A DNA stretch of 64,000 bases from IMG/VR virus record IMGVR_UViG_3300043399_000524, positions 1 through 64,000 of that record; one strand, written 5' to 3'. Shown piece by piece: positions 1-64,000 of the stretch (position 1 is the stretch's first letter; the number at the start of each line of letters is the position of its first letter). The notes beneath the pieces were generated by a model that saw only the letters and a list, made by a program, of their open reading frames with translations, did no database searches and was not told the origin of the DNA. The translations under genes were made by a program, and so were the position numbers. Source of the DNA: a virus.

Positions 1-48
1 AAGCCGTCAAAAAACAGCAAACAGACATTGATTTATTAAAAAGAACGA

Positions 49-54
49 TAAATA
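49..54 (+). promoter_or_regulatory. T4-late-like promoter box (gaTAAATA) upstream of tail fibre gene
   Basis: cgaTAAATAc followed by SD aaggag (70-75) and ATG 79/82; the same box recurs before many structural genes. Confidence 0.55.
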
Positions 55-78
55 CAGTAAGCCGAGTTCAAGGAGACG

Positions 79-3000
79 ATGATGGCAATTAAAATAGGTG
101 GTAATACAGTTGTTACAGACAACTGCAACTTACAAAACATAAAAAACCACAATACAAATAGTACGAATTTCTTTGCCGGCGTATGTGCTGGACAAAATAA
201 CAATGCGTCAGGTATAAACAATGTAATGATAGGATCCTGTGCTGGCCAAGCTAACACTAGTGGAAATAACAATACATTTATAGGATTACAAGCAGGTCAG
301 TGTAACACCACCGGCTCACACAACTTCTTTGCTGGCCAGTGTGCTGGTTTTAGTCTTACCACGGCTTGTTTTAATATTTTTATAGGAAGAAGAGCCGGGA
401 TATGTAATACAGGGTTTTCTAATATTTTTCTGGGCGACCGCGCCGGCGAAGCAAATACAAATGCTGGACAAAATAACTTTATTGGTGCTTATGCTGGTAA
501 TTGTAATACTACTGGTACAGTAAATAATTTCTTTGGTAATTATGCTGGACAAAGTAACACCACTGGCTCAAACAATAATTTCTTTGGTTTCCTTGCAGGT
601 CCTGCAAACACTACGGGCAACCACAACAACTTCTTTGGTGAGTATGCCGGTCGTAACAACACAACTGGCAGCTGTAATGTTATGATAGGAAGTAGAACTG
701 GGCGTTACTCTGTATCTGGTGCATTTAATGTATTAATCGGAAGATTAGCAGGTAGCCTAACGAACGGGTGCAATAATATTATGGTGGGAACATATGCCGG
801 ACGCTGTTCTTCATCTGGAAGCAACAACACCTTCATTGGTCAGTGTGCTGGTTTCTGCAACACCACCGGCTCTAACAATTTCTTTGCTGGTCGTTGTGCT
901 GGTTATTGTAACACCACTGGCTCTAACAACACCTTTATTGGTTGCAATGCTGGCTTCTCAAATACCACAAGTTGTGATAATGTATTCATAGGTAATAGCG
1001 CAGGCGCCGGCAGAGTAAACAGATATAACGTATTCATCGGATCACTTGCCGGAGCTTGTGCCACTGGTGGGCTTATAGAATGTAATATCTTTATAGGAAG
1101 ATATTCTGGTTATTGCGCTATTGGTGGTTATGAAAACTTCTTTGCAGGTGGACTTACAGGTTATAGAAACGGTGGTAGTTCTAATACATTCATTGGTTGG
1201 ACAGCTGGTACAAACAATACGACTGGTTCCTACAACACATTCATTGGTCAGTCTGGTGGATATTGTAACTCAACAGGTAGCTCTAATACTTTCATAGGTG
1301 CGAGAGCAGGATTCTTTAACTCCACCGGCAGCCACAATAACTTCTTTGGTTTTAGAGGTGGCTACTGTAACACCACCGGCTCTAACAACTTCTTTGCTGG
1401 GCAATGTGCCGGTTACTGTAACACCACCGGCTCTAACAACACCTTTATTGGTAATAACGCAGGTTTAAACAATTCTAATTCTTCTAATAACGTGTTTATT
1501 GGAGAAAATGCAGGTCGATGCACAATTGGTTTTAGCGGTAGAGGACATAATAACTATATTGGTCAAAATGCCGGATGCAGAAATACATTCGGTCGCTATA
1601 ATAACTTCTTTGGTTGCTCGGCCGGCCGTTCAAATACTGAAGGTAGAAATAATAACTTTTTTGGCGAGTATGCCGGAGCTTGCAACACTACCGGTGGCTT
1701 CAACAACTTCTTAGGTCCATTTTCTGGATATTCAGGTACTACTAGTTTTAATAATAATTTTATGGGTGATAGTAGTGGTTATTACAACACTACTGGTAGT
1801 TATAATAACTTTTTTGGTTTACGAGCTGGATTCAGAAATACTACTGGCTGTCACAATAATTTCCTAGGATGTAGCGCCGGTTACTGTAACACCACTGGCT
1901 CACACAACTTCTTTGCTGGATTGTGTGCTGGTTATCGTAACACTGATGGCATCAATAATACCTTTATTGGGTGCAATGCTGGATGTGCAGTGGTCTCTGG
2001 TGTAAACAACTTAATTATCGGTAGCTATGCAGGTACTGCTGGCTTACAAAACATGATTCACTTACGAGCAGGTACTAACTGCTTGCAGGTCTGTGGTGCC
2101 GGCGTACTAACAGTCAATGGTGCTGCTGTTGGTGGTTCAAGTGCGTTTAATATCTGCAACTCAACAAATATTGTAAGCTGTATAGGTGGCACAGGTGGTA
2201 CTGGTACACATAACTTCTTTGCCGGTCAGTGTGCAGGTTTATGCAACACCACTGGCTCTAACAACTTCTTTGCTGGCCTCAATGCTGGCCAATCAAACTC
2301 AATCGGTTCACATAATTTCTTTGCTGGATTCTGTGCTGGGCGCGCCAACACTACCGGCTGTTACAACACCTTTATTGGCAAACTAGCTGGCTACAATAAT
2401 ACCAACGGTGGTCGAAATTTATTTGCTGGACTATGCGCCGGCTCTTATAATGTTACGGGTGTTGATAACATTGTTATTGGTTTAGGTGGTATGTCTTGCT
2501 CAATAACAGGTTATAACTATTATACGAATGCCGGCGGCGGAGGCTATATACCAGGAGCTTATGATTCTTTCCAAACTTGGACAGGTACTACCTTAGGGTG
2601 TACGATTAGTTTATTTACATTTTATCAAGGTGGTTATATAACCAAGGTACAATTAACCAGTCTTACACAGTTAGAAGGATATGGTGAATACGCCTGGGGT
2701 TTATGTGGGTACACTATATCTTCCGCTTCCGGTAATGCTTATTCAGAACCAATATACGGACTCAGTGGTAGTTCAGGATCTAATAATATTATATTAGGAA
2801 ATTCCGCAGGTAAATATAATGTAGCGAACAACAATTTCTTCGCTGGTTGCTGTGCTGGTTATTGTAATGTTTCAGGTTGTAACAATACTTTTATTGGTAG
2901 CGGTAGTGGCCGATCAAACGTTTCTGGTAATAGTAATGTCTATATCGGCTTTAATGCTGGAACAAACCGCATATGTGGTAGCCATAACACTTTCATTGGA

Positions 3001-4716
3001 GAGTGTGCCGGTGGAAATTTTAATTCAAGTCAAACTAATTGCAATAATACTTTTATAGGTTTGCGGGCTGGTTATTATGCTCGAGGTTCTAGTAATACTT
3101 TGATAGGTAATGAAGCTGGATGTAATGTCTTAGGTGACAACAACATTTATATAGGTTTTAATGCCGGTAAATGTGCCGGTACAAGTAGTAACAACAACTT
3201 TTTTGGTTTTTGCACCGGCTTTAGACAATCTGGCGGCGGCGGCAATAATTTCTTTGGTTGCTGTGCTGGTGTATGTAGTACCAGTAGCAGTAACAACAAC
3301 TTCTTTAGTCAATCTGCCGGCCGTGAGACTACCACCGGTAGTAACAACAACTTTTTTGGTTCTTGCGCAGGTCTTACCAATACTACCGGATGTAACAACA
3401 ACTTTTTTGGTTGTAATGCTGGTTTTTCTAACACTACTGGTAACTTCAACACCTTTATTGGAAATTATGCTGGTAGAGCTAACACTAGCGGTGCCAACAA
3501 CACCTTTATTGGCGACTGTGCTGGTAGGTGCAACACTACTGGTTGTTACAACTTCTTTGTTGGGCAGTGTGCTGGTTGGAGAACATCTACAGGTTGTCAC
3601 AACATTTTTATTGGTCGTAGCACTGGCCGCTGTAACACCACTGGAGCTAACAACACTTTCTTTGGTGGTTATGCTGGCTGGCAGAATACCACTGGCAGCA
3701 ATAACTTCTTTGTCGGGTGCGCGACCGGCGGCTCGAACACCACCGGCTCATACAACTTCTTTGCTGGTCAGTGTGCTGGTTTTTCTAACACTACTGGTAA
3801 CTTCAATACCTTTATTGGTAACCAAGCAGGTTATTCAAACACAATTGGCACCGGCAACTTCTTTGCTGGTCGATGTGCCGGTTATAGTAACACTGCAAGT
3901 CACAATATTTTCATGGGTATTCTAGCTGGTTGGCGCAACACAACTGGAACTCTTAACGTTTTCATAGGTCGATATGCTGGTTGCTGCAATACAGGAGGAC
4001 AAGGCAACATCTTTATCGGACAATACACCGGCCGTGTTAATACAACTGGAAACCAAAACAACTTCTTAGGTCGTCAAGCTGGTTGCGCCAACACAACCGG
4101 GTGCGCCAACAACATTTTTGGGTGGAGTGCTGGTAGCAGCAACACTATTGGTAACAGCAACAACTTCTTTGGTCAAAGTGCCGGCTTATGCAACACTAGT
4201 GGTAGCTGTAACACGTTTATTGGCCACTATGCCGGATGCTGCAACACCACCGGTTTAAATAACTTATTCTTTGGTTGTTGTTCGGGTGTAGGTACGATTG
4301 GACTTGCCAATATCACTACAGAATCTAACCGTATCATTATGGGTAACAATGCTCATACATGTGCCCAAATACAAATTGCATGGACAACTGTTTCCGATAT
4401 TCGTGACAAGTGTATTTTTGGACGAGTACCACATGGTAAGGGATTCTTGCAAGGTCTTGAAACAATTGAATACGCATTTAAAGACCGCGAAACAGGTTGC
4501 ATCACAGATCCAGAAGGCAAGCGTAGATATGGATTCAGTGCTCAAAATATTCTAGTTGCTGAAGGTGATAAACCAGTTATTGTATCTACTGAAAACCCAG
4601 AAAAATTACAATTAACTGCGGAATACATTATCCCTGTATTAGTCAATGCAGTTAACGAGTTGTCTGCTGAGGTCGATGATTTGAGAGCAAGAATTATTGC
4701 GCTAGAAGCAAAATAA
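79..4716 (+). CDS. Long tail fibre/adhesin-like repeat protein with C-terminal intramolecular chaperone (peptidase S74-like) domain
   Basis: 1545 aa; 17-aa G-x-x-N-x-F-x-G-x-x-A-G-x-x-N-T-T repeats; WTTVSDIRDK (S-D-x-R-x-K) autocleavage motif and terminal coiled coil. Confidence 0.8.
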   Translation: MMAIKIGGNTVVTDNCNLQNIKNHNTNSTNFFAGVCAGQNNNASGINNVMIGSCAGQANTSGNNNTFIGLQAGQCNTTGSHNFFAGQCAGFSLTTACFNIFIGRRAGICNTGFSNIFLGDRAGEANTNAGQNNFIGAYAGNCNTTGTVNNFFGNYAGQSNTTGSNNNFFGFLAGPANTTGNHNNFFGEYAGRNNTTGSCNVMIGSRTGRYSVSGAFNVLIGRLAGSLTNGCNNIMVGTYAGRCSSSGSNNTFIGQCAGFCNTTGSNNFFAGRCAGYCNTTGSNNTFIGCNAGFSNTTSCDNVFIGNSAGAGRVNRYNVFIGSLAGACATGGLIECNIFIGRYSGYCAIGGYENFFAGGLTGYRNGGSSNTFIGWTAGTNNTTGSYNTFIGQSGGYCNSTGSSNTFIGARAGFFNSTGSHNNFFGFRGGYCNTTGSNNFFAGQCAGYCNTTGSNNTFIGNNAGLNNSNSSNNVFIGENAGRCTIGFSGRGHNNYIGQNAGCRNTFGRYNNFFGCSAGRSNTEGRNNNFFGEYAGACNTTGGFNNFLGPFSGYSGTTSFNNNFMGDSSGYYNTTGSYNNFFGLRAGFRNTTGCHNNFLGCSAGYCNTTGSHNFFAGLCAGYRNTDGINNTFIGCNAGCAVVSGVNNLIIGSYAGTAGLQNMIHLRAGTNCLQVCGAGVLTVNGAAVGGSSAFNICNSTNIVSCIGGTGGTGTHNFFAGQCAGLCNTTGSNNFFAGLNAGQSNSIGSHNFFAGFCAGRANTTGCYNTFIGKLAGYNNTNGGRNLFAGLCAGSYNVTGVDNIVIGLGGMSCSITGYNYYTNAGGGGYIPGAYDSFQTWTGTTLGCTISLFTFYQGGYITKVQLTSLTQLEGYGEYAWGLCGYTISSASGNAYSEPIYGLSGSSGSNNIILGNSAGKYNVANNNFFAGCCAGYCNVSGCNNTFIGSGSGRSNVSGNSNVYIGFNAGTNRICGSHNTFIGECAGGNFNSSQTNCNNTFIGLRAGYYARGSSNTLIGNEAGCNVLGDNNIYIGFNAGKCAGTSSNNNFFGFCTGFRQSGGGGNNFFGCCAGVCSTSSSNNNFFSQSAGRETTTGSNNNFFGSCAGLTNTTGCNNNFFGCNAGFSNTTGNFNTFIGNYAGRANTSGANNTFIGDCAGRCNTTGCYNFFVGQCAGWRTSTGCHNIFIGRSTGRCNTTGANNTFFGGYAGWQNTTGSNNFFVGCATGGSNTTGSYNFFAGQCAGFSNTTGNFNTFIGNQAGYSNTIGTGNFFAGRCAGYSNTASHNIFMGILAGWRNTTGTLNVFIGRYAGCCNTGGQGNIFIGQYTGRVNTTGNQNNFLGRQAGCANTTGCANNIFGWSAGSSNTIGNSNNFFGQSAGLCNTSGSCNTFIGHYAGCCNTTGLNNLFFGCCSGVGTIGLANITTESNRIIMGNNAHTCAQIQIAWTTVSDIRDKCIFGRVPHGKGFLQGLETIEYAFKDRETGCITDPEGKRRYGFSAQNILVAEGDKPVIVSTENPEKLQLTAEYIIPVLVNAVNELSAEVDDLRARIIALEAK
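160..4300 (+). repeat. 51-nt/17-aa coding tandem repeats (roughly 70 degenerate copies)
   Basis: e.g. tgcaacaccaccggctctaacaa near 856 recurs 51 nt later near 907; 33-nt exact duplicate tgctggtttttctaacactactggtaacttcaa near 3417 and 3775. Confidence 0.9.
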
Positions 4717-4733
4717 TATTATTTGGCTTCGAC

Positions 4734-4767
4734 AAAGGACTGATATATAATGTATCAGTCCTTTTTT
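4734..4767 (+). terminator. Rho-independent terminator after tail fibre gene, with TATAAT in its loop
   Basis: aaaggactgata-tataatg-tatcagtccttt 12-bp stem plus T tract. Confidence 0.75.
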
Positions 4768-4772
4768 ACTTT

Positions 4773-5417
4773 ATGAAGAAAATATTAATAGCTACACCCT
4801 GCCTTGACCAAAAAGTCGATGCCTATTTTGTACATAGTCTTTGCGAATCCATCAAATTAGGTTTAAAACACGATTTAGATATTCGGTGTGTTTTCTTAGC
4901 GAACGAAAGCATATTACCAATGGCTAGAAATGAATTATTTGCATTAGCGTATAAAGAAAATTACGACACAATGGTTTTTATTGACGATGATGAATATTGG
5001 GACGAACAAATACTTATCAATATAATTCAATCAGCAAAAGACGTAATCAGTGTTCCTGTTGTTAATAAAGGAGACAAAGAAATCACATTTAATGTTTGGT
5101 TGAAAAAAGATTTTGAAAAAGATGAAACAGATGGGTATATCAAAATAGATAAATGTGGTACTGGATTTCTAAAATTATCCAGAAAAGTTATAGTAGATTT
5201 ATGGGATTCGAACACAGAATTAACTTTCAGAAATAGAAAACTTAAAAATATTTGTGAATATACATATAAAAATGGAGATTTTGTGGGTGAAGATATTACA
5301 CTTACATACAAATTAAAAAATTTAGGTTACGATATATGGTTAAATCCCAATCACACAGTATCACACATTGGTAATAAAATGTACAAGGGCGATTTTAAGG
5401 TGCAAAACAAACTATGA
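4773..5417 (+). CDS. Glycosyltransferase, GT-A/GT2-like
   Basis: KILIATP start, FIDDD (DxD) motif, GTGFLKLSR, GED motif, late H-x-G. Confidence 0.7.
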   Translation: MKKILIATPCLDQKVDAYFVHSLCESIKLGLKHDLDIRCVFLANESILPMARNELFALAYKENYDTMVFIDDDEYWDEQILINIIQSAKDVISVPVVNKGDKEITFNVWLKKDFEKDETDGYIKIDKCGTGFLKLSRKVIVDLWDSNTELTFRNRKLKNICEYTYKNGDFVGEDITLTYKLKNLGYDIWLNPNHTVSHIGNKMYKGDFKVQNKL

Positions 5418-6709
5418 TAGATGTTGTTATTCCAACAATGTGGTTTGTTTCTGGTTTCATTAAAACCTTAGAATCTTATGTAAACCATGATAAAATAAAC
5501 AAGGTTATTGTTGTTGACAATAATAAGTCCAATAGGCCTAATACAGAAATTTTAAAGCACAAAAAAATAGAATTAGTAAGCTATGGACGAAACATATATG
5601 TAAATCCAGCTTGGAATGAAGGATATTATCGTTCAAAATCAAAGATATTAGCAATCATTAATGATGATATAACTGTGTCAAACGAAGTGTTTAATATGGT
5701 CTATGACTTTGATTTTAAAGAAGGAGATTTAATTGGAGTTGATTTAAGAGGTCGTCAAGATAATTATAAAATTGATGATTTTATAGATACCAAAGAAGAA
5801 ATACTCAAATTAAATTATATAGATACACAACCCATTGGAGGTCAAGCCTGGGCGTTTGGTATTTGTATGTTTATGCTTAAAGATTCGTATAGTCTTATAC
5901 CAGATTTGTATCAAGTATGGTATGGTGATGACTATCTAGCACAAAGGGCAAAGAATGTTTACGCTATTAATTCTAATAAAATAAAAGGAAAAATTTCCGA
6001 AACTCTAACAAAATTTAAAGACCCGGATAGTGATATTAACAAAAGAATAGAACTTGATTCTAAAAATTTAGTAAAGTTTAATCATTTTAAAAATGGTGCA
6101 AAGTGGGACATACCCCATAACATGATTAATATGTATACAAATCACAGAAAAGCACTAGCAGAAGTAAAAGAAAAAGACATTTTTGAAATTGAATATAAAA
6201 AAGCCAAAGAAACATTTAGTGACATATACGAAAATGTACATATACTATATGACTTAGCCAAAAAATGTAAAACAGTAGTTGAAATGGGCGTCAGAACTGG
6301 AGTCAGCACTAGAGCATTTTTAAATACTGATGTTTCATTATTGTCATTCGATATTGAGTTAGACAATAATGTCAAAAAATTATTTGACTTAGCCAAACAA
6401 AAAGGTAAGAATGTACAGTATATTCAAGCTAATGTTTTGAATATAGAAATCGAAGAAACAGACTTATTGTTTATTGACACCTTGCACACTTATGACCAAT
6501 TAAGGCAAGAATTAAAATTGCATGGAAATCAAGCCCAAAAATACATAGCATTCCATGATACTCATACATTTGGGTTGAGAGGTGAAGTTGGTAATGACCA
6601 AAAAGGATTATTAACTGCGGTAATAGAATTTTTGATAGATAATCCTCATTGGAAATTCAAAATACATAAAACAAACAACAATGGTTTTACAGTGCTAGAA
6701 CGAACATAA
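5414..6709 (+). CDS. GT2-like glycosyltransferase fused to a class I SAM methyltransferase domain
   Basis: N-term DVVIPT, IINDD, YGDDY; C-term VVEMGVRTGVS, LLFIDTLH, AFHDT. Confidence 0.7.
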   Translation: MIDVVIPTMWFVSGFIKTLESYVNHDKINKVIVVDNNKSNRPNTEILKHKKIELVSYGRNIYVNPAWNEGYYRSKSKILAIINDDITVSNEVFNMVYDFDFKEGDLIGVDLRGRQDNYKIDDFIDTKEEILKLNYIDTQPIGGQAWAFGICMFMLKDSYSLIPDLYQVWYGDDYLAQRAKNVYAINSNKIKGKISETLTKFKDPDSDINKRIELDSKNLVKFNHFKNGAKWDIPHNMINMYTNHRKALAEVKEKDIFEIEYKKAKETFSDIYENVHILYDLAKKCKTVVEMGVRTGVSTRAFLNTDVSLLSFDIELDNNVKKLFDLAKQKGKNVQYIQANVLNIEIEETDLLFIDTLHTYDQLRQELKLHGNQAQKYIAFHDTHTFGLRGEVGNDQKGLLTAVIEFLIDNPHWKFKIHKTNNNGFTVLERT

Positions 6710-6734
6710 ATATATTGCTAAAAGAAAGAGGATT

Positions 6735-7634
6735 ATGAAATATAGTATTTTTCATGTACAAGGTGGAATAGGAAAACATGTAGCTGCTACAGCAGTTGCA
6801 CAAGTAATTAAAAACAACAATCCAGATAGAAAATTAATCGTAGCGTGCGCTTATCCGGAAATTTTCAACAACTTAGATTTTGTAGACCGTGTTTATCAAT
6901 TGGGTAATACCAGTTATTTTTATCAAAATTACATACATGAACAAGATTCAATAATCTTTCACCACGAACCTTATTATACAACCGATCACATACACAAAAA
7001 ACTACCGTTGATACAAAACTGGTGTAAATTATATAACTTAGAATATAAAGGTGAGTTACCAGTAATCAAATTCAACAAACTACAATACGACATATCTAAG
7101 AGATTTTGGGTCAAAGGAAGTAAGCCCATCATGGTATTACACACTAATGGTGGTATGATGACCACAAATGCAAAACCTTATGCATGGACTAGAGATATGC
7201 CTGAAAATGTTGGCCAAGCTCTAGTAGATCATTATAAAAAAGATTATACAATTTATCAAGTTACCAAATTAAATTCCCCTAAACTTAAAGGTGCAAATCA
7301 CGTTTTTGCAACACAACAACAAGCACTCTCAACTATGGAAGTATTCAGTGTGTTATTGCATAGTGAAAAAAGAATATTGATTGATAGTTGCTTACAGCAT
7401 GCCTCAGTAGCAATGAAGCGCCCTGCCACAGTATTATGGAATGGTACTAGTCCTAAGGTGTTTGGATATGATATGCATACCAACATAACTACAAAGATAC
7501 CATATGAATTTAAATTGCCAGGAAGTTATTTGTTTGATTTTGATTTCAATGGTAATGAAATCGAATATCCATTTACCGAAGAACAAGAGTTATTCAACGT
7601 AGATGAAATTATCAAGGCAGTAGACGCACAATAA
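6735..7634 (+). CDS. GT-B / GT9 (heptosyltransferase-like) glycosyltransferase
   Basis: GGIGKHVAAT N-term and ILIDSCLQHASVAMKRPATVLW resembling the GT9 DSGxxHxAxA motif. Confidence 0.55.
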   Translation: MKYSIFHVQGGIGKHVAATAVAQVIKNNNPDRKLIVACAYPEIFNNLDFVDRVYQLGNTSYFYQNYIHEQDSIIFHHEPYYTTDHIHKKLPLIQNWCKLYNLEYKGELPVIKFNKLQYDISKRFWVKGSKPIMVLHTNGGMMTTNAKPYAWTRDMPENVGQALVDHYKKDYTIYQVTKLNSPKLKGANHVFATQQQALSTMEVFSVLLHSEKRILIDSCLQHASVAMKRPATVLWNGTSPKVFGYDMHTNITTKIPYEFKLPGSYLFDFDFNGNEIEYPFTEEQELFNVDEIIKAVDAQ

Positions 7635-7643
7635 GGAACTAAA

Positions 7644-8585
7644 ATGACGACACTAAAGAAAAAATATTATTTCATGGCAGGACTTCCTAGAAGTGGAAGT
7701 ACAATGTTATCCGCAATACTTAATCAGAACCCTAGATTTTATTGTGGTCCTAGTTCTCCGGTTGTACCAACGATGTTAACAATAGAAAATTCATTGATGC
7801 AAGACGAATTGTTTTTGGCATACCCAAAGATGGATTTTGGTAAGAATTTGATTGCATCAGTGTTGGATCAATATTATGCTGATATTGACAAACCGGTAAT
7901 CTTTGAAAAGAACCGTAGTTGGGTAAATCGAATGAATTACATTCAAGGATATTTTGATATTCAAACACCAAAAGTTTTATTTCCGGTACGGGACGTGGCT
8001 GAAATTTTAACATCATTTATTTCAATGATTCGTAGAAACCCTCACATTGTTAATGACAGATTAAATTTTATAGACCAAAGTTTAGTTCAAGGAGGTATTC
8101 CATTGAATGATGAAAACCGTTGCAAGGCCATTGCTGGGCCTGGCATTTTAGGACAATCATTTGATGGATTAAAAAAGGCATTATCAGAAGGGTATCGTGC
8201 TAATATTCACTTTATTGAGTATAAAGATTTGGTAAACAATCCAAGAGAAACAATGAAGAAAATATATGAATTCTTGAATGAACCTGAATATCACCATGAT
8301 TTCAAAAATTTAAAGAATGTGCATCAGGAAGACGATGCTAGAATTTACGGATTTACTGATATGCACGAAGTTCGCCCTGAAGTCAAATCAGTTTCTTTAA
8401 ATCCGGAAGATGTATTACCTGCTTCAATATTAGAGGGTGTAAGGGGTGCAGAATTTTGGAGAGAAATTGATGATGTTCCGTTAACCGATGAAACTGTTAA
8501 CGCTGTCGTACCAGAGAAAAAACCCCAAAGTTTCTTCGGGGAAATAGTAGATCCTGCGGATAATGAAGGATCAACCTTTATATAA
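7644..8585 (+). CDS. Sulfotransferase family protein
   Basis: GLPRSGSTML 5'-PSB loop, FEKNR, VRDVAEILTS 3'-PB motif, IEYKDLV. Confidence 0.8.
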   Translation: MTTLKKKYYFMAGLPRSGSTMLSAILNQNPRFYCGPSSPVVPTMLTIENSLMQDELFLAYPKMDFGKNLIASVLDQYYADIDKPVIFEKNRSWVNRMNYIQGYFDIQTPKVLFPVRDVAEILTSFISMIRRNPHIVNDRLNFIDQSLVQGGIPLNDENRCKAIAGPGILGQSFDGLKKALSEGYRANIHFIEYKDLVNNPRETMKKIYEFLNEPEYHHDFKNLKNVHQEDDARIYGFTDMHEVRPEVKSVSLNPEDVLPASILEGVRGAEFWREIDDVPLTDETVNAVVPEKKPQSFFGEIVDPADNEGSTFI

Positions 8586-8618
8586 ATTGGGATAAATATT
8601 AGATAATAGGAGATTAAT

Positions 8619-8891
8619 ATGGAAAAAGAACCACGCACACTAGAACAAATTCAAGGTACAATTCGTGCTGCACGTGACAGTGTTTGGGTCGTAACTGACG
8701 AAATTCAAAAACTAGCTGACGGTCAACCCGCAAATAAAGAACGCAAGGATAACATCGAGCGCAATGTTGCACACCTTAAGTTAGTTGTCGCAGATCAGGA
8801 AATCATCGATTCTAAAGAAGATATTTCTGACCTACAAGCTGCAATCGCAACCGGAGAAGCAAAACTAGCAGAAAATATTTGGTCAGAGTAA
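8619..8891 (+). CDS. Hypothetical helical protein
   Basis: ORF with SD ggag and upstream TAAATA (8593-8598). Confidence 0.6.
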   Translation: MEKEPRTLEQIQGTIRAARDSVWVVTDEIQKLADGQPANKERKDNIERNVAHLKLVVADQEIIDSKEDISDLQAAIATGEAKLAENIWSE

Positions 8892-8907
8892 TATTTGACT
8901 AAATTTA

Positions 8908-9681
8908 TTGATGAATAGTATTGTTGTTATTACAGGTGGATTCGATCCATTGCATAGCGGACACATATCTTACATCAATGAAGCTAGTAAGCTAGGCACA
9001 GTTGTTGTGGGATTAAACAGCGACTCTTGGCTCACACGTAAAAAAGGAAAACCTTTTATGAATTTTCATGAGAGGTTTTCCGTATTATCAAATATAAGAT
9101 CAGTTTCAACAGTAATTGATTTTGATGATTCCGACAACACTGCCTGCAATGCTATAGAAAAATCAAAGTTATTATATCCTAACCATGAAATAATTTTCGC
9201 CAACGGTGGGGATAGAACATCTACCAACATACCAGAAATGGATAGATTTAAAAATGATAGTCAAGTATCATTTGTATTTGGTATAGGTGGTGATGACAAA
9301 AAGAACAGTTCTAGTTGGATATTAAACGATTGGAAACACCCATCAGAAACTAGAGTTTGGGGTAAGTTCATCACTTATTATGATAACAAATTCACGAAAG
9401 TAAAAAGATTATTATTAGAACCAGGAAAATCTATTTCTATGCAATATCACAATGAACGATCTGAATTTTGGTTTGTAGAGTCCGGAGAAGGAGTAGTATC
9501 GTCTTTAGGTGATTCTAATCAAGAAGTAATGATTAAAACTATTAAAAAACACGACAATTATTTTGTGCCAGTTAATTCCTGGCATAAATTAAAGAACACA
9601 GGCAACGAAATTTTAAGTATTATCGAAATCCAATACGGTTCGGTATGCGATGAATCTGATATTACTAGATTTCAACAATAA
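8908..9681 (+). CDS. Cytidylyltransferase-like (RfaE/TagD type) domain fused to a mannose-6-phosphate isomerase-type cupin
   Basis: GGFDPLHSGH (HIGH), FANGGDR; C-term SMQYHNERSEFW and WHKLKNTG cupin motifs. Confidence 0.75.
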   Translation: MMNSIVVITGGFDPLHSGHISYINEASKLGTVVVGLNSDSWLTRKKGKPFMNFHERFSVLSNIRSVSTVIDFDDSDNTACNAIEKSKLLYPNHEIIFANGGDRTSTNIPEMDRFKNDSQVSFVFGIGGDDKKNSSSWILNDWKHPSETRVWGKFITYYDNKFTKVKRLLLEPGKSISMQYHNERSEFWFVESGEGVVSSLGDSNQEVMIKTIKKHDNYFVPVNSWHKLKNTGNEILSIIEIQYGSVCDESDITRFQQ

Positions 9682-9699
9682 CTTTATAAAGGTAAAAAC

Positions 9700-9906
9700 A
9701 TGGAAAATCAACAACTAATTTTTAATATTCAACTTAACTTAGATCAAGTTAATGTAATCTTGGCTACAATGGGCAAATTACCATATGAGTCTATTGCACC
9801 ATTGATGAACTCTATTCAAGGTCAAGCAAATCAACAAATGCAGCAATATCAAGCTGCTCAAGCTGCTGCACAAGAAGCACAACAAACAGAAGCTACTGTA
9901 CAGTAA
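9700..9906 (+). CDS. Small Gln-rich hypothetical protein
   Basis: SD aaggt, coherent ORF between co-oriented genes. Confidence 0.55.
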   Translation: MENQQLIFNIQLNLDQVNVILATMGKLPYESIAPLMNSIQGQANQQMQQYQAAQAAAQEAQQTEATVQ

Positions 9907-9917
9907 TTGAGGTGACT

Positions 9918-10721
9918 ATGCCACAACGTATACTTGTCATGGGTCTTCCTGGAGCAGGAAAGACATATCTTTCACAACATATATTAGAACATCTACAAAA
10001 CAATGGTAAAAAAGTAGGTTGGCTAAATGCAGATGATGTGAGAAAAAAGTATAACGACTGGGATTTCAGCAAGGAAGGACGCATTCGCCAAAGTTTGCGT
10101 ATGCGTGAACTTGCTGATGCTATGGATCATGTTGATTTTGTAATCTGTGATTTTGTTGCACCGTTACCAGAAATGCGTAACAATTTCAAAGCAGATTGGA
10201 CTGTATGGGTCGATACCATAGATAAAGGTCGTTTTGAAGATACCAACAAAGTCTTTACGCCACCCGAAGTATATGATTTCAGAATTACTGAACAAAAATC
10301 AGAATGGTGGGGTGAGTTTATTGCTGCACACATGATTGACAATCGCAGACGTCCAGTATTTGATTGGAAAAAAGAAACAGTTCAAATGCTCGGCCGTTGG
10401 CAACCATGGCATGAAGGACATCGTGCATTATTTGATCGTGCGATTGTCAAAACTGGTCAAGTCGTGATACAAATTCGTGACTGTCAAGGATGGCAAGGTT
10501 CTAATCCTTTTGCTATTGATCAAGTTAAAAACTATATCAAACGAGATTTAGATCCTCTATATCAAGGTCAGTATGAGATTCAAGTTGTGCCAAACATTGT
10601 TGAAATTGTTTATGGTAGAGATGTAGGATATAAGATAAATAAAATAGAACTCACTGATGAAATACATCAAATATCAGCTACTAAAATCAGGGAGGAAATG
10701 AAAAACAAAGGTTTATTGTAA
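9918..10721 (+). CDS. Adenylylsulfate kinase (CysC)-like domain fused to a HIGH-family nucleotidyltransferase domain
   Basis: GLPGAGKT P-loop, LNADDVRK, DFSKEGRIRQ, VICDFVAP; C-term GRWQPWHEGH; ATG after gaggtg. Confidence 0.7.
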   Translation: MPQRILVMGLPGAGKTYLSQHILEHLQNNGKKVGWLNADDVRKKYNDWDFSKEGRIRQSLRMRELADAMDHVDFVICDFVAPLPEMRNNFKADWTVWVDTIDKGRFEDTNKVFTPPEVYDFRITEQKSEWWGEFIAAHMIDNRRRPVFDWKKETVQMLGRWQPWHEGHRALFDRAIVKTGQVVIQIRDCQGWQGSNPFAIDQVKNYIKRDLDPLYQGQYEIQVVPNIVEIVYGRDVGYKINKIELTDEIHQISATKIREEMKNKGLL

Positions 10722-11365
10722 TGTATCACTATGTTTATAAAACTACAAATAATGTAACTGGAAAAATATACATAGGAGCTCATAGTTCTAAAATACTTGA
10801 TGACGATTATCTCGGGTCCGGAAAAGCACTTAAAGATGCTATTAAAAAATACGGAAAAGAAAACTTCAGTCGTTGTATTTTAGAATTTTTTGATACAAGA
10901 GAAGAGGCATTTAAAAAAGAATCGTATCTTGTAACAGAGGACTTTATTAAAGAAGATACAAATTACAATATGTGTCCTGGAGGTTTGGGATCTACAATTA
11001 AAACAGAAGAATTTAAAAATAAAGTTTCTGAGAAACTAAAAGGTAGAGTTTTTACAGAAGAACATAGTAGAAAAAAATCTCTTGCCCAAACCGGTAGTAA
11101 AAACCATAGATATGGTAAGCCTAATCCGAACAATCCAAAATTGTCTGGTAGAGACAACGGGATGTTTAATAAAAATCATACTGAAGAAAGTAAAAAATTA
11201 ATGAGTCAGAATAGAAAACTTGTTAAAGTGGAGTATACTCCTGATCTTATTAAAAAGTTATCTTCTGCTTGTAAGGGGAAGTTATGGTATAATAATGGAA
11301 AGGTTTCTAAAAGATTTAAAGAAGGTGACCAACCGTCTGGATTTGCAAAAGGAAGACTCAGGTGA
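10721..11365 (+). CDS. Free-standing GIY-YIG (Seg-like) homing endonuclease with NUMOD3-type repeats
   Basis: YVY...YIG, YLGSG, AFKKE, YN; HTEESKKLMS. Confidence 0.85.
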   Translation: MYHYVYKTTNNVTGKIYIGAHSSKILDDDYLGSGKALKDAIKKYGKENFSRCILEFFDTREEAFKKESYLVTEDFIKEDTNYNMCPGGLGSTIKTEEFKNKVSEKLKGRVFTEEHSRKKSLAQTGSKNHRYGKPNPNNPKLSGRDNGMFNKNHTEESKKLMSQNRKLVKVEYTPDLIKKLSSACKGKLWYNNGKVSKRFKEGDQPSGFAKGRLR

Positions 11366-11586
11366 ACAAGTATCATGTAAGATTCAATACTAAACACAAT
11401 GGTAGTGATTTAGTTTGGAGAATTTTTGAAAATGGTGTTGAGCATCTGGCAACAGACGTTCGCATCGTTGGAGAAACTTACACAGAATGCACACAAGAAT
11501 ACGGTGAAACCAAATGGAATATCGCTTGCAACGGGAGGATGGTTTGGGTAAATAAAGTAGCTGTTATTGTGACTGGTAAAGATTAA
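11362..11586 (+). CDS. Hypothetical protein
   Basis: GTGA overlap with upstream gene, coherent ORF. Confidence 0.55.
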   Translation: MNKYHVRFNTKHNGSDLVWRIFENGVEHLATDVRIVGETYTECTQEYGETKWNIACNGRMVWVNKVAVIVTGKD

Positions 11587-11789
11587 TGCAAGAAACGTCA
11601 ATACGTAGTGTAACTAAGACTATTAGTTGGCGCTTGACTGGCTCAGGCGCCACCTTTCTTGTAAGCTATATTATTTCGCACGATTTTAATATGGCTAGCA
11701 CTATTGCTATAGTCCAACTCACACTCAATACCATTTTATATTATATCCATGAACGCATATGGAATAAAATAAAATGGGGTAGAAAGTAA
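11586..11789 (+). CDS. Small membrane protein, DUF2061-like
   Basis: ETxxRSxxKTISWR...LYYIHERIW pattern with two hydrophobic segments. Confidence 0.65.
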   Translation: MQETSIRSVTKTISWRLTGSGATFLVSYIISHDFNMASTIAIVQLTLNTILYYIHERIWNKIKWGRK

Positions 11790-11803
11790 TTTCTATACCA
11801 ATT

Positions 11804-11832
11804 AGGGGAACAATATCCCCTTTATTTTTTTT
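11804..11832 (+). terminator. Rho-independent terminator
   Basis: agggga-acaata-tcccct followed by a long T tract. Confidence 0.7.
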
Positions 11833-11843
11833 AAGAAAGAATT

Positions 11844-12290
11844 GTGACTAATATTTTCCAACTTAATTATGATGAAAGATTGAAAAATTGGTATTTGCTT
11901 AGAAAGACCATTGAACAATCTGATATAAAAACAAAATGCCTAGAAACGGATAAATGGTGGCAACAAGCACCATTGGTAAACCATTACTTACATCCTCATG
12001 ATTTGGATAATTGGCCCAATCCTTGGGAACTTTTGGTAGAAAACAACTATTGTACTGTTGCAAGAGCATTAGGGATGTGTTATACTTTAATACTATTAGG
12101 AATTAAAAATATTGAGTTCGTTTTGGCTAAGAATGACAGTAATGAGGATGTGGTATTAGTCCTAGTTGACAACGCAAAATATATATTGAATTACTGGCCC
12201 AACACGGTGTTAAATAACAATCTAAGCGATTTTAAAGTAGTAGAAAAAATAGATATTAAAAGAATAATAGACAAAATAGGCAAAATATGA
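11844..12290 (+). CDS. Hypothetical protein upstream of nrdA
   Basis: GTG start, ATGA-coupled to nrdA. Confidence 0.55.
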   Translation: MTNIFQLNYDERLKNWYLLRKTIEQSDIKTKCLETDKWWQQAPLVNHYLHPHDLDNWPNPWELLVENNYCTVARALGMCYTLILLGIKNIEFVLAKNDSNEDVVLVLVDNAKYILNYWPNTVLNNNLSDFKVVEKIDIKRIIDKIGKI

Positions 12291-13807
12291 TAATTAACGT
12301 AACTAAGCGATCTGGGAAAAAAGAACCACTAAATCTAGAAAAATGGCAAGCTCAAGTTGCTAAAGTATGTAAAGGTATAGCAGATGTTAGCCCTAGCATG
12401 ATAGAAATAAAATCCCAACTACACTTTTACGATGGTATTACTACAAAAGAAATTGACGAAATAACATTGAGGGCAATTGTTGACCTAATAGATGTTGAAT
12501 CTAATCCAGAAATCGGACATACAAACTATCAATATGTAGCTGGTAAACAACGTATCAGTATGTTACGCAAAGACGTTTACGGGGACTATGAACCCCCTAG
12601 ATTGTATGAAATTGTAAAAACAAATATAGCGACTGGACTATACACCCCCGAACTATTAGAATGGTATACAGAAGAAGAATGGGATAAAATGGATGATATT
12701 CTTGACCATTCCAAAGATGAACAATATAGTTATGCTGCTATTGAGCAACTGATTGAAAAATATCTTGTTCGGAACCGTTCAACAAAACAAACATACGAAA
12801 CTCCACAAGTTCGCTATATGGTAGCCGCCGCTACTGTTATGCACAAGGAAGAGCCACAGTCGGCTCGTATGCGCCTAATTAAGGAATATTACAATGCAGC
12901 GTCTGATGGTCTATTTACTCTCGCTACTCCTGTTCTTGCTGGCCTTGGTACTCCCACCAAGCAATTTTCATCCTGTGTTCTTATTCGCAGCGACGATGAC
13001 CTTGATAGTATTTTTGCTAGTGGCGAAATGATGGCCAAGTATGCTAGCAAACGTGCTGGCATTGGACTTGAGATTGGTCGTTTACGTTCACTAGGTAGTC
13101 CGATTCGTGGTGGCGAAATCATGCACACCGGCATGATTCCCTTCTTAAAGAAATGGTTCGGTGATTTACGCAGTTGTTCACAAGGTGGTATTCGTAATGC
13201 TAGTGCTACAGTTTTCTATCCCATATGGCATCATCAATTTGATGACCTTATTGTTCTCAAAAACAATCAAGGAACAGAAGAAACTAGAGTCAGACACATG
13301 GATTACGGTGTTGTGCTTTCTGCATTCTTTTGGAGAAGATTCAAAAATAAAGAGAATATTACCTTCTTTGACCCTAACGAAGTTCCAGACTTATACGAAG
13401 CCTTCTATTCTAATACAGCGTTGTTCGAAGAACTATATGTTAAGTATGAAAAAAATAAGAGCCTCAGAAAAAAGGTTATGTCTGCGGAGGAAGTATTCAA
13501 AAGCGGCATCTTAAAAGAAAGAACGGATACCGGACGTATCTATCTAGTGTTCATTGATAATGTAATGAACCAAGGACCATTCGATCCTGAGTACCACACG
13601 ATTTACCAGTCAAATTTATGTTGCGAGATCCTACTTCCGACAGTTCCGTTTAAGTCATTAGATGATGAAGGCGAGTTCAAGTTGAATTTAGATGATGGTA
13701 CAGAAATAACTTTACCCGGACAGCATAAAGTGCTATTATCTAATGGAGAGAAAAAGAAAGTAAGAGAATTGACGGAAGAAGATGATATACAGGATTTGAT
13801 GATATGA
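12287..13807 (+). CDS. nrdA: Class Ia ribonucleotide reductase large subunit, N-terminal piece, ending in a 43-aa non-RNR tail
   Basis: ATP cone (VTKRSG), QFSSCVL, YQSNLCCEILLP (radical Cys/Glu); RNR similarity stops at DDEGE (13675). Confidence 0.9.
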   Translation: MIINVTKRSGKKEPLNLEKWQAQVAKVCKGIADVSPSMIEIKSQLHFYDGITTKEIDEITLRAIVDLIDVESNPEIGHTNYQYVAGKQRISMLRKDVYGDYEPPRLYEIVKTNIATGLYTPELLEWYTEEEWDKMDDILDHSKDEQYSYAAIEQLIEKYLVRNRSTKQTYETPQVRYMVAAATVMHKEEPQSARMRLIKEYYNAASDGLFTLATPVLAGLGTPTKQFSSCVLIRSDDDLDSIFASGEMMAKYASKRAGIGLEIGRLRSLGSPIRGGEIMHTGMIPFLKKWFGDLRSCSQGGIRNASATVFYPIWHHQFDDLIVLKNNQGTEETRVRHMDYGVVLSAFFWRRFKNKENITFFDPNEVPDLYEAFYSNTALFEELYVKYEKNKSLRKKVMSAEEVFKSGILKERTDTGRIYLVFIDNVMNQGPFDPEYHTIYQSNLCCEILLPTVPFKSLDDEGEFKLNLDDGTEITLPGQHKVLLSNGEKKKVRELTEEDDIQDLMI

Positions 13808-14511
13808 CACAAGCATTCGTTTATGTTTGGAAAAACACAAAATCTTTAAGGTGGTATCTAGGATCACATACTAGAAAAAATTGTCATCCAAATAATGGAT
13901 ATATTTGTTCTAGTAAAATAGTAAAACCATTAATAAAACAAAACCCTGAAGAATGGCAAAGAACAATTTTGGCAATCGGAACTCCTAGTGAAATGCTAGC
14001 TTTAGAGGCTGAATTATTAGAAATGTTAGATGCAAAGCATGATGTGCGAAGTTTTAATATGCATAATGGAGATGGCAAATTCACAACATTGGGTATTAGT
14101 TTTATCCCAGTTAACAAAGGCAAACCTAGTCCAAGAAGAGGATTACCTAATCCGGGTGTTTCTATTGCCCTTAAAGGAAAAGCACCCCATAATAAAGGAA
14201 AGCCTAGCCCAAGAAAAGGGGTACCAAATGAAAAAACAAGCATTAAATTAAAAGGTAAAAAACAACCAACAGTTTGCAGAATTATTGACCAACAGGAAAT
14301 GAGTGTATCAAATTTTCTTAAATGGTGCAAAAATGAAGATTTTCCTAACCTAAAGTTAAAGAAAAGCACAAACATGTCTGTTGCCAAAAAAGGAGTGCTA
14401 ATGCGAAAAGTGGCATGTCCGCATTGTAATAAAATAGGTGGCGTAAGCAGAATGAAACAATACCATTTTGATAATTGTAAATCACTGAAGGAAGAATATG
14501 AAAATAATTAA
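13804..14511 (+). CDS. GIY-YIG homing endonuclease lying between the two nrdA pieces
   Basis: FVY...YLG, LALEAE, FNMHN; NKGKPSP repeats; C-term CPHC...DNC. Confidence 0.8.
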   Translation: MTQAFVYVWKNTKSLRWYLGSHTRKNCHPNNGYICSSKIVKPLIKQNPEEWQRTILAIGTPSEMLALEAELLEMLDAKHDVRSFNMHNGDGKFTTLGISFIPVNKGKPSPRRGLPNPGVSIALKGKAPHNKGKPSPRKGVPNEKTSIKLKGKKQPTVCRIIDQQEMSVSNFLKWCKNEDFPNLKLKKSTNMSVAKKGVLMRKVACPHCNKIGGVSRMKQYHFDNCKSLKEEYENN

Positions 14512-15469
14512 AAAAGAGTGTGTTAGAAAAGTACCAAAAATTGCACTGTGTACGCTGGGGAGTATAAATTGGGGAAGTTTTAGACACCCAGAAGATATGC
14601 GTAGGGCTTGCCGTATACTTCACCGTAGTCTTAACAATATCCTCGATTACCAAGATTTCTTGAGTATTCAGAGTAAACTATCTAATGATGAAATTCGTCC
14701 GTTAGGTATTGGTGTCACTAATTTAGCATACTGGCATGCAAAGCGTGGTTATAAGTATGGCGAAAAAGATGCACTACAGGATGTTAAGACATGGATGGAA
14801 CATCAAGCATACTATCTAACAGAAGCTAGTGTTGAATTGGCACAAGAAAGAGGCCGTTGCGTAGATAGTGACAATACATATTACGGTAAAGGCATATTCC
14901 CTTGGGAACGTAGAGCAAACGGTGTTAACGAACTTGCCAATTTTACACCAGAATTAAATTGGGAAGGTTTACGTGCTAATATGAGGGCATACGGAGTACG
15001 CAACGCTACACAAATGGCTATTGCTCCTGTTGAATCTAGTAGTGTTGTTATCAACTCCACAAATGGCATTGAAATGCCAATGAGTTTGATTACAGTGAAA
15101 GAAAGTAAAGCAGGAAGTTTTACCCAAGTTGTGCCTGAATATCATAAACTGAAAAATAAGTACCAGCTGATGTGGGAACAGAAAGATTGCGATGGATATT
15201 TGAAAACGGCAGCAGTATTGCAAGCATATGTTGACCAAAGTATAAGTACAAATACTTTTTATAATCCTGCACACTTTGAAGGTCGTAAAGTACCTACGAC
15301 ATTGATTGCCAAAAATCTAATGCAATCGCAAATGTGGGGTATTAAGACATTCTATTATAGCTTGATTAACAAGCAAGGTGCCAAGGCTCAAGACGAGCAA
15401 GAGATACCACTAATGATTACACAAGAAGAAGATTTTGATGATGCTGATTGCGAAGCATGTAAGCTCTAA
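14498..15469 (+). CDS. nrdA: Class Ia ribonucleotide reductase large subunit, C-terminal piece with 14-aa N-terminal extension
   Basis: IALCTLGSIN, RPLGIG, APVESSS, DQSISTN, TFYY tyrosine pair, terminal CEACKL; SD gaaggaag at 14487-14494. Confidence 0.9.
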   Translation: MKIIKKECVRKVPKIALCTLGSINWGSFRHPEDMRRACRILHRSLNNILDYQDFLSIQSKLSNDEIRPLGIGVTNLAYWHAKRGYKYGEKDALQDVKTWMEHQAYYLTEASVELAQERGRCVDSDNTYYGKGIFPWERRANGVNELANFTPELNWEGLRANMRAYGVRNATQMAIAPVESSSVVINSTNGIEMPMSLITVKESKAGSFTQVVPEYHKLKNKYQLMWEQKDCDGYLKTAAVLQAYVDQSISTNTFYNPAHFEGRKVPTTLIAKNLMQSQMWGIKTFYYSLINKQGAKAQDEQEIPLMITQEEDFDDADCEACKL

Positions 15470-15477
15470 GGAATAAC

Positions 15478-16578
15478 ATGTCCAAACAACAATATAATTT
15501 AAACACAAAGACAGACTATCTACAACGTAAAATGTTCTTAGACCCACAGGGTCCTGTAACTATTCAGCGTTTTGAAGAAGTAAAATATAAAAAGGTTGCT
15601 GACTTTGAACAAACAGCACGAGGATTCTTTTGGGTTCCAGAAGAAATTTCTCTGACCAAAGATGCAAACGACTTTAAAGAAGCCAGTGATACAGTTAAGC
15701 ATATCTTTACTAGCAACCTATTGCGACAAACAGCATTAGATTCTTTGCAAGGGCGTGGCCCCAGTCAAATCTTTACACCTGTTGTAAGTTTGCCTGAACT
15801 AGAAGCATTGGTGTATAATTGGACATTCTTTGAAACTAATATCCACAGTCGCAGCTATAGCCATATCATTCGTAACATCTACAACGTGCCTAAGGAAGTA
15901 TTCAACACTATCCATGACACTAAAGAGATTGTTGAAATGGCAAGTAGTGTTGGTAAGTATTATGATGATTTGCACCAAATTAATTGCCGCAAAGAAATGG
16001 GCGAGAATATTAAAGAAGCAGACCACATCAAAGCAATTTGGTTAGCATTGCATGCCAGCTATGCACTAGAAGCCTTCCGTTTCATGGTATCATTTGCTAC
16101 AAGTTTGGCAATGGTAGAAAACAAAATCTTTATTGGTAACGGTAATATTATTAGTTTAATTCTACAAGACGAACTATTACATAAAGGTTGGACTGCATTC
16201 TTAATTAACCAAGTTGTTAAAGAAGATCCTCGATTTGCTAAAGTTGCAGAAGAAACTAAAGACGAAGTTTACAAGATTTACTTAGATGTTATCCGTGAAG
16301 AAAAAGCATGGGCTGATTATCTATTCAAGTTCGGTCCTGTTATTGGATTAAACGCAACAGTATTAAAAGATTTTGTTGACTATACAGCAGCAGGTGCATT
16401 AAAAGAAATCGGCATTAAATATAGTGAACCACATCCAAAGAGTACTCCTATTCCTTGGTTCAACAAACATTCTGATACTAGCAAGAAACAAACAGCACTA
16501 CAAGAAAACGAATCTACAAACTATGTCATTGGTGTTATGAGCGATGCGATTGACTACGATGAACTACCGAATTTATAA
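15478..16578 (+). CDS. nrdB: Ribonucleotide reductase small subunit
   Basis: FFWVPEE, FETNIHSRSY radical Tyr, LEAFRF, QDELLH iron ligands. Confidence 0.95.
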   Translation: MSKQQYNLNTKTDYLQRKMFLDPQGPVTIQRFEEVKYKKVADFEQTARGFFWVPEEISLTKDANDFKEASDTVKHIFTSNLLRQTALDSLQGRGPSQIFTPVVSLPELEALVYNWTFFETNIHSRSYSHIIRNIYNVPKEVFNTIHDTKEIVEMASSVGKYYDDLHQINCRKEMGENIKEADHIKAIWLALHASYALEAFRFMVSFATSLAMVENKIFIGNGNIISLILQDELLHKGWTAFLINQVVKEDPRFAKVAEETKDEVYKIYLDVIREEKAWADYLFKFGPVIGLNATVLKDFVDYTAAGALKEIGIKYSEPHPKSTPIPWFNKHSDTSKKQTALQENESTNYVIGVMSDAIDYDELPNL

Positions 16579-16590
16579 TAAGGAAACTAA

Positions 16591-17799
16591 ATGAAAAAAC
16601 GCAACTACACACAGGACACAGTGAAGAAGTTACAAGGATCTGTGCAAATCGAGCATACATTAGCAAAACTGGGTGCTGAGAAACTACGCCGTTTGTTGGC
16701 GACTGAGCCTTATGTCAATACATTGGGTGCATACAACGGGCAGCAAGCAGTTCAACATGCTAAAGCAGGACTAAAAGCAATTTATCTAAGTGGTTGGCAA
16801 GTAGCAGCCGCAAACAACACACAGAATACAACATATCCAGATCAATCTCTATATCCAGTAGATAGTGTTCCCCGTGTAGTTAAAGGTATAAACAACGCAT
16901 TCCGTCGTGCAGACCAAATCGAACACAGCGAAGGTCAAGTAACAACTGATTATTTCTTGCCTATCGTTGCTGATGCAGAAGCAGGATTTGGTGGCGCATT
17001 AAACGCATACGAGTTAATGAGTCATATGATTGAAGCAGGTGCAGCAGGTGTTCACTTTGAAGACCAACTTGCTAGTGAGAAAAAATGCGGTCATTTGGGA
17101 GGAAAAGTATTAGTCCCTACAAGTCAAATGATTCGCACATTAAATGCAGCACGACTAGCTGCCGATGTTGCGGGGGTTGATACTGTTATAATGGCACGAA
17201 CAGATGCTGAATCAGCTACACTAATTACTAGTGACCACGATTCATTAGACAAGGACTTTATTATAAATGAAAGAACAGAAGAAGGTTTTTACAAATTCAA
17301 AAATGGCATTGACGCTTGCATCGCTAGGGGTCTTGCTTATGCTCCCTACGCTGATTTACTATGGTTTGAAACATCAACACCTGATATCAAACAAGCCAAA
17401 AAGTTTGCCGACGCAATACACGCACAATACCCTGACCAAATGTTGGCCTATAACTGCTCCCCCAGTTTCAATTGGCGTAAATTCTTGTCAGTCGAAGAAT
17501 GTGAAACTTTCCAACGTGAACTAGGTGCTCTGGGTTATAAGTTCCAATTCATTACACTTGCGGGCTTTCATAGTGTAAACTTAGCTACTTTTGAATTAGC
17601 AGAAGCATATAAACAAAGAGGTATGGCTGGGTATAGCGAAATGCAAGAGCGTGAATTTGCCGCACAAGATCGCGGATTCACTACAGTTAAACATCAACGT
17701 GAAGTTGGTGTTGGTTATTTTGATTTAATTAGCGAAGCAGTCGGGTCTAAGTCAACTACTGCACTAAATACCAGTACAGAGTCAGACCAATTTCATTAA
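16591..17799 (+). CDS. aceA: Isocitrate lyase
   Basis: [54 protein letters not shown]. Confidence 0.95.
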
Positions 17800-17817
17800 A
17801 ATACAAGGAGAATAAAA

Positions 17818-18048
17818 ATGAAAGCTATAGTATGGAGTAAATATCACTGCCCTTATTGTGACCAGGCAAAAGCATTACTACAACAAAAGGGAATTCAATT
17901 CGAAGAACGTAAGATCGGTGACGGATGGACTAAAGAAGAATTATTAGAAGCAATTCCTACAGCACGTACAGTCCCACAAATTCTATTAGACGACCAATTG
18001 ATTGGTGGATTTAATGAACTTAAACAACATTTTTTAAAGGCAGCATAA
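17818..18048 (+). CDS. Glutaredoxin
   Basis: CPYC, TVPQI, IGG. Confidence 0.9.
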   Translation: MKAIVWSKYHCPYCDQAKALLQQKGIQFEERKIGDGWTKEELLEAIPTARTVPQILLDDQLIGGFNELKQHFLKAA

Positions 18049-18347
18049 TGGCATTAACAATAGGAAAGGTTTATACTTTCAAATTAAACAGTGGAGAAGA
18101 ATTAGTTGCAAAAATTACTGATTCTACAGATGATACTATAAGCGTTTCAGAACCAGTATCTGTTGCTCCTGGTCCACAGGGTATGGGTCTAGTACCTAGT
18201 CTTTTTACCGCAGATTTAGGTCAATCTGTGACGATAAATACTAATAGTATTGCTATGTATTGCGAAACTGATGATTCAGTTAGAATGAAATACGTAGAAG
18301 CAACAACAGGTATTAAAGTACCTGACAAAAAGATTATAATGGGATAA
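18048..18347 (+). CDS. Hypothetical protein, possible Sm-like fold
   Basis: KLNSGEELVAK beta-rich pattern. Confidence 0.5.
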   Translation: MALTIGKVYTFKLNSGEELVAKITDSTDDTISVSEPVSVAPGPQGMGLVPSLFTADLGQSVTINTNSIAMYCETDDSVRMKYVEATTGIKVPDKKIIMG

Positions 18348-18348
18348 A

Positions 18349-18633
18349 ATGCCTAATTTGTGTAGAGTTGGTGATATAAATCAAACCGGTGGCGCCATCA
18401 TAGGTGGTGCTAGCACCGTTTTTGCCAATGGACTAAAAGTAGGACAACTCGGTAACCAACTCACCCCACACGCCCCGTGGAGCAAAAAAGCACACCCGCC
18501 GCACCGTAAAGCAACTGTTACCAGTGGAAGCCCCACAGTTTTCGCCGATGGCATCGCAGTTGCAAGAGTAACATCAAGTAATAGCTGTGGACATAGTATG
18601 GCTCAAGGTAGCCCGGATGTATTTGTAGAATGA
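18349..18633 (+). CDS. PAAR-domain tail spike tip protein
   Basis: CRVGD, GSPTVFADGIAVAR, CGH, GSPDVF. Confidence 0.85.
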   Translation: MPNLCRVGDINQTGGAIIGGASTVFANGLKVGQLGNQLTPHAPWSKKAHPPHRKATVTSGSPTVFADGIAVARVTSSNSCGHSMAQGSPDVFVE

Positions 18634-21600
18634 GTGATACAGGAAAACAAAGTCCATTAGGCGTTAATGTCTTGAACGCTCTTTTAACCACACAAGGGTT
18701 GCAAATCAACTCAAAAATGGTGTCTTGGGTTGGTACCTCACATAATTTTACAGATTATATATTTGGTAAAGTATGCCAAGATACTGTGCTTCGCTTATGC
18801 ACATGGTCAATACATATAGCATATTTACGCAAAGAAGCAGGACAAATAAGTTCCGTCACCTATAACAATATAATATCAATCGGCGCCGGATCAACAAATA
18901 TTCCAATTACATCGATTGTATCAGGACAAGATACTTCAACCGGTCAATATTATATTGAAGTTAGTTATAATATTAACCAGGCAGTAACCGTTGGTCAGTT
19001 TATACGTATAAATGAGGCATCACCCATTGCATTCAATGGAAATTGGTTAATTTCAGAAATAGTTGACACCAATACATTTAGAATATACACTACTGTAGGT
19101 TATGGTGTTGCAACATCAAATGGATACTTTATTGTTGATTCACAGGTTCCTGCTTTAGGAAATTCAAAACCATTCTCATATGTATGGGAAGAACCTAATG
19201 CACCATATGGTACTGGTACATTTAATTTAATTGGGGACATTGGCTGGGGAGGAAGTACTTATAAGAGTAACAATCCTGTAACTCAATGGGGCTACATTAG
19301 ATTGTTGGCACTGCAGGCCTGGATGGAATTTAATTACAATAGTACATTAGAGCAAGGTAGTACATATAATCCTCGAGGATATCGTGATTTTTTACAATCA
19401 TTTCAAAATGCATATAGCTTTATAAGTTATAGCAATAATGCAATATTATCAGTAGACAATAGTATAGATTTCTTGGATGGTACATTCAGTAATATGAATG
19501 ACCTTATTACAGCGGATGTTACTAATGTTAATTTAGCATTAAAAAGTTGGGGACAAGACTTAATTTTATTAGGTAAAGCATTAGATTTATCAAACATAGA
19601 TATTTTTGGATTACCCTCAGTACTACTAAAAACTTTAGCGAAATACAGTGCAATAACTAAAAATCTAAGCCTTGCTATAATTGCTGCTGGAATTCCAGTA
19701 GACGAACTTGGAAGTATTTTAGGAAATATAACACAGCCTACGATAATACAAGAAAGAAAATTGTATGCATCGTTTGTATTGACTGTGGGAGATGCATTAC
19801 AAGAAATATTAATTTCGTTAAACTGCAAAACTGAGGGATTAGAATCATTAGCAGATTTATTAGATCCTAAAAAACTTTTTCCTAATAGCTACGCATCTTT
19901 GACAGTTCCTATATACACTGACAATAATACCACACCAACACAAACTACTACAGTAGCAGATAACGGAACAACAGTTGTCAGTAATCTTAGTAATAGTAAA
20001 ATTTCATATTTAATATATACCAATAATGGAGTCAATCCACAATTAACAAGCCCGGAAATATTAAACAAAATAGGAGTGCAAGTAATACCTGGCTCACCTT
20101 TAATTAGTGAAGATAATAACACAGATGCTACTATTGTAATACAAGAGCCAGTAAGAGGATTTGGGTCATATCTATCAACTATTGTTCCACCAGCAATAGC
20201 TACGACTGCAGGTGCATTTTCTGCATCAATGCAGCAAATTAAGAATATTAAAGAAATACCTATAGAAAAGTTTGGACAAGTTGTAATTAATTTAGAAACA
20301 ATGGCAATTGCAACCGTTAACGGAACTCCTGTATCTTTGAATACGAATCAAGGTACGCAAAATAACGTACCTACTAATTTAAGTTTAAGATCGGCTGCTT
20401 TACCATTGATAGCATTGGGCAGCGGACCTCAAGGATCATATACTGCCAGCGACTTTTTTGGTTGCATGAGTGGACTTCCATATAACGGAAGTTCAGAATA
20501 TCCTTCTAGAAATACGCCTGAGTGGGGTCTAGAAGGAATTTTTAATAAATTAAAACAAGTAGCAACACGAAAATTATATAATATATATCATGAATTATAT
20601 CTCGCGGTAACATGGTCAAAAGCAACAACCTATATAACTCAAAATATATATAATGTCAATGTGCAGTCTTACATTGCCCCAAATCCAAGTGCTATTCCTC
20701 CCATTGCGGGACAGCCTAGAATAGATGATTGGTATTACACAGTAGAGTTTGGTATTGATGACAACGGCGGTGGGTATGGTAGAGGAAGTGCCCCCGCACC
20801 TACGGTTCAATTAACTCCTAACAATTGTGGCGGTAGTCTAACAATTAAAATTGGAACTGACGATAATGAGGTTCCTGGAAATTTCGGAAAAGTTTTAGAA
20901 AATACAAAAAATTACGGTACTGCATATAAATACGCAACTACATCAGTCATGCAAAGTGCTGCACCATCAGCGCCACTAGCGCCAGAAGAATTCTTATATA
21001 TTCAAGCTCCACCGATTCAACCTTTCCCTGTACAGGATGACGGAAGTTTTTATCCCACTGGGTATAATCATGATCCTGGATATAAAGCAGGTTCTCAAGG
21101 TGGAACTGTTGCAGGATATAATGGATGGCCTTATATGGAATCTGTTGTACAAGGATATATAAACCAAGCTAATTTAGAAATTACTTATATAAGTAAAAGC
21201 CAACCTGATGCATGTAGAAAATTGAATTCCTATTGGAATAGTACAGGTAATCAATTAACAATAGAACAGCGTGCTAGAATGACTGGATACAAACCACCAT
21301 TGTCAGATCCAAGAGAAGATTATCTGTCATTGTGGCCAACAACAATCTACACATTTACTGATTCGATGCCCACATATGGAAAAAACACGGATTCACAAAT
21401 GTATGCACAAACATTAGAAAATATTTCTGATTGGAACAATGTAGGTGGACAAAGTATTGTAGCAATGATGCGTCAGGATCGGAATCAAGATCGTCTGTCA
21501 TTGATAGGTATTGATTTGGATAATAATATTAATGACCAAATAGCAAGACCAACTTCACAATTGTCATCTCTAGGAAGTGAATTGTCATCTCCTGCTATTA

Positions 21601-21821
21601 ATTACAATAATAATTCAATTACACCAGAACCTTTGGGATCATATGATTCAGGAACCGCTATAGTTCCGGGAACTTTCGGTGAAAACCCATATCAAAATAT
21701 TATACCGCCTACCCTTAATGCATGGACTTCGTCTTCATCATTAATACCTAGTACTTATACCGTTAATTCAGCAATTGAAGAAGTTATTCGTTGTAACTGT
21801 GATTGCTGGAATTTGGCATAA
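18630..21821 (+). CDS. Large putative virion (baseplate-associated) protein
   Basis: 1063 aa, N/T/S/G-rich, ATGA-coupled to PAAR; function inferred from context only. Confidence 0.5.
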   Translation: MSDTGKQSPLGVNVLNALLTTQGLQINSKMVSWVGTSHNFTDYIFGKVCQDTVLRLCTWSIHIAYLRKEAGQISSVTYNNIISIGAGSTNIPITSIVSGQDTSTGQYYIEVSYNINQAVTVGQFIRINEASPIAFNGNWLISEIVDTNTFRIYTTVGYGVATSNGYFIVDSQVPALGNSKPFSYVWEEPNAPYGTGTFNLIGDIGWGGSTYKSNNPVTQWGYIRLLALQAWMEFNYNSTLEQGSTYNPRGYRDFLQSFQNAYSFISYSNNAILSVDNSIDFLDGTFSNMNDLITADVTNVNLALKSWGQDLILLGKALDLSNIDIFGLPSVLLKTLAKYSAITKNLSLAIIAAGIPVDELGSILGNITQPTIIQERKLYASFVLTVGDALQEILISLNCKTEGLESLADLLDPKKLFPNSYASLTVPIYTDNNTTPTQTTTVADNGTTVVSNLSNSKISYLIYTNNGVNPQLTSPEILNKIGVQVIPGSPLISEDNNTDATIVIQEPVRGFGSYLSTIVPPAIATTAGAFSASMQQIKNIKEIPIEKFGQVVINLETMAIATVNGTPVSLNTNQGTQNNVPTNLSLRSAALPLIALGSGPQGSYTASDFFGCMSGLPYNGSSEYPSRNTPEWGLEGIFNKLKQVATRKLYNIYHELYLAVTWSKATTYITQNIYNVNVQSYIAPNPSAIPPIAGQPRIDDWYYTVEFGIDDNGGGYGRGSAPAPTVQLTPNNCGGSLTIKIGTDDNEVPGNFGKVLENTKNYGTAYKYATTSVMQSAAPSAPLAPEEFLYIQAPPIQPFPVQDDGSFYPTGYNHDPGYKAGSQGGTVAGYNGWPYMESVVQGYINQANLEITYISKSQPDACRKLNSYWNSTGNQLTIEQRARMTGYKPPLSDPREDYLSLWPTTIYTFTDSMPTYGKNTDSQMYAQTLENISDWNNVGGQSIVAMMRQDRNQDRLSLIGIDLDNNINDQIARPTSQLSSLGSELSSPAINYNNNSITPEPLGSYDSGTAIVPGTFGENPYQNIIPPTLNAWTSSSSLIPSTYTVNSAIEEVIRCNCDCWNLA

Positions 21822-21831
21822 GGAGAATAAA

Positions 21832-22437
21832 ATGAAAATGCATATAAAATATTTATTAGTAGCTACCATTATCTTGGTACTAATGTTTGGATTCACTGCA
21901 TTAAATGTTAACAATACCAATCTTCTAATTGAGAAAGCAGCAGAACCTGTTGCTGAGGTAGCTAAGGTAGCAAAAATTGTAGATCCTAAACAGCTAGCTT
22001 GCATGGCTAAAAACATCTTTTATGAAGCTAACGGAGAACCTATTCAAGGTCAAGCTGCCGTAGCTAGAGTTGTTATGAATAGAATTCAACATGGTTTTGG
22101 AAGTAATCCATGTAATGTAATATATCAGGCAACATATGTTGAAAAACTAAATGAAGAGGGTGATATTTACAAAGAAAAAAGGTGTCAGTTTAGCTGGGTA
22201 TGTGAGGGTAAAGACGAACCAAATAAAAATAATCCAGGATATATAAAGGCTAAAGAAATAGCATACGATGTACTAGCATATGATGCCTATGACGATGTAA
22301 TACCAAAATCTACTCTATTCTTTCACAATCTAACAGTGAAACCAAACTGGCCATATCAACACGCTAAACAAATAGGTAATCACATTTTTTATTCTAAAAG
22401 TAAAAAGAAGAAACAAAATAAATTAGCAACCCAGTAA
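21832..22437 (+). CDS. SleB-like cell wall hydrolase with N-terminal membrane anchor
   Basis: CMAKNIFYEANGE, AVARVVMNR, CQFSW, IGNHIFY; SD aggag at 21821 places the start at 21832. Confidence 0.85.
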   Translation: MKMHIKYLLVATIILVLMFGFTALNVNNTNLLIEKAAEPVAEVAKVAKIVDPKQLACMAKNIFYEANGEPIQGQAAVARVVMNRIQHGFGSNPCNVIYQATYVEKLNEEGDIYKEKRCQFSWVCEGKDEPNKNNPGYIKAKEIAYDVLAYDAYDDVIPKSTLFFHNLTVKPNWPYQHAKQIGNHIFYSKSKKKKQNKLATQ

Positions 22438-22455
22438 CTACAGATAAATCATACT

Positions 22456-23556
22456 ATGAGTTATCTATTTACAAGTGAATCCGTGTCCGAAGGACACCCT
22501 GATAAAGTAGCTGATGCAATCAGCGATGCAGTTTTAGATTTGGTAATGGCAAAAGAAGATAGTTCACTGCGCTGTGCATGTGAAACTCTTGTTACTACTA
22601 ACCGTGTTGTGTTGGCAGGAGAATACAAAGGTATTCTACACGACGAAGAAGTTGAAAGTGCTGTACGCAAAGTTATCAAAAATATCGGTTACGAACAACA
22701 AGGTTTCAATTGGCAAACAGTTGAAATCACGAACTTACTACACGGACAAAGTGCAGATATTGCACTAGGAACAGACAGTTTCGGTGCAGGAGACCAAGGC
22801 TTAATGTTTGGTTATGCATGTGATGAAAATGACAATCAAATGCCCAGTGCAATTTATTGGTCTCACCGTATCGTTGAAGCACTTTCTCACGCTAGAAAAA
22901 ATGGCGTATTGACTTGGTTAGGTCCCGATGCCAAAAGTCAAGTTACATTTGAATACGACGAATTGAATCGTCCTATACGTATTGCTAAAGTAGTATGTTC
23001 TACACAACATTCCGAAACAGTTGACATTGAAACAGTTAGGCGTACAATAGAGTCAGTAATTCGTAATATACTACCTGGCAAATATGTTGATAACAATACT
23101 GAATTTTATATTAATCCTACTGGCCGCTTTGTTATCGGCGGCCCTGATGGGGATACTGGGCTTACTGGTCGCAAAATCATTGTAGACACTTATGGAGGGT
23201 ATAGTCCTCATGGTGGAGGGGCATTCTCGGGTAAAGACCCTACTAAGGTTGATCGTAGTGCCGCCTACATGATGCGCTATATTGCTAAGAACATTGTAGC
23301 GTCAGGACAAGCACCATGGGCTACGTGTCAAGTTAGCTATGCAATTGGGTTGAAAGATCCGATGAGTTTTTATGTCGAAACGCAGGATACTAAACTTAGT
23401 CGTTATTTAACAGACTGGATTAAGAATAACGTAGACTTGACACCAAAAGGAATTATTGATAAATTTAAACTATTCAGACCTTTGTATACAAAAACCACAA
23501 ACTATGGACATTTTGGTAAATCATATTTACCTTGGGAACAAGTTGATTTGTTTTAA
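22456..23556 (+). CDS. metK: S-adenosylmethionine synthetase
   Basis: FTSESVSEGHPDK, GAGDQG, GGPDGDTGLTGRK, GGGAFSGKD, YGHFG. Confidence 0.97.
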   Translation: MSYLFTSESVSEGHPDKVADAISDAVLDLVMAKEDSSLRCACETLVTTNRVVLAGEYKGILHDEEVESAVRKVIKNIGYEQQGFNWQTVEITNLLHGQSADIALGTDSFGAGDQGLMFGYACDENDNQMPSAIYWSHRIVEALSHARKNGVLTWLGPDAKSQVTFEYDELNRPIRIAKVVCSTQHSETVDIETVRRTIESVIRNILPGKYVDNNTEFYINPTGRFVIGGPDGDTGLTGRKIIVDTYGGYSPHGGGAFSGKDPTKVDRSAAYMMRYIAKNIVASGQAPWATCQVSYAIGLKDPMSFYVETQDTKLSRYLTDWIKNNVDLTPKGIIDKFKLFRPLYTKTTNYGHFGKSYLPWEQVDLF

Positions 23557-24029
23557 TGGAAGAAAAGCCAAATTCAGCTAAAGGCAGAGAGAGTTATGAC
23601 AGTGAAGCTGGTAACTCTCTTATCCATTTCTTTAATAGAAATGTAACCCCTTACGCCACTGAATCTGGCGGTCCAAAGTTTGACCTTATTCCTATCGAAA
23701 AACAAAAAGACATTATGGTCAATGTAGCAAGACTACATGCCCAACAAGAATATGATAGGATAATGGAACTAGTTGCAGTATTACAAAAACAAGCAGCAGA
23801 TATTAAACGAAGGCTTGACATAACCGACATGGTTCATCAAGCTAAATACGATTTTCAGATATATCATGGACAATGTTATTGGTTGTTATATGACCGTAGA
23901 AAAGATTGTACACGATTAACATTACATGGTCCAAATGAATGGTTTACGGGAAAACCTGAAGAATATGAATATATCTGTAAAGTTAAATGGTTAGGTGACT
24001 ATACTTGGTTAGAGGTAAATGATGAATAG
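23556..24029 (+). CDS. Hypothetical protein (DUF2452-like); ends in TAG
   Basis: Coupled to metK; stop gaa-TAG at 24027-24029 overlaps next gene start; family call from memory only. Confidence 0.55.
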   Translation: MEEKPNSAKGRESYDSEAGNSLIHFFNRNVTPYATESGGPKFDLIPIEKQKDIMVNVARLHAQQEYDRIMELVAVLQKQAADIKRRLDITDMVHQAKYDFQIYHGQCYWLLYDRRKDCTRLTLHGPNEWFTGKPEEYEYICKVKWLGDYTWLEVNDE

Positions 24030-24585
24030 AAGTCCAGAAAGAGGGTCATTTCATATTGAGTGCGAACTTAAACGGGTAGAATCCGGTGAAAAAACCTTAG
24101 AAGATGCCCAGCCCATGATTGATTTTTATAAATCATGGGAACAGCAACGACAAGAAATGGAAGCCACCGACGAGTGGAAGAAGGATAATATGGAATATGA
24201 CCTTCGTTCTACTAAATGGATCTGTGATAAAGCCAAAGCTAGTGCAGGGTATGCACAGAACATCTATGCTGCAATTTGTAACAATGAATTTGTAAAAAAT
24301 GATGTATGGCCTATACTAACCGATAAACGATGGGGCGCTAGTTGGCGTAGTGCGGGCGGTATTGTTGCTAATATGATAGAAGAAGGTGACTATATTGATT
24401 GGTATTGCTCTGGTATTCGGGGGGAGGTAGATGATGAAGAATATCACAGTATGTCAAAAGAACAACAAGAATATTATGTTTATACTAAAACTCACTTTGT
24501 GGGTGAAGGTATAGTTACTGATGAAATACGTGAGGATTTGTTAAAGTTGGGTTGGATTGTAGTACCTAACGAAAATGAAGAATAA
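24019..24585 (+). CDS. Hypothetical protein
   Basis: Long ORF (SWRSAGG..YIDWYCSG), overlapping start. Confidence 0.6.
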   Translation: MMNRSPERGSFHIECELKRVESGEKTLEDAQPMIDFYKSWEQQRQEMEATDEWKKDNMEYDLRSTKWICDKAKASAGYAQNIYAAICNNEFVKNDVWPILTDKRWGASWRSAGGIVANMIEEGDYIDWYCSGIRGEVDDEEYHSMSKEQQEYYVYTKTHFVGEGIVTDEIREDLLKLGWIVVPNENEE

Positions 24586-24630
24586 GTACTGTTAAACATC
24601 ACAAACGGGCGCACCGAGATAAATAACTAT

Positions 24631-25248
24631 ATGAAAAGTAAATATGGTCTACCAGTCGTTTGTTCTCATTGCGGGGAAATGTTTTTAACTAAACCTAGAT
24701 TTTTAGAATATTGCTCTACACCATGTAAAAATCCAATAAACCGAAAAGGAAATATTCCTTGGAATAAGGGTAGAGAGATGACTGCGGAACAAAAAGCTAA
24801 ATTAAACATAGAAGGTTTGAAAAAAGGTCGTGGTTGGAACAAAGGACTACCTAATGAAAAACAACGAGAAAAATGGACTGGATCAAATAACCCCAACTGG
24901 GAAGGTAAACTCAATAATCTTAGACCAAAAAAGATAGTAAATGACGAATTTGTTAAATACAAAAGAGAATGCAAAAAACAGACACACAGAACAAGATATG
25001 CTATGAAAAGGGAGGGTCTAATTCCCGATAATATCGGTAAAAGGAAAGATCAATATCAATTAGATCACATCATTCCTTTTAAACAAGGATACGAATTAGG
25101 AATAGATCCAAAAATCATTGGAGGTAAAAGTAATCTCCAATGGATTCTGGGGGAAGAAAACAGGACGAAATGGGATCGCTTCCAACCAGAAGAAATTATT
25201 AACAAAGTATTAGGAGAATACAATGGCTTACAGCGACCGCGTAATTGA
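24631..25248 (+). CDS. Putative HNH-type homing endonuclease with Zn finger and PWNKG repeats
   Basis: CSHC..CSTPC, PWNKG/GWNKG, YQLDHIIP...NLQW...N; overlaps iscU start by 26 nt. Confidence 0.7.
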   Translation: MKSKYGLPVVCSHCGEMFLTKPRFLEYCSTPCKNPINRKGNIPWNKGREMTAEQKAKLNIEGLKKGRGWNKGLPNEKQREKWTGSNNPNWEGKLNNLRPKKIVNDEFVKYKRECKKQTHRTRYAMKREGLIPDNIGKRKDQYQLDHIIPFKQGYELGIDPKIIGGKSNLQWILGEENRTKWDRFQPEEIINKVLGEYNGLQRPRN

Positions 25249-25612
25249 CCATTATGAAAATCCAAGAAATGTAGGATCGTTCGCCAAGGATGAAGCGCAT
25301 GTCGGCACCGGGATGGTTGGTGCTCCGGCATGCGGTTAGCTGGGCGATGTTATGAAACTACAAATCAAAGTAAATCCAAAAACAGGAATTATCGAAGATG
25401 CCAAATTTAAAACATATGGGTGCGGGTCGGCTATTGCTAGCTCAAGTCTTGTCACTGAATGGGTCAAAGGGAAAACACTTAACGAAGCTGCCGGACTCAA
25501 AAACTCTCAAATCGCAGAAGAACTTGCACTCCCCCCAGTCAAAATCCATTGCTCAATCCTCGCGGAAGACGCCATCAAAGCCGCAGTAGAAGATTACAAA
25601 AAAAAGCATTAA
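25223..25612 (+). CDS. iscU: Fe-S scaffold IscU with in-frame TAG at codon 39 within a 9-nt insertion (recoded gene or pseudogene)
   Basis: MAYSDRVIDHYENPRNVG...APACG*LGDVMKLQI...GCGSAIAS...PVKIHC; both halves in one frame; SD taggag at 25211-25216. Confidence 0.85.
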
Positions 25613-25692
25613 CCGATTTGCGATAGATACAGTGCCGGCATTTTCCCAAAAAACGATAAAGAATAGCACCTTTTGTATATAATTATATTCAT

Positions 25693-25765
25693 GCGCTGTT
25701 CTCAATGGTTGAGTAGGAGCCTCTAAAACTCTGAATCCCGGGTTCGATTCCCGTACAGCGCACCA
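25693..25765 (+). tRNA. tRNA with CUA anticodon (amber suppressor), 73 nt including encoded CCA
   Basis: Acceptor GCGCTGT/ACAGCGC + A73 + CCA; D arm CTCA/TGAG; anticodon arm GGAGC-CT[CTA]AA-ACTCT (CTA 25723-25725); T loop TTCGATT. Confidence 0.8.
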
Positions 25766-25780
25766 AATATAAATAACATA

Positions 25781-25930
25781 ATGAAACTACCTTTTATTGG
25801 ATTAATGGGAGTAGGAAGCGACAACATGCTTTATACTCCTAGCGGAGAAGCTCTATTCAGAGCGCCCGAATGGGCTGCGTGGCGCATCCAGCGCATTCAA
25901 CATTGGATTGCACAAAAAACTTGGAGTTAA
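25781..25930 (+). CDS. 49-aa hypothetical protein, apparently leaderless from a late box
   Basis: TAAATA 25770-25775 + 5 nt + ATG; MKLPFIGLMG...QKTWS*. Confidence 0.5.
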   Translation: MKLPFIGLMGVGSDNMLYTPSGEALFRAPEWAAWRIQRIQHWIAQKTWS

Positions 25931-25935
25931 TTAAA

Positions 25936-26535
25936 ATGGCATAGATTGAATTTGATTGTAAGGATATAGTGTTTCACTTCAACAAGAAACATTTAGAAGA
26001 TCAGACTATTCCCATGTGGGTCTTAAAATTTCATGGCGAAACGTACTATGTGAATCATGTGGAATGCAATGTTCCCTGGTCTACTAAAGAGACAATTGAT
26101 AATCCACATACTAAAGGTTCTATCAAAGTCAAAGACTGTTTATTGCAGATTGACGAGAACAACGAAGCCAAAATCTCACCTATCACAATAACAGACAAAG
26201 CACGAATCCGTAATGCCAAGAAAGGTATCACCCGTGTAGTAGTCAGTGAAAAAAATTGGGGAGGAACTAAGTTTAGAAATCTTCTCAAAGAAAAGAGTAT
26301 CAAACATGGTCCTATCAAAAGTATAGGTGGCGCATGTACAACTACATTCTATGTCACTGACATTTACAACGAACAGGATGTAACTTACCTTGCTCTAATG
26401 TTAACTGATACAGACTTTAGAAAACTCATGCCCAACGAAGGATATTACAGGATGTATGATGACCCAAAGTATCAAGGGACCAGCGATATCGATTTGGATG
26501 CAATTGACTGGTCCGACGATGACGAGGATGACTAA
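25936..26535 (+). CDS. Hypothetical protein with in-frame TAG at codon 3 (MA*IEFDCKDIVFHFNKK...)
   Basis: SD ggag 25923-25926, ATG 25936, TAG 25942-25944, in frame with the GTG-started ORF at 25969. Confidence 0.65.
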
Positions 26536-26542
26536 ATACTAG

Positions 26543-26914
26543 ATGCGTATCAATGAAATACTAACTGAAAGTTCGGATGTAGTTACTCTATATCACGGAA
26601 CATGCCCTGAATCTGCTAAAATACTGTTAGCAAATGGTTGGCAACCTAGGTCAGCAAGCCCAGGAGCGAACATGGGACAATCACAATACCTGTATCTAAC
26701 AACAGAACCAGAAGATGCGTTATGGTTTGCACAAGAAAAGGGTTGTGATACCGTATTGAAAGTTAGTAATGTTCCAATGTCTATACTCAAAGTAGACCCG
26801 GAAGATGGAATCGGTGATACTGTTTATGATGAACTACATTCAAGTAGCGGTGCACCTGGCAAAGTAGTTGCCATCAGACCATTGGGTAAAGAACATTTTT
26901 CAATTGTCCGATAA
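26543..26914 (+). CDS. ADP-ribosyltransferase-fold-like protein with capsid-targeting-like N-terminus
   Basis: MRINEILTE start; LYHGT...G..P...YLYLT...A..FA pattern. Confidence 0.5.
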   Translation: MRINEILTESSDVVTLYHGTCPESAKILLANGWQPRSASPGANMGQSQYLYLTTEPEDALWFAQEKGCDTVLKVSNVPMSILKVDPEDGIGDTVYDELHSSSGAPGKVVAIRPLGKEHFSIVR

Positions 26915-26928
26915 TCTTTATTTCATAT

Positions 26929-27007
26929 AAGCCCTATGCTAAACTAAATACTGTTGAAGCATGGGGCTTCACACCGACACTCTTAAAACATTATGCTCTT
27001 AGAGTGT
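26929..27007 (+). promoter_or_regulatory. Two-hairpin leader with a TAAATA box in the first loop
   Basis: aagccctatgct (26929-40) / agcatggggctt (26958-69); acactct (26977-83) / agagtgt (27001-07). Confidence 0.45.
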
Positions 27008-27023
27008 GAGCAGAAAGGAAAAT

Positions 27024-27851
27024 ATGGTTATGTACCAAAACAAACTCGTGGCGAGTCTAAAAGCCAATGGAAAAATCCTTCGTGAATTCAAGGATACCGT
27101 CTATATCCCGTTCGGGTGCGAATATTCAATCTTACTCAAGAACCTCAACACAGTCCGAGCACTCGTCAATGTATACATTGACGGCGAAGACATGGCTCCT
27201 GGTGGCATCGTTCTAAACGCACATCAAGAAATTGACTTAGAGCGTAGCATCAAGAATGGCAATTTGTCAGAAGGTAATCGCTTCAAGTTCATTGAGCGTA
27301 CAGGTGCTGTAGAACAGCATCGTGGTATCAAGTTAGAAGATGGCATTGTTCGCATTGAGTATCAGTTTGAAATCCCCCGTCCAATATTGAACATTGATTG
27401 GAACTCAACACCTATCAGTGGCAATCAATATCCAAAGACACCTACATACAATGTCAATGGTATGTTGCGTAGTGTAGACTATAGTGCAGGCGAAAACATG
27501 AAAGCTATGGCAAGTACTGCAATTAATTCTACATTGCAAAGCATGAACATCAGTGCAACATCAGCACACGACGGTATGGCTACAATGGATTGGATGCCTG
27601 CAAACGACACCGGTATCACAGTTCCTGGCTCTAAGAGTGAACAGAAGTTTCAAACAACTTACATGGGTGCATTAGATCCGCAGAAATATTCAATCGTATT
27701 GAAGATTCTAGGCGAGACTCCCGATAACGAACCTGTTCGCAAGCCTATCACTACCAAGCATAAACCTAAGTGTGTCACATGCGGTAAGCAGAACAAAGCT
27801 ACAGCTAAATTCTGTACCGAATGTGGAACAGCATTAGAAATTTTCGCTTGA
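27024..27851 (+). CDS. Hypothetical protein with C-terminal double zinc ribbon
   Basis: CVTCG...FCTECG; SD aagga at 27015. Confidence 0.65.
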   Translation: MVMYQNKLVASLKANGKILREFKDTVYIPFGCEYSILLKNLNTVRALVNVYIDGEDMAPGGIVLNAHQEIDLERSIKNGNLSEGNRFKFIERTGAVEQHRGIKLEDGIVRIEYQFEIPRPILNIDWNSTPISGNQYPKTPTYNVNGMLRSVDYSAGENMKAMASTAINSTLQSMNISATSAHDGMATMDWMPANDTGITVPGSKSEQKFQTTYMGALDPQKYSIVLKILGETPDNEPVRKPITTKHKPKCVTCGKQNKATAKFCTECGTALEIFA

Positions 27852-27886
27852 TAATAAATACCCGAGTATGTTATAATCTCGGGTAT
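27848..27886 (+). promoter_or_regulatory. sigma70-like promoter whose -10 lies in the loop of an inverted repeat overlapping the ATG
   Basis: TTGATA-18-TATAAT; atacccgag...ctcgggtat. Confidence 0.55.
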
Positions 27887-28139
27887 GAAAATTGAACGGG
27901 CATTAGATTGGAATAAAGTCAGTGATGACCTTCGTACCCAATTGGGAACAATTGGGTACAATCCTGACCTTCGTAAAATGTTTAAAAACATTGACGCAAT
28001 GGTATCGGAACTCAGTAAACTAGAAGTCAGTTTTCGTAGAAGTCAAAAGTATTCAATGTTGGATGAAAAAGTTGCTGAAATAAACAAAGCAATAAATCAC
28101 CTTGAAAAACTCATATTAATAGGTAAACTAATGACATGA
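27885..28139 (+). CDS. Hypothetical coiled-coil protein
   Basis: ORF directly after promoter. Confidence 0.55.
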   Translation: MKIERALDWNKVSDDLRTQLGTIGYNPDLRKMFKNIDAMVSELSKLEVSFRRSQKYSMLDEKVAEINKAINHLEKLILIGKLMT

Positions 28140-28726
28140 TGGATGATATAGTGGGTTGGTTTTCAGGCCCCCAACAAACTGAAATAATTAAATTACTGTC
28201 CAAATACAATTATCCCGAATGTATCGGAGTAGAAGTTGGCTCACTGCATGGTCGTAGTAGTTATGCTATCTCCACAGCAATTAATAAAGGAAAATTGTAT
28301 TGTATTGATTTATGGGACGGCAGGGATTCGTATAATGATAATTTTAGTATGGAAATTATTCTTGCACACAAATTGCCAATAAAAGGAAGTTTTTCCACAA
28401 AAGAAAATTTTCTGAAAAATGTAGCTTCTAGACCAAATATAGTAGCAATACAAGCGTGTAGTCCGTATGATGTAGCAGATTGGAATTTGCCTATTGACTT
28501 TATATTTTTAGACACCGACCACACTAATCCTAATGATAGAGACAATATTGATTTTTGGTTACCTAAAATAAAATCAGGAGGGATGTTTGTAGGTCATGAT
28601 TTCTATCAAGATAGAAGATTCCCTGATGTAAATACAAACGTAGAATTTATGGAAGATTTACTAAAGCAAAAGGTAACCCTCGTCCCCCACACCCCAATTT
28701 GGTATTTTAATATAACCAAAACTTGA
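28136..28726 (+). CDS. Class I SAM-dependent methyltransferase
   Basis: VEVGSLHGRS, IDFIFLDTDH, GGMFVGHDF. Confidence 0.75.
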   Translation: MMDDIVGWFSGPQQTEIIKLLSKYNYPECIGVEVGSLHGRSSYAISTAINKGKLYCIDLWDGRDSYNDNFSMEIILAHKLPIKGSFSTKENFLKNVASRPNIVAIQACSPYDVADWNLPIDFIFLDTDHTNPNDRDNIDFWLPKIKSGGMFVGHDFYQDRRFPDVNTNVEFMEDLLKQKVTLVPHTPIWYFNITKT

Positions 28727-28751
28727 CAATAAATCCTTTTTATCGTATAAT
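28723..28751 (+). promoter_or_regulatory. sigma70-type early promoter
   Basis: TTGACAataaat-17 spacing-TATAAT. Confidence 0.8.
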
Positions 28752-28778
28752 TGATGACAGTCAAAAAACGGATAGTGT

Positions 28779-29186
28779 ATGGAATTCAAAGTTGAAGCAA
28801 GTAGGCGTAACAAAAAATTCATTGAGGCACTTTTGCCCTCAATGATTAGTCAACTCAAATTAGAAAGTAGTAAAAGAGTATTACTTATTAGGGTTGCGGA
28901 CGAGTGCGGTGAGAACCAAGGCATCACCATAGACTTGGGACAAAACATCGGTATTGTCGTTGTAGTCAAGCCTCGCAAGAACCTCAAGGAAGTTGGTCTG
29001 ACACTTGCACATGAAATGGTGCATGTTAAGCAATTGGCTAAGGGTGTATTGAAAACTCGCAAGACAGGATCCTATATCTGGGCAGGCAAGCGTTACAGTA
29101 AAAAAACTGAATACTTGAGTATGCCCTGGGAAATTGAAGCATTTAGTAAACAAGAACTCATTTTGCGCCGAGCATTTGAGGCTTGA
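28779..29186 (+). CDS. HEXXH zinc metallopeptidase-like protein
   Basis: TLAHEMVHVKQ and PWEIEAF. Confidence 0.7.
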   Translation: MEFKVEASRRNKKFIEALLPSMISQLKLESSKRVLLIRVADECGENQGITIDLGQNIGIVVVVKPRKNLKEVGLTLAHEMVHVKQLAKGVLKTRKTGSYIWAGKRYSKKTEYLSMPWEIEAFSKQELILRRAFEA

Positions 29187-29236
29187 CAATAAATGGTTTC
29201 GGGCGTACAATACACGTATTGATTGATTAAAGGAGC
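29183..29236 (+). promoter_or_regulatory. sigma70 promoter plus repeated leader/SD cassette (copy 1 of 3)
   Basis: TTGACAataaat-17-TACAAT acacgtattgattgattaaaggagc. Confidence 0.8.
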
Positions 29237-29241
29237 TTTAA

Positions 29242-29526
29242 ATGTCGGACGTTTCTTACACCGTGATTGTTTACAAAACTGACAAGCGTACGAAAATCGG
29301 CAAGCGCCAGGTTCGTGTTTTTGAACACAAAGGCCCGCGTAAGGGCATGAAGGAAGAACTGACTCACCTGTATCAAACTAGTTGGTTTGCCAAAGACGGT
29401 TACAGTTTTGAGATCCATGAGACTTATGTAACCCGCAAGAATCTCATGACTGGTCAAGAATACGAGGAACGCTATGATACTCCGCGTTCCTGCTCCCCTT
29501 CTAGTGAATCCTTCTGGTCAAATTAA
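29242..29526 (+). CDS. Hypothetical early protein
   Basis: Own promoter and SD. Confidence 0.6.
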   Translation: MSDVSYTVIVYKTDKRTKIGKRQVRVFEHKGPRKGMKEELTHLYQTSWFAKDGYSFEIHETYVTRKNLMTGQEYEERYDTPRSCSPSSESFWSN

Positions 29527-29527
29527 T

Positions 29528-29556
29528 TTGACAATAAATCCAAACTCTGATACAAT
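29528..29556 (+). promoter_or_regulatory. sigma70-type early promoter
   Basis: TTGACAataaat-17-TACAAT. Confidence 0.8.
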
Positions 29557-29589
29557 ACTTGTATTGACACTGAAATAGAGGACAAACAA

Positions 29590-29898
29590 ATGGCACTGAC
29601 TCCCCTGACCGAACGTCAAAAATCATTGATTGTTAACAATGTTGTTAAGGCATGTCGCAACATTGACAATCTGAATCGTACTGGCTATAAGTACCTTTAT
29701 CTGTGTTCTGGGTTTATTGCCCACTACGACCTGTATGGCTTCATTTCAGCCTATAGCGAACCTGGTTCACTCAAGCGTGATATTCTTTCTTATGCTGGTC
29801 AAAATCAGTGGAAGAACTTCCGCCCAGGTGAGCGTGACTACGATTATTACATGTCCAAAGCCGATGTGTATAATCGCATTCTTGCCCAAATCATCTAA
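29590..29898 (+). CDS. Hypothetical early protein
   Basis: Own promoter and gagga SD. Confidence 0.6.
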   Translation: MALTPLTERQKSLIVNNVVKACRNIDNLNRTGYKYLYLCSGFIAHYDLYGFISAYSEPGSLKRDILSYAGQNQWKNFRPGERDYDYYMSKADVYNRILAQII

Positions 29899-29905
29899 AA
29901 ATTGT

Positions 29906-29934
29906 TTGACAATAAATCAAACATCACATACAAT
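29906..29934 (+). promoter_or_regulatory. sigma70-type early promoter
   Basis: TTGACAataaat-17-TACAAT. Confidence 0.8.
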
Positions 29935-29976
29935 CAAGTTTCTTTATCTCAACGCCAATAGCAATAGGAGCATAAT

Positions 29977-31080
29977 ATGGCATCGCAAGTCTCTGACAAT
30001 CTGACAATCACCTCTGTTCAAGTGCGTAAGGCACTGTTGACTGCATTCAAAGTGCAACGTCCCGTTTTTCTCTGGGGCCCTCCCGGTATTGGTAAATCTG
30101 AGGTCGTGCAAGAAATTGCTGATGAACTTGGTGGTATTGTGTATGACTTGCGTATGGCTCAGATGGAACCTACTGACATTCGCGGTATTCCCTACTTCAA
30201 CAAAGATATCAACAAGATGGACTGGGCCGCACCCGTCGATCTGCCTGACGAGGAAACTGCAAGCAAGTATCCCGTTGTTGTCTTGTTCCTCGATGAAATG
30301 AACAGTGCTCCGCCCGCTGTACAAGCTGCAGGTTATCAACTTATTCTGAACCGTCGAGTTGGTAAGTATGTTTTGCCCAAAAACGTTGTTATCGTTGCGG
30401 CAGGTAACCGTGACAGTGACAAGGGTGTGACTTATCGCATGCCGATGCCCCTCGCTAACCGATTCTTGCACTTGGAAATGCGCCCTGACTTTACAAGTTG
30501 GCAGAACTGGGCTGTGAACAAAGGTATTCACAAAGACGTTGTGGGTTACTTGTCTTTCGCTAAACAGGACATGTACGACTTTGATAGCAAGTCCGCAAGC
30601 CGTGCATTCGCTACTCCCCGTTCTTGGTGTTTTGTGAGCGACCTTCTAAAAGATGAAGATGCTCTGGATCAGGATACACTGTTTAACCTGGTGTCTGGTG
30701 CAGTCGGTGAAGGTCTTGCTGTTAAGTTTATGGCTCACCGTAAGATTGCAGGCAAGATGCCCGACCCCGCAGATATTCTCAGTGGAAAAGTCAAGGACCT
30801 TTCTGTTAAAGAAATTTCTGCGATGTACTCCCTGACAATTTCTATGTGCTATGAACTCCGTGATTCACTTGAAAACAAGAAGGTTGATAACAAGCAGTTC
30901 CATGTCATGGCTGATAATTTCTTCAACTATATCATGGCTAACTTTGAGACTGAATTGGTCGTTATGGGTGCTAAGATTGCCCTCAAGACTTACAAGCTGC
31001 CGATTGAGCCTAGTCAACTCAAGAACTTTGATGACTTCCATAAGAAGTATGGTAAATACATTGTCGAGGCTGGTAACTGA
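29977..31080 (+). CDS. MoxR-like AAA+ ATPase
   Basis: WGPPGIGKS Walker A, LFLDEM Walker B, AAGNR sensor I, LANRF Arg finger, TPRSW. Confidence 0.85.
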   Translation: MASQVSDNLTITSVQVRKALLTAFKVQRPVFLWGPPGIGKSEVVQEIADELGGIVYDLRMAQMEPTDIRGIPYFNKDINKMDWAAPVDLPDEETASKYPVVVLFLDEMNSAPPAVQAAGYQLILNRRVGKYVLPKNVVIVAAGNRDSDKGVTYRMPMPLANRFLHLEMRPDFTSWQNWAVNKGIHKDVVGYLSFAKQDMYDFDSKSASRAFATPRSWCFVSDLLKDEDALDQDTLFNLVSGAVGEGLAVKFMAHRKIAGKMPDPADILSGKVKDLSVKEISAMYSLTISMCYELRDSLENKKVDNKQFHVMADNFFNYIMANFETELVVMGAKIALKTYKLPIEPSQLKNFDDFHKKYGKYIVEAGN

Positions 31081-31082
31081 TT

Positions 31083-31162
31083 CACACTAGCACAAAGCTA
31101 GGTGTTAGGGTAGCGATGCCCTTTTACGAGGGTGAGTGTAGAAATATATTCACCCTCTTTTT
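31083..31162 (+). terminator. Three tandem hairpins, two followed by T tracts
   Basis: ctagc/gctag; agggta-GCGA-tgccct+ttt; gagggtga/tcaccctc+tttt. Confidence 0.55.
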
Positions 31163-31176
31163 ATAAAGGAAGTAAA

Positions 31177-31329
31177 ATGTCTGGTAAAAAATATTTTTAT
31201 GCTCTCGGTCAAAGTGTCCGTTCACGCGGTTTGACTAAGGATCAAGGTATGGCTCTGTATCAAATTGAAGCAGGTGAACCCTACGCACGAATTGCATTTG
31301 ATGCAGGCTACCGAGGTCTTGCACTATGA
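31177..31329 (+). CDS. Small hypothetical protein
   Basis: SD aagga, ATG 31177. Confidence 0.5.
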   Translation: MSGKKYFYALGQSVRSRGLTKDQGMALYQIEAGEPYARIAFDAGYRGLAL

Positions 31330-31556
31330 GCGAAGATAAAAGTAAACCAAAAATTGTTTTTGCACCCGGGTGTTTTGATGGCTTTGAAGGAACTCAGGAA
31401 GAACTAAACGAATTTATTGAAAAAATCAAGACTATGGCTGAGTCCGGTGAACTCTTTGACCAAATGATCGATATTCAGGATATCATTGATGAAACGGATC
31501 CATTGGAGATCGAGCAAATTGTAAACGAAATGTTTACACCTCGCACACTGCATTAA
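31326..31556 (+). CDS. Small acidic hypothetical protein
   Basis: ATGA-coupled ORF. Confidence 0.55.
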   Translation: MSEDKSKPKIVFAPGCFDGFEGTQEELNEFIEKIKTMAESGELFDQMIDIQDIIDETDPLEIEQIVNEMFTPRTLH

Positions 31557-31557
31557 T

Positions 31558-31586
31558 TTGACGAAAAATCCACGGTCTGTTATAAT
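31558..31586 (+). promoter_or_regulatory. sigma70-type promoter
   Basis: TTGACG-17-TATAAT. Confidence 0.75.
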
Positions 31587-31614
31587 ACAACTATCGCAAT
31601 GTAAAGGAATATAA

Positions 31615-32901
31615 ATGAGCGAAGTCATTGATAAATCAAAGTCTAAGAAAAAGCGTAGTGCAAAATTTGAGAATCTTGTAGGTCCTATGGATCCGAAAAT
31701 TGATGCACAGGCACGTGAACGGTTGGTCACTGCACGTATCGGTCTATTGTTGCGCCATTCGTTTTTCGGTAACTTGGCAACTCGCCTGCAACTTATCAAC
31801 GGCGATGAATGGCTGTCAACTGCGGCAACTGACGGTCTAAAATTCTATTACAACTCCCGTTTCATTATGATGCTCAAGCCCAAAGAGGTTGAGTTTCTTG
31901 TGGCTCACGAGGTTCTGCACGTTGTTTACGATCACATGGGTCGCCGCAATCATCGTGATCCTCAAATCTGGAACATTGCTGACGACTATGCAGTCAACGC
32001 CGACTTGAAGCGACACAAGGTTGGTCAATTCATTACCACTGTTCCTTGTTTGTATGAACAAAAATATGACGGCAAGCCTGCTGAGGAAATCTATGATGAC
32101 CTCATGAAGAATGTCCAAAAGATCAATATCAACGACCTTATCGACCAAATGATTGACGATCACCTTGACGGTGACGAAGGTGATGGTGACAGTGATGGTG
32201 ATGGTGACAAAGACGGCAAGAGTAAGCGTCCTAAAATGTCTCCTGAGGAACGTGAACGTGCCCGCCAGGAAATCAAGCAAGCGATTATCAACGCAGCACA
32301 AAGTGCCGAAGCAGGCTCTCTTCCTCTAGGTGTTGAGCGACTGATTAAACAAGCTACTGATCCAGTTATGCCTTGGCGTGAACTGATTCAAACTAACTTG
32401 ACCAGTGCTATCCGTACTGACTACAGTTGGATGCGCCCAAGTCGTCGTTCTTGGCACATGGATGCGGTCATGCCTGGTATGACTCCCGGTGAAGAAATTG
32501 ATGTTGTCGTTGCTATTGACATGTCTGGTTCTATCTCTAACAAGCAAGCACAAAACTTCTTGGGTGAGATCGGCGGCATGATGGAAGCGTTTGACGGCTA
32601 TAAGGTTCATGTGTTCTGTTTTGACACTGATATCTATAACCCTGCTGACTTCACAAGTGAGAACCTTGACACTATCGATAACTACGAACCACAAGGTGGC
32701 GGAGGCACAGACTTTGATGCTATCTTTGAATACTTGAAGAAGATTGGCAATGTGCCCAAACGACTGATTGTATTCACCGATGGTTATCCATGTGGTTCTT
32801 GGGGTGACGCAGACTATTGCGACACTACATGGATCATTCACGGTGATCCCGATCCGAATCCCCCGTTCGGTACCTTCGCTATCTACGATGACCACAAGTG
32901 A
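31615..32901 (+). CDS. Metallopeptidase-like plus vWA domain protein (DUF2201-like), MoxR partner
   Basis: TAATDG, LVAHEVLHV, acidic linker, AIDMSGS MIDAS, GGGTDF, VFTDG. Confidence 0.8.
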   Translation: MSEVIDKSKSKKKRSAKFENLVGPMDPKIDAQARERLVTARIGLLLRHSFFGNLATRLQLINGDEWLSTAATDGLKFYYNSRFIMMLKPKEVEFLVAHEVLHVVYDHMGRRNHRDPQIWNIADDYAVNADLKRHKVGQFITTVPCLYEQKYDGKPAEEIYDDLMKNVQKININDLIDQMIDDHLDGDEGDGDSDGDGDKDGKSKRPKMSPEERERARQEIKQAIINAAQSAEAGSLPLGVERLIKQATDPVMPWRELIQTNLTSAIRTDYSWMRPSRRSWHMDAVMPGMTPGEEIDVVVAIDMSGSISNKQAQNFLGEIGGMMEAFDGYKVHVFCFDTDIYNPADFTSENLDTIDNYEPQGGGGTDFDAIFEYLKKIGNVPKRLIVFTDGYPCGSWGDADYCDTTWIIHGDPDPNPPFGTFAIYDDHK

Positions 32902-32908
32902 GAAATAA

Positions 32909-33031
32909 ATGGATACGTTAATTCAAATTTTGGGTTACGGATTTGTCGCAGTGGTGGTTGCAGGTTTATTTTATATTTTTACTAAGTTGTTGGTTGGAGC
33001 TTTAGGAGCACTAACAAAAGATGATGATTGA
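32909..33031 (+). CDS. 40-aa single-pass membrane peptide
   Basis: MDTLIQILGYGFVAVVVAGLFYIFTKLLVGALGALTKDDD*; fills the intergenic gap. Confidence 0.45.
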   Translation: MDTLIQILGYGFVAVVVAGLFYIFTKLLVGALGALTKDDD

Positions 33032-33269
33032 CAGTAACAACCAACAACTAACAATATACGAATCTCCTGACGGAGGCAAGACAGTCTACTCCCGCAAGTC
33101 AGGAGAGGCTGTTCGCCAATTAGAAAGTAGACTTACCGATCCTACATGGTTAAAAGAAAAAGAACTTACAGAACGCTGGGCCAGCTTAAAACAAGCTGTC
33201 TTTATGGATGACTCTACTATCAATGATTTGATTGAAAAAATCGAAGTGTTGATGAAATTAAAAAAATGA
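33021..33269 (+). CDS. Hypothetical protein
   Basis: IYESPDGGKTVYSR, coupled ORF. Confidence 0.55.
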   Translation: MMIDSNNQQLTIYESPDGGKTVYSRKSGEAVRQLESRLTDPTWLKEKELTERWASLKQAVFMDDSTINDLIEKIEVLMKLKK

Positions 33270-33508
33270 ATCATGAAGTGAACCCATTAATATGGTTTGC
33301 CGAGCGAGAATTACCATATCCACCAGTACATTTTGTAGTCGCATCCACACCTGCCACAATAGAATCCAAACAATGGGTTCTCGATCATTTGTCGGGTAGA
33401 TTTTCTATAACAACAAACTCTGCTGATATTTTTAATTTAGAAAGCATAGGCAGTATCAGTTTTGAAGATCCAAAAGAGGCTATGATTTTTGAACTAAAGT
33501 GGTCCTAA
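33266..33508 (+). CDS. Small protein of the C-terminal F-x-L-x-W paralog family
   Basis: Ends SFEDPKEAMIFELKWS. Confidence 0.55.
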   Translation: MNHEVNPLIWFAERELPYPPVHFVVASTPATIESKQWVLDHLSGRFSITTNSADIFNLESIGSISFEDPKEAMIFELKWS

Positions 33509-33571
33509 GAAAAAATATTGCAAAGATTTAATTCTGTTAAATATCTAGCATATATAATAGGAGATTGCAAT

Positions 33572-34237
33572 ATGAGTTTTTTACGACATGTAGGGAAGCA
33601 AGGTGATCGTAAGGTTGCCGTAGTATTCCGTGAAGTACCCGGTGAACCTCATATGTGCTTGGTTACATATACTGAAACATTAAATCAACACATACATGAC
33701 CCACTAATCAAATGTATTGAAAGTGATATTGGGCAAAACAGTGAGCACTTAGCAGATGCACTAAATCGTACTCATACCAAAGACGGTCGAATCATCCTAC
33801 AAGTTTTACACGCTGAAGGACAATTGAAAAAGGTTCAAACAAGTCAAATTGTCATGACACCTGCACCAAATCAATCTATCCGTTTGGATGAATTGAATAC
33901 CATTTTAGATGAAATGAAAACGGGCGAGGCAGCGGTACAGAAACTAGCAGAACTAGACAAGTCACGAGGACTACAAGATCCAGCAGACGTTGTACGCCGT
34001 ATGCGCGGCCCCCAACAAGCACCGCAAGTACAGTCAACCGGTGATGCATTGGGTGATGCTCAACTAGCAAACAATCTACGTCAACAGGCTACTAGGATGA
34101 CTAATGAGGCCAAAGGTCTTATGGCTGAAGCAGAGCGTTTATTGAAAGAAGCCGCACAAATGGATCCAGTTCAAGCAGTTCCTGAAACTACCAAACCAAA
34201 GAAAACAACTGCGAGAAAAACTAAAGTTAGTGCATAA
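33572..34237 (+). CDS. Hypothetical protein
   Basis: SD ggag, MSFLRHVGKQGDRKV start. Confidence 0.6.
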   Translation: MSFLRHVGKQGDRKVAVVFREVPGEPHMCLVTYTETLNQHIHDPLIKCIESDIGQNSEHLADALNRTHTKDGRIILQVLHAEGQLKKVQTSQIVMTPAPNQSIRLDELNTILDEMKTGEAAVQKLAELDKSRGLQDPADVVRRMRGPQQAPQVQSTGDALGDAQLANNLRQQATRMTNEAKGLMAEAERLLKEAAQMDPVQAVPETTKPKKTTARKTKVSA

Positions 34238-34533
34238 TGAGTCCCGAATTTATCGAAAAATGGGAACACATCCTTGAAGATGTAGAAAAGAATAAGATAC
34301 CTGTACAGTTTATTAAAAAGTTGATTATCAAACTCGAAGGTAAACGACAACAGACCATCAATATTCAAAAATTTCTAGAGCAAGGATTGGACCCTGATGA
34401 AATTGAAAGCGTAGTAAGTCGCAAACTTGATGAACTGGATGACATGATAGTGAGCGTAGAATTCATACTGAATGTTCAAAGTATTGCAGATACAGTACAA
34501 CCAGAGACCGACAAACTATTAGGAAAATTATGA
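34237..34533 (+). CDS. Hypothetical protein
   Basis: TAATG-coupled ORF. Confidence 0.55.
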   Translation: MSPEFIEKWEHILEDVEKNKIPVQFIKKLIIKLEGKRQQTINIQKFLEQGLDPDEIESVVSRKLDELDDMIVSVEFILNVQSIADTVQPETDKLLGKL

Positions 34534-34982
34534 AATTAATTGTAGCTTGTGATCCTAAAGGAGGAATAGGCTATCAAAACAAATTGCCCTGGAGTAAAAT
34601 CGAGGGCGATTTGCCAAGATTCAAGGAGCTAACTACTGGTAAAACAGTAGTGATGGGTCGTAACACTTGGGATAGTCTACCAAAAAAACCATTACCAAAT
34701 AGAACCAATATCATTGTAACTAGTTTACCATTTGCGAGACTACCTGAAAACACATGTAGAATTGCAACATTGGAAGAAGTAAGTAATGATTCATGGATTA
34801 TAGGTGGTGCTAAACTAATCAACTCTAGTTGGAATTATGTAGATGAAATACATCTTACTAGAACATTCACCGAATACACTTGCGATACGTTTATTGATCT
34901 AGTACAATTAGAAAAAGATTTTGTGTGTTGGTTTAAAGAAGAACATGACGACCATTCTTACGAAATTTGGAAAAGAAAATGA
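34530..34982 (+). CDS. folA: Dihydrofolate reductase
   Basis: GIGYQNKLPW, DLPRFKELT, VMGRNTWDS, LPNR, IIGG, CDTF. Confidence 0.95.
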   Translation: MKLIVACDPKGGIGYQNKLPWSKIEGDLPRFKELTTGKTVVMGRNTWDSLPKKPLPNRTNIIVTSLPFARLPENTCRIATLEEVSNDSWIIGGAKLINSSWNYVDEIHLTRTFTEYTCDTFIDLVQLEKDFVCWFKEEHDDHSYEIWKRK

Positions 34983-35878
34983 AACAGTATCACAATTTAC
35001 TCAAAGACATATTAGAAAACGGAGAATATAAAGATGATAGAACCGGTGTTGGTACCTATAGTGTTTTTGGCCGTCATCTTCGCTTTGATTTGCGTAGAGG
35101 ATTCCCTGCCATCACCACTAAGAAACTTGCTTGGAAGGCTTGTGTCGGTGAACTACTTTGGTTTATTGAAGGCAGCAATGATGAACGTAGATTGGCAGAA
35201 CTCACCCATGGTACTTCCGAAGGCAAGGTTACGATCTGGACGCCAAACGCAATGGCGCCGTACTGGAAACCCAAAGCGAAGTTTGAAGGTGACCTCGGCA
35301 GAGTTTACGGAGTCCAGTGGAGGCATTGGAACAAGTACGCGGAAGAAAAAGATTATGGCCCGGCGCACAAAGGTGGTACGCGCCTTGCCGTTGACAAGAC
35401 AGAAATTGACCAACTCAAGAACCTCCTTGAGGGCTTGAAGAACGATCCTAATGGACGCAGACATATACTCAGTGCCTGGAACGTAGCAGAAATGGATCAG
35501 ATGGCATTGCCTCCTTGTCATGTCATGAGTCAATTCTATATCAACAAAAATAAAGAATTGTCTTGTCATATGTATCAACGTAGTGTGGATGTTTATTTAG
35601 GGCTCCCGTTCAATATCGCTAGTTATGCTCTACTTACTCATTTGATAGCACACCACTGTAGTCTTAAAGTTGGAGAATTGATTATCAGTACAGGTGATAC
35701 TCATATATATAAAAATCATATTGAGCAAGTTAATGAGCAACTATCACGGTCCGAATACCCACTACCCACATTGTGGTTGAATCCAGAAGTGAAAGATATT
35801 GAAAAATTTACAATGGACGATGTTAAATTAATTGATTATCAATCACATGGTCAACTGAAGGCGCCGATGGCAGTTTAA
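34979..35878 (+). CDS. thyA: Thymidylate synthase
   Basis: DRTGVGT, ELLWF, MALPPCH, YQRSVD, GLPFNIASY, DTHIY. Confidence 0.97.
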   Translation: MKQYHNLLKDILENGEYKDDRTGVGTYSVFGRHLRFDLRRGFPAITTKKLAWKACVGELLWFIEGSNDERRLAELTHGTSEGKVTIWTPNAMAPYWKPKAKFEGDLGRVYGVQWRHWNKYAEEKDYGPAHKGGTRLAVDKTEIDQLKNLLEGLKNDPNGRRHILSAWNVAEMDQMALPPCHVMSQFYINKNKELSCHMYQRSVDVYLGLPFNIASYALLTHLIAHHCSLKVGELIISTGDTHIYKNHIEQVNEQLSRSEYPLPTLWLNPEVKDIEKFTMDDVKLIDYQSHGQLKAPMAV

Positions 35879-35912
35879 TGTTAAAAGGTAGACCATAATG
35901 ATAAATAGTTAT

Positions 35913-36488
35913 ATGAAAACAATTTATCATTATCATCACATTATACCTAAACACATGGGAGGAACTGACGATCCGACCAATCTCATTAAATTAACTGTTG
36001 AAGAACATGCTGAAGCCCATAAAAAACTTTTTGAAACTTATGGGAATAAGTTTGACTATATTGCTTACATGGCTCTATCAAAGCAAATAGGCAAGGAAGA
36101 AGCAAATTATTTGAAAATGATTGGACCAAAAAATTGGACAGATGATGGATTAGAATCTCTAAGAGAAACTGCTAGAAAACGAAAGGGTGAAAAAAATCCA
36201 TTTTATGGAAAAACACACACTGACGAAACTAGAAAAATACTTAGAGAAAATCAGCTAAACAATAGTTGGATTAAGGGTGTTGATCCATCTGAGTTGTCCT
36301 ACACTACTTATTATGAGATAATTTATCCAGATGGTAATACTAAACAAGTCGCTGGTTTAAGATTGATTGCCGAAGAATTTAAAGTTAGTATCACTAATGT
36401 CCATGCTACTATTAAAAGAATGGCTAATGGAGTTATGCCTACTAGGAGTGTATTTAAAGGGCATCTTATCAAGAAAATAGATAAATGA
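35913..36488 (+). CDS. HNH homing endonuclease with NUMOD3 motif, downstream of thyA
   Basis: HHIIPKHMGG...NL...EHAEAH; NPFYGKTHTDETRK; TAAATA + 5 nt + ATG. Confidence 0.8.
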   Translation: MKTIYHYHHIIPKHMGGTDDPTNLIKLTVEEHAEAHKKLFETYGNKFDYIAYMALSKQIGKEEANYLKMIGPKNWTDDGLESLRETARKRKGEKNPFYGKTHTDETRKILRENQLNNSWIKGVDPSELSYTTYYEIIYPDGNTKQVAGLRLIAEEFKVSITNVHATIKRMANGVMPTRSVFKGHLIKKIDK

Positions 36489-36772
36489 GCAAATCAAAGC
36501 AAACATGGCAGTTTAATCCAGTTAGACCTAAGATTGTCGAACATCGTGTACACTTGTTTTCTGTAGGAGGTGTTGCCGATCCCGACATGTATGCTGCACA
36601 TCCTATTTGGGAGTGGGAGAATACTGAGCAAGGTAGATGGGTTATGCAAAATAGCAATCCTAAACCTAAGTGGGAACGATATATCGATCCACATACATAT
36701 GGATACAAGTATGTCATCAAGGCATACTTTACTCCTGAGCAAGTAACCTATTGGAAATTAAAATATGAGTAA
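36485..36772 (+). CDS. Hypothetical protein, possibly F-x-L-x-W family
   Basis: Ends AYFTPEQVTYWKLKYE. Confidence 0.55.
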   Translation: MSKSKQTWQFNPVRPKIVEHRVHLFSVGGVADPDMYAAHPIWEWENTEQGRWVMQNSNPKPKWERYIDPHTYGYKYVIKAYFTPEQVTYWKLKYE

Positions 36773-37751
36773 AATTTTAGTAACGGGAGGCCTAGGACTA
36801 ATAGGTCACAATGTCGTATCAAGATTAGCTAACTTAGGATATCAAGTTGTAGTCACTGATACACGTACAAACTACGGCATCATCCCTCAAGCAGAGATTG
36901 ATTACCTAATGAATGAAAGACTAAAAAAGATTCCTGATAATGTTAAAATCTATGACTATGACATTACAGGTGCATTCATTCATAATGTGTTTGATTACCA
37001 TCGATTTGACCAAGTCATTCATATGGCTAGTTTCCCAAGACAAAAAGTAGTAAACGCTAATCCAGTGTGGGGTAGTCGTGTTATGAGTGAAGGGTTGCTC
37101 AACTTGTTGGAAGCTAGTAAGAAGTACAGTGTCAATAAGTTTGTCTATATCAGTAGTTCAATGGTGTATGGTGACTTTACTGATGATGTAAAAGAAGATG
37201 CTATTTGTAGACCGCAAGGTCAGTATGGTATTATGAAATTAGCAGGAGAATGGCTTGTTAGAGATTATTCTAGACGAGATAATATTGTTCACACAATTAT
37301 TCGCCCTAGTGCTGTCTACGGCCCTCTTGATGTTGAGGACCGCGTCATTGCTAAGTTCATGCTTACAGCGATGCGTGGCGGCACTCTCAATGTTAATGGT
37401 GCCGGGGAAACACTAGACTTTACTTATGTAGAAGATGCGGCTGATGGTATTGTTGCGGCAGCACTGAGTAACAACACAGACAACAAGACATACAATATTA
37501 CTAAATCACATTCAAGAACCCTACTTGATGCCGCAAACCTTGCTGTAAAAATTGTAGGTAAAGGTACAATTAATATACGTGACAAGGACGTAGACTTTCC
37601 AAGTCGCGGTGCATTGAATATTGAAGCGGCTCGTAGAGATTTCGGCTACGATCCTAAAATAGATGTAGAAGAAGGATTTCAAAAATATTATGAGTGGTTG
37701 CAACATTCCCCATTTTGGACTCAAAAGACAGTACAAGAATCTAAGGGATGA
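36765..37751 (+). CDS. NAD-dependent epimerase/dehydratase (extended SDR)
   Basis: LVTGGLGLIG, SSSMVYG, YGIMK (YxxxK), RPSAVYGP, DFTYVED. Confidence 0.9.
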   Translation: MSKILVTGGLGLIGHNVVSRLANLGYQVVVTDTRTNYGIIPQAEIDYLMNERLKKIPDNVKIYDYDITGAFIHNVFDYHRFDQVIHMASFPRQKVVNANPVWGSRVMSEGLLNLLEASKKYSVNKFVYISSSMVYGDFTDDVKEDAICRPQGQYGIMKLAGEWLVRDYSRRDNIVHTIIRPSAVYGPLDVEDRVIAKFMLTAMRGGTLNVNGAGETLDFTYVEDAADGIVAAALSNNTDNKTYNITKSHSRTLLDAANLAVKIVGKGTINIRDKDVDFPSRGALNIEAARRDFGYDPKIDVEEGFQKYYEWLQHSPFWTQKTVQESKG

Positions 37752-38760
37752 AATCCTTGATGCCACTGACCGTGCGTTGAAAGACGGTCAATTGGTAAAT
37801 GGACATTACACCCGTTCATTTGAAGAATGGCTTAGGCATCGTACTAGTACAAAATACGCAGTAACCGTACATTCGGGTACACAAGCACTTGAGATTATTG
37901 CTAGATACAAAAAGATTAAGCACAATCAAACTATGCAGGGTAATCCTAAAATACGCATACCTAACTTAACATATCCTGCAACATTAAATGCGTTTTTAAA
38001 TGCAGGATGGGACTTTGAATTAGGTGATACTGACAAGTACGGTATATTAAAATTAGAAGGTGGTACAGGTGGAGTATATGACTGTTTAGTAGGACTCTAC
38101 GGTAAACTGCCTTGGGAACAATCACGCATAGAACAAAGTCACGGGGTGATTGTCGACGGTGCCCAGCATTGGTTAGTATGTAATGGGCAAGTAGGCAGCG
38201 GCATGGCAATCAGTTTTGATCCTACAAAGAATCTAAATGCTAGTGGCAATGGCGGTGCAATCGTCACTAACGATGAACATTTATATTTGTTTGCCGCACG
38301 TTATAGAGACAATAATAAACCTGACTTCTACGATGCTGGAACTAATACAAAAATGAGTGAGCAGGATTGTGCTCAAATATTAGTTCGTTCAAAATATATT
38401 AACGAGTGGCAAGCTAGAAGAAAAGAAATCGCAAAATTTTGGTGCGATAGATTTAAAGAATTACCAGTGCGATGTTTAGCCGACACATCAGTACCGCATG
38501 CATATCAAAAATTTGTTATATATATGTCTGACAGAAATTCTATGCACACCCATTTGATGCTAAATGGCATAGACAGTAAGATAAATTATGAATATACGTT
38601 GGGTGACTTGCCCACTACGTTTGGTATTCCAAAACCAGATTTGTTGAGTACTAGCGTAATGTTAAGTAGGGGAGTAATTAGCTTACCTATATACCCTGAA
38701 TTGACTGATACTGAAGTGGAATATATAGCAGATAAAGTAGATGAATTTTTTGGAGAATAA
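37690..38760 (+). CDS. DegT/DnrJ/EryC1/StrS PLP-dependent sugar aminotransferase
   Basis: SGTQAL, VDGAQH, SFDPTKNL...GGAIV (PLP Lys), SLPIYP. Confidence 0.85.
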   Translation: MSGCNIPHFGLKRQYKNLRDEILDATDRALKDGQLVNGHYTRSFEEWLRHRTSTKYAVTVHSGTQALEIIARYKKIKHNQTMQGNPKIRIPNLTYPATLNAFLNAGWDFELGDTDKYGILKLEGGTGGVYDCLVGLYGKLPWEQSRIEQSHGVIVDGAQHWLVCNGQVGSGMAISFDPTKNLNASGNGGAIVTNDEHLYLFAARYRDNNKPDFYDAGTNTKMSEQDCAQILVRSKYINEWQARRKEIAKFWCDRFKELPVRCLADTSVPHAYQKFVIYMSDRNSMHTHLMLNGIDSKINYEYTLGDLPTTFGIPKPDLLSTSVMLSRGVISLPIYPELTDTEVEYIADKVDEFFGE

Positions 38761-38789
38761 AGTGTATCCCTAGTATAAATAAGGATACT

Positions 38790-39254
38790 ATGTGGATACT
38801 ATCAATACTCTCTGAAACAGCCATACATACGATATTTGGCATTGGTGTCCTAGGCGTAATCGCAGGGTTCGTCCTAGGTTTTATACCCTTTATTAGGACT
38901 TACAAACTAGCGATACAAATTTGTAGTATCTTATTGCTGGTTTTTGGTGTATATCTTGAAGGCGGCCTTGCTGACTATAAAGAGTGGGAACTCAAAGTCA
39001 AAGAAATGGAAGCCAAAGTTGCAAAAGCAGAAGCAGAAGCAGCTAATAAAAATGTAGAGATACAAGAAAAGATTGTCGAAAAGACCAAAGTAATTAAAGA
39101 AAAAGGTCGTGATATTATTAAATATGTTGACAAAGAAGTGGTTAAAAAAGAAGAAGTTGTCAAGTATATTGAAAACTGCCCAATTCCCAAAGATGTGATC
39201 GATGCTCACAACATTGCAGCCGAATTGAACAAAGCAGCGGAGAATAAAAAATGA
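38790..39254 (+). CDS. Inner-membrane coiled-coil protein, i-spanin (Rz)-like
   Basis: Hydrophobic N-terminus then long helical domain; followed by a lipoprotein gene. Confidence 0.55.
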   Translation: MWILSILSETAIHTIFGIGVLGVIAGFVLGFIPFIRTYKLAIQICSILLLVFGVYLEGGLADYKEWELKVKEMEAKVAKAEAEAANKNVEIQEKIVEKTKVIKEKGRDIIKYVDKEVVKKEEVVKYIENCPIPKDVIDAHNIAAELNKAAENKK

Positions 39255-39514
39255 AGTATTCACTAATCCTTTCGTTGTTTTTAGTTGGCTGTTCAACCAC
39301 AGTTCCAGTCAAACCAACATTTCCTAAAGCGGCGCCTGAACTTATGAAAAAGTGTGAAGCCTTGAAAAAGATCGAAGGTGATAAAGTAGCAATCACTGAA
39401 ATGCTTAAAGTTGTGATTCACAATTATTCACTATATTATGAATGCTCTACTAAAGTAGAAGGTTGGCAAGAGTGGTATAATGAGCAGAAAAAGATATATG
39501 AGAACGCAAAATAA
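39251..39514 (+). CDS. Lipoprotein, o-spanin (Rz1)-like
   Basis: LVGC lipobox, Pro-rich mature N-terminus, further Cys. Confidence 0.6.
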   Translation: MKYSLILSLFLVGCSTTVPVKPTFPKAAPELMKKCEALKKIEGDKVAITEMLKVVIHNYSLYYECSTKVEGWQEWYNEQKKIYENAK

Positions 39515-39773
39515 TAGCATATTATTAGCTACTTGTTTGCTATTAGCGGGCTGTGCATCTACAAATGATTACCAGACATATGTAGAAACTCAAAAAACGT
39601 TGAATAAAGACTATACTATGGCTGAACTCGCTAGAATTTCTGCATTGATTGAAATTGTAAAAGAATCTCAGGATATATCTGTTAAAATTGAAGCAATTAA
39701 GGCTTTACAAGAAATACAACGAGTAAAGAAACCGTTAGAAATAGACAGACCGAAGTCTTGGCTAGAAAGATAA
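39498..39773 (+). CDS. Second lipoprotein
   Basis: LLLAGC lipobox. Confidence 0.55.
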   Translation: MRTQNNSILLATCLLLAGCASTNDYQTYVETQKTLNKDYTMAELARISALIEIVKESQDISVKIEAIKALQEIQRVKKPLEIDRPKSWLER

Positions 39774-39793
39774 ATACTATATAGGGATTTATT

Positions 39794-40324
39794 ATGGCAC
39801 AAGAAATTATTAATGTAGGTGCGCTACCTAATGATGGTACCGGAGACCCATTGCGTGTTGCATTTGAGAAGATTAACAATAACTTCAGTAATCTGTTCGC
39901 TACTGCAACAATTACTTACTCAGTATACACTGTAGGCAACACACCCGGTCAAGTTATTTTTGAAACCCCAATAACTGCATTTACTCAAGCCAAATTTCAA
40001 ATTCGTTCTAGTGACAGCGGGTCTCCTAATAGCCAAAATATAACAATTGCAGCGCAAATATCTAATGATAACGCAAATGTAAAATATACTGGATATGGAA
40101 CCACATTTTTTGGTAATCCAGTAACACAGTATAGTATGGATGTGTCATCTGGAAACGTTAGACTTATGGCAGACCCATTAGTCAATGAAGCATTAGTACA
40201 CTTTATTTCTGCACAAGTAACTTACAATAGTGATACCGCAGGTATAGATATTGGATTAGATGGCTATGTTGATTCAGTGCTAAACACTGAAAACAATCTA
40301 AATATCACTACTGAAAACGGATAA
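39794..40324 (+). CDS. Baseplate/tail structural protein with T4 gp9/gp10-like N-terminal motif
   Basis: MAQEIINVG..PNDGTGDPLR.AF.KIN.NF. Confidence 0.65.
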   Translation: MAQEIINVGALPNDGTGDPLRVAFEKINNNFSNLFATATITYSVYTVGNTPGQVIFETPITAFTQAKFQIRSSDSGSPNSQNITIAAQISNDNANVKYTGYGTTFFGNPVTQYSMDVSSGNVRLMADPLVNEALVHFISAQVTYNSDTAGIDIGLDGYVDSVLNTENNLNITTENG

Positions 40325-40325
40325 A

Positions 40326-40721
40326 ATGAGAGCCAGAGAGTTTATTGCAGAATCTACAGGCAGTATTTTACCAGAAGTACAACATACCCTACCGGCCGCC
40401 TGGGTGATCGATGCACTACAAAACAATGATTTTTACAAACAATACCGTTTTGGTGTAGCACTGGCAGGAGCTAAAGGAGCCGAACAACGTAAAAAAGATA
40501 ATGTCCCCGAGTATTCTACGGAAACTGTTTGGGGAGAAAATGAAGTTATAATATCATATGGTGGTTCCGATTATTTAAAGAAATATTTAGATGACGCATT
40601 ACGACAAATGGGATTGCCATCCAGTGCTGCAAAATTAGTAACAACTAAAAAGAGTGAAGAACCAACTAACACTGGCAAACAAAGTACACTACTGCCGTTT
40701 AAAGGGTACAAAAGAAAATGA
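40326..40721 (+). CDS. Putative internal head protein, paralog 1
   Basis: MRAREFIAE start, YRFGVALAG, PFKGYKRK end. Confidence 0.6.
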   Translation: MRAREFIAESTGSILPEVQHTLPAAWVIDALQNNDFYKQYRFGVALAGAKGAEQRKKDNVPEYSTETVWGENEVIISYGGSDYLKKYLDDALRQMGLPSSAAKLVTTKKSEEPTNTGKQSTLLPFKGYKRK

Positions 40722-41107
40722 GAGCAAGAGAATTCATAACAGAAGGGTCTAAGGGCCTGCGTGGAAACAATAGAGCAGAACCTAACCATGAATTTGCGTC
40801 AGCACACCCTAGTATTGTAGCACCACATGGTCGTGGGGACATGTACATTGGCCGTTACTATGACTTTTATAAAGTAGCGCAATTAACTGGTATGGATCCT
40901 GATGAACTAGACCAGATGGACTTAATTTCATTCTTTGGTAACCTGCCTGTGTTTTCGGGATATACTGAACAGGACCGTGAAAAATTATTCCGTGTTATGA
41001 AAAAGCTAGGTATGAAACCCAAAGACTATATTCCTACTGGTAGCACAGAGCCCGATGATACACATGTCACAAGCCCATTAAATGGCTTCAAGGGTTACAA
41101 GAAATAA
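40718..41107 (+). CDS. Putative internal head protein, paralog 2
   Basis: MRAREFITE start, GFKGYKK end. Confidence 0.6.
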   Translation: MRAREFITEGSKGLRGNNRAEPNHEFASAHPSIVAPHGRGDMYIGRYYDFYKVAQLTGMDPDELDQMDLISFFGNLPVFSGYTEQDREKLFRVMKKLGMKPKDYIPTGSTEPDDTHVTSPLNGFKGYKK

Positions 41108-41985
41108 TGTGTATCATAGTTGCGAAATACTTTGATGGAATTGGATGGGCGGGCGCAAAGAATCGTGACCGTAAGTATATTCCAACACTAGATTTTTTAA
41201 TTGAAGATGTAGGTGATGTTGAACGTTGTATGATGCATGACCAAATAACAGGTTATAAAGAAGGCATCAACAGTTATGGTTTAAGTATACTGAACACAAG
41301 TTTAGATGTACTAGAAGATGAGCCGGAAGTTGAATCGGGTAAGGCAAAGAATAGTCCTGACGGTCAAGCAATAGCAGAAGCATTGGCGATGAAAGATCCG
41401 TTGGATGCAGTAAAACATCTAATCAAAAAGAAACTTGTAGGGTGTACCATCGTCTTTAATAAAGAAGATATGTATCTTATAGAAGCCGCTGACCAAGATG
41501 GCACAAGATCCTACGAATTTGTTGTAAAAAAGATAGCAAAGAAGAACATAGTAGCAAGAACTAATCATGGAATCTATCTTCCGTGGGCAAGTTTTCAACG
41601 TGTTGAGGGCGATGAGGAACAAACACTTGATAGAATATCTAGCGAAGCGAGGCTTTTACAAGCAGAAGAAGTCGTAAAGAATGCTAAATCTCCGCAAGAC
41701 TTAGTAGATGGATTGTGTCAAGTCAATGTTAACAATCCTCAGCTAAATATAATGAGATTCAGTACAGAAGAAAACAAGTTTCGCACAACAAGTCAGCAGT
41801 TATGTGTACCCAAAGAACGTACATTATATTGTCGTCCAGTGAGTAGCAACTTACAATTTAATTTCTGGGAACTGAATAAGCCAAACCGTGACACATGGGT
41901 AGAAATTATAAGCAACAGAGAATTGTGGAAACATTCAAAGAAAAATCTACCGTTTGATGATGTCAATTTGAAAGATATAGAATGA
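41107..41985 (+). CDS. N-terminal nucleophile (Ntn) hydrolase-like protein
   Basis: Cys at position 2 (MCIIVAK), KNRD, GINSYGL, RTNH. Confidence 0.6.
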   Translation: MCIIVAKYFDGIGWAGAKNRDRKYIPTLDFLIEDVGDVERCMMHDQITGYKEGINSYGLSILNTSLDVLEDEPEVESGKAKNSPDGQAIAEALAMKDPLDAVKHLIKKKLVGCTIVFNKEDMYLIEAADQDGTRSYEFVVKKIAKKNIVARTNHGIYLPWASFQRVEGDEEQTLDRISSEARLLQAEEVVKNAKSPQDLVDGLCQVNVNNPQLNIMRFSTEENKFRTTSQQLCVPKERTLYCRPVSSNLQFNFWELNKPNRDTWVEIISNRELWKHSKKNLPFDDVNLKDIE

Positions 41986-42383
41986 GAGCAAGAGAGTTTA
42001 TCACTGAAACAAAATACGGCTCTGCCGAAGATGTTTCAGCCGACGCCAAAAAACTACCAAAAAGCCAAGCCTCTGCTCTCAAAGGTGCTGTAAGTATGCC
42101 TGACATTTCACAAGTAAAACAAGGTGGTAGTCCATACGCACAATGGCGTTTTGGTATAGCAATGGCAGGGGCACCCGATTTTCCTACTGAACCTGCAGGG
42201 GCATTTGCCGGCGACCCTCTACTGGCAACATATACAGATGTTGAGATGGATATTATCAACAAAGCAGCTAAGTTTATTGGCGCTGGCGAAGTTAAACAAC
42301 TAACTAACAACAGAAGTCAAGAAGCCGATTGGGTCAACAAGAATAGTTTAGTAAAACCATTTAAAGGTTACAAAAGAAAATAA
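41982..42383 (+). CDS. Putative internal head protein, paralog 3
   Basis: MRAREFITE start, WRFGIAMAG, PFKGYKRK end. Confidence 0.6.
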   Translation: MRAREFITETKYGSAEDVSADAKKLPKSQASALKGAVSMPDISQVKQGGSPYAQWRFGIAMAGAPDFPTEPAGAFAGDPLLATYTDVEMDIINKAAKFIGAGEVKQLTNNRSQEADWVNKNSLVKPFKGYKRK

Positions 42384-42434
42384 TTTAAATCAATCCTCAC
42401 TGTATAAGTAATTTTATACTTTATAGGATTTTCA

Positions 42435-43124
42435 ATGATTGACATAAACAATACACTTGACTTAGTTAAATTAAAACTCTACAATGAGTGGATTTATACA
42501 GCACATATTTATGATGAGGGCCCTAGCCCAATGCATGAAACACTAACTAAACAAGTTGTAGAAAAATACATCGATCCCATAAATTTACCTAAAAACTCTA
42601 AAATCTTGGATATGGGCTGCGGCCCTGGGTATTTTTTGGATCAAATGAAAGAACGCGGATACACTGACCTCATCGGTGTAACTCTAAGTCCCGGAGATAT
42701 AAAAGTATGCGAAAGCAAGGGTCATAAAATTGCAAAGTATGATTTGAGTTTTTTACCCCAAAAAGATGGCTATTACGATGAATCTGTTGACTTCATTTTC
42801 TGCCGTCATGCACTAGAACATAGTCCATACCCGATCTTCACCTTAATGGAATATAACCGTATTTTAAAGCAAAACGGCAAAATATACATAGAATTACCCC
42901 AACCAGATTGTGAACGCAAGCACGAGTACAATCTAAATCACTATAGTATTTTTGGTGAAAATCAATTGGCTGCTTTATTAATTCGTTGCGGTTTTAACAT
43001 TGATATGTTCAACAAACTAGAATTTGACATACAAGGTAAGAGGGAAAATGACGAAGTTTTCATAGCCAAAGAAAAATTCTATTGTATTGTAGTCACAAAA
43101 GCAAGACCATTAGATATCAAGTAA
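42435..43124 (+). CDS. Class I SAM-dependent methyltransferase
   Basis: ILDMGCGPG, DFIFCRHALEH, NRILKQNG. Confidence 0.85.
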   Translation: MIDINNTLDLVKLKLYNEWIYTAHIYDEGPSPMHETLTKQVVEKYIDPINLPKNSKILDMGCGPGYFLDQMKERGYTDLIGVTLSPGDIKVCESKGHKIAKYDLSFLPQKDGYYDESVDFIFCRHALEHSPYPIFTLMEYNRILKQNGKIYIELPQPDCERKHEYNLNHYSIFGENQLAALLIRCGFNIDMFNKLEFDIQGKRENDEVFIAKEKFYCIVVTKARPLDIK

Positions 43125-43129
43125 AACGA

Positions 43130-43155
43130 TAAATACTCACTATAAGTGAGTATTT
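43130..43155 (+). promoter_or_regulatory. Late box inside a perfect 10-bp inverted repeat before the ATG
   Basis: aaatactcac-tataa-gtgagtattt; TAAATA at 43130-43135. Confidence 0.6.
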
Positions 43156-43157
43156 TT

Positions 43158-44786
43158 ATGGCTACACCAGAACCAACCGAAGTCGCACCTTGGTATTTGC
43201 GAAATATCAATCAGGCGCTAGAATTAGATAATGTAACAGGACAAGTACATGTCCGTAGTTCTATTGTGGGAGGTAATGTAACGATAGCAGGAAATATCAT
43301 TGTCAGTAATATCACTGTCGATGCTATGGGAAACATCGACTTGTCTGGTAACACAATGCCGGTCAGTGGAAATGTAACAGTAGATACAATTACTGGTAAT
43401 GTTAACGTTACGCAAGGAACTGATCCCTGGATAGTGTCAGGAAATGTCAATATTGATTCATTACCGGAAGTTGAGATTAAAAACGACATTGATAATCCTA
43501 TACCAATCAGTAAAGATACTAGTGTCAACTCAATAACTAACCCTATCTATGTATCAGGTGTAAACAATGCAAGTTTCTTTGCACCAACACAATCAGATGC
43601 ATTCGGTAGGTTGCGTGTAAGCAATCCGCAGACATTATTTGATACACAAGCAAGATACTATGACCATCAACAATTTGCTTCAAATACAGTTGGTGGAGGA
43701 AATGTAGTTTATAATGCAAATTCAAGCACATTTGCTATGAATGTGGGTACAGGATCAACCGATAGTGTCTTTAGAGAAACATATAAAGTATTCCCGTATC
43801 AACCAGGTAAGAGTTTGTTGATATTGTCAACATTCTGTATGAATGCTCCTAAAGCTAATTTAAGACAACGAGCAGGCTATTTCAGTGCTAATAATGGTAT
43901 ATATTTTGAAATAGACGGTACAACTTTAAACATGGTTATCAGAAGCAGTAGCAGTGGTGTTATTGTGGAAGATAGAGTACCGCAAATAAATTGGAACGGC
44001 GATACGTTATTAGGTACAGGTGGATCAACTAATCTGAGTGGTATACAACTAAATCCAGCAGTAGACCAAATTTGGTTTACTGATATTGAATGGTTGGGTG
44101 TAGGTAGTGTTCGTGTTGGGTTCGTTATAGACGGTCAATATATCGTATGTCATACTTTCCCGCATGCTAACGTTTTAGGTAATACTACAACATACATGAC
44201 AACAGCTAGTTTGCCGCTAAGATATGAAATTACAAATACAGGAACAACAGCAAGTAATAGTACATTAAGGCAGATTTGTTCTAGTGTTATTTCTGAGGGT
44301 GGGTACCAATTATCAGGAACACCAAGATCAATTGGTCACGCATTGAATGCACCGGTAACACTACCTAACGACCAATCATTTAAACCAATATTAAGTATTA
44401 GACTAAAGAGTACTATGTTGGATGCCATCGTATTACCAACATATTTTACCATTGCTCCTACAGCACAAAGTACATTCAAGTACAGAATTTACAGTCGTGC
44501 AATCACCACCGGAGGATCATGGGTAGGTGTAGACGGAGCTTTTGAAAGCCCGGTTGAATACAATTTAAATCCGACTACTATATCAAGTGGTGCAATAGTC
44601 ACTGAAGGATTTATTATTTCTAGTAACCAAGCATCGGCCGCCCCTTCGCAAGTTGCATTTGGATTTGAAGTTCAACTGCAAAGAAACTCTTTTACTAGTG
44701 TTGCTTATGAGTATGTAATTGCTGTTGCTACTACGGGTACTAACCAAACGGTATATTCAAGTATTGAGTGGCAAGAAGTTAACTAA
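43158..44786 (+). CDS. Putative virion structural protein
   Basis: VSGNV repeats, DAFGRLRVSNP, beta-rich; late box upstream; ATG 43158 preferred to GTG 43146. Confidence 0.55.
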   Translation: MATPEPTEVAPWYLRNINQALELDNVTGQVHVRSSIVGGNVTIAGNIIVSNITVDAMGNIDLSGNTMPVSGNVTVDTITGNVNVTQGTDPWIVSGNVNIDSLPEVEIKNDIDNPIPISKDTSVNSITNPIYVSGVNNASFFAPTQSDAFGRLRVSNPQTLFDTQARYYDHQQFASNTVGGGNVVYNANSSTFAMNVGTGSTDSVFRETYKVFPYQPGKSLLILSTFCMNAPKANLRQRAGYFSANNGIYFEIDGTTLNMVIRSSSSGVIVEDRVPQINWNGDTLLGTGGSTNLSGIQLNPAVDQIWFTDIEWLGVGSVRVGFVIDGQYIVCHTFPHANVLGNTTTYMTTASLPLRYEITNTGTTASNSTLRQICSSVISEGGYQLSGTPRSIGHALNAPVTLPNDQSFKPILSIRLKSTMLDAIVLPTYFTIAPTAQSTFKYRIYSRAITTGGSWVGVDGAFESPVEYNLNPTTISSGAIVTEGFIISSNQASAAPSQVAFGFEVQLQRNSFTSVAYEYVIAVATTGTNQTVYSSIEWQEVN

Positions 44787-44812
44787 CGAATATTATTGAA
44801 ATAAATAATGGT

Positions 44813-46363
44813 ATGAGTGGAACACCTACCTTAGTCAAGACCCCTTATCAAAAGACACATTTTAAAACCGATAAGGAACTACAAGATTTTATAAAGTGTT
44901 GTGACCCTGACACGGGTTATCTATATTTTATGGATAATTTCTTTTACATACAACATCCTACTAAGGGAAGTATGTTGTATCATCCTTGGCCCTACCAAGA
45001 AAGATTGATCGAAACATACCACAAGTATAGATATTCAATCAGTCTAATGCCTCGACAGTCAGGTAAGTCAACAAGTGCAGCAGGATATCTATTATGGTAT
45101 GCTATGTTTGTACCCGATTCAACTATTCTTATTGCAGCGCACAAATATACAGGTGCTCAAGAAATCATGCAACGTATTCGCTATGCATATGAAGCATGTC
45201 CCGATCACATTAAAGCAGGTGTCACAACATATAACAAGGGTTCGTTAGACTTTGAGAACGGATCTCGTATAGTAAGTGCAACAACGACTGAAAATACAGG
45301 TCGTGGTATGTCTATCTCACTTTTATACTTAGACGAATTTGCGTTCGTTAGACCTAGCATTGCTACAGAATTCTGGACAGCTATTACTCCTACATTGGCA
45401 ACCGGTGGTAAAGCAATTATCACTAGTACACCAAACAGTGACGAAGACCAGTTTGCATTGATTTGGAAAGGTGCTAACAAGTGTGAAGATGAGTTTGGAA
45501 ATACAACAGAAGTCGGTGTAAACGGATTCAGAGCATATAGAGCATACTATACAGAACAACCCGGCCGTGATGAAAAATGGGCAGCAGAAATGAAGGCACA
45601 ACTCGGTGAAGATAGATTCCGCCGAGAGATTGGGTGTGAATTCATTATTGCTGATGAAACATTAATTGCTCCTACAACATTGATCGACTTAGAGGGAATC
45701 GAACCTGTCAGTCGCATGGGTCAAGTTCGTTGGTACGACACTCCTAAAAAAGGCAACATCTATGTTGTTGCATTAGATCCTAGTATCGGTACCGGTGGCG
45801 ACCCTGCTGCCATACAAGTTTTTGAGGCTAATTCAACCAAGCAAATAGCAGAATGGAAGCATAATCGTACGGATATCCCTAGTCAGATTAAATTACTAGC
45901 ACAAATCACGAAACATATATCTGAAATTACAGGTGAACCTAACAATATCTATTATTCAATAGAGTGTAACGGTATTGGCGAAGCAGCGATTGTGTCACTA
46001 AATGAATACGGAGAAAGCAACATTCAGGGCATTTTCTTGACTGAATCAGGAAAGTCAAGCCGCCGCGGCTTTAACACTACAAACAAAAGCAAACTTGCAG
46101 CTTGTGCCAAGTTCAAAACATTGGTTGAGAGCAAGAAAATGAAGGTAAATAGTCGTAGTCTTATAGGAGAAATGAAGTCATTCATAGCCCACGGTGGAAG
46201 TTATGCAGCCAAAGTCGGAGACACAGACGATTTAATTATGGCATCATTATTGGCTGTTAGAATGCTACAGCAATTAAGCGATTATCATTATGATTTAGAA
46301 GAACAAATTCGTGACCATGATGAAACAATACAGCCCCTGCCCTTTTACGCTGTTTTAGCTTAA
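44813..46363 (+). CDS. terL: Terminase large subunit (T4 gp17-like)
   Basis: PRQSGKS Walker A, LYLDEFAF Walker B, STPN, ALDPSIG nuclease Asp, DDLIMA. Confidence 0.92.
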   Translation: MSGTPTLVKTPYQKTHFKTDKELQDFIKCCDPDTGYLYFMDNFFYIQHPTKGSMLYHPWPYQERLIETYHKYRYSISLMPRQSGKSTSAAGYLLWYAMFVPDSTILIAAHKYTGAQEIMQRIRYAYEACPDHIKAGVTTYNKGSLDFENGSRIVSATTTENTGRGMSISLLYLDEFAFVRPSIATEFWTAITPTLATGGKAIITSTPNSDEDQFALIWKGANKCEDEFGNTTEVGVNGFRAYRAYYTEQPGRDEKWAAEMKAQLGEDRFRREIGCEFIIADETLIAPTTLIDLEGIEPVSRMGQVRWYDTPKKGNIYVVALDPSIGTGGDPAAIQVFEANSTKQIAEWKHNRTDIPSQIKLLAQITKHISEITGEPNNIYYSIECNGIGEAAIVSLNEYGESNIQGIFLTESGKSSRRGFNTTNKSKLAACAKFKTLVESKKMKVNSRSLIGEMKSFIAHGGSYAAKVGDTDDLIMASLLAVRMLQQLSDYHYDLEEQIRDHDETIQPLPFYAVLA

Positions 46364-46378
46364 AAGATAAATACTTAT

Positions 46379-48655
46379 ATGCCAAAAAATACAGATTCAT
46401 TAAACCGTTCATTATTTGAACTATTAAACAGCAAGGGATATGACCCTACACTATTAAGCACTGCGGGTAAGGAAACACCAACACCTGAGGAAGCAGAAGT
46501 TTTCCAATTCAACTTTGTTAAAGACGGCGAAGATTACGGAAAAGTCACAATGTCTATTGATGGATTACATAAACTAGTTATCTATTACGACGATGACATT
46601 GCTAATAGCGAAAAAGAAGAAAATGAATCTGGTGATTTATCTTGGTATCAGTTATTAAATCAATTGAAAAAATTCGCACAGAAATATCAATTGAGTTTTG
46701 AATTACGGAATGTAAGCAACTTAAAGCACGATATGGCAAAAAGGGAATATATGAAAAAGAAAGAATCTATTGCAGAGGGATATTATCCAATGGGCAAGAA
46801 AGCAAGTTACAGTGATGCTGTACCTAGCGTAAAGATTGTATTACAACACACTCGCCAAATAGAAGAAGGTGAGCAACGTTACCGTAATATTGCTAGAATC
46901 TTTTTAGAAAACGAACAAGGCGAAAGATTCTTAGCTCCCACAACTAAGCCAGGTATTGCCCGTGTATATGCTCGCCACATTGCTGAAGGTGGTCAGCCTC
47001 ATGACGAGCGTTGGAATCATATCAATAGTTTGTGCGAAGAATATCAAAAAATGGCAGGATTTGTTCGTGCAGTTCGCAATGGACAATTTAATGAATCAGC
47101 ACAACAATTGGTTAATGAAGGGGTTAATCATTATCAGTCATTGCGTGAGTCACTAAGCAAGTTAACAGGTCATCGTGGTTACAATGCATATTTTGAAAGT
47201 TGGACTCCTCCATTAATGGAAGATGACACTGATACAAGCAATATCAATGAATTGTTCGTACAAGAAACTGTTGATCCTCGCATTGAATCTGTTATGCCTA
47301 TTCTTTCTAAACTTCAAAAGAAGATTAGCGAGATGAGTGAAGTTAATCAATTAGCAGAATGGGCAGATAATTTAACAGAAGGTGGCGATGGCGGTGAAGC
47401 TAGCGAAGAACCAGTTGAACAAATCGAAGAAGAAGAAAGTTTAACAAGTAAAAATCCAGGTGGTATACCTGAAGGTCATTTGAGCAATCCAGGTGTGGAA
47501 GATAGTCCTGTAGTCAATTCAATTACTCGCCGCATTATAAATCAGCGCACAGACCTATTAGCAAAACATGGCCCTGAAAAAGTTGCACAAGCAATTGACA
47601 GTGTTGCTCATTTTGTAGGTGATGTTGATGAAATTGGTTCTAGTGATATCAGCGGTTGGGTCAAACAAGTTGAAGATGAACTAAACAGTGTAACGGAAAG
47701 TATTGTTGACGATTATGAAGATATGAGCGATAGCGAATTAATGCGTCATGCTCGTATGCTAGGTTTAGAAGATAACATTGTCATGGATGGCGAAGGTGGT
47801 TTAGCTAACCGTATGGAAATGATTTATTTGCTACAACAAGAAGCAGGTGATAATCTAGAAGAAAGCGGATTACAAGCATACTTAGGTAACAAAAAGTATG
47901 GCAAAGAAGGTATGGACGCACTACGAAAAGCGGGTCGTGAACATGCAAGCAAAGAAAAAATGGCAAAGATTCGTGCTAAGTATGACAAACTAGATGAAGA
48001 AGATGTTGAAGAAGGTTTAGGTGATGTTGCTAAGAAAGTTGGCAGCGCATTGAAGAAGGGTGCTACAGCAGTTGGTAAGGCAATCGTAGGTCCTGATGAT
48101 GACGAATTATTAAGAGACTTAAAAAAGAGAGCCGGCGTTCGTAACCCACAAACTGGCAAGCCAAGTATGGCGCACAGTGATGTAGAAAAGCGTGAAGAAG
48201 GTGTGGCGGAAGGTGGCTATCAAGATGATAGTAAAGAGCGTGAAGAAAATTTAAGATACGCCCGCACTCGCAATCCTGTTGCCGATGTGATTCGCAAGAA
48301 ATTAAATCCTAATCAGAAACCAGAAAAAGAGCAAGGTGTGGCGGAAGATTTAGATGCTAACCAAAAGCGTGTTGGTCAATTAGGTCCTTACGAAAAAGTT
48401 AAGAATAACAATATCGGTAAACTAGTCGGTGCTAATGAGAATTTTATCAATACAGATGACCAAGCAGTTGTAACTGAAACTAATCCTAAAGGTAAAGTTG
48501 ATTTTGCAGCTAAATTCAAGAAAAATATTGATAAAGTAAACCAGAATAAAAAAAGTACTGACGAGAAAATAAAACAGCACCATGATGACCAAAATAAACA
48601 AGTCAAAGAAGGACAAGAAGACCTCGATGCTATCCTAAGAATTATCAGAAAGTAA
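46379..48655 (+). CDS. Large acidic modular protein, possible head core/internal protein
   Basis: Globular N-half; C-half acidic with many (L/V/I)xE sites and two GVAE junctions. Confidence 0.5.
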   Translation: MPKNTDSLNRSLFELLNSKGYDPTLLSTAGKETPTPEEAEVFQFNFVKDGEDYGKVTMSIDGLHKLVIYYDDDIANSEKEENESGDLSWYQLLNQLKKFAQKYQLSFELRNVSNLKHDMAKREYMKKKESIAEGYYPMGKKASYSDAVPSVKIVLQHTRQIEEGEQRYRNIARIFLENEQGERFLAPTTKPGIARVYARHIAEGGQPHDERWNHINSLCEEYQKMAGFVRAVRNGQFNESAQQLVNEGVNHYQSLRESLSKLTGHRGYNAYFESWTPPLMEDDTDTSNINELFVQETVDPRIESVMPILSKLQKKISEMSEVNQLAEWADNLTEGGDGGEASEEPVEQIEEEESLTSKNPGGIPEGHLSNPGVEDSPVVNSITRRIINQRTDLLAKHGPEKVAQAIDSVAHFVGDVDEIGSSDISGWVKQVEDELNSVTESIVDDYEDMSDSELMRHARMLGLEDNIVMDGEGGLANRMEMIYLLQQEAGDNLEESGLQAYLGNKKYGKEGMDALRKAGREHASKEKMAKIRAKYDKLDEEDVEEGLGDVAKKVGSALKKGATAVGKAIVGPDDDELLRDLKKRAGVRNPQTGKPSMAHSDVEKREEGVAEGGYQDDSKEREENLRYARTRNPVADVIRKKLNPNQKPEKEQGVAEDLDANQKRVGQLGPYEKVKNNNIGKLVGANENFINTDDQAVVTETNPKGKVDFAAKFKKNIDKVNQNKKSTDEKIKQHHDDQNKQVKEGQEDLDAILRIIRK

Positions 48656-48664
48656 TTCTCCCAA

Positions 48665-48689
48665 AAACCTCACTTAAAATGTGAGGTTT
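48665..48689 (+). terminator. Inverted repeat / putative terminator
   Basis: aaacctcac-ttaaaat-gtgaggttt. Confidence 0.55.
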
Positions 48690-48772
48690 ACCATATCCAA
48701 AAGGCATAAATAAAAGTGTAGTTCGCGGAATTGGCGTTCCCAACTACTCTAATGCTATGAAGGAGCACCAGC

Positions 48773-49294
48773 ATGAATATTTATGATAGGTCAAACCCAC
48801 CTCAAGGGTTCTATGTATACGCATATCTCAGAGAAGATGGCACCCCATACTATGTAGGCAAAGGCAAAAGCGTTAGGGCCTCAGCAGACCATAAACACAT
48901 ACCTGTACCAAAAGATCACAATAGGATAAAAATACTTCAACATGGCTTGACAGAAGAACAAGCCTTCGCAGCCGAAAGCAAACATATTCTTGAATATGGA
49001 AGAAAAGATTTAGGAACAGGTATACTTATAAACAGAACTAACGGCGGCGAGGGTCCTACCGGAATGACGCATTCCGAAGAAACTAAACTCAAAATGAGAG
49101 AGTCACATAAAACGCAAATACCTTGGAATAAAGGCCTAAAGACAGGACCACTATCACCAGACCATATAGCTAGAAGTGCCGCCGGCAGAATAGGTAAACC
49201 ACGATCACCTGAATCAAAAGCAAAGCAAGCCGCCACAATGAAGGGTAGAGTTCCTTGGAATAAGGGAAAACAAAAAGTTAAAAAGGACGAATAA
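48773..49294 (+). CDS. GIY-YIG homing endonuclease with NUMOD3, upstream of gp32
   Basis: YVYAY...YYVGKG...[25 protein letters not shown] twice. Confidence 0.85.
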
Positions 49295-49307
49295 GGACTA
49301 AATATAT

Positions 49308-49336
49308 TTGACATTCAGAGTATTGATCGCTACAAT
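49308..49336 (+). promoter_or_regulatory. sigma70-type promoter of gp32, preceded by a TAAATA box at 49299-49304
   Basis: TTGACA-17-TACAAT. Confidence 0.75.
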
Positions 49337-49412
49337 AACTGTATGTTAGTCTCTCATAGGGAGAGGCGAATACTTAATAGAGACCATCTCAATTTTATAA
49401 GGAAATATTATT

Positions 49413-50411
49413 ATGGCATCACTAGCGGAAATTAGGGCACGAATTGCTGCCCAAGAAAACAAAGGTCAAAACAGGGGTTCTAACACCCAATCTGACAACT
49501 CAATCTACCCCCACTGGAACATTGACGAAGGCACGACAGCTACTGTTCGTTTCTTGCCCGACGCAAACACCAACAACACATTCTTTTGGGTAGAACGACA
49601 ACTAATCAAACTTCCATTCAATGGTGTTAAGGGCGACCCAAACATCAAGCAAACTGTTGTAACAGTTCCTTGCATGGAAATGTATGGTGAGGCATGTCCT
49701 ATTCTTGCGGAAGTTCGTCCTTGGTACAAAGACGAATCACTAAAAGAATTGGCAAACAAATACTGGAAAAAGCGTAGTTATATTTTCCAAGGCTTTGTTC
49801 GTCAAAATCCACTTGGTGATGACGCTACACCAGCGAACCCAATTCGCAGATTCATTATCAGTTCACAAATTTTCAATGTCATTAAGTCTAGCTTAATGGA
49901 TCCTGAAATGGAAGAATTGCCAACAGACTATCTACGTGGTATTGATTTCAACATTAAGAAAATCAGTAAAGGTGGTTATGCAGATTACTCTACAAGTAAC
50001 TGGGCCCGCAAAGAAAGTGCATTGACTGAGGCAGAGCAAGCTGCTATTGAAGCACATGGTCTTTTCAATCTTTCTGACTTCTTGCCCAAGAAGCCAACCG
50101 AAGCAGAACTCAAGGTTATCAAAGAAATGTTTGAGGCATCTGTAGACGGTCAACCGTTCGATAACGAACGTTGGGGCGCATACTATCGTCCATATGGTGT
50201 TGATGCACCTGCAGGAGCGACAGCGGCACAAACATCAGCAGCACCGACCGTGGCTGCACCCGCAACAGCACCCGTAGCAGACTCTGTACCATGGAATGAC
50301 GAAGAACAAGCTCCACAAGCAAGTTCTCCTGTTGAAGTTCCCAAAACAACTTCTAGCGATAAAGCGCAAGACATTCTAGCAATGATTCGTGCTAGACAAA
50401 ATAAGTCTTGA
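49413..50411 (+). CDS. gp32: Single-stranded DNA-binding protein (T4 gp32-like)
   Basis: VRFLPD, CPIL, YWKKRSY, DFNIKK...DYSTS, low-complexity acidic tail. Confidence 0.85.
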   Translation: MASLAEIRARIAAQENKGQNRGSNTQSDNSIYPHWNIDEGTTATVRFLPDANTNNTFFWVERQLIKLPFNGVKGDPNIKQTVVTVPCMEMYGEACPILAEVRPWYKDESLKELANKYWKKRSYIFQGFVRQNPLGDDATPANPIRRFIISSQIFNVIKSSLMDPEMEELPTDYLRGIDFNIKKISKGGYADYSTSNWARKESALTEAEQAAIEAHGLFNLSDFLPKKPTEAELKVIKEMFEASVDGQPFDNERWGAYYRPYGVDAPAGATAAQTSAAPTVAAPATAPVADSVPWNDEEQAPQASSPVEVPKTTSSDKAQDILAMIRARQNKS

Positions 50412-50420
50412 TAGGTAATG

Positions 50421-50436
50421 AGGGGCTTCGGCCCCT
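50421..50436 (+). terminator. UUCG hairpin after gp32
   Basis: aggggc-TTCG-gcccct. Confidence 0.65.
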
Positions 50437-50452
50437 TCCTAAGGAGAATTCC

Positions 50453-50689
50453 ATGACATTACCAGACGAAAGATTTAGAGCCTTAAAGCAGGCTAAGAAA
50501 CTCTTAGAAGAACTTTGTGATCCAGGTCGTACACCTAGAGTACCCAGTTTGGTAAGAGACAGGGCAAGAGGTGCGTTGCGTCATTTTCCTAGTGACTATG
50601 AACTCGACAAACTAGCAGAAGATTGCCCCGAACTACTTGATAAAATATCATTCACTGATAGAATGTATATGAATATCGTGCAAAAATAA
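50453..50689 (+). CDS. Hypothetical protein
   Basis: SD aaggag, MTLPDERFRAL start. Confidence 0.6.
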   Translation: MTLPDERFRALKQAKKLLEELCDPGRTPRVPSLVRDRARGALRHFPSDYELDKLAEDCPELLDKISFTDRMYMNIVQK

Positions 50690-50701
50690 TAGGAGAATAA
50701 A

Positions 50702-50893
50702 ATGACAAAGTTAACTAAGTTGGCAAAAGTCAACGAGGGAATTACTGTTAACCGTTATGATAACGGTTGGATGGTTGAAGTAGGCGGCCGTGACAAAAAA
50801 CAAGATTGGAAAAATTGTAAGATTCTGTGCAACACAGAGGAAGAATTAATCGCTCTTATCAAAGAGTGGAACACAATGGAACTGGACAATTAA
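50702..50893 (+). CDS. Hypothetical protein
   Basis: SD ggag. Confidence 0.55.
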   Translation: MTKLTKLAKVNEGITVNRYDNGWMVEVGGRDKKQDWKNCKILCNTEEELIALIKEWNTMELDN

Positions 50894-50894
50894 C

Positions 50895-51521
50895 ATGACC
50901 CCAATTGGAACATGGTTATACCTCAAGAAACATAATCAAACGGGATTGCTATATTTCGGCAAAACTGTGCGTAATCCTTTGAAGTATAAAGGTTCCGGTT
51001 CGTATTGGTCATCACACCGAAAGATTCATGGTAATGATATATCTACTGTTTGGTGTGAATTATTTGAAGATAACAATAAATTAGTTGAGTTTGCTGAATT
51101 TGTTAGTGACTTTTTTGAAATCGTAACCTTTACTGCTAATGGTAAAAAATTATGGGCCAATGAAGTTCCTGAAAATGGTTTAATGGGTGGTCAAAATAAA
51201 GGACAACCTAGCAAGATGAGGGGTAAAAAATTAGAAAATCCCTCACCTCTAAGAGGAATAAAAAGGCCAAATCATTCAAATCTCATGAAGGGTAGAAAAT
51301 TAACAAATGAACACTCAGCTAATATAAGTAAATCTTTAAAGAAACACACCAGAACCAAAGAACATTCTTTGAATATATCACTAGCAAAGAAAGGTAAGAA
51401 ATTATCTTCTCCTAGAATCTGTAATGTGTATGAATGCCCGCATTGTGGGAAAATAGGCAAAGGGCCTAATATGAAAAGATATCATTTTAATAATTGCAAA
51501 AGAAAGGAACACAATGGCTAA
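50895..51521 (+). CDS. GIY-YIG-like homing endonuclease upstream of uvsX
   Basis: LYLKKH..TGLLYFGKT, YKGSG, NUMOD-like repeats, C-term CPHC...NNC. Confidence 0.7.
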   Translation: MTPIGTWLYLKKHNQTGLLYFGKTVRNPLKYKGSGSYWSSHRKIHGNDISTVWCELFEDNNKLVEFAEFVSDFFEIVTFTANGKKLWANEVPENGLMGGQNKGQPSKMRGKKLENPSPLRGIKRPNHSNLMKGRKLTNEHSANISKSLKKHTRTKEHSLNISLAKKGKKLSSPRICNVYECPHCGKIGKGPNMKRYHFNNCKRKEHNG

Positions 51522-52584
51522 GCCGTTTGATGTGAGTAAGTTTCGCCGTGACATTACTAAATCTATTGAGGGACTTAGTATCGGATTTAATGACCCTACT
51601 GATTGGGTATCTACAGGTAATTTCGCCCTCAATTATCTTATATCCGGTGACTTTAATAAAGGCATACCTCTTGGTAAAGTTACTGTCTTTGCCGGAGAAT
51701 CTGGATCAGGAAAATCATACATCTGTTCAGGCAACCTCATTCGTCATGCACAAGAACAAGGTATCTTTGTTGTATTGGTTGACAGTGAAAATGCGTTGGA
51801 TGAAGCGTGGCTTCATGCGCTGGGTGTATCAACTGACGAAGATAAATTACTAAAACTCAACATGGCTATGATTGATGATGTAGCCAAAACGATTTCAGAA
51901 TTTATGAAGTCGTATAAGGCGATGCCGGCAGAAGACAAGCCTAAAGTCTTGTTCATCATTGACAGTCTTGGTATGCTATTGACACCTACTGACGTTAATC
52001 AGTTTGAAGCAGGTGATATGAAAGGTGACATGGGTCGTAAGCCTAAAGCACTAACAGCACTTGTTCGTAATTGTGTTAACATGTTTGGTAGTCATAATGT
52101 TGGTCTAGTTGCTACTAATCACACATATGCTTCACAGGATATGTTCGACCCTGATGACAAAATCTCAGGTGGTCAAGGCTTCATCTATGCTTCAAGTATT
52201 GTTGTTGCTATGCGTAAACTGAAACTTAAAGAAGATGAAGATGGCAATAAGGTTAGCGAAGTGCGTGGTATTCGGTCAGCCTGTAAGGTTATGAAAACTC
52301 GCTATGCAAAGCCCTTTGAAAGTGTACAAGTTAAGATTCCGTATGAAACAGGCATGAACCCCTATTCTGGTTTACTCGACTTGTTCGAAGGTCAAGGCAT
52401 GTTGACTAAAGAAGGCAATCGTTTGTCTTACACAACCGAAGACGGTGAGATTCTTAAATTCTTCCGTAAAGGCTGGGAATCAAACGAGGGAGGCTGTCTT
52501 GATAAAGTCATGTCCGAATACCAGAAAAAATCACAAAATAAGCTAAGTACTGTTACTGCCGATGAAGGAGCGGCGACAGAATGA
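51514..52584 (+). CDS. uvsX: RecA-like recombinase
   Basis: AGESGSGKS, DSENALD, IIDSLGML, TNHTY, SGGQGFIY. Confidence 0.92.
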   Translation: MAKPFDVSKFRRDITKSIEGLSIGFNDPTDWVSTGNFALNYLISGDFNKGIPLGKVTVFAGESGSGKSYICSGNLIRHAQEQGIFVVLVDSENALDEAWLHALGVSTDEDKLLKLNMAMIDDVAKTISEFMKSYKAMPAEDKPKVLFIIDSLGMLLTPTDVNQFEAGDMKGDMGRKPKALTALVRNCVNMFGSHNVGLVATNHTYASQDMFDPDDKISGGQGFIYASSIVVAMRKLKLKEDEDGNKVSEVRGIRSACKVMKTRYAKPFESVQVKIPYETGMNPYSGLLDLFEGQGMLTKEGNRLSYTTEDGEILKFFRKGWESNEGGCLDKVMSEYQKKSQNKLSTVTADEGAATE

Positions 52585-52835
52585 GTTTAGACTTGGTAAC
52601 GGAAGTATGGGACGCATTGCGTTCCCACATTGATTTCAATGAACGCAGCGATGCGGCGGACACATTAGTAAATTTCTTGATTGACAATAATTATGAAGCA
52701 GAGGATATTAAAGATGCCTTTAGGGGTGACAAAGATATCATTGCTGCGGTCAAAGATTATCTGTCACAACACGAAGATGAACTAGAATATGAAGATGATG
52801 ACTATGATAGTGACATTGACGATGATTGGAATTAA
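52581..52835 (+). CDS. Acidic hypothetical protein
   Basis: ATGA-coupled to uvsX. Confidence 0.55.
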   Translation: MSLDLVTEVWDALRSHIDFNERSDAADTLVNFLIDNNYEAEDIKDAFRGDKDIIAAVKDYLSQHEDELEYEDDDYDSDIDDDWN

Positions 52836-53294
52836 ATGAATTGGTACACACGCATAACCCAAAACTTAGGCGTGATTCCAGACTTTATTCTTCACTACGA
52901 GAATGAACTTCTTAATGCAAAGGGTGAAGTCAAAATTTATGGCAATGTTGAAAAGAACATTGCCAATTTACCTGGTATCACCGAACATAGATTTAACCAA
53001 TTACAAGAGATTGAAGCGGTTTTAAACTACCTCAACATTCAATTACGGAAAATTCGCCGAAAACATTTTCAAAAATATTTAGAAGCGTATAATAGAGCTT
53101 TAACTAGTCGTGATGCCGAAAAATATGTTGACGGTGAAGATGAAGTCATTGACTTTGAAGTTTTGGTCAATGAAGTCGCATTACTCAGAAACAAATGGTT
53201 AGGTGTTATGAAAGCATTAGAATCTAAGAATTTTATGTTGGGACATGTAGTGCGCCTCAGAGCGGCCGGCATGGAAGATATTAGTTTGGGTTAA
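52836..53294 (+). CDS. uvsY: Recombination mediator, UvsY-like
   Basis: Helical, LTSRDAEKYVDGE, KALESKNFML; located after uvsX. Confidence 0.7.
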   Translation: MNWYTRITQNLGVIPDFILHYENELLNAKGEVKIYGNVEKNIANLPGITEHRFNQLQEIEAVLNYLNIQLRKIRRKHFQKYLEAYNRALTSRDAEKYVDGEDEVIDFEVLVNEVALLRNKWLGVMKALESKNFMLGHVVRLRAAGMEDISLG

Positions 53295-53925
53295 ACTTAC
53301 ATTTATCTCCGTGATACCTTGAATAATTAGGTTTATCAATATTTTTATTACAATGCGGACATGTTAACCTTTCTCGGTTAGCATGTTTTCCCTTCATCTT
53401 GGCAATAGAATCTTCTGTGTGGGTTTTACCAGTAAAAGACTTGTGTCCTGTATGCACACCTTTATTCCATGCAACCTGTCCCTTGTCTGAAGTTTTTATA
53501 CCAGTCAATCCTTTATTCCAAGTTGGTTTTCCTTTTCTATCCACTGACATTTTAAGTTTTACCTCGTCTGAATGTGTTTTTCCAAACATATGATTTAACT
53601 CTCCCCTACGCAAAGATTTCCTCAACCTTTCTTTTTCTGATTTAGCAGGGTTCAGATCACCTGAAGCGAATCCAACTGGATTGTTATTGAAATTCATACA
53701 TAAAGGTTTTCCTATATGTTCGGCTAGAAAGTCTTTTTCAGAATCTTTCAATTCATCTATTGAAGAACAATAAAAAAGGATTTCTTTAGTTAGTTCTGTT
53801 TTATCCTTAATGCTTCTCGGCCACTTACCCGAACCCATATAACCGTCATCTAAATTTTTTGTGCTGTGCCGTCCTATATAATAACGCCCGTTTGTATGTA
53901 CAAGTTTATAAATGTAGTGTATCAT
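53281..53925 (-). CDS. Reverse-strand GIY-YIG (Seg-like) homing endonuclease
   Basis: YIY...YYIG, YMGSG, MNFN, NUMOD3, WNKG twice, CPHC...DKC; gaTAAATA + 5 nt + ATG on minus strand. Confidence 0.85.
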   Translation of the reverse strand: MIHYIYKLVHTNGRYYIGRHSTKNLDDGYMGSGKWPRSIKDKTELTKEILFYCSSIDELKDSEKDFLAEHIGKPLCMNFNNNPVGFASGDLNPAKSEKERLRKSLRRGELNHMFGKTHSDEVKLKMSVDRKGKPTWNKGLTGIKTSDKGQVAWNKGVHTGHKSFTGKTHTEDSIAKMKGKHANRERLTCPHCNKNIDKPNYSRYHGDKCKFNPN

Positions 53926-53962
53926 GTTCTTATTTATCATTGAACTGTAGGAATGGACAAAT

Positions 53963-54742
53963 ATGGCTAATTATTCACTCAACAATGCAGGTATGAATGC
54001 AATATCTGGAATTTCCGCACAATCTATTCAGACAATAAATTTGAATAGTTTGGCTAATATATCGTCTGATGGTTTATTGGCACAAATTAACCCTCATGTA
54101 AAAAAATATCAAGTAATTGAGATTGAGGAAGACTTGCTAGCACTTAGTACTACTTGGAAGCGCTTGCGTGACCAATGTAAAAACGGCGGTCCTCATCCTA
54201 ACATTTCTAAATTAGTTGATAGGGAACTATTCAGTAAGGTTACTGAACAAGACCGTGAACAAGCAAACATGATACGAGACTACTACAGCAAGAAAATTGT
54301 TATGTGGAAGTTGAAGGATCAACAACTCACTAAATTCCGCGAGGACATGAATAGTTTTATTCATAGTAACGGAAAAGTTTTCAAAGAAGATATGTATCCA
54401 CTGGTTTATCGTTTGCCAGAATTTTATGAATATGATACTCAATTTGAATCTATTTCCAATGAGCATTCTAAATTAATTACCGATAATCCAAAAGGTAAAA
54501 TCGAGAAAAAATTAAAACTTCAAAAAACATTTAATGTCGATAGTAGCAGAACTGGTAAACGAAAAGAATATTGGTTTAGTGATGAAAATGACAATTTGGT
54601 TTTAATGTCATTCAGAACGGATAATAGTCTATTATCATTATTGGATAGATGTGTCGAGAACATACTTCCTGTTAAAGCATTTTATTCAAAAAGGACACGG
54701 GATAATGTAGATTATTATACCGTTGATAAGTACACATTCTAA
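53963..54742 (+). CDS. Hypothetical protein
   Basis: Long ORF. Confidence 0.6.
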   Translation: MANYSLNNAGMNAISGISAQSIQTINLNSLANISSDGLLAQINPHVKKYQVIEIEEDLLALSTTWKRLRDQCKNGGPHPNISKLVDRELFSKVTEQDREQANMIRDYYSKKIVMWKLKDQQLTKFREDMNSFIHSNGKVFKEDMYPLVYRLPEFYEYDTQFESISNEHSKLITDNPKGKIEKKLKLQKTFNVDSSRTGKRKEYWFSDENDNLVLMSFRTDNSLLSLLDRCVENILPVKAFYSKRTRDNVDYYTVDKYTF

Positions 54743-54761
54743 AAGGCCCGACGGGCCTTTT
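54741..54761. terminator. Bidirectional terminator-like hairpin
   Basis: aaaaggccc-gac-gggcctttt. Confidence 0.65.
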
Positions 54762-54793
54762 AGTATTACACAAAAAGTATTCATTTTTGAGGC

Positions 54794-54847
54794 TTGACAA
54801 TAAATCAGTTTGGGCATACAATACATGTATTGATTGATTAAAGGAGC
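54794..54847 (+). promoter_or_regulatory. sigma70 promoter plus repeated leader/SD cassette (copy 2 of 3)
   Basis: TTGACAataaat-17-TACAAT acatgtattgattgattaaaggagc. Confidence 0.8.
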
Positions 54848-54852
54848 ATGTA

Positions 54853-55092
54853 ATGACCGAATTCGAATCTAAGTGCTATGGTATGTCTGTAGAAGATATC
54901 CGTACACAGTACATGAAAAGTATTACCGCTCGTTTCTCGGGTCTAGAAATGGTTGTTATGGGTATCATGTCTGACTGCCAAGAAATGCTTGCAATGGGCG
55001 CAGGCCCTCGCTCGGTTGAATACGTTCGTAAACAAATGAACGTTGCCAAATATATCCTGTCTGAAATGCAGGAAGCCAAACAAACGGTTTGA
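54853..55092 (+). CDS. Hypothetical early protein
   Basis: Own promoter and SD. Confidence 0.6.
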   Translation: MTEFESKCYGMSVEDIRTQYMKSITARFSGLEMVVMGIMSDCQEMLAMGAGPRSVEYVRKQMNVAKYILSEMQEAKQTV

Positions 55093-55142
55093 CAATAAAT
55101 GGGCATTCTGCTATAATACATGTATTGATTGATTAAAGGAGC
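55089..55142 (+). promoter_or_regulatory. sigma70 promoter plus repeated leader/SD cassette (copy 3 of 3)
   Basis: TTGACAataaat-17-TATAAT acatgtattgattgattaaaggagc. Confidence 0.8.
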
Positions 55143-55149
55143 TTTTTCA

Positions 55150-56154
55150 ATGTCTGTTATTCGTGTTCTGTCTGGTTCTTATCGCAACGAACCCGTGAAA
55201 GGTGAAATCTTCACTCTCGTCAAAGGCTACCAACTTGGTGCCAAAGGTGGTTTCGTGACTGTTAAGAACGAAGGTCAGTTCCCCGGTCGACCTGCTGAGG
55301 TCCGTGTGCAAGTTGACAATCAGGAATGCATTCAATTCATGGCAGGTCGTGACACTGTGAAGGTTGAAGCTCCTAAGGAAACTGATGAACAGGCAATGGA
55401 TCGTATTGCTACTCGCTTTGCTGTCCTTGATGAAATGTCTGCCGCATGTATCGCAGGCAACATCCGTGCTATGATTGTGACTGGTCCTGCAGGTATCGGT
55501 AAGTCACACGGTGTGACTACTCAAATGGAAAAGGCATCGATGTTTGACCAAATTGCAGGCAAGCGTCCTCGCTTTGAGATTGTCAAAGGTGCTATTTCTG
55601 GCATCGGTCTGTTCGCTACATTGTACAAGTATTCCGACAAGAAAAACGTTCTGGTGTTCGATGACTGCGATGTGTGGGAAGATCAGGACGCTATTAATGT
55701 GTTGAAGGGTGCATTGGATAGTGGCAAGACCCGTCGTATCAGTTGGAACAAGGACAGTCGCCTGTTGCGTGACGAAGGCGTTCCCAATCAATTCAACTTC
55801 AACGGGTCTATAATTTTCATCACTAACAAGACCTTTGACAACAAAAAGGCAAGCAAGATTCAACCTCACTTGGATGCTCTCCAAAGTCGTTGTCACTTTC
55901 TTGACCTGACTGTTGACAGTGAGCGTGACAAGATGCTCCGCATCAAGCAAGTTCACCGCGATGCTGATGGTGGCCTGTTCAAAGACTATGATTTCACTCA
56001 GGAACAAACTGATGAAATTATGTCATTCATCGAAGTCAATCATGCTAAATTGCGTGAAGTGTCACTGCGTATGTGTCTCAAGATTGCTGACCTTGTCAAG
56101 ATTTCCGCTAACTGGCGTGAACTGGCCAAGGCAACTTGTATGAAACCTGCTTAA
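55150..56154 (+). CDS. AAA+-type ATPase, early
   Basis: TGPAGIGKS, VLVFDDCD, FITN, ALQSRC. Confidence 0.75.
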   Translation: MSVIRVLSGSYRNEPVKGEIFTLVKGYQLGAKGGFVTVKNEGQFPGRPAEVRVQVDNQECIQFMAGRDTVKVEAPKETDEQAMDRIATRFAVLDEMSAACIAGNIRAMIVTGPAGIGKSHGVTTQMEKASMFDQIAGKRPRFEIVKGAISGIGLFATLYKYSDKKNVLVFDDCDVWEDQDAINVLKGALDSGKTRRISWNKDSRLLRDEGVPNQFNFNGSIIFITNKTFDNKKASKIQPHLDALQSRCHFLDLTVDSERDKMLRIKQVHRDADGGLFKDYDFTQEQTDEIMSFIEVNHAKLREVSLRMCLKIADLVKISANWRELAKATCMKPA

Positions 56155-56173
56155 TCATTGAAAGGAAGCAAAA

Positions 56174-56356
56174 ATGAAACAGCGTAAGCTAACCCCAATT
56201 CAATCTAAGGCCTTGATGCGTAAGGTTACAGGATTGACTGATGTAGATTATCAACCAACACAAACCTTGGCATTCACTACAGTGAATGATAAAAAATATC
56301 GTTTGGTATATGATACCGATCTTAAATTCACTGGTTTGGCTCATAGGATTTACTAA
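56174..56356 (+). CDS. Small hypothetical protein
   Basis: SD aagga. Confidence 0.5.
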   Translation: MKQRKLTPIQSKALMRKVTGLTDVDYQPTQTLAFTTVNDKKYRLVYDTDLKFTGLAHRIY

Positions 56357-56406
56357 TTACTGCCGTGTGAAGGCGGGGCAATGTCAATAAGTCCCCCACC
56401 TATCTG

Positions 56407-56433
56407 AAAAGGAGACTTTGGTCTCCTTTTCTT
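56407..56433 (+). terminator. Rho-independent terminator
   Basis: aaaaggagac-tttg-gtctcctttt. Confidence 0.7.
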
Positions 56434-56479
56434 TGCCTGTTTATTTGATTTTCAAAACAATATTAAATATAATGTTAAG

Positions 56480-57493
56480 ATGCTTTTCTCGACACTTGAT
56501 GAATTGGCTACATGGATGCTTACCAATATTAGATTGAGTAGGTATGATGACCAATTTATAAACAATCTAACACTGTATATTACTAGTCAAAAAAGGATTA
56601 CGACCAATCAGGATACACTATTTAAAAGAGTCGCAAGGAAGTACCACAGGCAGTTTTCCCATCACAAAATTAATGTAGAAAATGAATTATTATTGCATTG
56701 GTCAGTTGATGTAGTTGAAAGTTTACCCGAGTATACAGGGGCAAACATAAAGATAGAGAATGATAAAATAATTTTTCGTAGTCCCTACAATAAAAATTTT
56801 CTTGCTGCACTTAGAAAAAATACCCCATACAGCCTAGTGTGGGTTAAAGAAAAAAAACAATACGAAGCCAATTACAGCCCTACAGTATTGAAACAATTGA
56901 TATATTTGTCAGCGGAACATTATACAGTGCTAAATTATTGTGACACTGTTACACAAATAATCAACACTCTTAGCGAATATGATTCAGTTAAATATTGGGT
57001 TCCCACGTTAGTATACAACAAGGGCTATTACATTGCCGCAATAAATGAACATGTATATGAGGCAACAAAACATATTGAATTGTCAAGTGACCTAAAATCA
57101 ATCGCTCAGTTGGTTAAGTATGGTATCACTGTAGACCAATCAGTTAAGGATGAATTGTTAAAAACAGAACATGAAGACCGTGTGAAGTTAGCAACAGAAT
57201 TTCATGCAACTGTAGAATTGCGTGATATAAAAACAATAATGAGTTGGTTAAAAGAGTTTGGATGTGACGCAATCAATGAAAGCAAAACATTGTTAACTAC
57301 CCCTTGGAATATATCATTAGCTTCTGAATGTGGTATTGATATTTGTAGAACAACAAAATCACTGCGTGATTATAAAAATCCAGTCGCAGTATATCTGCGC
57401 GGTAGCATACAGATGTTTGAAACAAAACCTATAAAATTGATGAAAATCATAAGGGTAGTGAACTCGGAACCAGTTAATTTAGGACCTAAATGA
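56480..57493 (+). CDS. Hypothetical protein upstream of uvsW
   Basis: Long ORF, ATGA-coupled to uvsW. Confidence 0.6.
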   Translation: MLFSTLDELATWMLTNIRLSRYDDQFINNLTLYITSQKRITTNQDTLFKRVARKYHRQFSHHKINVENELLLHWSVDVVESLPEYTGANIKIENDKIIFRSPYNKNFLAALRKNTPYSLVWVKEKKQYEANYSPTVLKQLIYLSAEHYTVLNYCDTVTQIINTLSEYDSVKYWVPTLVYNKGYYIAAINEHVYEATKHIELSSDLKSIAQLVKYGITVDQSVKDELLKTEHEDRVKLATEFHATVELRDIKTIMSWLKEFGCDAINESKTLLTTPWNISLASECGIDICRTTKSLRDYKNPVAVYLRGSIQMFETKPIKLMKIIRVVNSEPVNLGPK

Positions 57494-58947
57494 AAGAATG
57501 TAAACTAATAATTAAAGATGAAGTAAATGTAAAACTAGAGGGGCTTGAACTGGCTGACCGTAAAACATTAATGAAGATGTTTGAATACGAAATGCCAGGT
57601 GCAAGATATCTTCCTGCAGTTAGATTAGGACGTTGGAATGGTAAGGTCAGTTATTTTGCATTGGGTGGTAGCACATATATCAATCTATTACCTGAGATTT
57701 TGCCACTATTAGATCAAGCAGGTTATGATATTCAGTTAGAAGATTTGCGTGAGTATACGACAACCTTCAATTTTAACAAAGTGTCCGAGTCTCTGTTTTC
57801 TCAGCATGTTTGGCCTAAGAAGCATCCTAAGGAAGGTCAACCAATTGAATTGCGTGACTATCAAGTAGAGGTAATCAACCGTTTCTTAGAGAATCCTCAA
57901 TGTATTCAGGAAGTTGCAACTGGAGCAGGCAAGACTATCACAACAGCCGCACTTAGTTATAGCGTTCAGAACTATGGACGTAGTATTGTTATTGTCCCCA
58001 ACAAGTCACTGGTCACACAAACAGAAGAAGATTATAAAAACGTAGGGCTTGATGTTGGTGTGTATTTCGGTGACAGAAAAGAGATAGGTAAAACACACAC
58101 TATCTGTACTTGGCAAAGTCTAAACAATTTATTGAAGAAAACAAAAGCAGGTGAAACTGAAATATCTATCGGGGAATTCATCGAGGACGTAGTATGTGTG
58201 ATTGTTGACGAGGTTCACCAAGCAAAAGCAGACGCACTAAAAACACTAATGACTAGCGTGTTCAGTCATGTGCCCATCAGATGGGGTTTAACTGGAACTA
58301 TTCCAAAAGCAAAGTTTGAAGCACAAGCATTGTTTGTTAGCATTGGTCCTGTTATCGGTAAACTTGCTGCAAGTGAGTTACAAGAACGAGGAGTACTTGC
58401 ACAATGTCATGTGAATATTGTACAATTAAAAGATGATGTAGAATTTACAAACTACCAAAGTGAATTGAAGTATCTTACTGAGGACAAGAAACGTTTAGAT
58501 GCTATCAGTGAACTTGTGTTGAAAATCAATCAGACAGGAAATACATTGATTCTTGTAGATAGAATTAGTGCAGGAAAAGAATTAGTTGACAGATTACCGG
58601 GCTCTGTGTTTGTCAGTGGAGAAACAAAATTAACCGAAAGGAAAGAAGAATATGACGAAGTTGCTATTTCCAATGACAAAATTATTGTGGCAACTTATGG
58701 GGTCGCGGCTGTTGGTATTAATATACCTCGTATCTTTAACTTGGTTCTGTTGGAACCTGGCAAGTCGTTTGTTAGAGTTATTCAGTCAATAGGTCGAGGT
58801 ATTAGAAAAGCTGAGGACAAAGACTTTGTCCAAATTTGGGACATAACATCAAGCTGTAAGTTTGCTAAACGTCACTTGACCCAAAGAAAGAACTTTTACA
58901 AAGAAGCTAACTACCCTTTTGATATTGAAAAACTTACTTATAAGTGA
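57490..58947 (+). CDS. uvsW: SF2 DNA helicase, UvsW-like
   Basis: LRDYQ Q motif, ATGAGKT, VDEVH, GLTGT, GINIP, QSIGRGIR. Confidence 0.9.
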   Translation: MKECKLIIKDEVNVKLEGLELADRKTLMKMFEYEMPGARYLPAVRLGRWNGKVSYFALGGSTYINLLPEILPLLDQAGYDIQLEDLREYTTTFNFNKVSESLFSQHVWPKKHPKEGQPIELRDYQVEVINRFLENPQCIQEVATGAGKTITTAALSYSVQNYGRSIVIVPNKSLVTQTEEDYKNVGLDVGVYFGDRKEIGKTHTICTWQSLNNLLKKTKAGETEISIGEFIEDVVCVIVDEVHQAKADALKTLMTSVFSHVPIRWGLTGTIPKAKFEAQALFVSIGPVIGKLAASELQERGVLAQCHVNIVQLKDDVEFTNYQSELKYLTEDKKRLDAISELVLKINQTGNTLILVDRISAGKELVDRLPGSVFVSGETKLTERKEEYDEVAISNDKIIVATYGVAAVGINIPRIFNLVLLEPGKSFVRVIQSIGRGIRKAEDKDFVQIWDITSSCKFAKRHLTQRKNFYKEANYPFDIEKLTYK

Positions 58948-58959
58948 TAAGATATAACT

Positions 58960-59460
58960 ATGCGAATACTTACATTAGACAATGAACCATATAATTTAGA
59001 GAATCTTCCTGAAGAAGTGGACGATCTTAGATTTGCCATACTTGACAATTCGAACCCCAATTCAGTTGATTATCATTATATACCTTTAATCTTTTTGGAA
59101 AGTTTCAATAGCCCCGCGCTTGTTCTACGCATCGGAAATTCAGTAATTAAAATGCCTGTTGATTGGCAGATATTGATAGGTGAAAAAGAGCACGGAGACT
59201 TAGAAACATTACCATTGACTAGTATTAATGATCGAGGCTTCAATGCATTTGAGTTTAACCCACTAACTAGTTTCAGACCAGACTTTCTACCTATCGAAAT
59301 CATTGACATTTATCATGATGTAACTTGGTACGCACCTCGACTACGTAATGGTCAGTTTTTGTGTGTTCCGATTGATGAAGGTCATAAGCCCAGATGTGTT
59401 TACTTTGTTAAAGAGATTAGTAGAAACTGTGAGATTGTAAATTACTCTCAAGCATTTTGA
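58960..59460 (+). CDS. Hypothetical beta-rich protein
   Basis: Coherent ORF. Confidence 0.55.
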   Translation: MRILTLDNEPYNLENLPEEVDDLRFAILDNSNPNSVDYHYIPLIFLESFNSPALVLRIGNSVIKMPVDWQILIGEKEHGDLETLPLTSINDRGFNAFEFNPLTSFRPDFLPIEIIDIYHDVTWYAPRLRNGQFLCVPIDEGHKPRCVYFVKEISRNCEIVNYSQAF

Positions 59461-60056
59461 TTATGGCAACTAAAAAAGAACCAGTTTCAAAAGAAGAAAA
59501 ACTAGAAAAACAAGATATAAACTTGTTTGAAGTTCTTGCGGCATTGGATAGAAAAGATTACACATATTATGATTCACTGTCAGAAGAACAACAAAAGAAA
59601 ATTGTGCCGTTTATGCTTACTAAATGGATGAGCGCAATCAAAGGTAGTGAAGGTCTTTCTAGATATTATGTTATGAGTACAAATGAATACGCAAACAAAT
59701 ATCTATTCAATGAATATGTATCTAAACATCCTAAATTGCAATGGCTGATGTTGTGCGCTAGCAGTCCTAGCTTAGGAAAACAATTTCATCAGTGGATACC
59801 TGAAATCAGCGTAAAAGTTTCTAAATTAGAAGAAGCGGCTAATTTAAAAAGCGTAAAAGAATATTACAAAAAGATTTATCCCAAAGCCAGTGATGATGAT
59901 ATTGGTGCAGTGAGTGAAGCATTTGTAGAAGAACAAAAACGAAAAAGATATTTGGCTCAACTGTTTCCCGAATTAAAAGTTGCAGACATAGAAGTACTTA
60001 ACCAGATTACAACAGATGAACAAATTGCTCAGTACGAAAGAGACCGTGGAAACTGA
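59460..60056 (+). CDS. Putative clamp-loader small subunit (gp62-like)
   Basis: LFEVL..LD, PFMLTKWMS, NEY.N, QWLML pattern; tentative. Confidence 0.45.
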   Translation: MMATKKEPVSKEEKLEKQDINLFEVLAALDRKDYTYYDSLSEEQQKKIVPFMLTKWMSAIKGSEGLSRYYVMSTNEYANKYLFNEYVSKHPKLQWLMLCASSPSLGKQFHQWIPEISVKVSKLEEAANLKSVKEYYKKIYPKASDDDIGAVSEAFVEEQKRKRYLAQLFPELKVADIEVLNQITTDEQIAQYERDRGN

Positions 60057-60744
60057 CAAACCGTTGAAATATGGTTGTGATTTTTGCGGCAGAGAATTTG
60101 CTAGAGAATCAACAATAGCAAAACATATTTGTGAATACAAACAAAGATGGATGAATAAAGACCTACATGGTAATCGTATAGGTTTTCAGTCATGGGTTCA
60201 GTTTTACAAAAAGAATACTAACTCTAAGAAAACTAAGACCTACGAAGAATTCATCAAGTCAGCATATTACACTGCATTTGTAAAATTCGGAACGCACTGT
60301 GTAGATATAAACGCTATCAACATACCAAGATATGTTGATTGGTTGTTGAAAAATCAAATTAAGATTGACACATGGACAAGTGATACAACTTACACAAAGT
60401 ATCTGATTGAATATCTTAAAACAGAAGATCCATTAGATGGTATTGCCAGAAGTGTAGAGGCTACGATTAAGTTGGGAGAGAATGCAGGCATATTACCCAA
60501 AGATGTTTTACGTTATGGCAATACAAATCGCATTTGCTATGAAATTACTAAGGGCAAGATTAGTCCATGGATGCTTTATCAAAGCAACAGTGGTATTGAA
60601 TTTTTAAGCAAAGTCAATGATATTCCAGAACAAGCTAAAATAATAATGGATTATATTGATCCAGAACAATGGGCATTAAAATTTCACAGAGAACCAGAAA
60701 ATGTCAGAACAGCCAAAGAGATCCTCAACGCTGGCGGGTATTAA
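60016..60744 (+). CDS. Hypothetical protein with N-terminal C2H2-like Zn finger
   Basis: CDFCGREF...KHIC; start may be GTG 60046. Confidence 0.55.
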   Translation: MNKLLSTKETVETDKPLKYGCDFCGREFARESTIAKHICEYKQRWMNKDLHGNRIGFQSWVQFYKKNTNSKKTKTYEEFIKSAYYTAFVKFGTHCVDINAINIPRYVDWLLKNQIKIDTWTSDTTYTKYLIEYLKTEDPLDGIARSVEATIKLGENAGILPKDVLRYGNTNRICYEITKGKISPWMLYQSNSGIEFLSKVNDIPEQAKIIMDYIDPEQWALKFHREPENVRTAKEILNAGGY

Positions 60745-60955
60745 TGTTGAGCACGATTATCGTGTAAGGATACCTTTTAATCTAATACATGACATAACGA
60801 CAGGTCAAAATACTTGGAATGAATCCTGCGCTAAAGCAATAGAAATGTTTGGGTTGCCGGGTGACAAATATTCATGGAGATTCACAAAAGAATATATTGA
60901 GTTTTGGTTCCGTGAAGAAAAAGATGCAATGATGTTTGAACTATGTTGCGGATAA
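60701..60955 (+). CDS. Small F-x-L-x-W family paralog
   Basis: WFREEKDAMMFEL. Confidence 0.55.
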   Translation: MSEQPKRSSTLAGINVEHDYRVRIPFNLIHDITTGQNTWNESCAKAIEMFGLPGDKYSWRFTKEYIEFWFREEKDAMMFELCCG

Positions 60956-61359
60956 AAGCTAGAATTCGTAAATGGAAAGCCGAGCGCAAACTCAAAAAGA
61001 GTGGGTATGAGAATTGGCGTCAATATAAACACAACCGTGATTCTGGAGTAGAACAGTATGCCCAATGCGTAGAAGATTTCTACCTTGATTACCCATATGT
61101 CTACGCTTGTAAAAACCCAACCCATTACGCATATCAATGTTTAGATGATTTTGGTCTCGGTGTTCAGCGTTTTGGGTTCGATGAAATGAACGATTGGTGT
61201 CACGAAAAGATAAGGTGGAACTTTCGTTGTGATATGCATAGGGTTTATGAGAACCAATGGGGAAGAATGGAGTTGAATGATATCGGCGGATATGATATAA
61301 TATACTTTGCATTCAAGCGTGAACAAGATTTTACACACTTCTTACTAAGATGGGCTTAA
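60943..61359 (+). CDS. F-x-L-x-W family paralog
   Basis: FAFKREQDFTHFLLRWA. Confidence 0.6.
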   Translation: MLRIKARIRKWKAERKLKKSGYENWRQYKHNRDSGVEQYAQCVEDFYLDYPYVYACKNPTHYAYQCLDDFGLGVQRFGFDEMNDWCHEKIRWNFRCDMHRVYENQWGRMELNDIGGYDIIYFAFKREQDFTHFLLRWA

Positions 61360-61598
61360 AGAAAATCTACATGATGTATCACACACCAAGAACAATAGAA
61401 GTTCTTAATTGGTTTTATGATACGTTCGGTGAACCACAAGAATGGAGTGCAATAGTATTGGAGCCTGTTCAATTGAAACATGGTTATCAATGGGCTAATG
61501 GTAAACACCATGACGGTGACTGGGACGAATTTGATACGGTTCCTGTAATTTGGTGTACAGAAAAAGCGTTTATGATGTATTCTTTGAGGTGGTTATAA
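61350..61598 (+). CDS. F-x-L-x-W family paralog
   Basis: EKAFMMYSLRWL. Confidence 0.55.
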   Translation: MGLKKIYMMYHTPRTIEVLNWFYDTFGEPQEWSAIVLEPVQLKHGYQWANGKHHDGDWDEFDTVPVIWCTEKAFMMYSLRWL

Positions 61599-61849
61599 TG
61601 GAACAAGGTAGCTTTACATACAAGACTGAAAAATATTACGGTAGCAAGAAAAATGTCCACACCATTTCTTGGAAGGGGAAGGGCGAAGTTGATAGCGCAG
61701 AGATTCAGAAATGGTGCATTGACAATTTCGGGCAACCTGGCTACCAAGAAGAACACGGTGAAGCACGATGGCTAGACCATACTGATTTTGGTGAAATCTT
61801 TTTGTGTAAAGATGAAGACTTGACCTTCTTCTTACTCAAGTGGACATGA
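61598..61849 (+). CDS. F-x-L-x-W family paralog
   Basis: SD gaggt; KDEDLTFFLLKWT. Confidence 0.6.
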   Translation: MEQGSFTYKTEKYYGSKKNVHTISWKGKGEVDSAEIQKWCIDNFGQPGYQEEHGEARWLDHTDFGEIFLCKDEDLTFFLLKWT

Positions 61850-62079
61850 GAAGAATTCATTTTGAAGGCCCTACATGGCATGACACCAAACCCGGTTGGC
61901 ACGAAATCGAGTTGAACCTAAACGGGCAACCAAAACGCTATCGTGAAATTATAGAATGGCTGTATAATAGTATAGATAAGCCCGAAAGGCATTGTAGGTG
62001 GTTTGAAACTAGTGTAGGAATTAAAATCAAGTTTAGGTATGAACGGGACTATATTTTGGCAATGTTGAGGTGGAAATGA
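61840..62079 (+). CDS. F-x-L-x-W family paralog
   Basis: FRYERDYILAMLRWK. Confidence 0.6.
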   Translation: MDMRRIHFEGPTWHDTKPGWHEIELNLNGQPKRYREIIEWLYNSIDKPERHCRWFETSVGIKIKFRYERDYILAMLRWK

Positions 62080-62429
62080 GAGTAAGCATTTGGTATCGCA
62101 CTGAATTACAGCAACCTAGTAAGTCAGGTTACTATCTAAGTTATCGTGGATGGGGCATCGGTGGCAAGGCTGATGGTGATAGCGATTGGGGTTATGTCTA
62201 TTACGATAAGAAAAAAAATCAATGGAGTGACTACAAAAGCGAGGATAGTCACTATGCTATTGTCTATTACTGGACTGATGCTACACCTGATGATTGGACA
62301 GACCAAGACCCTCCTAGCGTCAGCCTACACATACTAAAAGCACAACATAATGTAGCCCTGGAAGATGCGTGGAAAAAAGTTGTAGAAGCAATTGACCAAT
62401 ACAACATGATTAAAGAGTTGGTGAAATGA
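62070..62429 (+). CDS. Hypothetical protein
   Basis: Coupled ORF. Confidence 0.55.
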   Translation: MEMRVSIWYRTELQQPSKSGYYLSYRGWGIGGKADGDSDWGYVYYDKKKNQWSDYKSEDSHYAIVYYWTDATPDDWTDQDPPSVSLHILKAQHNVALEDAWKKVVEAIDQYNMIKELVK

Positions 62430-62728
62430 AACAAGGCGATATCATTAAACTTATTGAAGAAATTGCCGATGGGTTAGCAAAAAAGATTAAACATGATAAA
62501 GCAATGTTTGAGATAAAAACAAATACTAAGTATAAGTTCAGCCGTAACTGGTATCAAGCATATTTCGACCTTAAAGACTATGATGCTGTAGATGAATGGT
62601 GTGAACAACAGTTTGGAAAGCATCCTAAGAATCCTGATGCTTGGAGTCGCTGGTGGCACAAGTTTGAGGACAGTATTCTGTTCCGTGATGAAAAGGACTA
62701 TGTGTTGTTCACGTTGAGGTGGAGTTGA
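62426..62728 (+). CDS. F-x-L-x-W family paralog
   Basis: LFRDEKDYVLFTLRWS. Confidence 0.6.
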   Translation: MKQGDIIKLIEEIADGLAKKIKHDKAMFEIKTNTKYKFSRNWYQAYFDLKDYDAVDEWCEQQFGKHPKNPDAWSRWWHKFEDSILFRDEKDYVLFTLRWS

Positions 62729-63006
62729 TGAAATTATTTTATAGTAGTGCTGGGGCAAGCAATCCTAGCTTTGTGTATAAATTCAAAGTTAAAAAGTGTA
62801 CAACTGAAATGTATGAGTGGGCTAGCAATTATCCCGAAAAAGGCCCCTTCAGCCGTTGGTATGTAGAATGGAATACTATGAAAATGGATAGCGGCAAAAA
62901 TTACGATGTAATACAGATTGAACACAGCGAAGCAGCCAAAATATTCAAAATTGCATTCGCGGGTGAATATGAAGATATCACTATGAAAGAATATAGGCTT
63001 GATTGA
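62719..63006 (+). CDS. Small hypothetical protein, possibly same family
   Basis: MYEWA...RWY...EAAKIFKIAF. Confidence 0.5.
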   Translation: MELMKLFYSSAGASNPSFVYKFKVKKCTTEMYEWASNYPEKGPFSRWYVEWNTMKMDSGKNYDVIQIEHSEAAKIFKIAFAGEYEDITMKEYRLD

Positions 63007-63217
63007 AGTCAAACTGATAGATAAACTTCCTATTGAGTTTTTGGTCATTGTAAATGAACTCAAAGAAAAGGGATATGTTCAAGGCGTAGACTTTGACTTT
63101 GCCTATCATCCACCCAAATTTGATGACTTTTCAGGTGATGCAGTCTATAATAGATGTGTAATCTTTACTTTTTATAAAGAAGAATTAGCAACATGGTTCA
63201 GTCTAATATACCATTAA
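62999..63217 (+). CDS. Small hypothetical protein, possibly same family
   Basis: FTFYKEELATWFSLIY. Confidence 0.55.
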   Translation: MIEVKLIDKLPIEFLVIVNELKEKGYVQGVDFDFAYHPPKFDDFSGDAVYNRCVIFTFYKEELATWFSLIYH

Positions 63218-63468
63218 CAATAGATCAAGTAATCAAAGAGAAAGTCGATGAAATGCAAAAGGGTATCGACAATGATGTTATGAGAGCCTGTTTAGTCGAA
63301 AGTGGCTGGACACAAGTAGAATTCTACTATACCAATAATAAACACGCAATTGATGTGCTAAATTGGATCGGTGACAATGTGAAAGAAAATCAGTGGTCAC
63401 GGTTGAACAGTTACTTTGTATTCCGCAAGAAAAAAGATGCGGAGTGGTTCATGTTACGATGGCTATAA
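63193..63468 (+). CDS. F-x-L-x-W family paralog
   Basis: VFRKKKDAEWFMLRWL. Confidence 0.6.
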   Translation: MVQSNIPLTIDQVIKEKVDEMQKGIDNDVMRACLVESGWTQVEFYYTNNKHAIDVLNWIGDNVKENQWSRLNSYFVFRKKKDAEWFMLRWL

Positions 63469-63469
63469 A

Positions 63470-63691
63470 ATGGAATATACTATAGTCGAAGATGGGTGTG
63501 ACTGCTATCCTTGGCATGAAGTTTATGCTTTGTTGCCGCATAAAACTGTGACTGGTAAGAGAGTTTGGTTACAAAAAGTGTATAAGCGTAAAGTGTGGGT
63601 TGTATGGGGCACAGGATTTCATATGGAACCAGAAGTGCAATATGCTACTGCATTTGATTTATTAGTTTATGACAACAAGTATAATCCTTAA
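63470..63691 (+). CDS. Small hypothetical protein
   Basis: ATG directly after previous stop. Confidence 0.5.
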   Translation: MEYTIVEDGCDCYPWHEVYALLPHKTVTGKRVWLQKVYKRKVWVVWGTGFHMEPEVQYATAFDLLVYDNKYNP

Positions 63692-63890
63692 ACATGGGTT
63701 AGGTGCCCGTGAAGAACAATGGTTAGCAAAGAATGTGGGGCCTAGAATGCATTATATTCACAATAGCATAGGTGGACAGGGCTGGATAGCTAAACGTGAA
63801 TGGACTCCTGGAATGGTTAGTAGAGAATGGGTTCTGACATTTGAAGATGAACGCTATGCTACATTTTTTAGATTGATGTTTCCAGAATGA
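63669..63890 (+). CDS. Small hypothetical protein, possibly same family
   Basis: TFEDERYATFFRLMF. Confidence 0.55.
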   Translation: MTTSIILKHGLGAREEQWLAKNVGPRMHYIHNSIGGQGWIAKREWTPGMVSREWVLTFEDERYATFFRLMFPE

Positions 63891-64000
63891 ATATATCTAA
63901 AGACTTTCAGGATTATGATGACGATGGTCCAGAAATGGAATTTCGAAAAAACCGCTGGAACTATTGGTCTGCTCTTAAACAAGCACGCCAAGAATATATG
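63887..64000 (+). CDS. Partial ORF truncated by window end
   Basis: ATGA-coupled, open to position 64000. Confidence 0.45.
   Translation, partial: MNISKDFQDYDDDGPEMEFRKNRWNYWSALKQARQEYM

Follow-up and report, generated by a model that had tools for sequence, protein, structure and literature searches.

Two apparently unrelated recoding devices adjoin in a large freshwater phage: a CUA tRNA with a probably amber-gated gene, and a nuclease-linked insert in iscU

Introduction

Several systems are known in which an in-frame stop codon does not end the protein. In prfB, the gene for RF2, an in-frame UGA is passed by a +1 frameshift that senses the gene's own product. Laboratory E. coli constructs are said to allow stop-hops between matched codons, reportedly from the work of Weiss et al. 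in 1987 and O'Connor et al. in 1989. The MobA/gene 60 cassette of T4, reportedly treated also by Bonocora et al. in 2011, combines a nuclease with a 50-nt bypass and is a known precedent for a mobile element of this kind (Manning and Atkins, bioRxiv 10.1101/2022.08.31.505936). On a larger scale, the 'code 15' phages (crAss-like, Lak and others), which read TAG as Gln, carry suppressor tRNAs, and stop-recoded phages have in-frame stops in 26-71% of their genes (bioRxiv 10.1101/2021.08.26.457843). The locus described here has a CUA tRNA between two genes with an in-frame TAG.

Organization of the locus

The window, which is the whole stretch of 64,000 nt analysed (positions 1 to 64,000 of IMG/VR record IMGVR_UViG_3300043399_000524), belongs to a large freshwater phage, and both devices lie in an accessory-gene region. 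The first-pass annotation had described a CUA tRNA flanked by two TAG-bearing genes, and its coordinates are correct throughout: the tRNA sits between iscU, in which TAG is codon 39, and a gene that opens ATG GCA TAG. The end of iscU is 80 nt from the start of the tRNA, and the tRNA is 170 nt from the start of the downstream gene, P0002. The features are as follows.

24631-25248, plus strand: putative free-standing homing endonuclease gene, 205 aa, overlapping the iscU start by 26 nt
25223-25612, plus strand: iscU (Fe-S scaffold, auxiliary gene), NifU_N match, with a 9-nt insert after Gly38
25293-25337, plus strand: predicted RNA hairpin, its 3' arm ending in the take-off Gly codon
25334-25345, plus strand: candidate hop site, with take-off GGT (25334-25336), TAG (25337-25339), CTG (25340-25342) and landing GGC (25343-25345)
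25693-25765, plus strand: tRNA with anticodon CUA (Rfam RF00005), CCA encoded, compact D arm without nucleotides 8-9
25781-25930, plus strand: P0003, small conserved open reading frame, 49 aa, its final codons holding the Shine-Dalgarno sequence of P0002
25936-26535, plus strand: P0002, proposed amber-gated gene, 199 codons, with TAG (25942-25944) as codon 3

The full contig (139,307 bp) is about 39% of the genome by the CheckV estimate, and counts such as 'only tRNA' or 'only two TAGs' are valid for these 139 kb. Within them the two codons named above are the only convincing in-frame TAGs. Open frames cover 91.6% of the contig under the standard code, and reading TAG as sense gains nothing; with two in-frame TAGs in 139 kb and no gain in open frame, this is not a phage with genome-wide TAG recoding. 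True TAG ends are rare, being found in eight of the 179 long frames. A coding-strand scan gave the iscU TAG as the sole convincing internal one, in agreement with the earlier observation that long genes elsewhere have none; a TAG at 4067, in an alternative frame within the long frame 79-4716, was judged spurious. The P0002 start is the only Shine-Dalgarno-backed ATG in the contig that is followed by TAG within 12 codons and then by a long frame, apart from one weak ATG-TAG case at 84571, while control scans for early-stop starts gave no case with TAA and one with TGA. The first-pass annotation had suggested a search for RF2 or aminoacyl-tRNA synthetase genes; no release factor or GlnRS gene is found in the 139 kb. 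On the proposed check of both TAGs against reads, Logan contigs from two runs of one freshwater sample, possibly the source of this DNA, span both TAGs with 0 differences at a word depth of about 77x, and independent contigs also carry the same features.

The CUA tRNA and its downstream gene

The tRNA scores 33.9 bits against Rfam RF00005, where the gathering score is 29. ARAGORN, another check that had been proposed, does find it, though only at a lowered threshold (-ps); at default settings the absence of nucleotides 8-9 and of part of the D arm makes it escape detection. Its anticodon loop, CUCUAAA, has the expected seven nucleotides, with U33 and a purine at position 37, and the UCUAA of this loop is invariant across an alignment of the 22-member tRNA family. 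Compensatory changes occur at 16 of the 19 pairs in this family, a number that none of 500 shuffles reached, and 97.3% of the pairs are maintained among the 22 relatives. The window's own copy has two mismatches, C49-U65 and C31-A39. Together with the absent nucleotides and the low score, these make it an atypical tRNA, and its function could be impaired. Similarity singles out no isoacceptor class, and neither the acceptor stem nor the discriminator fits the Gln identity elements of E. coli.

P0002 begins at 25936 in the context GGAG-N9-ATG GCA TAG ATT GAA TTT and is open to 26535. P0003, which separates it from the tRNA, has 77-96% amino-acid identity in five relatives (L001, L002, L015, L017 and L020); in relatives that do not have P0003, some 30 nt separate the tRNA from the ATG that follows it. 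Of 26 related phage loci, 24 have a TAG among the first six codons, arranged as ATG-NNN-TAG behind a Shine-Dalgarno sequence, at identities down to 56%; ARAGORN or the family model detects a CUA tRNA nearby upstream in 25 of the 26. In the cultured Rhizobium phage RHph_I1_18, a P0002 homolog of 82 codons that is not annotated has TAG as codon 6 and is placed 12 nt before the annotated tRNA(cta) of that phage. Members of the P0002 family that have no TAG open directly with MVEIACKD and have no tRNA nearby. In two further loci (L024 and L025), two tRNAs precede a different gene that has TAG at codon 6.

Downstream of the TAG, codons 4-26 vary mostly at synonymous positions, a sign of protein-level selection past the TAG, and E5 and C8 are invariant. 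The GTG at codon 12, at which an ORF finder starts the gene, is GTC or GTA in five of 21 sequences, and no conserved alternative start before Met27 is present among the aligned sequences. These observations bear on the reading in which ATG-NNN-TAG forms a minigene of two codons or an upstream ORF, P0002 is translated by re-initiation or from a non-AUG start just after it, and the tRNA is a mere neighbour. In 17 of 21 distinct sequences the TAG is followed by ATT, which is known as a rare start, and a Shine-Dalgarno sequence of this strength would bring ribosomes to the spot anyway. However, other members have ACT, ATA or AAA at this position, none of them a start, and codons 5-26 are conserved as protein even though they precede Met27. 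The CUA anticodon, moreover, is invariant in 22 diverged tRNAs beside the TAG, while the TAG-less homolog is without a tRNA. A minigene is therefore very improbable.

Judged by this co-occurrence and by the substitution pattern across the TAG, the tRNA and P0002 are a conserved pair, and the amber dependence that had been proposed for the downstream gene is supported: the early TAG and the CUA tRNA occur together in nearly all relatives and in RHph_I1_18. Synthesis of P0002 most likely requires the tRNA to read the UAG. Release factor 1 would otherwise stop translation after two residues, Met-Ala, and the phage tRNA would insert an amino acid instead. The output of P0002 would then follow the expression of the tRNA, its charging and its success against RF1, and the pair may act as a translational lock or sensor for one gene. 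Keeping a tRNA for a single client gene is odd, and the tRNA may mainly serve other sites, either natural UAG stops or targets in the 60% of the genome that the contig does not cover. Since more than 25 diverged relatives share no conserved client but the gated gene, the early stage of a code change, which had also been considered, is not indicated.

The AF2 model of P0002 has a pLDDT of 91.4 over the N domain and of 81.5 overall. It predicts a β-rich N-terminal domain of no assigned fold and a C-terminal half that appears ferredoxin- or ACT-like. P0002 has no family match in Pfam or PHROG. Annotation pipelines truncate or miss the gene, and the early TAG accounts for that.

The iscU insert and the putative nuclease cassette

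The iscU gene matches NifU_N (PF01592) at 172.7 bits over residues 2-128. Its translation contains the residues of the cluster site (C37, D, C and C), with the Cys-Gly-Asp spacing broken unless the insert is skipped: the motif GAPACGDVMKL of 81 relatives is interrupted here as GAPACG-*LG-DVMKL. The insert, which is 9 nt long, in frame and has the TAG as its first codon, gives GGT TAG CTG GGC.

Because it is in frame and, like the TAG of P0002, less than 600 nt from the tRNA, the iscU TAG could be taken as part of one local amber module, as the first-pass annotation did. The tRNA would read both TAGs, and both P0002 and an IscU with Cys-Gly-X-Leu-Gly-Asp, three residues longer than usual, would depend on it. 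If the tRNA is active, it has access to the iscU UAG in this phage. Yet four contigs share the identical 9-nt TAG insert with no CUA tRNA detected in them, and one of the four is a 349-kb genome rated complete. Conversely, iscU and a CUA tRNA occur together in ten loci, and in nine of these iscU has no insert; one of them (L017) has the same order of iscU, tRNA, P0003 and P0002 with iscU uninterrupted. The tRNA and the insert are not associated (1/10 vs 4/76, p = 0.47). The three extra residues, in addition, would separate the Cys further from the Asp in the loop that binds the cluster.

The insert follows the nuclease gene. All five insert-bearing loci have this gene and none of the 81 others does (p = 3e-8); among the iscU loci compared, its homologs (66-69% identity) occur only at the four other insert-bearing ones. 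Comparison with phages that do not have the gene shows a clean indel of about 640 nt immediately before the iscU ATG. By eye, its product has an HNH-like motif (DHIIP...NL...N) and NUMOD3-like repeats; profiles of Pfam, NCBIfam and PDB do not recognise it and give no HNH or NUMOD match, and its sole library match is PHROG 5104, for which no function is assigned. The family comprises at least 307 clusters. One relative carries PF07460, and another is named McrA by its source.

At 80 further nuclease loci, the insert is 7 nt long in 30, 9 nt in 15, 8 nt in eight, 4 nt in two and 6 nt in one, and is absent from 19. Nearly all of the 56 insert-bearing loci have the form GGN, then TGA, TAA or TAG, then 1-3 nt, then GGN. 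Inserts of 4, 7 or 8 nt, which shift the frame, make up 40 of the 56. Sister inserts of 7-8 nt with TGA or TAA cannot be repaired by an amber suppressor. All 15 of the in-frame 9-nt inserts use TAG, which would fit some use of read-through. Even so, a single module served by the tRNA is decidedly unlikely. The insert tracks the nuclease and not the tRNA, so the two TAGs adjoin by synteny, and on this comparative evidence the insert belongs to a mobile cassette with the nuclease gene. The claim of local amber recoding is supported for P0002 and not supported for iscU.

Insert alleles are scattered across the iscU tree. In its 5' part iscU is like other cassette alleles, with 84-99% identity, and in its 3' part it is like local relatives that have no insert, with up to 97%. 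Presence or absence at a fixed site, together with such co-conversion of the flank, is the pattern expected of homing. The cassette would consist of the putative homing endonuclease gene, the first 38 iscU codons recoded as a hairpin, and the insert. By interrupting the conserved stretch that encodes GAPACGDV, it probably destroys the nuclease target, which would make the cassette immune to its own nuclease.

A candidate ribosomal hop

A 69-nt segment with the hairpin inside it (25283-25351) folds at -32.5 kcal/mol (z = -2.7), and no such fold is found without the insert. For a 52-nt segment ending one base past the take-off codon, the median MFE is -24.5 kcal/mol in 27 distinct insert alleles and -12.7 kcal/mol in 77 distinct insert-less ones (p = 1.6e-13). 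The site thus has the features by which bypass is recognised: matched take-off and landing codons, a stop directly after take-off, inserts that in part of the family cannot be decoded linearly, and mRNA structure. The ribosome probably skips the insert. Once the stop fills the A site, peptidyl-tRNA-Gly would leave GGU, the upstream hairpin would re-form, and the peptidyl-tRNA would pair again with GGC 9 nt on, which would bring back the canonical Cys-Gly-Asp loop of IscU. In this one phage, reading of the iscU UAG by the tRNA could add three residues to the product as well, presumably as a side effect and not by design.

The insert could instead be a selfish immunity scar that knocks out a dispensable gene, with no full-length IscU made and the intact flanks owed to repeated homing. 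Since short hops in laboratory constructs are inefficient, iscU might simply be sacrificed; it is an accessory gene, and homing keeps renewing its intact 3' part. The 19 nuclease-linked loci without an insert indicate that it is not obligatory. A plain scar, however, needs neither the matched Gly codons, nor the stop right after the first, nor the cassette-specific hairpin, and all three persist in 27 distinct alleles while the nuclease has diverged to about 51% identity. Within the insert, moreover, only the middle bases and the wobble position of the landing codon vary. A scar is rather unlikely on this evidence, and skipping is the preferred reading.

Taken together, the locus probably holds two unrelated recoding devices that are adjacent by chance, a tRNA-gated P0002 and a nuclease-borne hop insert in iscU, as far as comparison of sequences can tell. 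A more speculative view, which we hold to be doubtful, would couple them: the level of the tRNA would set both the synthesis of P0002 and the ratio of canonical IscU, made by the hop, to the three-residue-longer IscU made by read-through. The tRNA-P0002 pair would then gauge suppression strength as a self-contained sensor, and with a UAG-triggered hop 350 nt away the phage would amount to a conflict experiment set up by nature.

Comparison with known systems

Neither a one-gene amber lock nor a short iscU hop spread by a nuclease was found in the literature searched, and no suppression sensor made of a tRNA and its gated gene was found described there for any virus. For annotation, the lesson is that a suppressor tRNA may lie beside two in-frame TAGs that work in different ways.

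With the code-15 phages the locus shares a phage tRNA(CUA), a host that presumably uses the standard code, proposed tRNA-dependent expression, and TAG as a rare true stop. It differs from them in having one conserved client, with a single TAG within the first six codons, beside the tRNA; this would be a one-gene lock fixed across diverged relatives, with no evident step to a code change. Phage suppressor tRNAs are known for wholesale code change, and a tRNA for one stop would, if confirmed, be a natural single-codon switch, kept in over 25 diverged phages as well as in one that is cultured.

The iscU cassette is closer to T4 gene 60. In both, a nuclease and a short untranslatable insert travel together, a take-off Gly is followed by a stop and matched by a landing Gly, mRNA structure is present at take-off, independent insertions have occurred repeatedly at one site, and skipping restores (in iscU, would restore) the canonical protein. 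Unlike in T4, the gap is 4-9 nt and not 50, the target is iscU and not a topoisomerase, and the nuclease gene lies upstream of an unsplit iscU instead of splitting its target. The iscU hairpin is 5' of the take-off codon and includes that codon, unlike the T4 take-off stem-loop, and neither a long nascent-peptide signal nor an internal Shine-Dalgarno sequence is evident. The likeness to MobA noted here is one of cassette arrangement, and Pfam HNH models miss the iscU-linked nuclease. Most of what is known of programmed bypass comes from gene 60; a whole family of stop-hops over 4-9 nt, spread by a nuclease gene, would, if real, supply many simple natural variants, useful for understanding how ribosomes leave a codon and find one again.

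As in the laboratory stop-hops, iscU has matched codons around a stop and a candidate hop of a few nucleotides. Those were engineered and inefficient, while the iscU arrangement is natural, is conserved in dozens of alleles and has a dedicated hairpin. The tRNA-P0002 pair, finally, would resemble prfB in that an early in-frame stop ties synthesis of the protein to the contest between termination and alternative decoding, while the proposed effector for P0002, unlike that of prfB, is a dedicated tRNA.

Gene order and the two in-frame TAG codons

The contig is linear, with a length of 139,307 bp and a GC content of 37.6%, and the window is its first 64 kb. It comes from a freshwater metagenome, is estimated by CheckV to be about 39% complete, and holds nearly all of its genes on the + strand. 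The gene order of the region starts with MetK, a DUF2452 gene and a gene of 188 aa, and continues with the following features. All coordinates in the first-pass annotation are correct.

24631-25248, putative nuclease gene, 205 aa
25223-25612, iscU
25693-25765, tRNA with anticodon CUA
25781-25930, P0003, an ORF of 49 codons
25936-26535, P0002, 199 codons, beginning ATG GCA TAG

The presence of two in-frame TAG codons beside a CUA tRNA, as first described, is confirmed within these 139 kb. In the standard code, open frames cover 91.6% of the contig and nothing is gained by treating TAG as a sense codon; only 8 of 179 long frames end in TAG. When all TAGs were scanned by codon usage, the only convincing internal TAG on the coding strand was the one in iscU, while the second hit, at 4067, falls within the long 79-4716 frame, in a different reading frame, and was judged spurious. 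A scan for early stops, in which a Shine-Dalgarno sequence and ATG had to be followed after 1-12 codons by a stop and a long frame behind it, returned P0002 and one weak case at 84571 for TAG, with none for TAA and one for TGA as controls. Genome-wide recoding of TAG is ruled out by the open-frame cover and by both scans. Sequencing or assembly error is also ruled out, since Logan contigs from two runs of a single sample, perhaps the one from which this DNA came, have no differences at either TAG (about 77x), and independent contigs share the same features. No PTH2, RF-1 or GlnRS-type family was found in the 139 kb of this record, which is about 39% complete, and a ‘near’ DNA search of phage records gave no match.

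The weak candidate outside the window (84571-84759), the sole other case of a start followed by TAG, reads ATG TAG and then a 61-codon frame that is itself terminated by TAG; it sits in an 81-85-kb stretch that is poor in long frames. The DUF2452 gene (23556-24029, +) is one of the eight TAG-terminated frames; were the tRNA to read this stop, the protein would gain nine residues up to a TGA.

The tRNA and P0002 as a conserved pair

The comparison set consisted of 26 viral contigs that encode a relative of P0002 with 49-91% identity. An early TAG behind a good Shine-Dalgarno sequence is found in 24 of the 26, as ATG-NNN-TAG except in one that reads ATG TCA CAA CAA TAG, and 25 of the loci have a CUA tRNA upstream, mostly at a distance of 30-850 nt; the short contig L016 has no tRNA in its 10 kb. 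There are also members without a TAG; in one of them (loci L122 and L123) the protein begins MVEIACKD, and the loci, of 2.5-4 kb, contain no tRNA. Locus L024 (5322-5990), and identically L025, has a tandem pair of CUA tRNAs ahead of P0004 (165 codons), a gene of no known family that has TAG at codon 6, and the P0002 homolog that comes after it is free of TAG. In the cultured Rhizobium phage RHph_I1_18 (MN988519.1; L107 2474-2722), the homolog is 82 codons long, begins ATG AGT GAG TTC ATG TAG AAC GAA, with TAG at codon 6, and ends 12 nt ahead of a tRNA annotated as tRNA-Pyl(cta); it is missing from the GenBank annotation. The pattern across relatives thus indicates that the early TAG goes with the tRNA. 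The first-pass annotation had proposed one local amber-recoding module in which the tRNA reads the TAGs of both iscU and P0002, and for P0002 the co-occurrence of TAG and tRNA in relatives is borne out.

Conservation indicates that the stretch of P0002 right after the TAG is translated. In the protein, E5, C8 and F13-K17 are invariant, and at codons 12-17, 19, 20, 22 and 26 all changes are synonymous. Where the ORF finder takes GTG as the start, 5 of 21 sequences have GTC or GTA instead. The codon following the TAG is ATT, ACT, ATA or AAA; since it is variable and in some cases not a start codon, there is no conserved alternative start. A ribosomal hop across this TAG was rejected, as no matching landing codon occurs beyond GCA/TCA-TAG. 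We infer that the phage tRNA is expressed and charged and decodes the UAG of P0002, and that this arrangement would serve a purpose as a lock on the gene. At 25766-25932, the contigs of two runs have 16 nt (TTAACTTAAAGGAAAA) instead of the P0003 ORF, so that the tRNA stands directly before P0002, as in locus L021, which makes P0003 an optional component of the module.

The tRNA scores above the Rfam threshold (33.9 versus 29 bits) and is detected by ARAGORN only with a lowered threshold, because it lacks nucleotides 8-9 and some of the D arm; a relative (L020) has a tRNA of the same shape. The 22 aligned tRNAs have diverged widely, yet UCUAA is kept in the anticodon loop, and compensatory changes occur at 16 of the 19 pairs, a number reached by none of 500 shuffles. 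Anticodon stems in this alignment (A1; 25693-25765 and 21 relatives) are short, with only three pairs retained in the consensus and, in many members, a C31-A39 mismatch or an unpaired 27-43. According to a published report (PMC13092985), shortening of the anticodon stem favours the reading of stop codons. A comparison by similarity with 115 typed phage tRNAs pointed to no consistent amino-acid class. The start of P0007, MSQVEIGC, was considered as a sign of Gln at the TAG position and set aside, since it may be a code-15 translation. Promoter and terminator sites around the tRNA were no more numerous than in shuffled sequences.

The P0002 protein

P0002 belongs to no Pfam or PHROG family. Its N domain has a confident predicted fold (pLDDT 91.4), and a Foldseek search of P0002 against the PDB gave nothing at E <= 0.001. 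In a VIA wide search, the N domain alone matched no solved structure (best Z 3.9) and residues 91-179 had only generic ferredoxin/ACT-like matches (Z about 7); the C-terminal half is thus predicted to be a generic ferredoxin/ACT-like fold. BFVD returned uncharacterised phage proteins only, and the ESM Atlas no usable hit. In a profile search that yielded 144 clusters, the internal Met27 is the start of many predicted proteins, which indicates that gene callers truncate P0002 at the TAG.

The P0002 domain of jumbo rhizobial phages is fused behind another domain, near an annotated peptidyl-tRNA hydrolase gene. In Agrobacterium phage Atu_ph07 (L108) and Sinorhizobium phage Phosso (L109), the N domain is the C-terminal half of a TAG-free protein of about 175 aa, and the fusion gene lies two genes after the one annotated as peptidyl-tRNA hydrolase and is followed immediately by a metallophosphatase gene and an HNH gene. 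In the window, P0002 is directly followed by a 123-aa ORF (26543-26914, +) that faintly matches the catalytic (ADP-ribosyltransferase) profile of Exotoxin A (E = 0.2) and PHROG 6170. Since none of 26 relatives has a counterpart between P0002 and the zinc-ribbon gene, this ORF looks like a local insertion.

The insert in iscU

Relative to canonical IscU, the iscU of the window has nine extra bases, reading Cys-GGT TAG CTG GGC-GAT. Such an insert (TAG TTA GGT, TAG CCT GGC or TAG CTG GGC) is present in 5 of 86 viral iscU loci, and in exactly these five a homolog of the 205-aa gene, with 66-69% identity, immediately precedes iscU (p = 3e-8). On the iscU tree, the five insert alleles occupy scattered positions. 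In the 5′ part that ends at the insert they are 84-99% identical to each other, and in the 3′ part they are up to 97% identical to local insert-less relatives. The 205-aa gene itself is a clean indel of about 640 nt between otherwise collinear genomes. Judged from these sequences, the pattern is the one typical of a free-standing homing endonuclease whose co-conversion tract extends to the target. The 205-aa protein is recognised by no profile library searched; a putative HNH-like motif was read by eye. The insert would protect against the nuclease.

The other four contigs with the insert have large tRNA arrays in which no CUA tRNA was detected, one of them being a 349-kb genome rated complete, and no P0002 homologs were found in them. 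Locus L017 has the order iscU-tRNA-P0003-P0002 with iscU uninterrupted, and the tRNA and the insert are not associated. In 80 further loci retrieved through the nuclease (L124-L203), the insert is 7 nt long in 30, 8 nt in 8, 9 nt in 15, 4 nt in 2 and 6 nt in 1, and it is absent in 19. Nearly all inserts have the form GGN, then TGA, TAA or TAG, then 1-3 nt and GGN. Because most of them shift the frame and have non-amber stops, no amber suppressor can decode those; the insert family as a whole is, on this comparison, not linearly decodable. Peptidyl-tRNA-Gly would hop from the first Gly codon (take-off) to the second (landing), which would restore Cys-Gly-Asp in every case. A hairpin with its 3′ arm ending in the take-off codon is found only in insert alleles (median MFE -24.5 versus -12.7 kcal/mol, p = 1.6e-13). 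The proposal that the iscU TAG is part of a module read by the tRNA is not supported: the two are not associated, the insert tracks the nuclease, and most sister inserts are out of frame and have a non-amber stop.

Among L124-L203, the in-frame 9-nt inserts have TAG in 15 of 15, and the 7-8-nt inserts have TGA, TAA or TAG; the 7-nt insert of L132 and L133 contains no stop (GGT TGT TGG A). Most of the 19 insert-less nuclease loci have iscU subtypes with the reading DVLQL or DVLKL; in five identical loci it is DVMKL.

Relationship between the two elements

MetK, the DUF2452 gene, iscU, the tRNA, P0002 and the zinc-ribbon gene are syntenic in several relatives, so the adjacency of iscU, tRNA and P0002 is inherited gene order. 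The cassette of nuclease and insert has invaded, in the window phage, an iscU that already adjoined the tRNA. Ten loci hold both iscU and a CUA tRNA, and insert and tRNA coincide only in the window locus. There the tRNA, if active, could decode the UAG of iscU in competition with the hop, giving a product three residues longer, which would be a by-product; read-through versus hop at this UAG would then be a testable and unusual situation.

In the literature searched, which was incomplete, no paper was found that describes either an amber lock confined to one gene and paired with its own tRNA in phages of the standard code or short natural stop-hops in iscU. The closest precedent for the nuclease-insert cassette of iscU is the MobA/gene 60 cassette of phage T4.
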